NCBI GenBank assembly: GCA_951406725.2
Contig: OX597814.1
Coordinates: 218,240,001-218,304,000 of the forward strand
Length of the DNA: 64,000 bases
Reading direction: 5' to 3'
Source: Octopus vulgaris
Lineage: Eukaryota
Both the position numbers and the translations under genes were made by a program. A model generated the notes under the pieces. It saw nothing but the letters and a program-made list of their open reading frames with translations. It searched no databases and was not told the DNA's origin. Below are positions 1 to 64,000 of the stretch, piece by piece (the first letter of the stretch is position 1; the number at the start of each line of letters is the position of its first letter).

Positions 1-677
1 TACTGTACTGATTTAAAAATATCACTGAAGCTATCAGGTATAACAGACAATTTGTTATGATTCAATACAAGTACAGTTATATTATTCAATAATGTAGAAT
101 TTTTTAAACAAAGATTAAAAACTTCAGATATATTTTTAATATTATTTTCTGCTAAATTTAAAGTTGTCAGTTTATTCTGATGACAAAGGGAATTAACTGG
201 AAAATTAACTGAGTCACAGTTGTTGATTCTTAAAGTTTCCAAATTGGGAAGATTGACAAAAGCATTTGAATTTACATTTAAATATTTACTTTTATAAATG
301 GTGAGATTTCTAAGATTATCCAAGCCAGCAAAAATATTTTCTGGTAGATTATTAATATAACAAGTTTCAAAGATGAGTTTTCTCAAATTAGTTAAGTGCT
401 TGAATGGGCTGCTATTAGCCAAAGATGTGGTGTAATCTGGTAAATTACATTTTATATATAGGTATGTTGTATTTTCTGCAGCCAACTTAGAGAAGATAGG
501 ATAATCATCTGATTTTAACTTAGTAAAATAGCAAATAACACTCACTGTGCCAGGCACCGCTTGCTCATTAGTGCATCGACATGAAAGAGGACAGTGGTAT
601 GATTTTCCAGAATGCACGAAACATATGCCAGTGAAAAACAATAGAGAAAATACAAAGGGATTGTGTAAATATATCAT
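1..677 (-). CDS. Toll-like receptor / LRR receptor N-terminus (partial; continues beyond window start)
   Basis: My translation from ATG at 677 is open to position 1: MIYLHNPFVFSLLFFTGICFVHSG (signal peptide), HCPLSCRC (LRRNT), then LRRs ...FKHLTNLRKLIFETCYINNLPENIFAGLDNLRNLTI...LTTLNLAENNI...ITVLVLNHNKLSVIP. The LxxxxCxIxxLPxxxFxGLxxLRNLTI pattern resembles Tollo/18-wheeler-type Tolls. The TIR domain is not in the window, so TLR identity is inferred. Confidence 0.85.
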   Translation of the reverse strand, partial: MIYLHNPFVFSLLFFTGICFVHSGKSYHCPLSCRCTNEQAVPGTVSVICYFTKLKSDDYPIFSKLAAENTTYLYIKCNLPDYTTSLANSSPFKHLTNLRKLIFETCYINNLPENIFAGLDNLRNLTIYKSKYLNVNSNAFVNLPNLETLRINNCDSVNFPVNSLCHQNKLTTLNLAENNIKNISEVFNLCLKNSTLLNNITVLVLNHNKLSVIPDSFSDIFKSVQ

Positions 678-690
678 ATTTAGTTAATAT

Positions 691-810
691 CTGAAAAAGA
701 AAGAAAGAATGGGACATTAGATAAATGTAAGTAAACAATCATCAAAGAAAAATGAAGTTGCATAAGTATAAAGAGATAAAAAACACATTCAGTTTTTTAG
801 AAGCACTTAC
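691..810 (-). other. Predicted 5'-UTR intron of the LRR/TLR gene
   Basis: Minus-strand donor GTAAGT starting at 810; polypyrimidine tract + AG (tttctttttcag) ending at 691, 13 nt before the ATG. Confidence 0.6.
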
Positions 811-1347
811 TTCTTAAATACAAAAAGGCATTTAGACACATGATGCAAAAAGCCAGAGAAATTGATATTGTAAACTGCAGGTTGAGGCAATCAGGACTGG
901 CTACTGACACTTTAAAACATTAGAAAGTAAGTTTGTAGATACATCTGGTTATATATTTGGCAAAAAAACCCTGCTATCTCCCAGAATACAACAATATATA
1001 ATTTTCCCTTTTCTAAATTTAAACAAAAATAGATCTCTCCTGATCTTGTTTGTAAAATAATGTGATTACAATTATATGACCTATGGTTTGAGAATACAGG
1101 TTAACATAGGAGAATTGAGATGGAAAATTTCATATCTTAATTTACCAGATCATTTGAGATAAATTCTAAATATATTTATGGCTTCTTTATACATAATTAT
1201 GTGTTTTACAAGCCAATGGGATAATCTGTGTGGGTAGATAAATACCTATCAGTAAGAAGGAAAATTAGCTAAATCACCACCACCATGACAGCATGCTGTA
1301 TTAAAATCAAATGAAACAGGGCTTAATTAATGAGATACTTCTTGTAA

Positions 1348-1470
1348 GATCACCTGATGAGATATTTCTGTACTGAAAGATGTGCAGAAACCAGTTGTAC
1401 AGTCTCCCACTCATGAGGAACCACAACAGGATGGGTCAAAACAATTGTTGTGAGCAATAAAGTTTCATGT
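1348..1470 (+). ncRNA. Two degenerate tandem hammerhead ribozyme motifs (Penelope-like/retrozyme remnant)
   Basis: CTGATGA(1354-1360)...GAAAC, followed by CTCATGA...AAAA-CAATTG-TT-GTGAG with a palindromic helix III, then AATAAA. Confidence 0.45.
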
Positions 1471-1691
1471 ATATTTAATTTTCTGTCTCTGTCATTTGTT
1501 ATAGACTCAACGAACACTGAAGAATTCCTGAGGTAGATCCAGCAACAATTGTGAAACTATTGTAGACGATGTCAAGTAGCTATAGGCAGTGAACATGCTT
1601 CCCTGGCTAACTACTAGGTACATGTCCAATACTTAAATAATTACTTACCACAACCATTATCCACACACATGCACACGGTCAAATTGATGCA

Positions 1692-1740
1692 GACACCTCT
1701 GATAAGAATCTTATAAGATTCGAAAATCAATTAAGGTTGT
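1692..1740 (+). ncRNA. Degenerate minimal hammerhead motif
   Basis: acct-CTGATAA-gaatc/ttataa/gattc-GAAA-atcaat-TA-aggt: helices I and II pair, but the core has G8->A. Confidence 0.45.
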
Positions 1741-1907
1741 TAATTTTTAAAAATTTCCAGGGATGTGGCTAAATTAGCCCTATTTATGTATGTACTATAT
1801 AAGTTACATATATCCATTATCATTATCCTACATATATTGTATATTACACCTAAATACTGTCTAGGCTGATATCCTTGTTGATAAGCTTCTAATATTTAAA
1901 AAATAGT

Positions 1908-2290
1908 GGAGGCGCAATGGCCCAGTGGCTAGGGCAGCGGACTCGCGGTCGTAGGATCGCGGTTTCGATTCCCAGATCGGGCGTTGTGAGTGTTTATTGA
2001 GCGAAAACACCTAAAAGCTCCACGAGGCTCCAGCAGGGGATGGTGGTGATCCCTGCTGTACTCTTTCACCACAACTTTCTCTCACACTTACTTCCTGTTT
2101 CTGTTGTACCTGTATTTCAAAGGGCCGGCCTTGTCAGTCTCTGTGTCACGCTGAATATCCCCCGAGAACTACGTTAAGGGTACACGTGTCTGTGGAGTGC
2201 TCAGCCACTTACACGTTAATTTCACGAGCAGGCTGTTCCGTTGGTCGGATCAACCGGAACCCTCATTGTCGTAACCGACGGAGTGCTTCC
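1908..2290 (+). mobile_element. tRNA-derived SINE, family A (GGAGGCGCAATGGCCCAGTGG head)
   Basis: A-box/B-box-like tRNA head; near-identical copies at 29075-29459(-), 46322-46708(+) and 50748-51129(-). Confidence 0.9.
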
Positions 2291-2516
2291 TCCTTAATTT
2301 AAAAAATAAAGTGTTAACACTTACAGTTTGTTGATTATTAGCTCTAGTTTTAAGTACCTACTGTAACTGATGAGTGTATAAATAGATTGAGTTCTGGTTT
2401 CTCTGGGATTGGTTAAATTGATGTTGATGCCTCAAATGAGAATCCATTTTTTTTCAATCTATGGAGAAGCAGCTAAATTTATTCTGTTTATATACATGCT
2501 ATATATATATGTGTTA

Positions 2517-2667
2517 GTTGGCGTTAGGAAGGGCATCCAGCTGTAGAAACATTGCCAGATTAGACTGGAGCCTGGTGCAGCCTTCTGGCTTCCCAGAACC
2601 CCGGTCGAACCGTCCAACCCATGCTAGCATGGAGAACGGACGTTAAACGACGATGATGATGATGATG
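2517..2667 (+). mobile_element. SINE 3' portion with (GAT)n tail, family D
   Basis: TTGGCGTTAGGAAGGGCATCCAGC...GACGTTAAACGACGATGATGA; matches 38666-38820. Confidence 0.75.
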
Positions 2668-2949
2668 TGTGTGTATTACTGACTAAGTTTTTGTTATTTC
2701 AAATCCTATCTTTCCAAACCTGTTCACCTCTTCATCGTGTCTTAAATACAGTCTGTTTAATATGCTCAGTGTTTTTGCTTTTTTTTTATAATCAGATACC
2801 AAATAAGTATTAAAGATAATGTTTGCGCATTAAATATTCATGCTCACATAAGCAGACAGTGACAGATAACCATTAAAGGGCATGACATAATTCTTTAATG
2901 TTGTTAAAAGATTCCAATAAAAGAATGAAAAGTGTTTTACATATCTTTC

Positions 2950-3352
2950 TTTTTCTTTCTTTTTTCTTGTTTCAGTAATTTGACTGCGGCCATGCCGGAG
3001 CACCGCCTTTAATTGAGCAAATCGACCCCGGGACTATTTCTTTTGTAAGCCCAGTACTTATTCTATTGGTCTCTTTTGCCGAACCGCTAAGTAATGGGGA
3101 CGTAAACACACCAGCATCGGTTGTCAAGCAATGCTAGGGGGACAAACACAGACACACAAACACACAGATATATATATATATATACATATATACGACAGGC
3201 TTCTTTCAGTTTCCGTCTACCAAATCCACTCACAAGGCATTGGTCGGCCCGGGGCTATAGCAGAAGACACTTGCCCAAGGTGCCACGCAGTGGGACTGAA
3301 CCCAGAACCATGTGGCTGGTTAGCAAGCTACTTACCACACAGCCACTCCTGC
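2950..3352 (-). mobile_element. tRNA-derived SINE, family B (GGAGTGGCTGTGTGGTAAG head)
   Basis: Reverse complement of the copy at 3428-3830; other copies at 34115 and 39420. Confidence 0.9.
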
Positions 3353-3427
3353 GTATATGTGTGTGTGTATTGTTTTGTAGTTACTTTATACACTGTTAAA
3401 GCCCAGACATGTGTCTTTTTATAAACA

Positions 3428-3830
3428 AGCAGGAGTGGCTGTGTGGTAAGTAGCTTGTTTACCAACCACATGGTTCCGGGTTCAGTCCCACTGCATGGCA
3501 CCTTGGGCAAGTGTCTTCTACTATAGCCTCGGGCCGACCAAAGCCTTGTGAGTTGATTTGGTAGATGGAAACTGAAAGAAGCCTGTCGTATATATGTATA
3601 TATATATATATGTGTGTGTTTGTGTGTCTGTGTTTGTCCCCCTAGCATTGCTTGACAACCGATGCTGGTGTGTTTATGTCCCCGTTACTTAGTGGTTCGG
3701 CAAAAGAGACCGATAGAATAAGTACTGGGCTTACAAAAGAATAAGTCCCGGGGTCGATTTGCTCGATTAAAGGCGGTGCTCCAGCATGGCCACAGTCAAA
3801 TGACTGAAACAAGTAAAAGAGTAAAGAGAG
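3428..3830 (+). mobile_element. tRNA-derived SINE, family B
   Basis: Head GGAGTGGCTGTGTGGTAAG...GGTTCAGTCCC, internal (TA)/(TG) tract, AGTAAAAGAGTAAA tail. Confidence 0.9.
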
Positions 3831-3890
3831 AGAGTAAGCCAGTTGCCAATAAGGAATAAATGTGTTAGAGAGAAGAGAAAGATAGCCTGG

Positions 3891-3978
<88 letters not shown>

Positions 3979-4488
3979 TAAGGTGAACATAGAAAGCTTG
4001 TTCCCCACCATCGCACCTCACTGAAACATACTCCAAGCATTCTAACATGATAGATATACAAGGAGTAGGCCAAGGAACAAATGAATTTGGATTTTTCCTT
4101 TTTATGAAATTGAAGTATAAAATAACCTTTGGTTCATGAATGTTTAACTAAGCAAACTGAATTTCATGTCAGCTGTCATTCTATTGTTATTGCTACTAGC
4201 AGAAAGACTGCCCTCCAGGCATTTTTCTGCTAACCACTTGATAATATATTTCCACACTTGATTCCTAATTCTAATAATTTTTATGATATTTTACATCTAA
4301 TTATTTCTTTGTATAATAGTGCTCACTTGCTTAGTAAATATTGCTTTCATTATTTTATCAAAGTCATAATCTCTCTTTTTTAAACAAATATCACAGTAGT
4401 CCAACAACAGAGGGAGAGGCAATTTGTCAAATTTTACCTCCCCCTCAAAGCAACAGAGATTTCAATTCAGCAGCCCATCTGTAAGCTT

Positions 4489-4550
<62 letters not shown>

Positions 4551-5949
4551 GAGAGAACATTGCAAACATTGAATGAAATAAGCATGAAAGGAAAAAATCG
4601 TATAAATAAAAGGCATTGCTACAGATGTATATGTCCCTGACCTTGTTGCCTCATAACATCCAGAAAAATGGATACTTTTTAACAAAATTTTGTACAAATA
4701 CTGCTTAGATGTTGTGGCTTCAGAGTATATAGGAATTTATGAGAAAGAATTTTTCCAAGTGGGTGGAGAGAGGAGTTTCAGAAAATTCAGATGATCTGAC
4801 ATTTTTTCCCTCATAACTTTCAGGAAAATGGGTATCTTTTAATGAAAGTTTATACAAATCCCTTTCAAACAGCATAGATTATGATTATAAAGAAATTTGC
4901 AGAGAAAATTTCTTTAGAGATTTTCCCCACGTTTCTAAAATTTTTTTAGAGATTTTCCCCATTTTTTAAAAAAAATTGGGAAGGTGGCGTGGATCTTTGT
5001 ATGAAAAAAAATTTTGAAAACTTTTTTTTTACATCCCACTTCTCTCATCCTCTCAATTCTATTTTGGCCAAATTTTATTGCACTTCAAATTTCACAAAAC
5101 TGCGATAACATAATGAAAGATGTTTTGCACTGGTCAAACGATTCTCTTTAATTTCACTTTGCCACAGTATTTCTTAGCTATTTTCCCTTTTCTTTTTCCA
5201 AAAGAGATTGCTGTTATTTCTACACTCATACTTATTCTAACTTTCAAAACAGAAAAAAAGAATGAACACTTTAATTTCACATTACTTTGTCATATTACTG
5301 TGGGAAATCTTTTTAAAAAAAGTAAAGCTGGAGGCAGATAAAGTTATAAATAATAGGATGTAAATACTGAGTTAAAAAAAAATTGGGGTAGAAAAAGCCG
5401 AAGGCTGCCCATGAAAAATTGTTTACACGTTTTTTTATAGCTCTATCTACTTCGAGTTTCACGGTTCAAAAAAAAAACACGAACTTTTTTTTACTTTCGA
5501 GTAATGTTAGGAGAAAAAGTTTTAATATTGTAATCTTTCATTTTTTCACAATGTTCTTCAATTCAAATGACGAACAGGTACATAATATAATTATATAAAT
5601 TATTAGTGTCGATTGGAGAGTACATATCTATCTACAAAATGAAATTAAAAAAAAAAGTGTTATGTGCCAGTATATATGAGTGCGCGCCTACCTATTTTTT
5701 TTTTCTCATTAAATTCCAATATAATTGTAATCTATGCCATCTGAAAGGTATTTGTAGAAAATTTCATCACAAAATACCCTTTTGTCTGAAAGTTATGAAG
5801 AAACAAAGTCTATTCGTGTGAGTTATCCGAAACTCCGAAACTGCTCACCTCTGAAAAAATAAATTTTTTTCACAACAAATTCCGGTATAATCAGAATCTA
5901 CAACATCAGAAAGTTATTTATGGAAAATTTCATGCCCAGGGAAGTAAGG

Positions 5950-6705
5950 CGTTCAGAATATGGCAAATGCCTGATTGAGGGTATTCTCTTGGTTGCACGT
6001 CACTGAACGGTTTCCAGATGATTAATATCCTGGGCAGGATAGGGATTCCACCCCGGTGATGCAAATTCCAGGTGAGGCCGCACCATAGCTATATAAAGCC
6101 TCATGTAGATAGCCGGAGAGCGGCTCACAAAGGACTTGGTGAGTGATGCCAAGACACCCTCAGCCTTCTTCGCAATTTTAGCTATGTGTTTTGTCCAACG
6201 CAAATCGCTGTCGACAATAATGCCCAGGTCACGTTCACAAGAAGACTTTGAGATTAGTGTTGTGGAGGGAGTAAGTAGACGCTGGGTTTTTCCTCCCAAA
6301 ATGCATGGTGGTACATTTGTCCACAGCCAGCTTGAGTTGCCAGTCCATGATCCACTGCTGCATTGTGTCCAGGTCTGATTGCAATAAAGATCTACAGTAT
6401 ACAGGATCTGTCCTCTTTATTTCGAGGTACAGCTTGATGTCATCTATATATTTCAGCACTGTGGCATTCTTTAAGTCGGCATCTATGTCATTAATATTTG
6501 CAACAAATAAAAGGGAGCCAAGAACAGATCCCTGTGGTACACCAGATGTCATCTCATAAGGCGAAGAGTGCTGTCCTAGAACTGTGACAACCTCTTTTCG
6601 GCTAATAATGAAGGACTTCAACCAGTTATAGAGATCATCTCTTACACCCATTGCAGAGAGTTTCACCATAAGTCTTTTGTGTGGCACAGAATTAAAAGCA
6701 TTGGC
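5950..6705 (-). mobile_element. CR1/L2-type LINE reverse transcriptase fragment (frameshifted)
   Basis: ORFs 6235-6687 (SGVPQGSVLG...KYIDDIKL) and 6000-6299 (ERDLGIIVD...VRPHLEFAS..W.PY). Confidence 0.88.
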
Positions 6706-6975
6706 AGAAATGCGTCACGCCGGGCGAAATGCGTAGCGGTATTTCGGCTGCCGTTACGTTCTGAGTTCAAATTCCGCCGAGGTCGACTTTGCCTTTCATC
6801 CTTTCGGGGTCGATTAAATTAGTACCAGTTATGCACTGGAGGGTCGATATAATCGACTTAATACCTATGTCTGTCCTTGTTTGTCCCCTCTATGTTTAGC
6901 CCCTTGTGGGTTATAAAGAAATAGGTATTTCGTCTGCGTTACGTTCTGAGTTCAAATTCCGCCGAGGTCGACTTT
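6702..6975 (+). mobile_element. SINE family C (about 1.3 units) fused to a ~130-bp segment
   Basis: GAGTTCAAATTCCGCCGAGGTCGACTTTGCCTTTCATCCTTTCGGGGTCGA core; restarts at GGTATTTCG after the AAAGAAATA tail. Confidence 0.85.
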
Positions 6976-7119
6976 TAATACGAGTTACCAAAGAAGAAAA
7001 AATTTCAAAATTGAAACCCGCCCCAACCGGAAATCTGACAAGCTAGAAACAACAGCCAAACGGATGATCAACTTTCTAAACACGAATTACCAAAAGAAAA
7101 AAAAATTAATTAGATTTTG

Positions 7120-7155
<36 letters not shown>

Positions 7156-7673
7156 AAAAAATCAAATTAAATTTTTTTTTATTTAGATTTTTTTTCTCTT
7201 TTGGTAATTCGTATTTAGAAAGTTGATCCTCCGTTTGGCTGCTGTTTCTAGCTTGTCAGATTTCCGGTTGGGGCGGGTTTCAGTTTTGAAATTTTTTCTT
7301 CTTTGATAACTCGTATTAAAATTTTGAAAACGTGTTCCTAGCATGTCGGGTTTTCTATTTAGATACTTTTTGCGTCTGCTATTCTATGCATGCGGGGAAA
7401 CATTAATAGAGAAACCATTTTAATTTCACTTCTTGTCATAGGGCGGGGGGGGGGAGGGTGTGTGTTTGTACACATTTTTTTTGTTATCAGTGAAAATGAT
7501 GACCAGATACATTAATATATAGGCAAATATATTTTGCTCGCCTTTGTTAATAATTACATTTTCACCCTTTAAAAAACATACCAAAGCGTTGAATTACAAA
7601 CACAAATCCGACAAACTGGCCACAGCTCACGTTGCTGTGACCAGAAAGAAATGGTAAATAGATAGCATTTTAA

Positions 7674-8768
7674 GGCGGCGAGCTGGCAGAATCGTTAGCA
7701 CGTCGGGCGAAATGCTTAGCGGTATTTCGTCTGCCGTTACGCTGTGAGTTCAAATTCCGCCGAGGTCGACTTTGCCTTTCATCCTTTCGGGGTCGATAAA
7801 TTAAGTACCAGTTACGCACTGGGGGGTCGATGTAATCGACTTAATACCTATGTCTGTCCTTGTTTGTCCCCTCTGTGTTTAGCCCCTTGTGGGAAATAAA
7901 GAAATAGGTATTTCGTCTGCGTTACGTTCTGAGTTCAAATTCCGCCGAGGTCGACTTTGCCTTTCATCCTTTCGGGGGTCGATAAATTAAGTACCAGTTA
8001 CGCACTGGGGTCGATGTAATCGACTTAATACCTATGTCTGTCCTTGTTTGTCCCCTCTGTGTTTAGCCCCTTGTGGGTAATAAAGAAATAGGTATTTCGT
8101 CTGCGTTACGTTCTGAGTTCAAATTCCGCTGAGGTCGACTTTGCCTTTCATCCTTTCGGGGTCGATAAATTAAGTACCAGTTACGCACTGGGGTCGATGT
8201 AATCGACTTAATACCTATGTCTGTCCTTGTTTGTCCTCTCTGTGTTTAGCCCCTTGTGGGTAATAAAGAAATAGGTATTTCGTCTGCGTTACGTTCTGAG
8301 TTCAAATTCCGCCGAGGTCGACTTTGCCTTTCATCCTTTCGGGGGTCGAGAGAGAGAGTACCAGTTACGCACTGGGGTCGATGTAATCGACTTAATACCT
8401 ATGTCTGTCCTTGTTTGTCCCCTCTGTGTTTAGCCCCTTGTGGGTAATAAAGAAATAGGTATTTCGTCTGCCGTTACGTTCTGAGTTCAAATTCCGCCGA
8501 GGTCGACTTTTAATACGAGTTACCAAAGAAGAAAAAATTTCAAAATTGAAACCCGCCCCAACCGGAAATCTGACAAGCTAGAAACAACAGCCAAACGGAG
8601 GATCAACTTTCTAAACACGAATTACCAAAAGAAAAAAAAAATTCATCCTTTCGGGGTCGATAAATTAAGTACCAGTTACGCACTGGGGTCGATGTAATCG
8701 ACTTAATATCTATGTCTGTCCTTGTTTGTCCCCTCTATGTTTAGCCCCTTGTGGGTAATAAAGAAATA
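7674..8768 (+). repeat. Head-to-tail pentamer of SINE family C (183-184 bp period)
   Basis: Units start at 7674, 7907, 8091, 8274 and 8458. The whole array is flanked by GGTAAATAGATAGCATT at 7653-7669 and 8769-8785. Confidence 0.9.
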
Positions 8769-8833
8769 GGTAAATAGATAGCATTAAAGATACGTGAAAC
8801 CATCAGATGAAGAAAGCATCTGTTTAAGACACT

Positions 8834-8887
<54 letters not shown>

Positions 8888-9965
8888 AACTAAAAGATTT
8901 AATTACCTTGATCTTTGTAAAAGCTGTTTTGTAAAAGATTTTTTGGCGTTGCTGATTTTTTATCCCTTTTCCTGATATATGTTAAGTCAACATTTACTTT
9001 ATGTTCAGGGTGTGTAAAGTTATATTCGATGTTCTTGAACAGGTTGTTGTGGTAATGGCTTAACAAGTCAGCTTTGAGAAAACGAATCTCTTCAAAAATC
9101 TTCCAGTCGTAATCATCATCATTTTTTTCCTTTTTTCTATTTTACTTATCTTCTTCAAACTTAGTATCCAATAACTCTTATTTTTTCCCTTTCCAAGACA
9201 GAATTAATTACGAAGGAGAGATTTGGCTACTGTTTCTTGGTAGGTCGAGAGACCCATAAGTCTTCTTAGTTGATTCGTAACGCTGGTGGGTTGTCTCTTA
9301 TGTAGTCTCGAGGTAGTTTTTCCTCTGCATTTTTGTTTTAATTAAGAAATAGAATTAAACCAGTTATCTGTTGAAGTTTTAAAAAATATTTGTAATTGAA
9401 AATAGGAACAGAAAGGCAGAAAGGCGCCACGTAAACTATTCTTTGTTTTCAGCAAATAGACGAGTCTTTTAACTGAGACTAACTAAAGCAACCCCGTCAT
9501 TTTTTATACTAGTGTGAGTGCGGGGTGGAGAGGAGGGAGAGAAAGAGAAGAGAAAGGAATTTGCGTAAGAGTTAGGCAAGCTTGTGCGCGCGAGTTAATA
9601 GTGTTTACACTCAAGCCAGTATTAAGGAGCGGCTAAAACTATACGAAGAGTCGTCGTATAGAATAACAGATTACTTGCTTATCGTTTTTTAATTTACTTC
9701 TTTTTTAAGGAACAGATTTTTTTTTACTCTGTGTGTGTGTGTGGGTGTGAGTGTGTGTGGGGGATGTGCGTGCGTGAATGAGCGCGCGCGCGCACGTGTG
9801 CTTGTGTGTGTCTAGCTGAGTGTCACAGGAATGTTTTTTTTTATTTTGCTTTTATATATCGCCAATCACCACTCCCCCACCTCAAATATCACCGTCTTCG
9901 GCCTTTCCCTACACAATGGATTTACCAATTCTACACTCCGTCTGGAGCAGTGTTGCATTTTCAAT

Positions 9966-10061
9966 TACATACATACATACATACATACATACTTACATAC
10001 ATACATACGTATGTACGTACGTACGTACGTACGTACATACATACATACATACATACATACA

Positions 10062-10093
<32 letters not shown>

Positions 10094-10343
10094 CATACAT
10101 ACATACATACATACTTACATACATACATACGTACGTACGTACGTACGTATGTACGTACATACATACATACGTACATACATACATACGTACATACATACGT
10201 ACATACATACGTACATACATACATACGTACGTACATACATACATACGTACATACATACATACATACATACATACATTCATACATACATACATACATACAT
10301 ACATACATACATACATACATACATACATACATACATACATACA
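9966..10343 (+). repeat. (TACA)n/(TACG)n microsatellite
   Basis: Directly visible; the source of the spurious YIHT/YVCM ORFs. Confidence 0.97.
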
Positions 10344-12370
10344 TGAGATGAAAAAGAGCCTTGACCTAGTTACAACATTCTCAAAGGATGTAGGGTTCGA
10401 ATTTGGTCAGGAAAAATGTTATTATATGGTTGTGTAAAAGGGGAAAACTATAAACCAGACTAGTAACATCTCCATCAATGATTTGACTGTTTCCCCTGCA
10501 TCTGACAAGGAATGTTACTGGTATCTAGGGGTGGATGAAAGCATATCTTACAATGGCACTCATAACAAAACACGTGTTACTAAAGAATTTTACTGCCGAA
10601 TAAAGAAAATTTGGACCTCAGAACTTTCTGCTTGCTATAAAAGTGGCCCTCAATGTATTTGCAGTACCAGTGCTCATACCAACATTTGGGCTGCTTGATT
10701 GGATGCTTGATGAGATCCGAGCCACTGATGTGAAAACCCGAAAAATACTAACAAGCACACATAATTTCCGCATGAACAGTTATGTAGACCGCCTCTACCT
10801 AAAACGAAAACAAGGTGGCAGAGGCTTAACATCGATCCAACATGCCTTTGAATGTCGTATCACATCTCTTCGGCAACATCTTTTAATCACCAAGCATAGA
10901 AATCCACCCCTTGACCAAGTTTGCATGCATAAGGCTGATAACACCATAATACTTAGAAGGCAGCTCCTTGAGCAACATCCTTTGTCTGATAACATAGAAT
11001 ACATGCCCAAAGAAGTCGCACAACTCTACCGCAACGTATCATCAGATGAAAGGATGACCCTATATGAGCAGAAGACTATGCATGGGTCTGTTAGTAGAAA
11101 GCTCCGAAATGATAGTAACATTGATCATGAAAGCAGTCTATCATGGACCAATAACCTGATTAGTACCTCCCACTTTAAAGGGTATGCGTTTTCAATCCAG
11201 GAATAGGAAATATCAACCAAATAGCTGATGCACAAAAGGGATAGAGATGCAGGAAAAGCAGTAAAATGTGACAACCGATGCAGACTTTGTGGAGTTAACA
11301 CCGAAGATATCACCCACATCATTAGCAGTTGTCCGAAAATGTCATCACGGTATTATCTACCGATGAGACATGACATTGTAGCTCGGACACTCTTTAATGA
11401 AATCCGTTAGGAGAATAACCCGAGGACAAAAAAATAAAAACCCACAGTATGGTGGAAGCTATAGCCACTCATAATAAAAAGGAATATTTGTGGAATGTCC
11501 CAGTGAAGACCCCAATAAAATGTAAGCACAACAGACCTGATATAATGATTTGAAATAGAGAAGAGAAACTGTACATTTGTGGAAATTACCTGCCCAGCTT
11601 ATGTTAATAATATAAAGCTGAAGATCAGTGAAAAAGAGATTACTTACACTGAACTGTTGAGAAATCTGCAGTTACTCTATCCAGATTACAAGTTCAAGTT
11701 TAGACCTGTAATTATTAGGGCCCTGGTATATGTGACACGCTGCCTAAATACCAATCTTGAGAAATTAGACTTCTCAAAACCAGAAAGGAGAAAACTAATT
11801 CGAAACCTACAGAACCAATCCGTCACTGCAACTGTAAAGAGCTGTAAAACTTTCCAGAAGTTTAGCATTTAAATATTTATGAGCATGTCTAGATATGCAA
11901 CTATATGCATGAAAATATATACATATTTAGGCAGCGTGTCACATGCTCATAAATATTTAAATGCTAAACTTCTGGAAAGTTTTACAGCTCTTTACAGTTG
12001 CAGTGACGGATTGGTTCTGTAGGTTTCGAATTAGTTTTCTCCTTTCTGATTTTGAGAAGTCTAATTTCTCAAGATTGGTATTTAGGCAGCGTGTCACATA
12101 TACCAGGGCCCTAATAATTACAGGTCTAAACTTGAACTTGTAATCTGGATAGAGTAACTGCAGATTTCTCAACAGTTCAGTGTAAGTACAAATCTGCGCA
12201 TATAGATACATACATACATACACACATACATATACATACATACAAAAATACCCTACTGTTGATGCTGAAATTCCAATGAAGGAGCCTTGGATCTAGGTTA
12301 GAAACCGGTCTTTCTCTATTCGCAAAAAATCTTGAAATAAAACTGAACAATGACGTACATCTACACATAC
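10344..12370 (+). mobile_element. 5'-truncated R4/Dong-type (restriction-like endonuclease) non-LTR retrotransposon in (TACA)n
   Basis: RT C-terminus VDRLYLKRKQGGRGL, CCHC knuckle CRLC...HIISSCP, RHD, NRPDIMI and EITCP motifs; several stops; TACA repeats on both sides. Confidence 0.85.
11941..12188 (-). repeat. Inverted duplication of 11641-11888 inside the R4-type element
   Basis: ORF 11957-12241(-) repeats YTELLRNLQLLYPDY...FQKFSI from ORF 11579-11872(+) almost exactly. Confidence 0.92.
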
Positions 12371-12381
12371 ATTTATACATA

Positions 12382-12602
12382 CTGTAATCCCTCGCCATAT
12401 TGCGGTTCACCTATCGCAGTTCATTATTTAGGCTTACGGCGATTCCTCTGTGGCGTTGTTTTGCATTTATAATAAAATTGATACATACAAATTATAAAAA
12501 TAATATAATAAATATACAGCACAGTACTGCTTCTACGTTGCAGACTTACGCCTATCGCGGGGTTTTTGGAATGTAACACCTCCGATACTCGAGGGATTAA
12601 GC
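12382..12602. mobile_element. Small MITE (pogo/Tigger-like termini)
   Basis: Termini CTGTAATCCCTCG ... CGAGGGATTA; TA on the left flank. Confidence 0.55.
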
Positions 12603-13075
12603 ATATATATACCAAATGTGAGGATAAAATTCTTTTCGAAAAAAAATATTTTCTCGAAAAGAATTTTATCAATGGCCAGCATATTAAAAAATACCTTTAA
12701 CGGTTAAATTTATAAACAATTCATAAATGAGGGCAAAGGAAAAAATTTCTAATGCCAAATATGCCGAAAAATTGGACATATTGTCCATTAGCCATATAAT
12801 TTTTTCACAGTACGCACGCTACTCGAAAAAAGGCTGACAGAAATTTCTAAAAAATTCCATTATTACCATATCGGACCGATTTCAGAGTTAGCTACTAATG
12901 GTTAATGGACATTTTTCGGCATATTTGGCATTAGAAATTTTTTCCTTTGCCCTCATTTATGAATTATATATATATATATATAAAATATTATTAGAGACAA
13001 AACCACTATTTTGCAAAACAAACAAGGAAAGACTTAATCAATACATAAAATTTTAATAAATAGTCAAAAAAACCG

Positions 13076-13118
13076 CCACTACAATCGTTTCTTGTCTTGA
13101 TCGACAATCTTCAGGTGG
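13076..13118 (-). ncRNA. Minimal type I hammerhead ribozyme (inverted pseudo-LTR copy)
   Basis: Reverse complement of 19070-19112. Confidence 0.85.
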
Positions 13119-13631
13119 ACTTCCAATCTAAAAAATCAAAATTTTAAAATATAAAAATAATAATTTTAAATAATTAAAGTATAAATGAAAAAATATAAGT
13201 ATATAATCCATATATAACCTATATATAATCCATATCGAAAATATAGACAAATTACCACGAATTCCCTAAAAAAAACCATGATAAAACAAAACTCTTAAAA
13301 ACATATAACGATAAAATCTCCCTTTGCTAAACTCTAAAACAAACCTATATAGTAATCCCCCTAACCTAAACATTCACACACAAATACACACACAGTGGCG
13401 GTTTTTTTGACTATTTATTAAAATTTTATGTATTGATTAAGTCTTTCCTTGTTTGTTTTGCAAAATAGTGGTTTTGTCTCTAATAATATTTTATAACATT
13501 TTACTATAAAATTGGATTTAATCCTAAATCTGATTTTTTCCCTGTAAATTTGGATTTATTCCCTAATATTTATTATTTATATAATATTGATAATTTTGTA
13601 TATTGAGTGTAATACCTCAATTTCGTAAATT

Positions 13632-16147
13632 ATGGATTTTACAGGTAAGATAGAACCGCTGTTTTGGGATTCATCTTTGAAAGATATTCCTATTCCTTCT
13701 AGAAAGGAATTTATCTTGAAACTTGTTAATAATGTTAAAGATTTTATTTCTAGAATTAAATGGAAAGCTTTTTACTATAATTTTTATTTATTTAATGATA
13801 TTGATAGTAGGAATGATAATTTTACCTCTAAATTTAAATCTAGAAAGGAACCTCCATTTAATAAAGAATTACAATTACTTGAAGATAGTATATGGAAGGT
13901 GGTAAAAAATATTGAATTCCATAAATACCCAAATAGAAATAATGAATATTTAAGGAATTTAGCAATTAAAATTAAAGATATGAGAAATATGGATGGTATT
14001 ATAGTACAATCTGATAAAACAAGGAACTTATATAAATTAGATGTTAATTTATATGATAAACTATTAGGGAAAGAAATAATTAAAAAATATAAAATTGTTC
14101 CAGATGAAATTCTTTATAATATTAATAAGGCCTCTAAAGTAGTAATGTTAAAATATGAGTTGGATAATAAAACTGAACCTTATGTACCTCTGCACCCCAG
14201 AATTACTCTTAAAGACCATAAAGATAATTTTTATTCAGACCCTAAAGTTAGATTAATTTGCCCATGTAAATCGGACCTAGGTAAATTAAGTAAATTTATT
14301 TTAGATAAATATATTGATAAGTTAAATAAACTTAATTATTTAAAATTATGGTTTAGTAATAATAATACATTGAAATGGTTTAATAATATTAAAGATAAAA
14401 ATCGTTATAAATTTATTCAAATAGATATAGATAATTATTATTCTTCTATTAATGAAATTGTGTTTAATAAAGCGCTTATTTTCGCAATGAATAAAATGGG
14501 CATGTCACGGGAAGAAGTTAATGTAATTAAAATGGCTAGGAAATCGCTAATTAAATATAAAAATAAATTATGGGCTAGGAATGATACTAGAGATTGTTTT
14601 GATATACCTATGGGAGCACCAGATTCTGCACAGGCTACTGATTTAGTAGGTATTTTTCTTTTATCTGAACTCCAATTAGAAAATCTTAAGATAGAGGGTG
14701 GTTTATATAGAGACGATCTTCTACTAATTACAAAGAATTGTACTAATAGGAATCTAGAAGTATATAAGAAAAAACTATATAGTTTCTTTAAAAGATATGG
14801 TTTACGTATTACTATTTATAAGGAGAATTATAATGTTAATTATTTAGATGTTAATTTTAATCTTATTACAGGTAAAACACAACCATATCATAAACTTAAT
14901 GAGAACCTTAGATATATAAATGTTAATAGTAATCACCCATTTTCTATTAAAAAATCGTTGATTAATAATATAAGTAAACGTATTTCATTACTCTCTTATG
15001 ATATAGAGATTTTTAATAAACATGCTAATTATTATAATGAGCCCTTAGAGGGGCAGGTTATAATAGGAATATTAAATTTTATAATATTAGCGATAAAGAT
15101 TTAATTGTTAATTTTCGAGATACTTCTAATAATAATTTTAATTTTGTTAGGTTTAGTGGTAAAAATAATAGATATTATAAAAAAAATAATAAAAATGATA
15201 AAAATATAAATAAGAATAATAATAATAATAATAAATATAATAATAATAATATAAATAAGAATAATATAAATAAAAATAAATTTAATAATTATTATAATAA
15301 TTATATTGATAAATTTAATAATATTAATAATTCCTTAAATGCTGTACATAGATATAATTCTGATAATAATTTTAATAAAATAAAGAATTATAAATATATT
15401 TATAATAATGATAATAATAATAAGGTTAATAAGAATAAAATTTGGTTAATAGTTCCTTATGGAGATCAAGTAAAAACGAATATTATTAAAGAGATTTTAG
15501 ATGTTATAGAACTATTTATTAGAGATAATCGTAAATATAGAAACATTTTCTCTTTTAATAATTTTGGAGTTGGTTACTCTACCACTAATAATGTTGGTAA
15601 CATTATTTCTTCATTTAATAAATATAAACTGAATAATTTTTATAAAAAGAAATTATTTGATAATAATATTAATAATGATAAGACTTATATTAATTGTACA
15701 TGTAGAGATAAATCTAATTGTATATTAAATAATAATTGTGATATTAACGATGTAGTGTATAAATGTATAGTTACATTACATGATAATAACTTTAAGAATA
15801 ATAATTACACAAAAGCGGTTTATATAGGTTCTACTTCCTCAAAAATAAAACTAAGAATCGCACAACATATGAATTCTTTTAAAAATAAAAACTTAATCAA
15901 CTCAACCGGACTTAGTAAGTACATTTGGAGTCTTAAATCACTAAATATTAATTATAGTTTAATATGGGAAATAATTTGTAAAACTAAATCATATAATATA
16001 GGAGCTAATTGTTGTTATTTATGCTCTAATGAGTTTAAAGAAATTTTATTTTATAAGTATGATAATTTACTTAATACTGGTGAAGAGCGCAAAATAAAAT
16101 GCAGACACAAGTTACTTTACCTATATAATAAGTTTCATGATAAATAG
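13632..16147 (+). CDS. Penelope-like RT-GIY-YIG polyprotein (~838 aa) with one frameshift near 15042
   Basis: SLKDIPIPS, SDKTRNLY, IDIDNYYSSI, IPMGAPDSA and GLYRDD (RT). From 15044 another frame reads LRGAGYN, an Asn-rich linker, IWLIVPY...VKTNI, CTCRDKSNC...C, VYKC...YIGST...R...H (GIY-YIG), CYLCSNE and CRH, open to 16147. Confidence 0.9.
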
Positions 16148-17366
16148 CAATAATAGTTCCCTTTTAGGTTACTTTAGTTTAGTTTAAATTAGTTTAGATA
16201 ATATATTTTTGGTTATGTTGTCTAGGCTTTAATTATAGTTAGTCTTTATTGATATTTCTTTGTTTTAATTAGTTCATTTTTAATGTATATTAATTTAACA
16301 GTTTATGGTACGTTAAAACTTTAATAATTTATATTAGATTTTTTTATTTTTTTATTTTTATTTTTATTTTATTTTATTATGTATTTTTATTTTGCATTTG
16401 TTATATGTATTGGAGGATATATTTATATGTTTTTGGGTGTTATTTAGTGGTGTTTTTATTGAGTTTTGTATGTATGTGTGAATGTTTAAGATCCCTTTGT
16501 TTTTTGTTTTTTATTTGGTATGTTGAATTGACAGATTTTATTTGGGTATTGTCTTTTATAATAAAGTACACACACCCATAACAAATATAAGTGCCCACTT
16601 CATTCGTTGTACTTGGGATTGCATGTGAGCCTCAGCATATGCACCTAACGGCCACTCCCGCCCCACATGGATAAATAAACACATACATCCCCAAAAATGG
16701 GAGTAATCCCATTCACACCAATTATATGTATACAATTATACACACTAGAATAATACATAACTAACCCAAATATACAGAACATACTAATAATCACCAACTA
16801 ACCACCATCACAAATGAAACCCACACCCATACAATGACAAAACTCCCCCCCCATACCCTATTTACACCCACATAGTAATCCCAATATATTCATCCATACA
16901 TGGACGCAAGTGCGTGAAGCACATGCACATAATTAGTACGTACAACCCCTAATACACACTAATATATACGTATCAAGCTCGACCTCCACAGCGATACGTT
17001 TACACCCACTCACACCCAGATGGGTGAATTGCACAACCAGTGAATGCTCACACACACGGGCGCGATTACATTGTTGCATATATCGAGCCAAAATAGTATG
17101 CATATGTACATGTGAGGGGTACACGCAAATGAAGTGAGCGTGTACCCCCTGCATTTATACCCGTGCGTGAATATACACATGGAGACTACCACACAGGTAC
17201 AAATTGTTTAGAAATGGGAGCCCCATCACTACACTTAATGTATACTCTCACCCATCCGCACGGATGTGTAAGTGTATCTCCGGTGTATATGTTGAGGCTT
17301 ATATGTAGCGTTGTGGAAGGGAACGTCGTTTAAATTGTGAATGAATGGGTGGAGTTGGGAATTGTA

Positions 17367-18950
17367 ACCGGGTGGTGGACTAGCGTTGCTTGGAATTGTG
17401 AATGGATTAGTGTGGTAGTGAGGTATGCATCGAGAATAGTTATGGGTTACTGTAAGTTGTTTGTTAGAGCTGCTAGGGTGAGCTAAAGCTCATAAATGTA
17501 TATAATGATTTTCATGGTAGTTTTTAAAGAATCCATTCATAATAAATTTTTTTAAGTAGCGTTGGTTTGCTACGTGGATATAGTTTTTAGTTCCATTTAT
17601 TATATTTCTCCATTCATATTTTGAATGACGTTTACTTTCTATGGCGCGTATTCTTTTTTTACATAAGTTATTTCTATGGTAACGTAATTTTTGTTTGGTT
17701 TTTTAACGGCTAAGAATTTAATTTCACTTCATAATTTGTAACTGAATTGTAAGTATGTATTTGATTTATCCTTATGTCATATTGTTATTTTTGATATTCT
17801 GGTTAATTACGATGTATTTAATGTTGTTTTCATAGGAGTGTTTATGTATATGAGATTGGTTGTGAGTTTTTAGTTGTATAATTAATTTATTTATCTGTAT
17901 GAGTGTGGGTGTGTAAATATTGTTGTATATATCGAGTTTAGTGAGTATGTATATGCGTATATGTGAGGGAGTATATGTATCTGTTGTGTGTGTGTGTGTT
18001 TTGCGTGTGTGTGTGTTTGTGTGTGAATGTGTATTTGGGTTTGTTATTTAGGTTTTGGGATGTATGTGTTAATTTGTCTGTGTGGGAGGGAGTGGGTTTT
18101 GGTGTATTTTGAGGTTTATAAGTTAGTATAGGTTTGTGTATAAGTCTTGGGTCTGTGGTTTACGTGTGTGTATTTGTGTGTGAATGTTTAGGTTAGGGGG
18201 ATTGCTATATAAGTTTGTTATAGGGTTTAGCAAAGGGAGATTTTATCGTTATATGCTTTTATGAGTTTTGGTTTATCATGGTTTTTTTTAGGTAATTCGT
18301 GGTAATTTGTCTATTTTCGATGTTGGTTATTTTTTTACATTGTTTCATTCATAATTTTTGAGTGGTGTTCGTTTTGCCACGTGAATAACCGGGTGGTGGA
18401 CTAGCGTTGCTTGGAATTGTGAACGGAATAGTGTAGTAGTGAGGCAGGCATAGAGAATGGGATTGGGTTACTGCAAGTTGTTTGTTAGAGCTGCTAAGGT
18501 GAGTTAAAGCTCATAAATGTATTTAATGATTTTTGTGGGTGTGTAAGTATTGTTTTATATGTCGAGTTTAGTGAGTATGTATATGCGTATATGTGAGGGA
18601 GTATATGTATCTGTTGTGTGTGCGTGTTTTGCGTGTGTGTGTGTGTTTGTGTGTGAATGTGTATATGGGTTTGTTATTTAGGTTTTGGGATGTATGTGTT
18701 AATTTGTCTGTGTGGGGAGGGAGTGGGTTTTGGTGTATATTGAGGTTTATAAGTTAGTATAGGTATGTGTATAAGTCGTGGGTCTGTGGTTTACGTGTGT
18801 GTATTTGTGTGTGAATGTTTAGGTTAGGGGGATTACTATATAGGTTTGTTTTAGAGTTTAGCAAAGGGAGATTTTATCGTTATATGTTTTTAAGAGTTTT
18901 GTTTTATCATGGTTTTTTTTAGGGAATTCGTGGTAATTTGTCTATATTTT
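17367..18950 (+). repeat. Partial tandem duplications in the 3' region of the Penelope-like element
   Basis: ~17367-17510 recurs at ~18388-18530, and ~17905-18320 recurs at ~18536-18950. Confidence 0.85.
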
Positions 18951-19069
18951 CGATATGGATTATATATAGGTTATATATGGATTATATACTTATATTTTTT
19001 CATTTATACTTTAATTATTTAAAATTATTATTTTTATATTTTAAAATTTTGATTTTTTAGATTGGAAGT

Positions 19070-19112
19070 CCACCTGAAGATTGTCGATCAAGACAAGAAA
19101 CGATTGTAGTGG
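19070..19112 (+). ncRNA. Minimal type I hammerhead ribozyme in the 3' pseudo-LTR
   Basis: CCAC-CTGAAGA-TTGTC/gatcaa/GACAA-GAAA-C/gatt/G-TA^GTGG: intact core, helix I CCAC/GTGG, predicted cleavage after 19108. Confidence 0.88.
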
Positions 19113-19288
19113 CGGTTTTTTTGACTATTTATTAAAATTTTATGTATTGATTAAGTCTTTCCTTGTTTGTTTTGCAAAATAGTGGTTTTGTCTCTAATAA
19201 TATTTTATAACATTTTACTATAAAATTGGATTTAATCCTAAATCTGATTTTTTTCCCTGTAAATTTGGATTTATTCCCTAATATTTAT

Positions 19289-19398
<110 letters not shown>

Positions 19399-19626
19399 TT
19401 ATATAAATAAGGATAAGATCGTTATTTAAAACACCGATCGTATCAAGTGGCTAGCATGGGAATAAAAACCGCATAGGTATTAATTATTATCTAAAAGATA
19501 CCACCATGCTAGATATAGTAGCCAAAACTTGACTCTAAAACCACATTAAATGTAAGAACATTTTATACGGTTTTAGACTCAGATTTTGGCTGTTATATCT
19601 AGCATGGTGGTATCTTTTAGATACCC

Positions 19627-19687
<61 letters not shown>

Positions 19688-19690
<3 letters not shown>

Positions 19691-20044
19691 AGAATTCACG
19701 AAAAAATCAAAAGATGAAGACAGGTGGTGTAGAAAACAAACAGATGTATTAGTATAACGCTCAGGAATTGAAAAAGTATTTTATGTTTCGAGCCTACGCT
19801 CTTCCACAGAAAGGAACACAGAAAAAAAACAGAGAGAGAAACAAGGAGAAAAAAATGTGTGTAGTGGCTACCGATCTCTCCTTGTTTCTCTCCTTGTTTC
19901 TTTTCTGTGTACCTTTCTGTCGAAGAGCGTAGGCTCGAAACGTAAAAGACTTGTTTTATTTCTATTCCTGAGCGCCATACTAATACATTTGTTTGTTTGT
20001 ACTCCACCTGCCTTCGTCTTTTGTTTATTTTCATAAAGCTTCCC

Positions 20045-20045
<1 letters not shown>
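19688..20045. mobile_element. Inverted pair of Penelope-like terminal fragments with variant hammerheads, between (TA)n tracts
   Basis: + strand 19913-19948 cttt-CTGTCGA-agagc/gtag/gctc-GAAA-CG-TA-aaag; diverged minus-strand copy at ~19778-19813. Confidence 0.7.
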
Positions 20046-20095
<50 letters not shown>

Positions 20096-20199
20096 CTCAT
20101 TTGCATTTCTTGTCGTGAAATACACACACACACATTTGTAATTCTTTATTGATTGATAAACAACACATAACACGAGAAATTCTTGCAGAAATGTATTTT

Positions 20200-20797
<598 letters not shown>

Positions 20798-20899
20798 GTT
20801 GAACTTAAAAATAGTTTATGACTATTTAATTTTTTCCCACTAGGCCGCTGGTGGCAAAAGAATTCTACAAAATTTTTTTTGCCACCCTATATTGATTAA

Positions 20900-20940
<41 letters not shown>

Positions 20941-20943
<3 letters not shown>

Positions 20944-22050
20944 GGGTTGGACAAAATGATGGAAACACCTAGCATCATAGCATCATAATTTTGAAATATC
21001 TAAGAAACCGTCAAAAGCTTGTTTATTTTTATGTTTTTGATTTATTATTAGTGTTGCTTAATATATTTTGCTAAAATTGCTGTTTCTTTTCAGATATCAT
21101 CAGAAAAAGGTAATTTAAATTCATTAAAATGACAGAGCCATTGGACTTCCAAAGAGGTCAAATTGTTGGTGTTCGTATGTCAGACACTAGCGTAACGAAA
21201 ACAGCTGAAATGCTTCGTGTATCAAGAAGTACTGTCTCCAAAGTAAGGTCAGCCTTTGAGAAAGAGGGAAAAACCTCGGCGAAACAAAACTCCGAAAGAA
21301 AACCAAACCTTTCAGATAGAGACCATCGGACTCTTACGCGAATTGTTTGAAAGGATCACAAGTACAGCTTCCAAAATTACTGCTTCCACAAAAACTGTTC
21401 GCCGGGAGCTGCACAAAGCCTGATTTAACGGGGTGGTGGAGGCTGCAATCAGAAAACCACTACTTTCAAATACAAGCGTTGCAAAGCATTTAGAGTGGAG
21501 TAAAAACCTACAGAATTGGTCCCTAGAGCAGTGGAAGAATGTTATTTTTTCCTTTTACGCTATTTCCAATCACCGGCTGAGTATACACGTGGAAACAACC
21601 AAAAAAGGCATTTGTCTCAGATGCCTTCTTCCGACTATTAAACATGGAGGAGGATCTGTGATGATCTCGGGGGCTATATCTTGGAAATCCACCGGCCCAA
21701 TGTTTTCCCTTCATGGTAAGATTAATAGGCAAGACTATTTAAGCATTTTATCTGATCAAATTCATCCTATGGTTGCGGAACTGTTTCCGGAGGGAAACGC
21801 AATCTTTAAGGATGATAATGCACCACTTTACACAGCTAAAGTTGTTACTGAATGGCACGAGGAACATTCTAGTGAAGCTGAACATTTTGTCTGGTCATCA
21901 GAGTCCCCAAATCTCAATATTATTGAACATTTATGGTGCGTTTTAGAAAAAAAAGTAAGGAGTTGATATCCTTCACCATCGTCACTACAAGAACTGGAGA
22001 CTATTTTTGCTGAAGAATGGACAAAAATTCCTTTGGAAACAATTCAAATA
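20941..22050 (+). mobile_element. Tc1-like DNA transposon, degenerate and 3'-truncated
   Basis: TA|CAGGGGTTGGACAAAA left TIR; HTH ORF 21129-21350; catalytic ORF with KHGGGSVM, FKDDNAP and SPNLNIIEHLW. Confidence 0.9.
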
Positions 22051-22215
22051 ATAAACAACAACAACAACATCGAAAAATACCTTAGAAATGAGAACCCAGG
22101 ATGGAAATTTCCCCAAGATACCTGACGAAGGCTGGAGGGTATATCAGCCGAAACGTTGTGTTAACAACAAACAAGATGAGGACAAATATCCATCAAATGT
22201 AAATAATGTAAATAA
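22050..22215 (+). mobile_element. Hammerhead-bearing retrozyme/Penelope-like terminal fragment
   Basis: 22117-22162 gatac-CTGACGA-aggctg/gagggtatat/cagcc-GAAA-CG-TT-gtgtt: intact core with a palindromic AACGTT helix III. Confidence 0.78.
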
Positions 22216-22755
22216 TTGGCATCAGTTATAAAAGAAATTGCATGAGAAATATCTATGCCAGGCTTTTAATTGATTGAAACAAAGGACATTTTATTCAAAC
22301 TGAACAGCTCTCGCTTGTTCTGCGTTATTTTTGACAATATTACCTGAGAAGAATTTATTGGTTGTGAGCATGATGCTGAATCGTTTCTGCGGTACGTATT
22401 GTCGGCGCTAAACTATTGGTATTAACTTCTGGCTATATGTCATTCTATGTCATCATGGTGCTTCGGTCACGAGTAGAAAAGGTCGCCAATATTCAACTGA
22501 AGCTAACATAAAAGCCATGGAAGAATTTTTCTCTCTACTGTTGCAACTCTAACTGTTCATGGTTTGGCCAACCGAGTATCATCACTTCAAGCAGTTACAA
22601 GAAGTAAAAAGTTGACCAAGGCTGTATTCTTACCTCCATTAGTAAAGAGGTTATGTGCCTCCGGTCAGCAGGTCTCATGAGTCGCTTATATTAATAAGAG
22701 CATAATAGATGCGAAACCAATGGTAACTTTCTGAGCGGCCATAACCAACGATTAC

Positions 22756-22817
<62 letters not shown>

Positions 22818-22915
22818 TGTGTGCGTCTGCAGTAAATCATAAATCAGAAAGAGGAATGCTGTAAAGCTAAGCACTTTATGGACATGAAACCCAGGGTAAC
22901 CCCACAGACCGGCTA

Positions 22916-23203
<288 letters not shown>

Positions 23204-24500
23204 GTCTGTCTGTCTGTCTGTATATGTATGTATGTATGCATAAATAAAATAAATGCGCCCTTTTAAAGCCTAACCAGGTTCATGGGCCCGGTTTCCCGGT
23301 TTCTATGGCGTATGTGTTCCCCAGCTGGACGGGACGTCAGTCCATCGCAGCGTTTCTCATTTTTGCCAGCTGAGTGGATTGGAGCAACGTGAAATGAAGT
23401 GTTTTGCTCAAGAACACACTTCCGATTCGCAGATGTACTTATCGCCGAAACTACAGATCTGCTGCAGACCATGCTACAGAACTAAGCACCCATAGATTGG
23501 CAGTAGCTAAAAATGAACCACATGAAAACAAAATATACACGATCCAAAGACGTAGCACAAGGCCAGATAGAAGTGGGAAGCGATAAAATCAAGGAGGCAG
23601 ACGATTGTGTTTATTGAGACACGCAGTGAATATGCAGTGATCCGCGCGCACGCACGCATACACACACGTACACATACACATAGGCACACAAACACGCAGA
23701 TACACACACACACACATACACACACACATGCACACACACACACACACTCACACATTGATTTATGCATCATAGGCAATGTAAATATATCGTGATAGGTCAA
23801 ATTTTCACCTGAGATAACATCTCTCATGGACGGCGCTTTGTTTAAGAATACTATATGTATTGTATGTATGTATGTATGTATGTATGTATGTATGCATGCA
23901 TGTGTATATATATATGTGTGTGTGTGTATGTAAAACAAAGTGAAGTTGGGGGTTACTGCACGAGTAAAAATAGAAGGAAAAGAATCTGAAAATACAGGAG
24001 TCTTTAAAAGTATTTATTAACTAAACCGGTTTCACGTATTTAAAAAGATTTTCAAAAGTAAAGTGTGAGGTTTTGTGTATCCTCTCCGGTGTTAAAATTT
24101 AGTTTTACAAAAATGTATCCAAATCAAGTGATAGAGTCTTTGACAACGTTAAGAAAAGTTTTGAGGCTTTGTGTATCCTGTATGATGAGTCAATAAATAG
24201 TTTACTTAAAAATAGTCAGATGAGGCAATAAATTAGTTTACATGAAAATATTTCTTTATTGCCCACAGGGGGATAAACATTGTGGGGACAAACAAGGACA
24301 GACAAAGGGATTAAGTCGATTACATCGACCCCAGTCGACTGGTACTTATTTAATCGACCCCGAAAGGATGAAAGGCAAAGTAATAGAGTCTTTGACAAGG
24401 AGATAAACTGTGTATCTTTCTGTAATGAGTCAAGAAATAGTTTACGTAAAAACATTCAGATCAGCTAATGAAACTTTACATTAATAAAGCAGAAGACACA

Positions 24501-24567
<67 letters not shown>

Positions 24568-24568
24568 G

Positions 24569-24611
<43 letters not shown>

Positions 24612-24612
<1 letters not shown>

Positions 24613-25620
24613 TACATTGCATTTAGTTTGGTTTGGAAATTTGTTCTGTTCTCATTGTCATTTGGCAATATCAACCAGTTGAATGTCGTACAATTCTTGA
24701 ATTCCTGTGCTTGTCTACTAAATTTCAATCGGAAGTAGCAGGAAACAATTCTACGGTCAGGATTTAGCTCCACTGTTGAGTAGGCGCGACAGTTAGCAAA
24801 GGAGCCCATCCACTTTGCCGTCACAGATATCTGGTCCAGCTCCTTTTTATATTCATTGGGAAGTATCTGGCTCCAATTTCTGTTGTTCTTGTGCTTGAAA
24901 TAGGATTGCAAATTCTTCAGGTTACAGGATGAACAGAAGTTAGCATATCTGCTTCCATTATCGCGTGAAACCTCATGATATGTATGTTTTCTGACTGCTA
25001 GACCTTGTCTATCGTCGCGAATTTGTGCATTCATATCCCCAAGGAAAACTACTATGTTCATGCTTAGGGCAAATTTTGCACGTTTCTGTAAACTGGTCAT
25101 AGAATCGGTCTTTATCTTCCTCATCGGTAGTTTCTGTTGGCGTGTAACTTTATTTGTTACAAATATCTGCAGTCGCAAATTTCCTTGGATAGTTGTCTGA
25201 ATAATTCGACAGCATTATTTTTAACTGGTAAAGGCGCTGATGGACAAGAATTCCAACCCCACCATTAGTTCTTGCATCTGCATTTGAGTAACATAACACC
25301 CATGCCCTATCCTGGATGTACGTAGTATTTAAGTCTTCTGACCATTTCCATCTATGTTCCTGGAAGCCTATAATGGCAATTGACTGTTTCTCTGCTTTGC
25401 GCGTCAATTGATCAAATTCACCACACTTCAGTCGTGTTCGAATACTGTATGTAGAAAAGATAAACGTGGACAGTCTCTTTCTGAATACTTCCGTATTCAC
25501 AGGTCCAAAATGACTTTGGTGCGATAGCTTCATATCGACAAGTTCATGTTTATTCTGATACGACCTCCAATGTTTGATCCTACCTTGTTTTCGTTTCGCT
25601 GTCAGCAATACTGTAATAGT
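24612..25620 (-). mobile_element. RTE-type LINE, inverted 5' part (AP endonuclease)
   Basis: ORFs with IIGFQEHRW, GGVGIL, FLGDMNAQI and ELDQI...DRRIV motifs. Confidence 0.85.
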
Positions 25621-26822
25621 GGGTGGTTAGCCCTGCTCTCTGGATGATATTACCAAATGACAATGAGAAAAGAACAAATTTCCAAACTAAACTAAATGCT
25701 GCTCTTACTGAGAATCTCCGTAGCAATAATGACATGAACAACGATGAAATGAACAATATTTTAACATCAGCTATCACAAAAACCGCAAGGGAAACACGTG
25801 GCAAATGCAATCCTAACAGTAAAAACTCACCGTGGGTTTCAGAAGCCACATTAAAACAGATTGACAATCCCAATAATTTGAAGATGAAATACCTTAAACA
25901 GAATGATTCTCACCGAGACGTCATCAATACTGATCATTTAGTTTAAAGAGTCTGACAAGACAGAAAACGACACAGAGTAAGCATCTACAATAAAATTGAA
26001 TCCTTAGACATGACCCACCTACACAAAGTGGCTTGTAGAGCGGTGACGATGCTGAAGAAAGGAAACCGACAGCAAGTTATTCAACAAGTTTGTGAACAAA
26101 TACTTTGTAAAGTTGTTACCATGTAAGAGAACGAAAGCCGAAGAGTTATCATACTGCGACTTCGGTACCACAATGCACACGAAGTGTCCATCGAAAATTT
26201 CGAGATGTTTGATCTGCCTGTCGCACTCAGATCACAGAGCAGCAAGTGCAAACCTCTGTCTAGTAAACGAATCGCTCAAATATGGAGTAGAAGCGCCCCA
26301 AATTACATTCATTAGCATATGCAACAATTTTCTCTTGACAAGTGTGCTGCCTAGTTAGTGGAAGTCATCAATCATAGTACCACTACCAAAGAAAGATGAT
26401 CTGTGACAACTGTCCACCTATCGGGGAATAAGTCTCATGAATTATGGCGCAAAGCTCTTTATAGGCTTCTGTTAAATGGCAAACGTGCAAAAATAGACAA
26501 AGTGTCTACCTGAGTGGCTTTAGAAAGAACCGTAGTTGCCTTGAACAGATTCACCCGTTGAAGTGGTTAGTGGAGAGCTGCTTTGAGTAGTGTCTCTCAA
26601 TAGTTGCACACTTCATAGACTTTCGAAAAGGATTCGACTGCGTCAACAGAACCGCTATGTTTATGTTTCTTGAAAGGACAGGGATACCATCAAAGGTAAC
26701 ATCGGCAGTTAACTGTCTTTATGAACATCAAACAGCATATGTCCTTGTTAATGGGAAAATGGGAAACTCTCCTGGCTTCACACCCCAGAGTGGAATTCTG
26801 TAAGGTGATACCTTAGTACCTA

Positions 26823-27054
26823 GGCGGCGAGCTGGCAGAACCGTTAGCACGCCGGGCGAAATGTGTAGCCGTATTTCGTCTGCCGCTACGTTCTGAGTTC
26901 AAATTCCGCCGAGGTCGACTTTGCCTTTCATCCTTTCGGGGTCGATTAAATAAGTACCAGTTATGCACTGGGGTCGATGTAATTGACTTAATCCCTTTGT
27001 CTGTCCTTGTTTGTCCCCTCTATGTTTAGCCCCCTGTGGGCAATAAAGAAATAG
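26823..27054 (+). mobile_element. SINE family C monomer with 16-bp TSD
   Basis: GATACCTTAGTACCTA at 26807-26822 and 27055-27070. Confidence 0.93.
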
Positions 27055-27385
27055 ATACCTTAGTACCTAATCTATGGTTATGGATCACGTGATGAAAATT
27101 GCAGCCCATACAGAGGATGGAATTCGCATATCAGAGTCACATAAGTTGGCCTATCTCACATTTGCAGATGATATTGTTCTCTTTGCTCTGATCCTCATAG
27201 GAGCACAGGGTTACTTGGATTGTGTCATGCCAGAAGCAAAGACTGTGGGCCTAGAAATAAACGAATTGAAGACAAACTACCTCACCATTAATATTAACAC
27301 AGATAAAACAACAGGCGTCCTTAGAAAATGGAAAGCAGCCATCTGGGGTTGATAAATTTACTTACCTTGGGTCAACTGTAACTGA

Positions 27386-27445
<60 letters not shown>

Positions 27446-27565
27446 ACAACCCAAACAGTGGTGTCTTAGCTAGAAGGAGAGCGACATGTGGAACAATGTC
27501 GAAGCTTGAACACCAATGGTTGTCTGACATCAACCCAACAACGAAGATAAAGATGTACAAAACTC

Positions 27566-28003
27566 GGATCTTTTCGGTTTGAACGGCAGTTTTTAACATA
27601 ATTTCTAGGTAACTAAAAAATTTTAAACTTCGTATACTAGTAGAATGTGTTTATAAAACATCTTTTTCTCTTGGGTTTATTGAGAAAATTCTATAGTTTG
27701 TAAGATATTTGTTGTTTTTTTTTCTTCAATTTCTGCAATTTCAACCAATCACTGACGTCCATTGAGTTAAAAAGCATTCTGTGCCGTATGTATATGTCCC
27801 TCGTTTAAGAAACAGATTGGGTTTATTTACATTTGTGAAGAAAAAAGATACCTTTCTCCCACCCCTAACCCTAACCCTAACCCTAACTAACCCTAAGCCT
27901 AAAAGAGATTGAAATACAATAGATCGATTCTAGGGTCATAATTATGGGTGACAATTTCATATGACACCGCTAGAAAAAACTGCCGTTCAAACCGAAAAGA
28001 TCC
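27566..28003. mobile_element. MITE with GG..CC termini and 8-bp TSD (Merlin-like), containing (CCCTAA)n
   Basis: TIR GGATCTTTTCGGTTTGAACGGCAGTTTT; TSD CAAAACTC; telomeric repeats at ~27863-27900. Confidence 0.88.
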
Positions 28004-28393
28004 CAAAACTCTAATCTTCCAATTTTTACATATGGATGCGAGACATGGTTAATTAATAAATAGGAATCGGCAAAGGGCCACGTTGAACACTTTTCACACA
28101 AGAAACCTGGGGAAAATTTATCAATCAAATATCCTATAACGACCACGTTTCCAATGACACTCTGTACCAAATAGCTGACGATAAAGGACTGCCGGCTGAG
28201 ATGGATTGGTCACCAACTGCGACGCCCACTCGTGGAAAGCAGGTGAGGAAACGACCAAGAACAACTTATCACCGTATGATTCGTGCAGACTGCAAGATGA
28301 AATACTCAATGAAATACTTCTAGCGGCTGAAGGTGGAAATGAGTGGAAAGCCTGAATAAACTATATCTGCCTATGATTGACTATACACTTTTC

Positions 28394-28810
28394 GGTACTA
28401 GTATCATAGACTGGTCCCGGTTTGCGCACACGCGCGGGCGCGCGCGCCCGCGCTAGCCAGCCGTAGGTAGTCGATACTCGATCCTACGAGCTGACTGGCG
28501 CATGCGCGGTGTGCGATTCGCGCATGCGCGTTACAACCTCCCCCCTCCCCGCAATTTTCACTAAGGAAAAATTTTTTTTTTAAATTCGGATTTTATGTTT
28601 CTTATACCGGTTAAAAGGACACGATTAAAATATTCAACATACATGGTCGTTCAGTTAGCCCCCCCCCCGCAATTTTCACTAAGGGTTGTAACGCGCATGC
28701 GCGAATCGCGCACCGCGCATGCGCTAGTCAGCTCGTAGGATCGAGTATCGACTACCTACGTCTGGCTAGCGCGTGTGCGCAAACCGGGACCAGTCTACGA
28801 TACTAGTACC
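28394..28810. mobile_element. CpG-rich long-TIR MITE with GG..CC termini and 8-bp TSD (Merlin-like)
   Basis: TIR GGTACTAGTATC...; TSD CACTTTTC at 28386-28393 and 28811-28818. Confidence 0.9.
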
Positions 28811-29074
28811 CACTTTTCAGTCTATTATTCATATTTCTTTGTTGAATTTTGAATAATGAATATTAATTGATTGATTGTTAGATTTGGGGGTGGTTATACG
28901 TTTGCCAGTAACCACAGTTTGAGGGAGATGGTCCTGGTTGGCGCGCTCGGTGGTTGCCGCTTATTCACTGCGTGTCCCAAGTAAACACACTCTTTCGCTC
29001 ACTCGATTTCATCGCTTCCCACCTCTATCCGATCTTATACTACGTGTTTGGGCTGCGTATATTTTGTATATGGA

Positions 29075-29459
29075 ATGGAAGCACTCCGTCGGTTACGACG
29101 ATGAGGGTTCCAGTTGATCCAAATCAACGGAACAGCCTGCTCGTGAAATTAACGTGTAAGTGGCTGAGCACTCCACAGACACGTGCACCCTTAACGTAGT
29201 TCTCGGGGATATTCAGCATGACACAGAGAGTGACAAGGCCGGCCCTTTGAAGTACAGGTACAACAGAAACAGGAAGTAAGAGTGAGAGAAAGTTGTGGTG
29301 AAAGAGTACAGCAGGGATCACCACCATCCCCTGCCGGAGCCTCGTGGAGCTTTTAGGTGTTTTCGCTCAATAAACACTCACAGCGCCCGGTCTGGGAATC
29401 GAAACCGCGATCCTATGACCGCGAGTCCGCTGCCCTAACCACTGGGCCATTGCGCCTCC
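29075..29459 (-). mobile_element. SINE family A
   Basis: Reverse complement of 1908-2290; TATTTTGTATAT duplicated on the flanks. Confidence 0.9.
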
Positions 29460-29583
29460 TATTTTGTATATAGAGCGGACGATTAATTGGCAAAAAATGA
29501 CAATCTCCAAATATAATATCTGTTTCAACACGTGATTGCACATCTTGCAAAACATACATAAACGTAAATATCTATGTGTGTGC

Positions 29584-29630
<47 letters not shown>

Positions 29631-29914
29631 AAATTTCTGAACTGAACAAACAAGTCAAACTACTTAGTGGCGTTCCGTGACGAAAAACAGAATCGCACCG
29701 GTGAATACAATTTCCCATAGACATGCAAGTATCCGTGAGAAATTGAGAGAGTTTCACCTTTCTTTCTGTTTTCCTTCCTACCTTCCTTCTTTCCATTCTT
29801 TCTTTCTTTTTTCTCTCTTTCTTTCGTCTGTCTTTTTTCAAGATTCCTCCTCCTTTCATCACACAGTCTCCCATTTTCACGTCTCAAACATGACTCATTA
29901 TTCCATACTCATCT

Positions 29915-32900
29915 TTAAGTTAATTAAGTTAAGTTAATTAAGTCAATTTTTTGGCTCAAAAAGCAAAAAGCAAGGCCATGTAGTGGGACATGGAGTTATG
30001 TACAGGGTGGTGTTCATGTAAAGAGTTCAGGCCACTTGAGGTCAAGGGAGGCTTTGAACAAAGCGGTCGTCGGCATCTTCACCATCTCGTCTGGCAGCTT
30101 GTTCCACGGATCCGCAATCCGGACGGAGAAAGCCCCTCTCCTTCGATTGAGATGAAATCGTCGCAGGTAGAGCTTTTTGGAGTGGCCCCGCAGCCGACGC
30201 TCTGGATCAGGAGTGAAGAACAGCTCTTTCGAGAGGTTACACTTTCCGCTTATGATGTTGTGAGCGAGAATGAGATCACCACGGCGTTGTCGTTTTTCTA
30301 GAGAATAAAGGTCGAGCGTCTTCAGCCTTTCTTCATAAGACAAATGCTTGAGACCAAGAACCATGCGGGTAGCCAGCTTCTGGACTCTTTCGAGATGCTG
30401 TATGTCTTTGAGGAGATAAGGAGAAGAGGCTTGAATCCCGTACTCCAATATGGGTCTCACCAGCGTGACATAGAGCGGTAGGAATATGGCTGCTGTGAGC
30501 ATACCGAATGACCGTCGAATCAAAAACAGAACTCCGCGTGCTTTGTTGGCAGCACTGGGCCGAAGGCGAAAAGGAAGAATCCACCAAGATACCCAGGTCC
30601 TTTACCTGGTCGGTCCTCTCCAGCAGCAGACGACCCGGCTCGAAATCAAGTTGAGTTGCAGGAGAAGAGCCAACAGGCAGATGACAGCACTTTGACACGT
30701 TCAGACACAGGTCCCATTCGTTAGACCATCTCCAAACTTGGTGGAGGCATCGACCAAGATCATCTATATCATCGCGAGGAGCGACCAGTTTGACATCATC
30801 GGCAAATAGAAGGGTGTGTTGCGTGAGGTCGTCGGGCAAGTCATTTATGAAGCCTAAGAACAATAAGGGCCCAAGCGCTGAACCTTGAGGCTCGCACTGG
30901 AGACGTCGGACCGCGAACCATTAACTTAGACTTGGAAGGAGTGATCTGAGAGGAAGGCACCAACCCATCGTACAATATCAGGATGGAAACTATATGCTTG
31001 AAGCTTGACAAGTAATAGGCGGCGGTTTACCAAGTCAAAAGCTTTGGCAAAGTCCAATAAAACGATGTCAACAGCATCACCATCATCGAGGATACGCGTC
31101 ACCAATTCTTCCATTACCAGTAAGTTGGTCAAGCATGATCCCTTCGGCACGAAGCCGTGTTGGGAATCAGAGATAGAGGCTGTGTTTTGGAGGTGGAACA
31201 TCATACTTTTCTTAAGGATGGTTTCGAACATCTTGCTGATTATTGAAGTAAGGGAAACCGGTCGGTAGTTAAGTGGGTCTTCGCGGCTCCCTTTCTTGAA
31301 AATTGGGCAGATTATCGGTGTTCTCCAGTCTGCAGGTATAACACCCGTCGCCAATGACATATTGAATAGAAGTGTTAAAGGTTCGCAGATGACCGGAGCC
31401 AACGCTTTGATAACCTGTGGGTGTATGCCGTCAGGGCCGTGACCCTTGTTGACATCGAAGCCTTGAATAACGCGTTCGACTTCGTCCCGCGTGATGACCA
31501 ATCTAGGCATTGGAGGTACCGATCTATCAAATGAAGGGGGTTCACGACCATCATCTTGTTTGAAAATTGTTGAAAAAGCCTCGGCAAATAATTGACTCTG
31601 TTGATAAGGGTCCTCAATCGATACGCCTGTTGAGTCTACCAACGTTGCAATTTGGTTGTTCAAGCGGGAATTCCGTTGGACATGGACAAAGAAGGTTTTT
31701 GGATTGCGACTGGCGTTTGCCGCGATTTTGTATTCATATCTGAAGCGTTCTTCCTTTTCAATTTTCACGGCTTGGTCTCGTTGAGTTTTGTACACCTCAA
31801 AAGCTGCAGTCGAATCTAGATTTTTGAATTCAGCCCAAGCAATATCTCGAAGTTCTCGTTTAACCTTTTTCGTCACCCAGGGCTTGTGTTTCTTTCTTCT
31901 TGGGAAGCCCAACGAGAACTACTTGGTCAGTCAACCAGATTACATATGCTTTGAGGGATGACCATAGTTCGTCAACTGAGGACATCGTCATCAGGGATCG
32001 CCAGTCCAGAAGCGCGGAAGCCTCGGTTAGAATTTCAAGATTGATTGCAGAGAAGACTCTACGTGGCAGCGAAGTAGTCGTGGGCGTAGAAAAAGTTGTG
32101 TGCATGACGAACTTCAGGACCTCATGATCACTCTTGGCAAGAGGGGCGCACACAGATACGTCTGACACTGATCTTGGATAGCGGGAGAATACCAGATCCA
32201 GCATAGATGGCTGCTGCCCAGACCGATGCCTTGTCAGATATTCAACATGTTGCGATAGAAAACAATCTTCAGCCACGTCAAGAAGGGCCTGGCCGAACCG
32301 GGATGATGTTGTACAAATTGATGCGGGCCAGCCGATCGTGGGAGCGTTGAAGTCTCCTAATATCAAACAGTCATGAGAAGCTGAAACGAATCTTATCGCT
32401 TTGAGTAAATGAGCATCGTCCTGGGGGTCGGCAAGAGGCGACCTGTAGACAGCTAACACGGGCAGGCAAAACCCGGATAGTCTCAGCTTGCAATAGACGG
32501 CTTCGAATTTTGTTGTAGGTTGAGTATTAGTGGGTAGAATACAGCTGGACGGTTTGAGATCAGATTTAACATACACAGCAACACCTCCACCTCGCCTTTT
32601 TTCCTCTGTCACATCTGAAGAGGGCGTAGCCCTGTAGGTGGATTTCCGAGTCCTTTACTGCTAGAGTCAGCCAAGTCTCGGTGATAGCTATCACATCTGG
32701 GAAATCACGCATGGCCAGTGTAAATAATTCGCTGAACTTTGGAAATAAGGAGCACGAGTTGGTGTAGACGATGCTGAGCTGTGAAGTTTGAGGGGCGGGA
32801 ATTAGGGAACAAGCAGAATAAGGGGTATCAGAGAAAGCATCGTTGTCGGGGGTGTCTACTTTACTTCAATTCGCCCTCAATTCACTTTCCCTGTCAGCAC

Positions 32901-33855
32901 TACAGCATGCGACCAGAGGTAGGACTTGATTATTTGTCCATCTTGGATGCGTAAACCCTTCTCTCCCATCTGTTTTCTCATCTTCAGTTCTGATATTAGG
33001 TTTCTCCGGCGAATTATCTCTCTCAGTGAGTATTCCTCGCAAAAGCCCATATTGGGGTCCTCCCAGGCATGCTTCTGAGCTCTGTTCAGAAAGGTTGAAG
33101 CCTCCTGATCGGAAGAAAAGATTACTCGTATTGGGTGTGGTCTAGTGTCTGAGGTTGAGTTCGCTTGGAATCTTCCTAACCAAGCGACCTTATGGATACT
33201 GACATTTTCGTTGACAGAGAACAATTCTCCAACTAAAACGGAAACAAATTTTATGTCATCTTTTAGGCGGTTTATGCCTGTATCACAAGTGGATTCAGCC
33301 TTACCATAAATGATTGCTGATCTTGAGTGGGAAAAATGGTCTTTCTGTTCTCTACTGTGAACTGCAGCATTCGATTCTTCATCGGATAATTTAGAAAGGG
33401 TGGTTTCATAGCCATCAAACTTATGTCGGCCTTTGGGGTCGATCGTAATGGGTTTAGTGGTCATAACTTTCCCGCCTGGTTTGAAACAGAGATAACATTA
33501 TCTTTTAAAAAAATCCCTGTCCAAAGATTTCCACTAGGATAAAATTACTAGTTACTGTGAGATATTGCATTTTCCAGTCCCCACTAAAAAATTATTATTC
33601 TATAAGTATATCCAGTTGTCTTATTCCTCGAGGGAGTCATCCCGTGCATATTTTGTTTTTGGATTAACATGCAGTTTACCGTCATAAAAAAGTAGAAATA
33701 AATTGGCCAAAAGCAAAATCCTGAAGTCAAGTTAGTTCACCTTCAAATAACTGTCGGTCTGGAAGATTCTAGAATCCGCCGTTTGGCGGGAAAACTTACA
33801 TGTTTCCTGAAGTTACCGCCTCAACCATAAATCAGTCAATCAGGGCTGATTGGTC
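29915..33855 (-). mobile_element. Near full-length CR1-type LINE (ORF1 + frameshifted APE-RT ORF2)
   Basis: ORF1 32877-33464; APE (IAITETWL, GGGVAVYV, GDFNAP, SDH); RT (YRPVSLTS, LDFAKAFD, FADD); VRPILEYG; short tandem (TTAAC)-like 3' tail at ~29915-29945. The 5' boundary is approximate. Confidence 0.92.
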
Positions 33856-34114
33856 AAATCATATTCTCGTAGGCGTTAATGCCTTTTAGGGCGACTCTTC
33901 CTTTTACGAAAATATATTAGGTTGTGATTCTAGACTGAGGAATTCCGAGAACTATGAATCTAAAGCAGGTTCTCGCTATAATTTCAAGAATGTTAGTTAA
34001 CCTCTACGAAAGGAAAGCTGATCGTATGAGCTGTGATAATTATTGTAGTATCTTTTCGCCCGTAACTTTTCATGTGAGAGGAACGTTGTCCAAGATAAAA
34101 AAAAAAGTGAACAG

Positions 34115-34492
34115 GCGCAGGAGTGGCTGTGTGGTAAGAAGCTTGCTAACCAACCACATGGTTCCGGGTTCAGTCCCACTGCGTGGCATCTTGAGCAAGT
34201 GTCTTCTGCTATAGCCCCGGGCCGACCAATGCCTTGTGAGTGGATTTGGTAGACGGAAACTGAAAGAAGCCTGTCGTATATATGTATATATATATATATG
34301 TATGAGTGTGTGTGTTTGTCCCCCTAGCATTGCTTGACAACTGATGCTGATGTGTTTACGTCCCCGTCACTTAGCGGTTCGGCAAAAGAGACCGATAGAA
34401 TAAGTCCCGGGGTCGATTTGCTCGACTAAAGGCGGTGCTCCAGCATGGCCGCAGTCAAATGACTGAAACAAGTAAAAGAGTAAAAGAGTAAA
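34115..34492 (+). mobile_element. SINE family B
   Basis: Same head and tail as 3428-3830. Confidence 0.9.
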
Positions 34493-34519
34493 GATTAGGA
34501 GGAATGACAGGTGTTACTG

Positions 34520-35030
34520 CGCCACCCCCACTGAAGTCCCATCTGCAACGCACTCCAAGTACCCATCGTCTGTGATGATCTTGGCGATCGTGAACAACGA
34601 AGGCTATGTCATGCTGTCTCACATTTCCCTTCAAGATCTTAGGGTCAGTTCGGCAGCCTTCATTAGGACAATGGAGACGGTGATCAAGCCCTGGATAGAA
34701 AGAGTTGCTCGGAGGAAGCCGATGTATCCAGCAAAACCCTGCTCCCTCTTACACAGCCTGCATGACCCAGGAGTGGATAGCGAAAAATGTTCACTCTCCT
34801 GTTACACCTAACATTTGGCCTTCTAGCTCTCCCATTTAAAACCCTCTGGTCTACTACGTTTGGGCGTTGTGAAAGGGAGACCAAATTCATGCTCACAATA
34901 ATCACTGGTCACTGATGTCTCCTATTAGGGGATGTATTGCTAATATAACTAAAGATTGCCTTATGAACGCATTTAGTAATTTCAGAAGTTGTATCTGGTA
35001 GTTATCGATGTCGATTGGAGCTTTGTTGAA
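34520..35030 (+). mobile_element. Degenerate Tc1/mariner (maT-like) transposase fragment
   Basis: VMILAIVNNEG...IKPWI...WPSSSP-like motifs across frameshifts. Confidence 0.55.
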
Positions 35031-35205
35031 TAGACTTTTACTATGTATATGTAAGAAAATTTGGCCTCAGCTCACCTCACACACACGCACATTGACAAAT
35101 GACTATAACTAAATACATTTATCTTGTGTGTATCCACTTCATACACTCATACACATACACAATTTAGTGACGGCTATGTATGACTGATTATTACTAGCAT
35201 GAGAA

Positions 35206-35437
35206 GGCGGCGAGCTGGTAGAAACCTTAGCACGCCGGGTGAAATGCGTAGCCGTATTTTGTCTGCCGTTACGTTCTGAGTTCAAATTCCGCCGAGGTCG
35301 ACTTTACCTTTCATCCTTTCGGGGTCGATAAATAAAGTACCAGTTTCGCATTGGGGTCAATGTAATTGACTTAATCCCTTTGTCTGTCCTTGTTTGTCCC
35401 CTCTTTGTTTAGCCCCTTGTGGGCAATAAGGAAATAA
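35206..35437 (+). mobile_element. SINE family C monomer
   Basis: TSD ATTACTAGCATGAGAA on both sides. Confidence 0.9.
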
Positions 35438-35679
35438 TTACTAGCATGAGAATATCTGATACCTTTCATAGACGGCCGATGTCTTTATGTATTGGATGGT
35501 TCGCTGTCAGTAAATAAAAATTTTAGGACCGCGTGCATTGTTTTATACTGTGTTTTATATGCTGTTGAAACGACCATGCTGTCAAAACTGTCTCCTCTCT
35601 TCCGCACGAACACTGCACTTATAATCACTTCATTTCAACGTATCATTTTTAAGATGGTAGGATACACACACACACACAT

Positions 35680-35710
<31 letters not shown>

Positions 35711-35890
35711 GATCAATACAATAAGATATTGTAATTATATATTAATATATTAAGCTATATTAAATACATCATAATTTAGATGGCTCGTTAGCAGTTAAAA
35801 ACCAAAAAGGAATTAAAAAATAAGGGTGCAAAATAGCTCCGATGATTGCTAGAAATGATTTCCAGCAATGATTAACATATCATTATAATA

Positions 35891-36686
35891 TCTTCTCTCT
35901 ATATTATAATTCTGAATTGCGAAAAGTTTGTTTGTTTGTCTGGTTTTGGCATTGAGAACGGGTTAAAGGCCACTAGATCCCGTCGGATTCACTCCAAAAT
36001 TTACAGCGACATGTAAAATGAGGTGAGGATGCGAGTGGGCTAGGTTAGAAATCCCCATCTTAAAAGGTGTCGTTGCTAGGGCCAAAAACGCACTTTGAGA
36101 AGTCTACTCTCATTCTTTTATGTGTCTGTCTTTCTCCATCTCCCACTCTCTTTCCTCCCTTCCTTTCACTTTCTATCTATAACGTCGTTTCACAGCGTCT
36201 ACCTCCCTTCCCTTCACGTTCTCTTTATAACATCGTTTCACAGCGTCCTATATTCCCCCCTCCCCGCCGTCGACAGCGCTTTCACACACACACTCTCTCT
36301 CTACGTCTGTCTGCATTCATAGAGAGAATTATCATCGCCACAACCATCACCACACAATCATGAGAACAAATATTATGAATCAGATATTTATTGGGTTAAT
36401 TTATATATGTGTGTGTGTGTGTTCTATATATAAATATGTATATATAATGTATTTATACAAAGTGTATATATCTGTATTTATGTATATTAAACTTTTTAAA
36501 ACTTTTTGATAGTTATATATATTTTTAAAAAAATTATAAATATAAATTAATAATTTTAATTTTAAATTTAAATAATTTAAATTTTAAAATTTTATACTTT
36601 ATATATTTTGTATATTATATTTTTATTTTTATGTTTTGGTTTATGTTTTTCACTGTTTGATTTGCCTAATAGTGGTTTTATCTCTA

Positions 36687-36744
<58 letters not shown>

Positions 36745-37710
36745 ATACATTTGTATATATAATGCGTACACACACACATATATATATAATGCGTATATAT
36801 ATATATATATATATAATGTATGCATTATGTAGTCGGTTGTGCTGAAAATATGCACACCTATGTTAAAAGTGCTGGCGAGTTTGCATGGCAACTATTTTTT
36901 CTTCAAATGAAAGGCGTGACCTCTAGGACAAAATTCCTCATCTTATAAAATGTGGCCCGAGTAGACCCGAATGAAATCGGGTTATATTAACCAAAATGTG
37001 AAAAGAGGTCTAAATGGGGCTTGAAGGGGATTAAAATTTCCAGGAGCGGGTGTTTAGGAATTCTCTGTTAGATCAAGCTAAAAAAATTTGTGCCAGCCTT
37101 TAAATTGTCAATGTGTTGCTGTCCATGATGAAGAAGTTTTGAATGCTTGCCATGGTGAGTCTACTGTCGTGAGAAAGAATCACTTCAAAGCTTGGTGTTT
37201 AGGAATTTTCTTTTACATCAAGTTTAAATTTTTACGCCAGCCGTTAAACTGCCACTACGTTGCTGTCCGTCGTTAAGAAATGCCAGCCATGGTGACTCTA
37301 CTATCCTCAGATTTTATCCCTTCAAACTTTGGTTTCCAATATTTTTTAAATTTTTATTCAGCTCGTAAGTTCGTCTATCCCCGTTAAATGTTAGTGTTTT
37401 GCTGTCTTCCTTGAAGCAGACCTTTCCGTTGTCACTGCCTGATATTTATGATTGATCCTTCAAAATATTTTCTTTCTCAACTTACTCAAGATCTTTTGTT
37501 GTTTATAAATGGGAGAGAGATAGAGAAAGATAGAGAGTAAGAGAAAGCGAGGGAAAGTCCGAGAGAAAGGAAGAGTAAGAGAGTGGTAAAGTGAGAGAGA
37601 AAGGAGAGAGAAACAAAGAGGGAGAATATGGTGATAAAAAACAGAAACGAAGCAACAGAAAGTAACAACCACACTCTTACCCGCGCGTAGAGCGGGCCAC
37701 CTTTAGCTAG
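35891..37710 (+). mobile_element. Non-autonomous Helitron
   Basis: A|TC start followed by GTTT repeats; 3' hairpin CCCGC-gcgtaga-GCGGG (37680-37696) then CTAG|T. Confidence 0.75.
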
Positions 37711-38370
37711 TCTTATTGTATAGATAATATACACTTTAACCGTTTTGAATTTTAGCGCTTGCTTATCAACGGTCTCTTTTTCTCGTGAACTATTACGAGA
37801 CAGGCTATCTCTTTAACCCTGAGTAGTGGTAGAGGCTTCTGACGAGAAACAAGATCCTTCTGATCAAATTTTGAGATTACGTGATAAGGCTTTGTCCAAC
37901 TATTTCATCCTGTCAGTTTATCTCACAAGGGAAAGATCGTTTAGCTTCGTGTGCCCGAATCCCGTGTGCCCGAATCCCGTGTGCCCGAATCCCGTAAATA
38001 TCTTGAGGTTAGAGTTTTTAGTGGCTTTCTGAGTTAAATTTTGACTATGATTTCTACCAATCACCGGTGCTTGCAATGTTTCCCCAAAAAGGAGAATTAT
38101 AATTGTCACTAAATGTGACTAGGGTGTTAGGAAACACCTACATTGCTAGAAATAAGAGCTAAACCGCTCTAATGTTGTAGTTAATGCACATGGATGAACG
38201 CATATGCACTAACAATGACCATAACCGTCTGAAAAGTGCCGACCAAGAATTCTTTGATTGTAGGCCTCCAAAAAAGTATTAAATAACTGAAGGATTAAAA
38301 TTAATCAAAGGACACACTAGGTATGTCTACCTGCTGGAAATAACAGTCAAAACTCTTATTTAAATCGCCA

Positions 38371-38820
38371 ACATAAAAAGCACTATCCGAACGTGGACGA
38401 TGCCAGCGCCGCCCCGACTGGCTTCTGTGCCGGTGGCACATAAAAAGCACCATCCGAACGTGGCCGATGCCAGCGCCGCCCCGACTGGCTTCTGTGCCGG
38501 TGGCACATAAAAAGCACCATCCGAACGTGGCCGTTGCCAGTGCCGCCCCGACTGGCTTCCGTGCCGGTGGCACGTTAAAAGCTCCAACCGATCGTGGCCG
38601 ATGCCGGACCCCCCTGGCACCTGTGCAGGTGGCACGTAAAAAGCACCCACTACACTCACGGAGTGGTTGGCGTTAGGAAGGGCATCCAGCTGTAGAAACT
38701 CTGCCAGATCAGACTGGAGCCTGGTGCAGCCCCTGGCTTCCCAGACCCCAGTCGAACCGTCCAACCCGTGCTAGCGCGGAAAACGGACATTAAACGAAGA
38801 TGAGGATGATGATGATGATG
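38371..38820 (+). mobile_element. SINE family D with an internal 67-bp tandem repeat and (GAT)n tail
   Basis: Units at 38371, 38438 and 38505 plus a diverged fourth unit; 3' end matches 2517-2667. Confidence 0.8.
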
Positions 38821-39326
38821 AAAATACACTGATAATAACGACAGTAATCAACCACCCGAAGGCAAACGAGCCAAGCCAATCTCTCAGCATACATTTAAGT
38901 ATTTGGATTCACGTGGATCGGTTTCTAGACTGGCTTAATAGCTTATATTATTAAATTGTGTTATTATCGTGTAAATGTATATGCGTATATTCACAGTAAC
39001 GCGACAACTTTTCAAATCTTAATTCTTTTACGCTTTTATTCTTTTACATGTTTCAGTCATTTGACCGGGGCCATGTTGGAGCACCAGCCTTTAGTCGAAG
39101 AAATCGATCCCAGGACTTATTCTTTGTAAGCTTGCTACTCATTCAATCGGTCTCTTTTGCCGAACTATAATGTTACGGGGCCGTAAACACACCAACATCG
39201 GTTGTCAAGCGATGGTGGGGGGAGTGGGAAAAACACATACACATACACATATACATATACATACACAAACATACATACATACATACACACACACAGATTT
39301 AACATATATATATATATACACACACT

Positions 39327-39375
<49 letters not shown>

Positions 39376-39379
39376 GTAC

Positions 39380-39419
<40 letters not shown>

Positions 39420-39812
39420 TTTTACTCTCTTTTACTTGTTTCAGTCATTTGACTGCGGCCATGCTGGAGCACCGCCTTTAGTCGAGCAACTCGACCCCGG
39501 GACTTATTCTTTGTAAGCCCAGTACTTATTCTATCGGTCACTTTTGCCGAACCGCTAAGTTACGGGGACGTAAACACACCAGCATCGGTTGTCAAGCAAT
39601 GCTAGGGGGACAAACACAGACACACAAACATATACACACACACTTATATATATATACATATATACGACAGGCTTCTTTCAGTTTCCGTCTACCAAATCCA
39701 CTCACAAGGCATTGGTCGGCCCGGGGCTATAGCAGAAGTCCAGCCACGCAGTGGGACTGAACCCGGAACCATGTGGTTGGTTAGCAAGCTTCTTACCACA
39801 CAGTCAACCTGT
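39420..39812 (-). mobile_element. SINE family B (a partial second copy lies at ~39030-39230)
   Basis: Reverse complement of the family B sequence. Confidence 0.88.
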
Positions 39813-40609
39813 GCGTATGTTTACATAATCTTACAATTCCGCGACAAATAACCACTTATGTCAATATCTGTTCATAAATGAATAAAAACAAAAAAAAAAA
39901 AATTAAAACAATTCGCTCCATCCTTCTTTGACGACATTTAAGTTGCTAACGGCGAAATTGAAGTTGATGACAACGTAATCAAGGCTAATAACGAAACTGC
40001 CTCTGACAATGACGAATTTGACAATGACGAATTTGACCATGACGTTGACATGATTGGGCTTGGTAATATTGAATTTGAATGGTAAACCCTGTACATATGC
40101 ATACATACATATATACATACATGCATATATTATATTATACTATATTATATTATATTATATTATATTATATTATATAGTGTATAAATGCATATGTATGTGT
40201 GCGTGCAAGTATGTGTGTGCTTGTATTTCCGCACCGGAAAAAAATGCTTATGAGCATTTCTTCCGCCGAGGTCGACTTCGCCTTTAATTCTATTGGTATC
40301 GATAAAATAATTATCAATCAGGTGCCGTGGTCGGTATAATCGACTAACCCCTTCACCGAAATTGCGGGCCTTATTTCAAAACATTGAAGCCAATGTTTAT
40401 AAAAATGTATAAAATGTGTATATAAAATATACGCTGGCGTTGTGCTGTAAATAATCTCGCTCCGAAATGTCTTTCACTTCCTTTATTTATACTGGGTGTC
40501 CATTTATTACCATTACAGTTTGAAAAATTCAGGAAAAAAATGAAAAATATGGATAATTCAGCAGAGTTTATTGGAAAACGTAGGCGAAAAACTAAAGTTT
40601 TATTAAAAA

Positions 40610-41122
40610 CTAGCAGTATCGTCCGGCGTTGCTCGGGTTTGTAAGGGAAATAACTATATAAGCATTTTTAGAGAGTTACTTCCCTTATAGATGCCAATTC
40701 GGGCTTTCTTAGCCATTTCTGTTTTGGTGTCTTCAACCCATGAAGTCGTTGTTCTAAAAGAACGCTGGTCTCCTTGACAACGCTTTACGACGTTGATTTC
40801 CTTACACTCCCTTCCCCACAGCTTCACGAGGGAGGGAAGAAGGAGGAGAAGCAAACAGGTGCAGGTGTGACCATGGACGCCAACTCCGCCGCCATCGACA
40901 CACGAAAAAATATGCATTAAAATGGAATAAAAAATGATGTTAAATTATTTTTAAAATCGTAGACTCATCGTAGACGCGCGCTAATAGCCAGACGGGCTCG
41001 ATATGAATCACGACTATAAGATACCCGGTTTTGGTTAAACTGCACCGCAAAATGTGGGAGTAGTTAGGAATCTAAATCGAAGGGGACAGACACTCACACA
41101 ACTACAGTTTTATATATATAGA
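40610..41122 (-). mobile_element. Non-autonomous Helitron
   Basis: Minus strand reads A|TCTATATATATAAAAC ... CCCGAGCAACGCCGGACG-ATACTG-CTAG|T. Confidence 0.85.
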
Positions 41123-41433
41123 TATCAGCACACTTGCATGTGAGTTCCACTGGTTGCAAGCAACACATCTCGGCGATAAATTGTGAAAGTTGTGAAGATA
41201 ATTTATGGAAACCTTCTCATATATACAGCTCTGGGTTAAAAGTCACGCACCAAGATATTTGGCATTTTCTTTTATATCACCTTATTACTAATGTTATTTA
41301 ATTTGTTCATCCTGTACGTGTGCATTCGGTATTCTTCTATTCATTTTATTCATTATTAGATAAGCATGTCATTGAGCGTATTGAACTTTGAACATATTGA
41401 ACTTGCTTTGTGAGTGACTTTAGGGTTACCCTG

Positions 41434-41638
<205 letters not shown>

Positions 41639-41998
41639 AATAAATTAATTTACTCTGCTATGTATTGAGTACCTTATTTACTGTGGTTAACCCCGACTCA
41701 ACCCGGGACCTACATATATATATATATATATATATAAACCAGCTTAGAGAAGAAGAAGAAACGAAACGAAACGAAACGAATCGAATCGAATCGAATCGAT
41801 GCGAAGGCGCTCAGTCATACAATAGTGTAATAAATAAAATATATGCATACATACAAACATATATGTACGTACCTACATCTACATGTATATATACATGCAT
41901 ATATAAATATATATACGTGTGTACAGGACACCACAAATAGACGTAGAACTCAACGAGAAACGAAAACGTAAAAACAGCATGGAACGGACCATTCCTTT

Positions 41999-42068
<70 letters not shown>

Positions 42069-43189
42069 TATATATGTATTGTTGTATTTCAGGATGGTCA
42101 TTTTTTTTTGTTTTGGCTAAAATGAAAATCCCGAAATACAACGATATCCGTTTTAACACACAATTTCACATCAGGAATCTTGCAACACAAATTGATAACC
42201 GTATACCTATATTACATTAAAAGTGAACTTCAATCTTGCTTGCTTGCAATGTTACACAGCCAAACCGGCGCATAATGGGAAAATACTTTGAAAGTGATGC
42301 GCCCCTGAAATGTGAATGTAAACAGAATAAATCGGACCAGTGGTTATTGAAATATTCGGTATTTTGGGGGTATAAATACCCAAAACGGTGCATAATTGGA
42401 AAATACTCTGAAAATAACTTAACCCTGAAAGGAAAGAAATTCTGATCTTTCTATTAGACACATTATAATGGGCAAAATATTTTAAAGTGAAAATGACTTA
42501 AAAATACAGTATATATTTCGTAAAAGGTCCGTTCGTAAACTCGGTGTGAAATAGTTTTTTCGATAGTTTTCTTTCGAGTGCATTCAACGTATCTCACCTC
42601 CAAAGATTTGGCTCCTATTTCTAGCACGCCATAGTACCACGTAACAGCTATTTTTGATAAAGGACCCGAGATACATTTTATGTGGTAGCAGGGCGTGCAA
42701 AAAATAGCAGCCAGATCTTTCCTTTTCTGAGGAAAGGAGCCGTTTATTCGTGATTTTGATGTCATATTCGTTGGAAGTATGCGAAATAACCTGGAAAAAA
42801 AAACCCCACGAAACAAAATTCCGTTGCTGGGGAACTCAGACTTTCCTGGTACCTTGAATTATTGGTGACCCAACGGATCACGGATAGTCTAAGATATACA
42901 TATATATATAAGCATTGAAGATAACGATTTTGCGATAAAAAATATTCCCCACTTCAATTTATTTTTACTATTCTTCGTTAATCTTTGGATTCTAAACTAC
43001 AATTCTACGCTTTGAAATCTTAAATCCTAGGCAATAAACCCTAAACCCTAAACCCTAAACCCTAAACCCAAAACCCTAAACCCAAAACACTAAGGTGAAC
43101 CTAATTTTTCTTTGTTATTTTCTCTTCTTCAAAAAGTCGAAAATAAAAAGGAAATAGATACAGTCTTATGTATTTAAAAAATAATTTTT

Positions 43190-43490
43190 ATGCGCCCTTT
43201 TTAAACCTAGCCAGGCTCATGGGCCCGGTTTCCCGGTTTCTGTGGCGTATGTGCTCCCCCCAGCTGGACGGGACGCCAGTCCATCGCAGCGTTACTCAAG
43301 AAACAGGAAGAAAGAGTGAGAGAAAGTTGGGGCGGAAGAGTACAACAGGGGTCGCCACCACCCCCTGCCGGAGCCTCGTGGAGCTTTAGGTGTTTTCGCT
43401 CAATAAACACACACAACGCCCGATCTGGGAATCGAAACCGTGATCCTCCGATCGCGAGTCCGCTGCCCTAACCACTGGGCCATTGCGCCT
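43190..43490 (-). mobile_element. SINE with family A head and an alternative 3' end (partial related copy at ~23255-23417)
   Basis: tRNA head ...CCACTGGGCCATTGCGCC; 3' end CTCATGGGCCCGGTTTCCCGG is shared with the sequence near 23280. Confidence 0.8.
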
Positions 43491-43529
43491 CACAGTCTTA
43501 TGTAAGAATCCTTAAAAAGGGTACAATAG

Positions 43530-43564
<35 letters not shown>

Positions 43565-43921
43565 ACACATACGACGGGATTCTTTCAGTTTCGCCCACCA
43601 GATCCACTCGATCCGAGTCTATAGTAGAATACACTTGCCCGAGTCGCCACATCAAGTGCAACTGAACCCAGAACCAAGTAGTTGGAAAGCAAACTTTTTA
43701 TTACATAGTCACATATGATTATACAATTATATATTATGTAATATATAATTTTTGATGACCAATCCTGATTAAATGACATATTCATCACCGGTTCAAGACT
43801 ACCTCAATTTGGCCTCCCCTATTGGGGAAGGCATACAAACCAGAAATGCACTTAGGAACCCAATAGAGGGCACCACTAAGTTGATAATGGAGTATTTACA
43901 CCTTTGCTATAAGCGAGAATT

Positions 43922-44349
43922 GGCGATCTTTCGTCTCTAGTAGACCTTTCCGTCGATTTCCGTAAAAAATTTTTTTTTTTTTACATATGGGCTTGCGGGA
44001 ACTTTTGAAGTAATATACATACATATACACATACACCGAGTAAAAAATTTCAGTTATCTCTCTCTTTCACACATTACTCTGTCTCTTCACACACACTAAC
44101 AGAAGCACTTCACTTACACAACATACTGTCTGTCTCCCACACCCCATCAAACACACACACACACACGCGCACACACACACATATACATCAATGCTCCCAT
44201 GCACGGTAACTTCAAAAGAACTTCCCTCGTCATACAATCGCTTTCTCTTAGTCTCTTTCGCTCTCATTACTTCAAAAGTTCCCACAAGCCCATATGTAAA
44301 AAAAAAAAATTTTTTTACGGAAATCGACGGAAAGAGACGAAAGATTGCC
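43922..44349. mobile_element. MITE with GG..CC termini and 8-bp TSD (Merlin-like)
   Basis: TIR GGCGATCTTTCGTCTC...; TSD CGAGAATT; sister copy at 61137-61542. Confidence 0.9.
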
Positions 44350-45240
44350 CGAGAATTATTTCTCCACGGTAAACCGTAATGAAATTGCCTTTAAAAATCG
44401 ACATATGTCCCGAACATCTTTGTATTAACCTAAACTTTGTTTATTTCCCATTACTACTTCGCGCTACGACTTCCGGTGCATTTAATCAGACCGGGCTGTC
44501 TACGGGCGCCAACCGATCACTGTTATTGACTGATTCATTATAAAGCTAGTTAGAAAATCACCATAAGAGATTTACTAAAATACTAATATATTTAAATAAC
44601 AGTGCTCTGCTAAAGTATTTTATAGATGTGTGCATACTGTGCGCGTGTTCGTGGTCTAAATGTATAAACCAGAGTGATGTTTTTGCAATGAAGGATGTAA
44701 GGGGTCTAAAGTGAAGTTATAAATTCTACTGAATGAATCGTTTTCTCTTTTCGTCCACTATTTTGATTAATGCATATGTCGAATTCAGCCGGGCAGCTAT
44801 TGTACTTCCCTTGCATTTGTGGCAATGGAAATAGAGTGAGGATGACTGACAAATTTGAAGGGATTAAAAGAAAAACCTCCTATTTAACAATAAACATGCG
44901 TGATGAAACAGTAATTTCGACAGGGAGTAGCAGAAGTATGTTAAATGAGATCACTTGATAACACATATTGACACCGGAGTACAGCAGCGTAATTTTGTAA
45001 GATAAGAATATAATGCTCTTAAGTTTGGGCTCACATTCATCTATTCGTGAGATACAAGTGGAACGGCATAAAATAAAACAGCTCGTTAATTAGGTAACTA
45101 AGCAAGGACATTGAAGGGTGAGAAAACTTTGCCGCAGCACTTAAGTATACACTTAACAAGAGAAAGAAGGAAACGTTTATTTAGTCCAAGTTTGTTGTTC
45201 CAAAAGCAGCAGATCTTTCTTTTTGGCTGAAACTTTTATG

Positions 45241-46193
45241 GGATCTTTTCACTTTCATCGGCAGATCGAGAAATTATTTTTTTGTAAGTAAACACTTTCA
45301 AACTTCGGACATTGGTAGAATGTGTCATATAAAACATTTTTTACTCTTAGCGTTGTTGAGAAAAGTTTCTATTTACAAAGTTATTTCCTGTTAAAGTTAT
45401 CGTATTTCGGTAATTTCAACCAATCAATGACGTGTATTTATGACATCGTTCGTGCGTTTGTACTGATTTTAGTTTTAGGGCTTTAGGGTTAGGGTTATGG
45501 TTTTAGGTTAGGGTTTTAGGGTTAGGGTTTTAGGGTTAGGGTTTTAGGGTTAGGGTTTTAGGGTTAGGGTTTTAGGGTTAGGGCTAGGGTTTTAGGGTTA
45601 GGGTTAGGGTTTCGGAAAAAGTGAAAAATGAAGAAATTGGAGGAGGGCCAAAAATGTCAAAATTCCGATTTTTGGCAATTTTCCGGAATCTCCGTATCCG
45701 AAAAGGTGAGTTTTGGGCAAATTTTTTTTTTTTTAAAACAATAATTTGCAAGAAAATGGGGTGGAGGTGGGAAGAAGTCTTTCCGAAAATAGCTGAAAAA
45801 CAGGTAAAAAAACCCCCATAAAAAGCAGTAGAAATGCACGAACGATTATGGTGATGTCATGAAGTAAACATGTTTCAGATACACTCCTTTATTCATAGAA
45901 ACGTAACTGAGATGAAATGTGTCATAAATAACAGTGACTAACGAAATATGCACCGCCAGAAGTTGTTGTTGACAAACAACAGCAGTAATTTTATTCAGCT
46001 GAATACACGTCATTGATTGGTTGAAATTACCGAAATACGATAACTTTAACAGGAAATAACTTTGTAAATAGAAACTTTTCTCAACAACGCTAAGAGTAAA
46101 AAATGTTTTATATGACACATCCTACCGATGTCCGAAGTTTGAAAGTGTTTAGTTACAAAAAAATAATTTCTGCCGATGAAAGTGAAAAGATCC
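45241..46193. mobile_element. Long-TIR (~190 bp) GGATC-terminated MITE with an internal telomere-like array
   Basis: TIR GGATCTTTTCACTTTCATCGGCAGA; TTAGGG/TTTTAGGG array at ~45475-45610; no intact TSD seen. Confidence 0.85.
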
Positions 46194-46321
46194 TTGTTTT
46201 GTTTATTTACTCTACATCATAATATTTCTGAACACGTTTCTTTTATTGGTGTTTACTGGTAACATACTGTAGCGTTGGTAGGAAGAAAGGCTTATTGTAA
46301 GTATATATAGGCATCATTTGT

Positions 46322-46708
46322 GGAGGCGCAATGGCCCAGTGGTTAGGGCAGCGGACTCGCGGTCATACGATCGCGGTTTCGATTCCCAGACCGGGCGTTG
46401 TGAGTGTTTATTGAGCGAAAACACCTAAAAGCTCCACGAGGCTCCGGCAGGGGATGGTGGTGATCCCTGCTGTACTCTTTCACCACAAACTTTCTCTCAC
46501 TCTTACTTCCTGTTTCTGTTGTACCTGTATTTCAAAAGGGCCAGCCTTGTCACTCTCTTGTGTCACGCTGAATATCCCCGAGAACTACGTTAAGGGTACA
46601 CGTGTCTGTGGAGTGCTCAGCCACTTACACGTTAATTTCACGAGCAGGCTGTTCCGTTGATTCGGATCAACCAGAACCCTCATCGTCGTAACCGACGGAG
46701 TGCTTCCA
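46322..46708 (+). mobile_element. SINE family A
   Basis: Near-identical to 1908-2290; CATCATTT on both flanks. Confidence 0.9.
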
Positions 46709-48202
46709 GACATCATTTACTGCTACATTGATACAGAAGGTATTCATGCAATAAAACATGAGTACATTTTATATGAAACGACCTATATTACAAGCATGGG
46801 ACATCTCTGTCAGAAATTCAATATTTAGGCTAATTTTTACACATCAGTGCATATTCTTGTTGTCATGTTGCCGCAGTATGTTTCTTCATCTATCATGCCG
46901 GGTTGAATATTCAGCTGTGAAGACAGCTATAAGTCGAAAGAAAGCTCCAACAAGGACTTAATCACTCTGCTCTTTTCGCGCTAAAATAAGCTGTATTTGT
47001 TGACTCTGTTCACAGAAAGACCTCGTCATGCCGCCAGACTATCAGGTGAACGAAAGTCGTTGACCAGATGGAAATTGTATTAGCACGCTTGATCAACATA
47101 TGATTTCCATGCCAAACGTGGGGTCGAATCCAACTGTTATAACTTTAAACAATAAAAACCAGGTGTAGGCAAAGCCGTGTAAACACGTTTACAGTGCAAT
47201 CATATCGCCCTAGATTCGCCCCCTTTCTACGGCACTTTGGACAAATGTCTTTTACCACAGCTTCAGGTTGACTAAAGATTATGGGTAAAACTGGATTAAC
47301 ACAACCTGTGTGGATGCCCTTCGAATGGATTGTACCAGTCAACAGACATGGTAGACAAAATCCGCCACCCGGGGGTTGACAATACTACCTCGGTCCTTTA
47401 GTTCCTTTAACATATTCTAAACTGTGCAAACCTTCGAACTCGGTTTCCAGTTTAAGGATGATTCGATATTTTGATGCATTACTTCACCTGCAGCAACCTA
47501 TGTGTCGTATTGCCTTCCTTTTTCAATAACAGAGACCCCCCACCCTTGCAAAAAGGTCTTGGATGTTGCCGTTCTTCCTCATGACATGGAGCTCCAATCA
47601 TTGTCGACGCCTGTAAGCAAGGCACATGAAGTGACATACTATTTATTCGGTCAGTCTAATTTCTTAGGACAACTCTCTCTCTCTCTCTCACTCACACTTC
47701 AAGATTTTTCTGTCTTTAATCGATTGTTTTTAAGTGAATCAGACTGTCGCTCAAGAGATCCTATTGTCATTATACTCTTTTTCAAGCGTGCACTTTAGTC
47801 ATTCAGATCAATCAGATCAATCAGTAACGTGGGGAATAAAGCAAGAGCTGCAAGCTAAAGAGGAATCCTCTTTGTGGTCGTGCGTCTTACTAGAAATTAC
47901 GGTCAAACTTTCCACAAACCACACTCTACTTAATATATCAAAAAAGGAACGATACATTTGATAATGTACTTCTGCCTGGGGGAAAAGATGGATGGTCCCA
48001 GCAAGTACTCTTTTGACTGTTGTTCAGCTTTACGATATCTGGCCTGGAGTTTAAGAACAACAAATGACTCTTGTCTATAAATCTTTATCTTGTTTTCTTA
48101 ATGAACCACAACAGCAACAAGGATGAAAACAACATATTCATTGTAAATAGATGATATATAAATTTCTTTCAAATATTTTCATGCTTTAATATTACAGTTA
48201 TT

Positions 48203-48327
48203 TTAGACACTATATATTCCTATCCCAGTAAGATAAATAAAAATAGGAATTGTTGTTTTCAAATAGTGTTGATTTTTTATGCTTTGTTCGCCAGAAGTTT
48301 GATACCGTTTATTCTGCTGCATTTTAC
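48203..48327 (-). CDS. Predicted terminal coding exon of the EGF-domain gene (hydrophobic C-terminal tail)
   Basis: Acceptor ttctgttttcag; phase 1 reading (G)KMQQNKRYQTSGEQSIKNQHYLKTTIPIFIYLTGIGIYSV*; ATTAAA shortly after the stop. Confidence 0.55.
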
Positions 48328-48600
48328 CTGAAAACAGAAGCAAATAAGAAGCATACATATAATATTTTTGTTATCTTTAGACAAAGTCAGACGAATATTT
48401 CCAAATCTTGTATGAAACAAAATGCAAAAGAGAATAAACACACGTCGTCTGTCTATTATAAAGGTGAACTACATAATTCATTGAACACTTATGTATGTAT
48501 AATTTCATGCATTATTAAAGCCTATACAGTATTAGTCTGTTGCTCTGTGGGGTCGATGCTTAGCACCATAAGGATAAGAGGAAACATCAAAAGATTCGTA

Positions 48601-49545
48601 TTAGGTTGTCAAGAAAGTTCTTGCGGAATTTTAAATTTTGGTTTTAAATGATGTATTTTCAAATTATTTTTCGTTAAATTACTTTGACTTAATAAATCAT
48701 TTTAAAGCCCGTTTTTTGCTCTATTTAATCGTGTTACTCTTTTTCTTTTTGAATAATTAGGCCATTTTTTCCGGAACGTTGAATACAACATGGACAAAAA
48801 GCAAATTCGCACAATTTTCTTATTCCAGTTCATGCTAGGCCGAAAAGCTGCTGAAACAGCTCGCGATATCAATGATGCGTTTGGCCCAGGAACCATTAAT
48901 GAACGTACAGCACAATGGTGGTTCAAGAAATTTCGTAGTGGTGACGAGAGTCTTGAAGATGATAAGCGTAGTGGTCGACCATCGGATGTTGACAACGATC
49001 AACTAAGAGCCTTAGTCGAAGCTAATCCACGCACAACTGTTCGAGAGCTTGCTTCTGAATTAGACGTAACGTAAGCGACAATTTCCGACCACTTGAAAGA
49101 GATTGGAAAAACAAAAATACTTGAGAAATGGGTGCCGCACGAATTGAAGGACAACCCCCCAAAACGCCCGTTTTGAAGTGTCGTCTTCCCTTCTGTTATG
49201 CAGCAATAACGACTCGTTTCTCGACCGGATTGTGACTTGCGAGGAAAAGTGGATTCTTTACAACCGGCGACGCTCAGCTCAGTGGTTGGACGCCGATGAA
49301 GCTTCACGGCACTTCCCGAAGCCAAAGTTGCACCAAAAGAAGGTCATAGTGACTGTTTGGTGGTCTGCGGCCGGTCTCATCCATCACAGCTTTTTGGATC
49401 CAGGCGAAACCATTACGGCGGAGAAGTACTGTCAGCAAATGGATGAAATGCATAAGAAACTCCGACAACAACAGCCAGCATTGGTTAAAAGAAAAGGACC
49501 AATTCTTCTCCACAACGCTCGGCCGCACGTCGCACAACTGACCCT
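48601..49545 (+). mobile_element. Mariner (Mos1/Hsmar-like) transposon, truncated at a (CAG)/(CAA) tract
   Basis: TA|TTAGGTTG TIR; ERTAQWWFKKFRSGD..LED..RSGRP, WVPHEL, IVTCEEKWILY, LLHNARPH; premature stops. Confidence 0.92.
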
Positions 49546-49570
49546 GACGACTACTACCATCACCACCACC

Positions 49571-49700
<130 letters not shown>

Positions 49701-50747
49701 CCTTTATAAAAACTGATGCTTGCAAAGTGAAAAAGGGTTCGCAAATGTATGGAGTTTATTTATGAGGACCAGGAATAGGAAATGCAAAAACTAACCTCAC
49801 CAAAATAGCAGAACAATATGCTTAAACATAATACAACAAGCTCGAGGGGAAACTCAAAGGAAAACAATAAAATGCAAATGTAATGGATTCAAAATGCAAC
49901 AATTTGAGTGCGATGAAGGACCGGATTGAAAAGCGCCCTAAACCGATCTGGGAGCATAAACCGACACTGCAACCCCACCACCACCACCAAAAAAAGAAGT
50001 ATCGCCAACATCACTGTAATCCCCAAAGAAACCCTACCAACACCACTTAATCATACTACAAACCTAAACATAGAGATGCTCAAATGCGCAGAAATATCTC
50101 TCTTCTCCCGGATAAAGACTCCGCCGGTTACGACGACGAGGGTCCCAGCTCAACGGAACAGCTTGATCGTGAAATTAACGTGCAAATGGCTGAGCATTCC
50201 ACAGACACGTGTACCCTTAACGTAGTTCTCGGGGATAATCAGCGTGACACAGAGAGTGACAAGGCTGACCCTTTGAAATACAAGTACAGCTGAGTGGACT
50301 GGAGCAACGTGAAATAAAGTGTCTTGCTCAAGGACACAACGCGTCGCCGGGAATCGAACTCACAACCATACGATCATGAGCCGAATGCCCTAACCACTAA
50401 GCCACAGAGATTTCTCTGTCAGCAAAAATTCAGTTTGCGAAGAAATCCTATGATAAGAATTATCAGAATGGCAAATTTGATGAACGATAGATGGGAAATG
50501 GCAAGGATGGTCCTAGTGAATGCGCCTACTCTGAGCAGGGGCTTGTAAATTGAGGGAGGAGCAAAGGGAGAGAGCATGTGTCCTAATGGTCTGGGTGGCC
50601 GCAGTTTGTGGGATTGTCAATGACAACCCTCGGAAGTTTCCCCTCTCCCCTTTTGAGGAATCATTTCTTGTATGAATCGTTGGTTTCTTTGTTACTAATA
50701 TTTTTATGTTTACACGCTTTTTTGGTAACCCCACATTACATTGTGGA

Positions 50748-51129
50748 TGGAAGCACTCCGTCGGTTACGACGACGAGGGTTCCGGTTGATCCGAATCAAC
50801 GGAACAGCCTGCTCGTGAAATTAACGTGTAAGTGGCTGAGCACTCCACAGACACGTGTACCCTTAACGTAGTTCTCGGGGATATTCAGCGTGACACAGAG
50901 AGTGACAAGGCCGGCCCTTTGAAATACAGGTACAACAGAAACAGGAAGTAAGAGTGAGAGAAAGTTGTGGTGAAAGAGTACAGCAGGGATCACCACCATC
51001 CCTGCCGGAGCCTCGTGGAGCTTTAGGTGTTTTCGCTCAATAAACACTCACAACGCCCGGTCTGGGAATCGAAACCGTGATCCTATGACCGCGAGTCCGC
51101 TGCCCTAACCACTGGGCCATTGCGCCTCC
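50748..51129 (-). mobile_element. SINE family A (related chimeric copy at ~50120-50405)
   Basis: Reverse complement of 1908-2290. Confidence 0.9.
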
Positions 51130-51779
51130 TCCATTATATTGTACTGTATCGACTTGAGACTTACTCGATCTTTTTGAAAATCCTTAGTGGTTTATAAAGA
51201 AACCAATATTATTATTATTTATTAAGGCGATGAGCTGGCAGAATTGCCAGCGCGTCCGGCAAAATGCGAAGGTCAACTTTGTTTTTCATCTTTCCAGAGT
51301 TGATAAGTACCAATCAAGTGGTGGAGTCGAGGTAATCGGCTAACCTACTTCTGTTAACAGAAAGAATTATTACCATTCAGTAGCGAGCTGGCAGAATCGT
51401 TATCGCACCGACAAAATGTTTAGTGACATTTCGTCTGGCTATTTACGTTCTGAGACCAAATTCCACCGAGGTCGACTTTGTCTTTCATCCTTGCAGGGTC
51501 GATAAAAGTAATACAGGCTGACCACTAGAGTCGACGTAATCTATTTCTCCTCTCAGATTTGCTAGCCTTGTGCCAAAGCTAGAAAAAATCGTTATTTAGG
51601 CGGTGGCTTGGCAGAATCGTCAGAGCATCGGTAAAGTGCTTTGTGCTTTTTCTTACGTTTAAATTCTCTGCTTGTAATCCTTCCGGAGTCTATAACATAA
51701 AGTACCAGTCGTGAGCTGAGGTCCATATAATCAACGATTTCCTCTTCAAAGAAAGCAGAACGAAACTAATATTATATCA

Positions 51780-52188
51780 CTAGTAGCATAGCCCGGCGTT
51801 GCCCGAGTATGTAAGAGCCCCTAGTAGGCAACGACTAATCCCAATCTAGTTCTTTCCCTCTAGGGAACGAAGGCGCATGTGTAGGTTGCAATGTCTTCTC
51901 TTCACTCGAATACTTCTATGTATACGATGTTCCTAGCTGTCTCCCGACAGAAAATGTGTTGCATATAAAAAGCTTCAGATTCTCGACCCCATGTCGAATT
52001 TATCGATTCTTTTCAGAACTGGGTGAACTTTTCAAAATTTTCGCTGTGTTAGTTTTGAATTATGACATTGGGCTATGTGTGTGTCAAGTTTCATCAGAAT
52101 TGGTTGAAAGCCGTGGTCAGGGTGAGGGTACAACCTGACAGCCACACAGACACACAGACAGACAAACTGCCGTTTATATATATAGAGA
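51780..52188 (-). mobile_element. Non-autonomous Helitron
   Basis: Minus strand reads A|TCTCTATATATATAAACGG ... CTCGGGCAACGCCGGGC-TATGCTA-CTAG|T. Confidence 0.85.
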
Positions 52189-52604
52189 TAAAATAGTGAA
52201 AGAGTTTGGAATTGAGAATTGTAAATCTGATACCGAAAAAAAAAGAAAAGAAAAGAAACAAAAGACTACATAAATTTAATCGAGAAATCTGCAAACTGGT
52301 AAATATTGCATTCAAGAATATTTAAAAGTAGGATGGGGAAATAAAAATGCAAAGAATGTAGAAAACCCACTATTACAGACAAACTTTCCAATGATATCCA
52401 GTTCCCTTCCTTTGCATCACTTATATTTATCGGAAAGATATGAATGCTTTAACTTCTCGTTTCAACGTCACCGATCCTTATACTCACTCTGCCTGTGAAA
52501 AGGATGGGAACCCTTTGTGAATGGGAAAATATTTCAGTATTGCGTTCCTCGTTTGCTCACTGTCTTTCTGACCGCCCGTCTGTCTGTCTCTTTGTCTCTG
52601 TCTG

Positions 52605-52645
<41 letters not shown>

Positions 52646-52937
52646 AGAATGTATAATTTTGAGAATAAAAACACTTGAATTCTGAGATAGAAAAAAAAAA
52701 ATAATAATAATAATTCACTTAAAATATTGTACGTAACGGATGTAGAAACAATCTCTTCAAAACAAAAATCGGTGACGTTACTAAAAGCGCTCCCCTTCCG
52801 AAATTAAAATGGACGACTCTGTAAGAAGCTTGTTTAAGTAAGAAACCAATTCTGCAGTCGGGGAAACGGTGAGAAAGTAATATATTTAACATTAGATTTA
52901 AAAGTAAAGAAGTCTTTCAATCCACACACACACACAC

Positions 52938-52981
<44 letters not shown>

Positions 52982-53160
52982 TAAGTAATTAAGGGTTTAG
53001 CAACGATTTGCCTCACCACTAACCGAGTTTAGAAATAGCAGTCAAAGAGTTTTGGCTATTCTTTCTACTTAAAAGGGGGATCTCAGTAAAACCACAGCAC
53101 TTAAAAGGCAAACGCAGGCAAAAGAGAAAGAAATGACGACAATCATTCTATATTAAGTCA

Positions 53161-53251
53161 CCTACGGACGTACGTTTCGAAATTAAGTCTTAGGAAAGCA
53201 TAAAAATTAGATAATTATGTCTTACCCAACTATTTTTCACTTCAGCGTAGG
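53161..53251 (-). ncRNA. Type I hammerhead ribozyme in a Penelope-like remnant (~52981-53340) next to (TA)n
   Basis: CCTACG-CTGAAGT-GAAA...TTTC-GAAA-C/GTAC/G-TC^CGTAGG: 6-bp helix I, palindromic ACGTACGT helix III, A9->U. Confidence 0.75.
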
Positions 53252-53384
53252 ACTCTACAATTATGAATAATTGTGTATTAAATTTGGAGGTACTAGAAGA
53301 CATCACCTCAACTCATGGTATCAGAGCGAGCTTAAGCCGTTACCAGTATCACCAAATTCAAAGTGTGAATGAAAGTTTGTGTCA

Positions 53385-54032
53385 CCAGCTGAGGTACCGT
53401 TAATTATTAATAAGATATCTGTTTATAGCAATAAAACATATTTCGTCAAATTTTGATATTTTTCAAAAATTTAAAATCTATATTAATGGGTTGAACCAAT
53501 TTGACGAAAAATTGAGCAGAGTCTGGTAGCGAACCTGTGTCATTGTCATTTTTGTGCATGTGCGTAAAATGGCGAAATTTTATGCTTTGGGGCAGATTTC
53601 ATCAAATTGATGTCACGATGGCTGGTGCGCAAATGCCTAAATTTTGCTTGAGAAAGAAAATGCTCTTACCCAATCAAAACCTGAAACGCTGTGGAATTAA
53701 AACAACGAATTGAAATAAAAAGTTTTAGCAAATCAAAACAATTCGCATTGAAATGAAGAATTAGCAAATGCTAAATAGATTACCGTTAATAAACTGTATG
53801 TTTATACCCATGAAACATTTTTCGCCAAATTTCGGCATTTTTCATCAAATTGATGTCATGCTAAAAATCGATTTTTAAAAAATTCCAAGTGCGTAAGCGA
53901 CCGCATGGGCATAAGCCCCCCCCACCACCACCACCACCATGTGTTAAGTTTCATCAAGGTCTGTTAGATTGTCTCGGAGGAGTTAAAATAACAAATTAAC
54001 AAATACTCAAACTTGCCATTTATTTTTCTAGA
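53385..54032 (-). mobile_element. Degenerate Helitron-like element
   Basis: Minus-strand start ATCTAGAAAAATAAATGGCAAGTTTG; internal AAGTTTCATCA motif shared with 51780-52188; 3' end unclear. Confidence 0.4.
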
Positions 54033-54219
54033 TTAAAAAAAAAAAGTAGGCCATTTCTGTCCTGTATCATGTATAAGGGAAATGTTTATGGCTTGGTTAT
54101 GGACCGGTTATCGGACAACTGCCCAAGAGAACGTTGATTCATACAGAGTCACAAATGAGCACAACCAAGACACTTCGCTTTCAAGTAACCCAGTCTACCG
54201 TATGGTGGAAGCGACTCAC

Positions 54220-54327
54220 CACTCTGCATTGTAAAAATTGACGATTTTTCCTTTAGCTTACACAAAGACTTCAGTTCCTGCGAATATAGTTTGGAGAAGG
54301 ATAAGCTCTGTTGCCAATTTGACTTGC
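54220..54327 (-). CDS. Predicted internal exon of the EGF-domain gene (108 bp, phase 1-1)
   Basis: atttag| ... |GTGAGT; open in the required phase: (R)KSNWQQSLSFSKLYSQELKSLCKLKEKSSIFTMQS. Confidence 0.55.
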
Positions 54328-54839
54328 CTAAATATATTACATACAGATAAAGTTATCATTGAGCCCTCCCACTTTCACTCTTGTGGAATTCACCCTAGTA
54401 TAGGGTTGAAACAATCACAATAGCTTTCCTTGATTCGCCCTTAAAAGCTTCCACTATTAAATAGCCATGACACCTTTTAAAGTAATGTTTTCTGTAAGTC
54501 TTTGATGTGCGAAAACTAAAAAATACGATTTAGACAGTGAAATGCAATTTAGTACAGTGAAATGTTAATTTCGAAAATTGTGTACAAGGCTACAAATTTA
54601 GTGGTTGAGTATTGTCGATTAAATCGTCTCCAGTAATTGACAGATTCTATACTTTATAGATCTTGAAAAGAGAAAATATATGGCTGACGTCATAGAGGTG
54701 GAACTGAATACAGAAAGTAAAGGACCGTAAATTTCGACGCTCTGCCGTGTAAGCCGCTCAAACGTCAGGTGTCAGTAAAATAATGAACAAGATAATGACA
54801 AAAACACAAAGATGTTTTCACAATGCCACAGATACTTAC

Positions 54840-55016
54840 GTGATACCTTTGCTGGCAGCGCATCATCCGGTTTTAGGTGAGGTATTGGTGTATCGGTACA
54901 AGTTTCCCCGTTCCAGCGGTATCCCCAGGAACAAAGACAATTGAAACTACCAACTGTATTTTGACATTTCATATGAGGAGGGCAGTTATGGATTCCTTCA
55001 GCACATTCGTCTAAGT
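54840..55016 (-). CDS. Calcium-binding EGF-like domain exon (177 bp, phase 1-1)
   Basis: [40 protein letters not shown] matches the cbEGF consensus; acceptor catatag and donor GTAAGT. Confidence 0.92.
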
Positions 55017-55199
55017 CTATATGAATTTTATAAAGAAAATACAAGAAAAAATAGAAGAAATTTGAAAAATTCTGTAAATTTTTTCTCTGTTGTATTAATA
55101 CATTAAATTAATATTGACAAAACCATGTACGAAATTTTAAAAAATATATACAAAATCATTCATTTACATATTGATTTATTTACATAAATATCTTCAATG

Positions 55200-55770
55200 A
55201 CCTGGTTTCTGAACGAAATTCATACACCCCCACCTCACCTTTTCCAAAGAAGTTCGTTTCATCTGCAGGGAAGGTGATGACCTCAGTTTTGTGGGATGCA
55301 AAAGGCATTGTGCTTATTGACTATCTTCAAAAGAGCCACGCCATCAATGGAAAGTACTATGTCAACTTGCACAGGCAGTTATCAAGATCAAAAATCCAGA
55401 GAAACTGACGAAAGGGGTTTTGTTTCATGAGGGCACTGCTCCAGCACGTAAATCCTTGGCTTCAATGAGTGCATGACTGTGGCTTTGAACTGATTGATTA
55501 CCCTCTCTATTCTTCTGGTTTGGCCCCATCCAACTATCATTTGTTCCCCAATATGAAAAAACATTTGACTGGGAAGCAGTATCGCAGTGATGATGATTTC
55601 ACATCTGTTGTTGATGACCCTTTTTTACTAACAGAATGAAAACTTCCTCACCAATGGGATCTAAGCACTGCAATACTGATAGAATAAGTGTGTGAATCTT
55701 AAACTAGACTATGTTAGAAATGGACCTCATTTGGTCACATTCCGGAAGAGTATTTTGGTAAACTGATCAA
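55200..55770 (+). mobile_element. Degenerate mariner transposase fragment
   Basis: SAGKVMTSVLWDAKGIVLIDYLQK and YSSGLAPSNYHLFP motifs. Confidence 0.75.
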
Positions 55771-55792
55771 CGTGTGTGTATGTGTGTTTGAG

Positions 55793-55866
<74 letters not shown>

Positions 55867-56440
55867 AGGCCAACAGAAGAAGTTAGGTAGAATTTCATGT
55901 CAAAACACTTGTAAAATGAGGGAGTGTTAAAAATATAGTCAATAGCAACTGGGTAATCTGAAAACCATCAGATACATTTTATCTAAAAGAATGAAAACTA
56001 CGCATGCATACATACATACATATATAAATTTAAATAATTAGAAAATGGAGAAAACCTTAGATCAACAAATCAATTGGATCACATCTGTAGCTTATTATTA
56101 TTTAATACAAAACACGACGTAACATAACATAATTTATGTGACATAACAATTCTTACGGCCGTTTCCACTTCCGATGCCAATCGGTGACTACGAAAGAATT
56201 GTGAAAATAATGTTCTTCGTCTTCATAGGATATTCGGACTAGAACATGGAGCTTCATTAGAGTGAATGAAAAAAGGGTTAGTGTGCCTGCATGTCCATGT
56301 CCACAGATAACACGGGGAACTGCTACCGATAGTAAATAAAGATATTTTATCCCTTAGTTGGTTACTATAACCTAACTTTGTTTACTTTATATATATATGT
56401 GTGTGTGTGTTTGCGTGTATGTATGTGTGTGTGTGTATAC

Positions 56441-56494
<54 letters not shown>

Positions 56495-56495
56495 G

Positions 56496-56573
<78 letters not shown>

Positions 56574-56788
56574 CCTTATATATAATAAATTAATATATAT
56601 TATATAACTGTGGTTTAATCAACCCGGGACCAATATCTTAGCACACCCTAGTGCCCTTATAAATCACAAGAAAAAACAAGAAACAAACAATGGAACAATT
56701 ACAGTATTATTATTAATAGGCGCTCAGGAAATGGAAAAATGCTGACAAGAATCGACCTCAACACTAATATCCTGAAGATAGCTCCTTC

Positions 56789-57206
<418 letters not shown>

Positions 57207-57685
57207 ATACATATGGTTGTAGGTGTGGCTGTGTGGTAAGAAGTTTGCTTCCTAACCACATGGTTTAATCCGACTGCATGGCACCATGGGTAGGTGTCTC
57301 CCATTATAATCCCGGGCCGACCAAAGCCGTGTGAATGGATTTGGTAGACGGAAACTGAAAAAAAAAAAAATCGTCGCGACCCATGTTGGTGTGTTTACGT
57401 CCCCGTAACTTAGTCGTTTAGCAGAAGAGACCAATAGAAAAGTGCCAGGCTTTAAAAAAAAAATAAGTACAGGTGTCAGACCATTTTACTAAAATTGTGA
57501 TCGAATCATCCATGTGTTAACATGTTTCTCCTTGCGAGAATGTAAACTTTCATTTAACCAAGATACCCTTGGCCTGAAGAGTAGCCTGCGGTATACACAT
57601 CGCTTGGATATTTACCACTTCCGAGGTTCCGCTCGCTATGAAACATATGTAGCCCGGATTTTATCTACTCCATTCCTTAACTCTT

Positions 57686-57760
<75 letters not shown>

Positions 57761-57949
57761 AGTTGCTAAAATTAGAGAACGGAAATAAAAATTAAAGATA
57801 TTTACATTTTTACTTCATTTTTGCGAATGGGATTTTTACTGCATATATTGAAGGCTTTTTTTAGTGTTAAATAAAAGTTCCTTTTTTTTTTTCATACAAA
57901 CAATGAACTTTAATCAATTATATATTTTCCATTTTCTTCGATGACCTTT

Positions 57950-59094
57950 TGCCATCTTTCTAGCAACCTCATGATGCTAGAACTTTTGCCATCTTTCATG
58001 ATTTTAGAACTTCCGGTCCTTATCAGCCAAAAACTGAAACAGGTGCGATTTCAGGTCTTCATCATTATTGAAAGTTTTACCATTCAAAGAATTTTTCAAA
58101 CTTCGAAATAAATGGTAATCTGATGGTGCAAGGTTGGGGCTATATGGTGAATGTGACATCAGTTTCCGACCAAACTCCAATAATTTTTCACAAGTATCCA
58201 AAGACGTGTGTGGTCTAGCGTTATCATGGTGGAACACGATTCCTTTACGATTTTGCCAATTCAAGCCGTTTTCCTTTGATCCTTCCACCAGTTTCTTTAG
58301 TTGTTGACAGTAAACATCTGAATTGATTGTTTGGTTCCTTGGAAGCAGCTCAGAATGCACAACACCTTCGTAATCCCACCAAATTTACAGCATAAGTGTT
58401 TTTGATTCAATTCAGCTTTCGATGTGGCTTGTGCTGGTTCATTACGCTTGGACCATGATCGTTTTCAATTGATGTTATTGTAGACAATCCATTTTGCATC
58501 ATCAGTGATGATTTGTTTCTAAAGAAGGTCGACTTCAATGCGTTTGAGATACATATCATCAATATCGATTCGCTGTGTTAAGTGAATCTTTTTCAATTTA
58601 TGTGGAACACAAATATCATGATTCTTAATGGTTTCAAGACATTTTAAGTAATTTTCAATTGTTGCGTGTGCTACATTTAACCTCTCCGCAATTTCTCGCA
58701 CAGTTATATGGCAATCAGATTCAATTATGGCTTTCATGCATTAACTTCAGTAGGTCGATCAGAACGTTGGTCAAATTTGAGTGAAAAATCTCCAGAACGG
58801 AATTTTTAAAATCATTTCTGACATGTGCGTTCTGTTAAGCAATCAACACCATAAACTTCACATATTATTTTGTGAGCCTCAGCAGCTTTCTTGCTTTTAT
58901 GGTAATAAAAAAGTAAAATATGGCGAAAAGTTTCGTTTTTGCACTCCATGTTAAAATTGACACTGAACTAATCGCTTTAAACAAGGTTGCACGTAACTTG
59001 CTTCTAAAGTGAAAATAACACCGACAAAAGTCATTCAAAAAAATTGTAACTCTATCTATTTCCGAAAACGAAATTACCTTCCTGCAACCCAATA
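57950..59094 (-). mobile_element. Mariner transposon, degenerate
   Basis: FHHDNARPH and HSPYSPNLAPSDYHLF; TIR-like TATTGGGTTGC at the right end. Confidence 0.9.
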
Positions 59095-59176
59095 CTTTAA
59101 AGTATGTTCAGTATTTACAATGAATTTTGTATGAAGTGATTAATAACTAAATAATTTATAACTAAATAATTTATGT

Positions 59177-59512
59177 GAAGGCGCATGGCTCAGTGGTCAA
59201 AGCGTCGAGCTTACGATCGTGAGGTTGTGAGCTCGAATCCCGGACCGGGCTGCGTGTTGTGTTCTTGAACAAGACACTTTATTTCACGTTGCTCCAGTTC
59301 ACTCAGCTGTAGAAATGAGTTGCGACGTCATGGGTGCCAAGCTGTATCGGCCTCTGCCTTTCCCTTGGATAACACTGGTGGCGTGGAGAGGGGAGGCTGG
59401 TACGCATGGGCGACTGCTGATCTTCCATAAAACCACCTTGCCCAGACTTGTGACTAGGAGGGTAACTTTCTAGGTGCAATCCCATGGTCAGTGTCGTGAC
59501 CGAAGGGGGTCC
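59177..59512 (+). mobile_element. tRNA-derived SINE (further family)
   Basis: GGCGCATGGCTCAGTGG...GCTCGAATCCCGG head followed by GTGTTCTTGAACAAGACACTT. Confidence 0.8.
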
Positions 59513-59828
59513 CAGAATTTTTATTTGAAAAGTACAGGATGGACAAAAATAGAGAACGCATGAGGTAATATTCAAGAAATCAATAATGTGAATGAAGAGA
59601 GCGGAAGAAAAACAGGAACTCGCCATCTTATTTTGCGGGTCTCCCAGAACGTTCGTTAATAGCGACATTTTTTCGGCCATCTTGGAAACGTCTGAATCAC
59701 TCATACACTTGTGTGTCGTTCATACACTCCTCTCCATACACTTTCTGTAACTTTCCGTAGGCCTCTGAGCAGGTATTGCCATGACAACTTTCTCTGTCGT
59801 GATCACTGCAACGATCACATTTCTGAGC

Positions 59829-60399
59829 ACAGAGCCATGTTCACGCTTATAAATATCCGTATGTGTGTGTGTGTGTGTGTCAAAGAAGAAAAAGAAGAGA
59901 ATGATTAGCGAACATTGTTATGGATGAAAAAGAGAAAATATTTACACGTTTGTCAAAATATGCAATCGGTTTTATTCGTGTTTAAAGGGATTTAATCTTG
60001 CCATGGGAAACAGGAAAGCAAGTAAAAAATCTTTCGTGGAACTTCTCATGCCTTTCATACAAAATTCACATTATGTTGGGTTGGAAGTTGGATTTACACG
60101 CACACACAAACACACACACACACACGCGCGCGTTTATATTTATAAGCTTATATGTATGCATGCATACACGCATGTATGTATGTATATATATATGTATGTA
60201 TATATGTATGTTTGTGTCTGAGTATATGTGTGTATGCATGCTGGCCTGCTCATCTAGCCACTGAGGCGACGTCATTCAAAAAGCTACGGTAATGCCAGGA
60301 AACGCATTGACCAGCTTTATGTCTAACAATTGATAACCTGGTCGATACAATGATACATGGAGTATGTATCTATTATATATATGTATATATATATACATT

Positions 60400-60465
<66 letters not shown>

Positions 60466-60624
60466 GGTAAAACGGTAAGATAACAAAAGAAAGAGACCTC
60501 AATATTATGTAAATAGAGGAAATTTATCTATAAAATAATATGTTACATTACTCGATAGTCAAGATAAAACTCTGAGTTTCAGATGCCGAAGTGGGAATCC
60601 ACAACGCCATCTCTTCGGTTATCC

Positions 60625-60672
<48 letters not shown>

Positions 60673-60952
60673 TGTGTGCGTGTAAAACCAACTTCCAACC
60701 CAACATAATGTGAATTTTGTATGAAAGGCATGAGAAGTTCCACGAAAGATTTTTTACTTGCTTTCCTGTTTCCCATGGCAAGATTAAATCCCTTTAAACA
60801 CGAATAAAACCGATTGCATATTTTGACAAACGTGTAAATATTTTCTCTTTTTCATCCATAACAATGTTCGCTAATCATTCTCTTCTTTTTCTTCTTTGAC
60901 ACACACACACACACACACACATGGATATTTATAAGCGTGAACATGGCTCTGT
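59829..60952. repeat. ~300-bp inverted duplication (59829-60124 / 60626-60952)
   Basis: ORFs 59998(+) and 60781(-) share MPWETGKQVKNLSWNFSCLSYKIHIMLGWKL. Confidence 0.92.
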
Positions 60953-61009
60953 ACTTAAGAAGTCTATTATAAGCGTACTGAAGTCACCACACCGAAGCTG
61001 ACGCAGACA

Positions 61010-62470
61010 CAATGTCTACCATACTCAGAAGGAGGCCGTAGCCTGATACAGACAGAGAACTACAATAAAATAGCAACAGATGGACTAGGAAAGTACTTAG
61101 AAACAAAAAGTGAAAGACTACTGCATATAATAAAGCGGCGATCTTTCGTCTCTAGTAGACCTTTCCGTCGATTTCCGTAAAAAAATTTTTTTTTTTACAT
61201 ATGGGCTTGCGGGAACTTTTGAAGTAATATACATACATATACACATACACCGAGTAAAAAATTTCAGTTATCTCTCTCTTTCACACATTACTCTGTCTCT
61301 TCACACACACACTAACAGAAGCACTTCACTTACACAACATACTGTCTGTCTCCCACACCCCATCAAACACACACACACACACACACATGTACATCAATGC
61401 TTCCCATGCACGGTAACTTCAAAAGAATTTCCCTCGTCATACAATCGCTTTCTCTTAGTCTCTTTCGCTCTCATTACTTCAAAAGTTCCCGCAAGCCCAT
61501 ATGTAAATCGACGGAAAGGTCTACTAGAGACGAAAGATTGCCAATAAAGCAATATGAGAAAACGAAATCGCTTTTCTCTATACACAAGGGAGCGATAAAA
61601 TACAAAACAGAAACAAACTACACTGATAAAATGACTTCAAATGACAACATAGCAGAAATGGTCAGAGAAAAAGAATTTATAATAACAGAAAACAGAATTA
61701 TAAAAGATACTGAATGGTGAAAAAAGTCACTCCACGGCCAATACCCTGCAAGGCTTGGCAGAGAGGAAATGGTCCTAAGTAAAGGCCAACACTGGCTCAA
61801 AAGCTCTGGACTAAAAGCTGAATGGAAGAACTGCAGAGACCAATGCCAGACCACACTCAGCTATAAAAAGAAAATTATAAAAACAGACCTTAACACCAAA
61901 TGCTGAATGGTCAAGACGCACAGTGAGACAGTTGACCACATCATCTCTGGCTGCCCAGTTTTTGCCAAATCTGAATATATATATATATTTACAGACACGA
62001 CCAAGTAAGCAGTTATATGGACAATATGCCTACATTACAACATTAAAACTGACAACAGGTAGTATAAGGACGTGCCAAACAAGGGACAAGACAACGACCA
62101 GGTCGCAATCATCTGGGATATGCCGGTTGAAACCGACAAAGAAATAAATGATAATACCCAGACATAATAATTAAGGATTGGGGGAAAAAAACACCTACTT
62201 ACTTATAGACATTGCAGTCCTTCTGATCAAAATATTGTTCAAAAAGAAGTGGAGAAATTGTCTAAGTACAAAGATCTTGAAATTGAAGTATTCAAGATTT
62301 GGAGCATGAAGGTGAGAACAATATCAATAATAATTGGAGCATTGGGCATGATAAAAGAAAACACGAACAGAAACGTATAAGCTATATATAGATCTTCAAC
62401 CCTACAAACTATTAAAAAAAATAACCCTGTTAGAAACAGCCCATATCCTACGCATGACACTATCAATTCA
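61010..62470 (+). mobile_element. Degenerate R4/Dong-type LINE 3' part, interrupted by a MITE
   Basis: KKSLHGQY, WLKSSGLKAE, ETVDHIISGCP, WDMPVETDK, PDIIIKD and EKLSKYKDLEIE motifs. Confidence 0.8.
61137..61542. mobile_element. MITE (same family as 43922-44349)
   Basis: GG..CC TIRs; TSD AATAAAGC. Confidence 0.92.
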
Positions 62471-62784
62471 ATTATACAATCTAAACAAAACTCGCATACA
62501 CAAGACACACTTCATTAGCAATTATCTTGTGAAGCAAACTTCCACCAGCAAGCCAGATAGCAAACGCACTACACACTCACCACACACAATACAACCTGTA
62601 ATACAACAAAAGACTGTAGCGCACCTCAAGAAAAATAAAAAAAAACAGTAACACAATACAATACTGGGATGACTGTACGCACTTGCAGCGACAACAAAAG
62701 AATACACTATCCAGGACACACCCTAGCACCACGAAGGTGTGGCTGGTGATGCAGTATAAATTTGCCTCAAACTACCAAATGTTG

Positions 62785-62826
<42 letters not shown>

Positions 62827-63349
62827 AATAGTGGAAGTGTTATCATGTACATTGTTTTGTCTTGGTATAAAAGATCGGCTGGGGCCAATATTCTGCTCAA
62901 TACCACAGATTTGCTTGTCAGTTGTTTGACCGTAACCAGTTGAGCATGTCCCTCAGTGGCTGACGATGTGCGCATCACTGATCACGAGCAGAAGTAGTGG
63001 GGGAGCATCATAGCCATGTGTCGAGAGGGATTCTTTGGGGTTTCGATAATTCACATTTGGAAACACGGGTGGTTCGTTCAACATCCTTAAACAACCCTTA
63101 TTCAGGGACCTTTTGAGTGGGATGGGCTATTTGACCCGAAGAAAATTCTAAGTGGGCCCCACCCACAAGGTAATGTGCTGTTTATCTTGATATGAGATCA
63201 CCATGCCGCGCACATACGGTTGTGATGCATGTGCCTAACGTACCCTTATCAGACGGGTAGTCATGATGGGTATACTGGGCTTCGTATATTTTACCCCAGT
63301 GTCACTTTGATGGTATGCACTGCTCTCTCACTCAATAATAATAACAGTA

Positions 63350-63873
63350 ATATACTGCAAGTATGGATATGAGGTGCTTGGTACCAACATACACCGGAAA
63401 AAGGTAATGGACGAAAAGAGGAAGGCAAAAATCCTCTGGGACTTTAACTTCCAGACAGACAAAGTATTAGATCACTGAGGGCCAGATGTAGTAACCTTTA
63501 GTGCCTGATTATTGACGTGGTAGTGTCAGGTGATCAAAATGGGAGAAAAGGTTGATAAATATGGAGACCTGAGAATTGAGATCGCTAAGATGTGGCAGCT
63601 ACGAGTCAAGCATAAAGGTTATCCCTATTGTCATCGGAGCATTGGGTTCAATACCACTCAGTCTGAAAAAATATCTGGAAACTTTAGAAATACCCTACAA
63701 TCTAAGTGTATTGAAAAAATTGGCATTACTTGGAACTGCACGCATATTGCGTAAAGTACTGTTTGTTTGGGGTCCTTGTTGTGACTTGACAAATAGTACA
63801 AACCCCCAGGAGACACAATATCTTCAATCAACAACCTCCCGATATTGTATACTGTGCGACTGTACGACGTCTA
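63350..63873 (+). mobile_element. R4/Dong-type LINE 3' end abutting (TAA)n
   Basis: KILWDFNFQTDK...RPDV and EKVDKYGDLRIEI; followed by (TAA)n at 63874-63978. Confidence 0.8.
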
Positions 63874-63931
63874 TAATAATAATAATAATAATAATAGTAA
63901 TAATAATAATAGTAATAATAATAATAATAAT

Positions 63932-63981
<50 letters not shown>

Positions 63982-64000
63982 TGATGATGATGATGGTGAT

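Follow-up and report, generated by a model that had tools for sequence, protein, structure and literature searches.

The window analysed here, a stretch of 64,000 nucleotides from Octopus vulgaris (contig OX597814.1), carries a Penelope-like retroelement set in (TA)n sequence, with the following features, given in window positions:

12967-12978, no strand: left (TA)n target remnant, seen in the sequence
12979-13393, minus strand: inverted, 5'-truncated arm with an intact hammerhead copy, its 3' end (element sense) at +100 from the cut
core at 13114, cut after 13080, minus strand: hammerhead copy in the inverted arm, from a descriptor scan
13394, plus strand: single junction A, matching A19108, probably untemplated or an (AC)n slip
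13395-13577, plus strand: upstream pseudo-LTR, its first base lying directly 3' of the predicted cut
13629-16147, plus strand: Hydra-type ORF split over two frames, encoding a reverse transcriptase and a GIY-YIG-type endonuclease and including a 42% Asn stretch
16148-19060, plus strand: long 3' region with internal duplications, from self-comparison
17749-19060, plus strand: candidate spliceosomal intron, from contig joints with GT..AG ends, ending 9 nt before stem I of the hammerhead
19070-19112, plus strand: type I minimal hammerhead with a predicted cut between A19108 and G19109, from a relaxed descriptor scan
19109-19292, plus strand: downstream pseudo-LTR plus tail, its 3' end at +183 from the cut
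19293-19395, no strand: right (TA)n target, seen in the sequence

The coding region is split between two frames, 13629-15104 and 15041-16147, with a frameshift near 15050-15060, and specifies a reverse transcriptase (MGA and YRDD) followed in one ORF by a C-terminal endonuclease (VYIG). Most of its 37 protein relatives, up to 44% identical, are single ORFs of 690-800 aa, the only named ones being from Octopus bimaculoides and Argonauta hians. Neither Pfam nor a PDB sequence search gave an informative match for the element protein, and a longer-protein search and scans of viral contigs gave nothing useful. We took the Hydra-clade motif list from PMC8557442 and placed the element by its motifs. 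The DKG to DKT change is present (DKT at residue 129), as are the CxCX5C linker (CTCRDKSNC) and the endonuclease motifs CxxC (CYLC) and CxH (CRH), while the N-terminal RWK position reads KWK in the window and RWK in the majority line of a 26-row alignment. The hammerhead in the pseudo-LTR and the insertion into (TA)n are likewise those of the Hydra clade, and direct and inverted pseudo-LTRs with a tail at one end are those of EN+ Penelope-like elements. Judged by its motifs, hammerhead and (TA)n target, the sense copy at 13395-19292 is a full-length EN+ Penelope-like element of the Hydra clade. Between the reverse transcriptase and the endonuclease lies an Asn-rich insert (15130-15460; 42% N over 110 residues), and an Asn-rich stretch of like placement is described for rotifer Penelope elements.

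The 3' region is internally duplicated, 17904-18330 matching 18534-18963 at 94% and 17365-17512 matching 18386-18533 at 91%. It also holds the candidate intron, with donors GTAAGT at 17749 and GTATGT at 17753 and the acceptor TTTTTTAG at 19060. In each of two public runs, X1 and X2, a single contig passes straight from 17748 or 17752 to 19061; the skipped segment has GT..AG ends at consensus splice sites, the short side of the joint is only 22 nt, and we regard this intron (17749/17753-19060) as a lead. If X1 and X2 are DNA runs, the joints would mean that spliced copies were retrotransposed. Removal of the intron raises the predicted probability of the hammerhead fold from 0.001-0.002 to about 0.02 with a short first exon and to 0.004 with a longer one.

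The relaxed descriptor places the hammerhead core at 19074-19080 (CUGAAGA), 19097-19100 (GAAA) and 19106-19108 (GUA), with a stem II of 5 bp (19081-85/19092-96) and a stem I of 4 bp (19070-73/19109-12), and cleavage is predicted after 19108. With stems I and II and a core that fits CUGANGA, GAAA and NUH, the motif is by its sequence a minimal hammerhead of type I, whose self-cleavage is a prediction. Helix III (ACGAUUGU, 19100-19107) is self-complementary and palindromic, and a dimer is predicted: the 8-bp self-duplex is put at -5.8 kcal/mol, and the two-molecule MFE fold is a double hammerhead of -23.4 kcal/mol, against -7.5 per monomer. The monomer, with a predicted fold probability of about 0.001, is no better folded than shuffled sequences (z -0.16 to 0.15), and Rfam returned no hammerhead row among 90 matches up to E 1. 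The 10.1-11.1 pair is U19081-A19096, in contrast to the G-C pair that is highly conserved outside the core.

Several other repeats lie in the window. A second minimal hammerhead motif, at 22122-22157 on the plus strand, comes with the stub of a different Penelope-like family, of which the window holds no other copy; it is directly preceded by an ORF remnant (21424-21966) that we take to be Tc1/mariner-like. An old remnant at 36627-36695, about 80% like pseudo-LTR positions 19138-19209, ends in (TA)n, has the same 3' end as the inverted arm, and has no alignable hammerhead. Perfect inverted arms of 248 nt, 52 nt apart (11641-11888 and 11941-12188), carry a coding fragment, presumably of a non-LTR restriction-like endonuclease, and are adjoined by a reverse transcriptase-like remnant at 10604-11206. 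A telomere-like TTAGGG/TTTTAGGG array (45453-45629) sits within inverted arms at 45269-45438 and 46002-46171.

The sense copy of the element starts with G13395, the counterpart of G19109, directly 3' of the predicted cut. From there 13395-13539 and 19109-19253 are identical over 145 nt, and the direct repeat runs on to about 13577/19292 past a 1-nt homopolymer difference, the downstream pseudo-LTR having one extra T. On the left side just one further base agrees (A13394 = A19108). The 415-nt inverted arm, 12979-13393, is a 100% reverse complement of 18795-19209, and apart from the single A13394 between it and the sense copy the junction shows no microhomology. The original prediction, that an inverted copy ends at 13393 and that the sense repeat, read from 13394/13395, starts within 1 nt of the cut, was thus borne out, the start lying 0 or 1 nt from it. 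Microhomology joining was considered for this junction and rejected, because the GT common to both sides would leave no A. The insertion is precisely one 5714-nt unit long with a further 183 nt, and the element-sense 3' ends of the two arms lie at +100 and +183. The outer end of each arm abuts (TA)n, so the arms are most naturally taken for two cDNAs, each with its priming on a different strand of the target; what had been described as joining to an inverted pseudo-LTR copy would better be seen as the second of these cDNAs.

We give next to no weight to an assembly artefact at the junction. The junction does not appear in independent contigs of the four public runs (X1, X2, X5 and X10), and the frameshift in the ORF could be a base error. 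However, short-read contigs break at such repeats, so that their silence says little; moreover, head-to-head arms with a tail are a published structure, and the one-T difference separates the two pseudo-LTRs. By our own estimate, a 2-nt target in a pseudo-LTR region of a few hundred bases makes one junction, picked after the fact, roughly a 1% event. Since this junction was chosen post hoc, cases from outside the window were needed.

Relatives were gathered by protein alignment, 80 of 519 metagenome loci being fetched together with 9 loci in four GTDB assemblies. Hammerheads were located, copies were aligned to family references, and 5' ends were placed relative to the predicted cut. This gave 39 hand-curated boundaries within -130 to +110 of the cut of an intact core, 31 from one GTDB assembly (G001) and 8 from metagenome contigs. 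We dropped rows at contig ends, copies that extend past their reference, reciprocal duplicates and boundaries further out than -130. Also dropped were rows at +7, +28, +69 and +98, where the reference carries another insertion, and those at +50, +58, +65/66 (L225, L247), +72, +93 and +105 to +113, which belong to other repeats sharing upstream sequence. Further exclusions were a tandem duplication (L024, -113), two 24-nt matches (L078 +5, L224 +31), a decayed C642 copy (-8), the palindromic L261 pair, and C214 and C402 matches without a reference from their own family. Two rows that were kept (-67, -63) may reflect subfamily divergence. Later family searches, most of which added no usable boundary and one of which re-found a known one, contributed three boundaries (0, +2, +13); the case in C234 was found after the first tally.

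Four of the 39 boundaries, in four families, fall exactly on the cut (position 0), where a uniform null would give 0.32 (P 0.0003) and smoothed nulls 0.55-0.71 (P 0.002-0.006). The excess is some 6-12 times background, and under the smoothed nulls about 82-86% of cut-site starts lie above it and 15-18% belong to it. When the list stood at 40 rows, every other 2-nt window contained at most two boundaries. All four cases come from G001 (C61 10683, C639 9201, C612 9092 and C234 12226); two of the families are Hydra-type and the rest are other or unplaced Penelope-like elements. The C639 boundary is at 0 against the ribozyme of its own genome and at -1 against another variant. Three of the four are head-to-head junctions, as in the window, and C234 repeats the window geometry of an inverted arm, one A and then the first base after the cut. 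The C234 ribozyme ends in GUC, with C where the window has A19108; because the same A nevertheless stands at its junction, A13394 is probably untemplated.

These numbers bear on the simplest alternative, an ordinary early stop or a repair-trimmed end that happened to fall on the cut. The post-hoc choice of the window junction, the share of cut-site starts that is background, the hand curation and the dependence on a single outside assembly, which may inflate the excess, all leave some room for it. We nevertheless think chance an improbable source of the junction, as four of 39 against 0.3-0.7 expected were found in data gathered after the site had been named, the four families are unrelated, and C234 shows the same one-A spacer.

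G001 (L217-L274) is a GTDB bacterial assembly with dozens of animal-like, Penelope-rich contigs, that is, host contamination, and it gave 55 matches to the Hydra alignment. One of its families (L269, 8755-8860) is a 100-nt stub, present in about 50 copies, with CCGACGA instead of the CUGACGA core; many of the copies form head-to-head pairs that start 3-8 nt before the core. At the locus L086 (7635-7683), four nucleotides (GTAA) are duplicated right at the hammerhead cut in one copy and not in its sister copies, which may be a trace of joining there.

A second alternative leaves the RNA uncut. According to it, the reverse transcriptase opens stem I and stalls at the folded core or at the dimeric helix III, and the cDNA is joined there. 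Stalling predicts the same coordinate as cleavage, a few boundaries do lie close to the cut (-5, +2 and +3), cleavage is dispensable for insertion in vitro (PMC11167929), and minimal hammerheads cut poorly. Three observations speak against it. The identical downstream hammerhead was passed twice in the window, once per arm. None of the 39 boundaries falls at +4 to +7, where the enzyme would meet the 3' edge of stem I and be blocked by a helix. Finally, in a short, abundant G001 family with a mutated core, in which U4 is changed in 24 of 26 copies and the stems are kept, none of 25 boundaries is at the cut and 13 are at -36 to -31. This family was counted apart, from the fetched loci among the 40 of 86 and 40 of 84 candidates that were scored; its lack of cut-site starts fits a need for a working core, the contrast with intact cores being not significant (Fisher P 0.15). 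Taken together, we judge stalling to be an unlikely account of the window junction.

The cut is not where most copies begin. Seven of the 39 boundaries, a larger group than the cut-site starts, lie 6-15 nt upstream of the core and leave the ribozyme intact. They often coincide with a TCAT(T/A) motif resembling the initiator consensus, and this upstream group is probably the transcript start. Many of the other boundaries are downstream stops at T or TA runs. The 5' ends of these relatives are thus non-random with two modes, and the cut site is not the main one. It had been proposed that randomly distributed 5' junctions in other copies would count against the idea. In the relatives there is an excess at the cut but more copies start just upstream of an intact ribozyme, and since the ends are non-random with two modes, that test was too coarse.

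Contigs from the family itself point the same way. Very many short contigs of the four public runs aligned on 17300-19310, showing that the family is very abundant; short-read contigs break at repeats, so that junctions are not shown reliably, and their depth is no copy number. No variant fell in 19026-19122 among 40 of the 48 variant rows. The contigs are 2.5 to 11 times as deep over 19136-19271 as over 18728-19067. The depth implied for 19068-19108 is about equal to or above that for 19123-34 in X1, X2 and X5, and only in X10 is it lower before the cut than after it, by about 2.6 times. No loose end or joint lies at 19108/9 among the 24 of 364 loose ends and the 19 joints shown. As there is no depth step in three of four runs, the cut seems not to be where most family copies start; the evidence is weak, because depth also follows conservation.

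We therefore favour, as moderately probable, a reading in which the window copy arose when the reverse transcriptase ran off the end of a hammerhead-cut RNA, by a minority route; our confidence allows for stalling at the core, for a jump model (below) and for the single outside assembly. A longer-than-unit transcript from a tandem master copy would be cut at its first hammerhead and not at its second, and the element protein would nick both strands of a (TA)n site. The first cDNA would start 183 nt past the second hammerhead and copy 5.9 kb up to the cut 5' end; the second, on the other strand, would start at +100 and stop after 415 nt, and the two cDNA ends would be joined with one untemplated A. 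According to this model, reverse transcription runs until the 5' end of its RNA is reached, which is usually the start of an uncut transcript and sometimes the ribozyme cut. Cleaved RNA would then be the minority template, with most copies made from uncut RNA or by early stops.

The exact length of the insertion, the 5714-nt unit plus 183 nt, may also suggest that the template was a unit RNA running from cut to cut. Synthesis would start internally, run 183 nt to the cut end, jump to the 3' end of a monomer or cross the joint of a ligated circle, and then copy the whole unit; circular intermediates have been proposed (PMC4209133). Such a route would require two seamless jumps, since no base is altered where either arm crosses the hammerhead. 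With a circle, nothing would make the second round of copying end at 0, and in vitro the main substrate is uncut RNA (PMC11167929). We consider it very unlikely, and it still has an active ribozyme.

The original prediction, in which reverse transcription ran to a ribozyme-generated 5' end, gains from the cut-site starts in four other families and is limited by the cut not being the main 5' end and by the absence of a depth step in three of four runs. Judging from the junctions compared, it is more likely right than wrong for the window copy, and cleavage would mark a minority of insertions. One may speculate further, with considerable doubt, that hammerhead cleavage is a real step in the Penelope life cycle across clades, the cut RNA being copied up to its 5'-OH end and giving rise to about one in ten pseudo-LTR boundaries, full-length insertions included, and that here splicing of the intron that ends 9 nt before stem I switches on the upstream hammerhead. 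Such a switch would explain why the first hammerhead was cut and the second, unspliced one was copied intact. Insertions at the cut site would be a fossil record of cleavage in the cell by the hammerheads of animal Penelope-like elements. By the boundary data, cleavage is not the main way of making the 5' end.

Much of this architecture is already known. The C-terminal EN+ elements of the Hydra clade (Craig et al. 2021, PMC8557442) share with the window element DKT, the CxCX5C linker, CxxC and CxH, and also the pseudo-LTR hammerhead, the (TA)n target and the inverted 5'-truncated arm with a tail at one end. The window element differs in its Asn-rich insert, in KWK in place of RWK, in a tail of about 83 nt against the 30-40 bp described, and in a unit of 5.7 kb against the usual <3 kb, because of its 3-kb 3' region. 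The passages of that paper on the Hydra clade do not relate 5' ends to the cut. In the literature searched, whose figures and supplements could hold such a case, we came across no Penelope-like element described as having its genomic 5' ends on the hammerhead cut, and no account of this class of junction.

The metazoan Penelope-like hammerheads of type I described by Cervera and de la Pena (2014, PMC4209133) are minimal, with a short stem I and a palindromic helix III, as in the window, and the Drosophila virilis Penelope has an intron ending just before stem I, like our candidate. The conserved G-C at 10.1-11.1 is U-A in the window; the passages of that paper on these elements state no in vivo evidence of cleavage, whereas the window has a genomic 5' end on the cut. 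Hammerhead-less Penelope-like clades spread well. The lizard element PAc, a Poseidon of Anolis carolinensis (Frangieh et al. 2024, PMC11167929), resembles the window element in its AT-rich target, in the extension of both strands and in two internal start sites that give rise to a tail, comparable to +100 and +183 here; both-strand priming, internal starts and protein-assisted cleavage have been shown for it in vitro. It belongs to another clade, its cut lies inside the ORF, and the passages on it report no RNA-seq reads ending at the cut and a cleavage that is dispensable in vitro. The closest parallel for the junction itself is R2 with its HDV-like ribozyme (Eickbush et al. 2013, PMC3774820), where the genomic 5' junction records the cut, as in the window. 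R2 is a non-LTR element with a ribozyme of another class, and cleavage there makes the standard 5' end, whereas here it would account for about one in ten boundaries.
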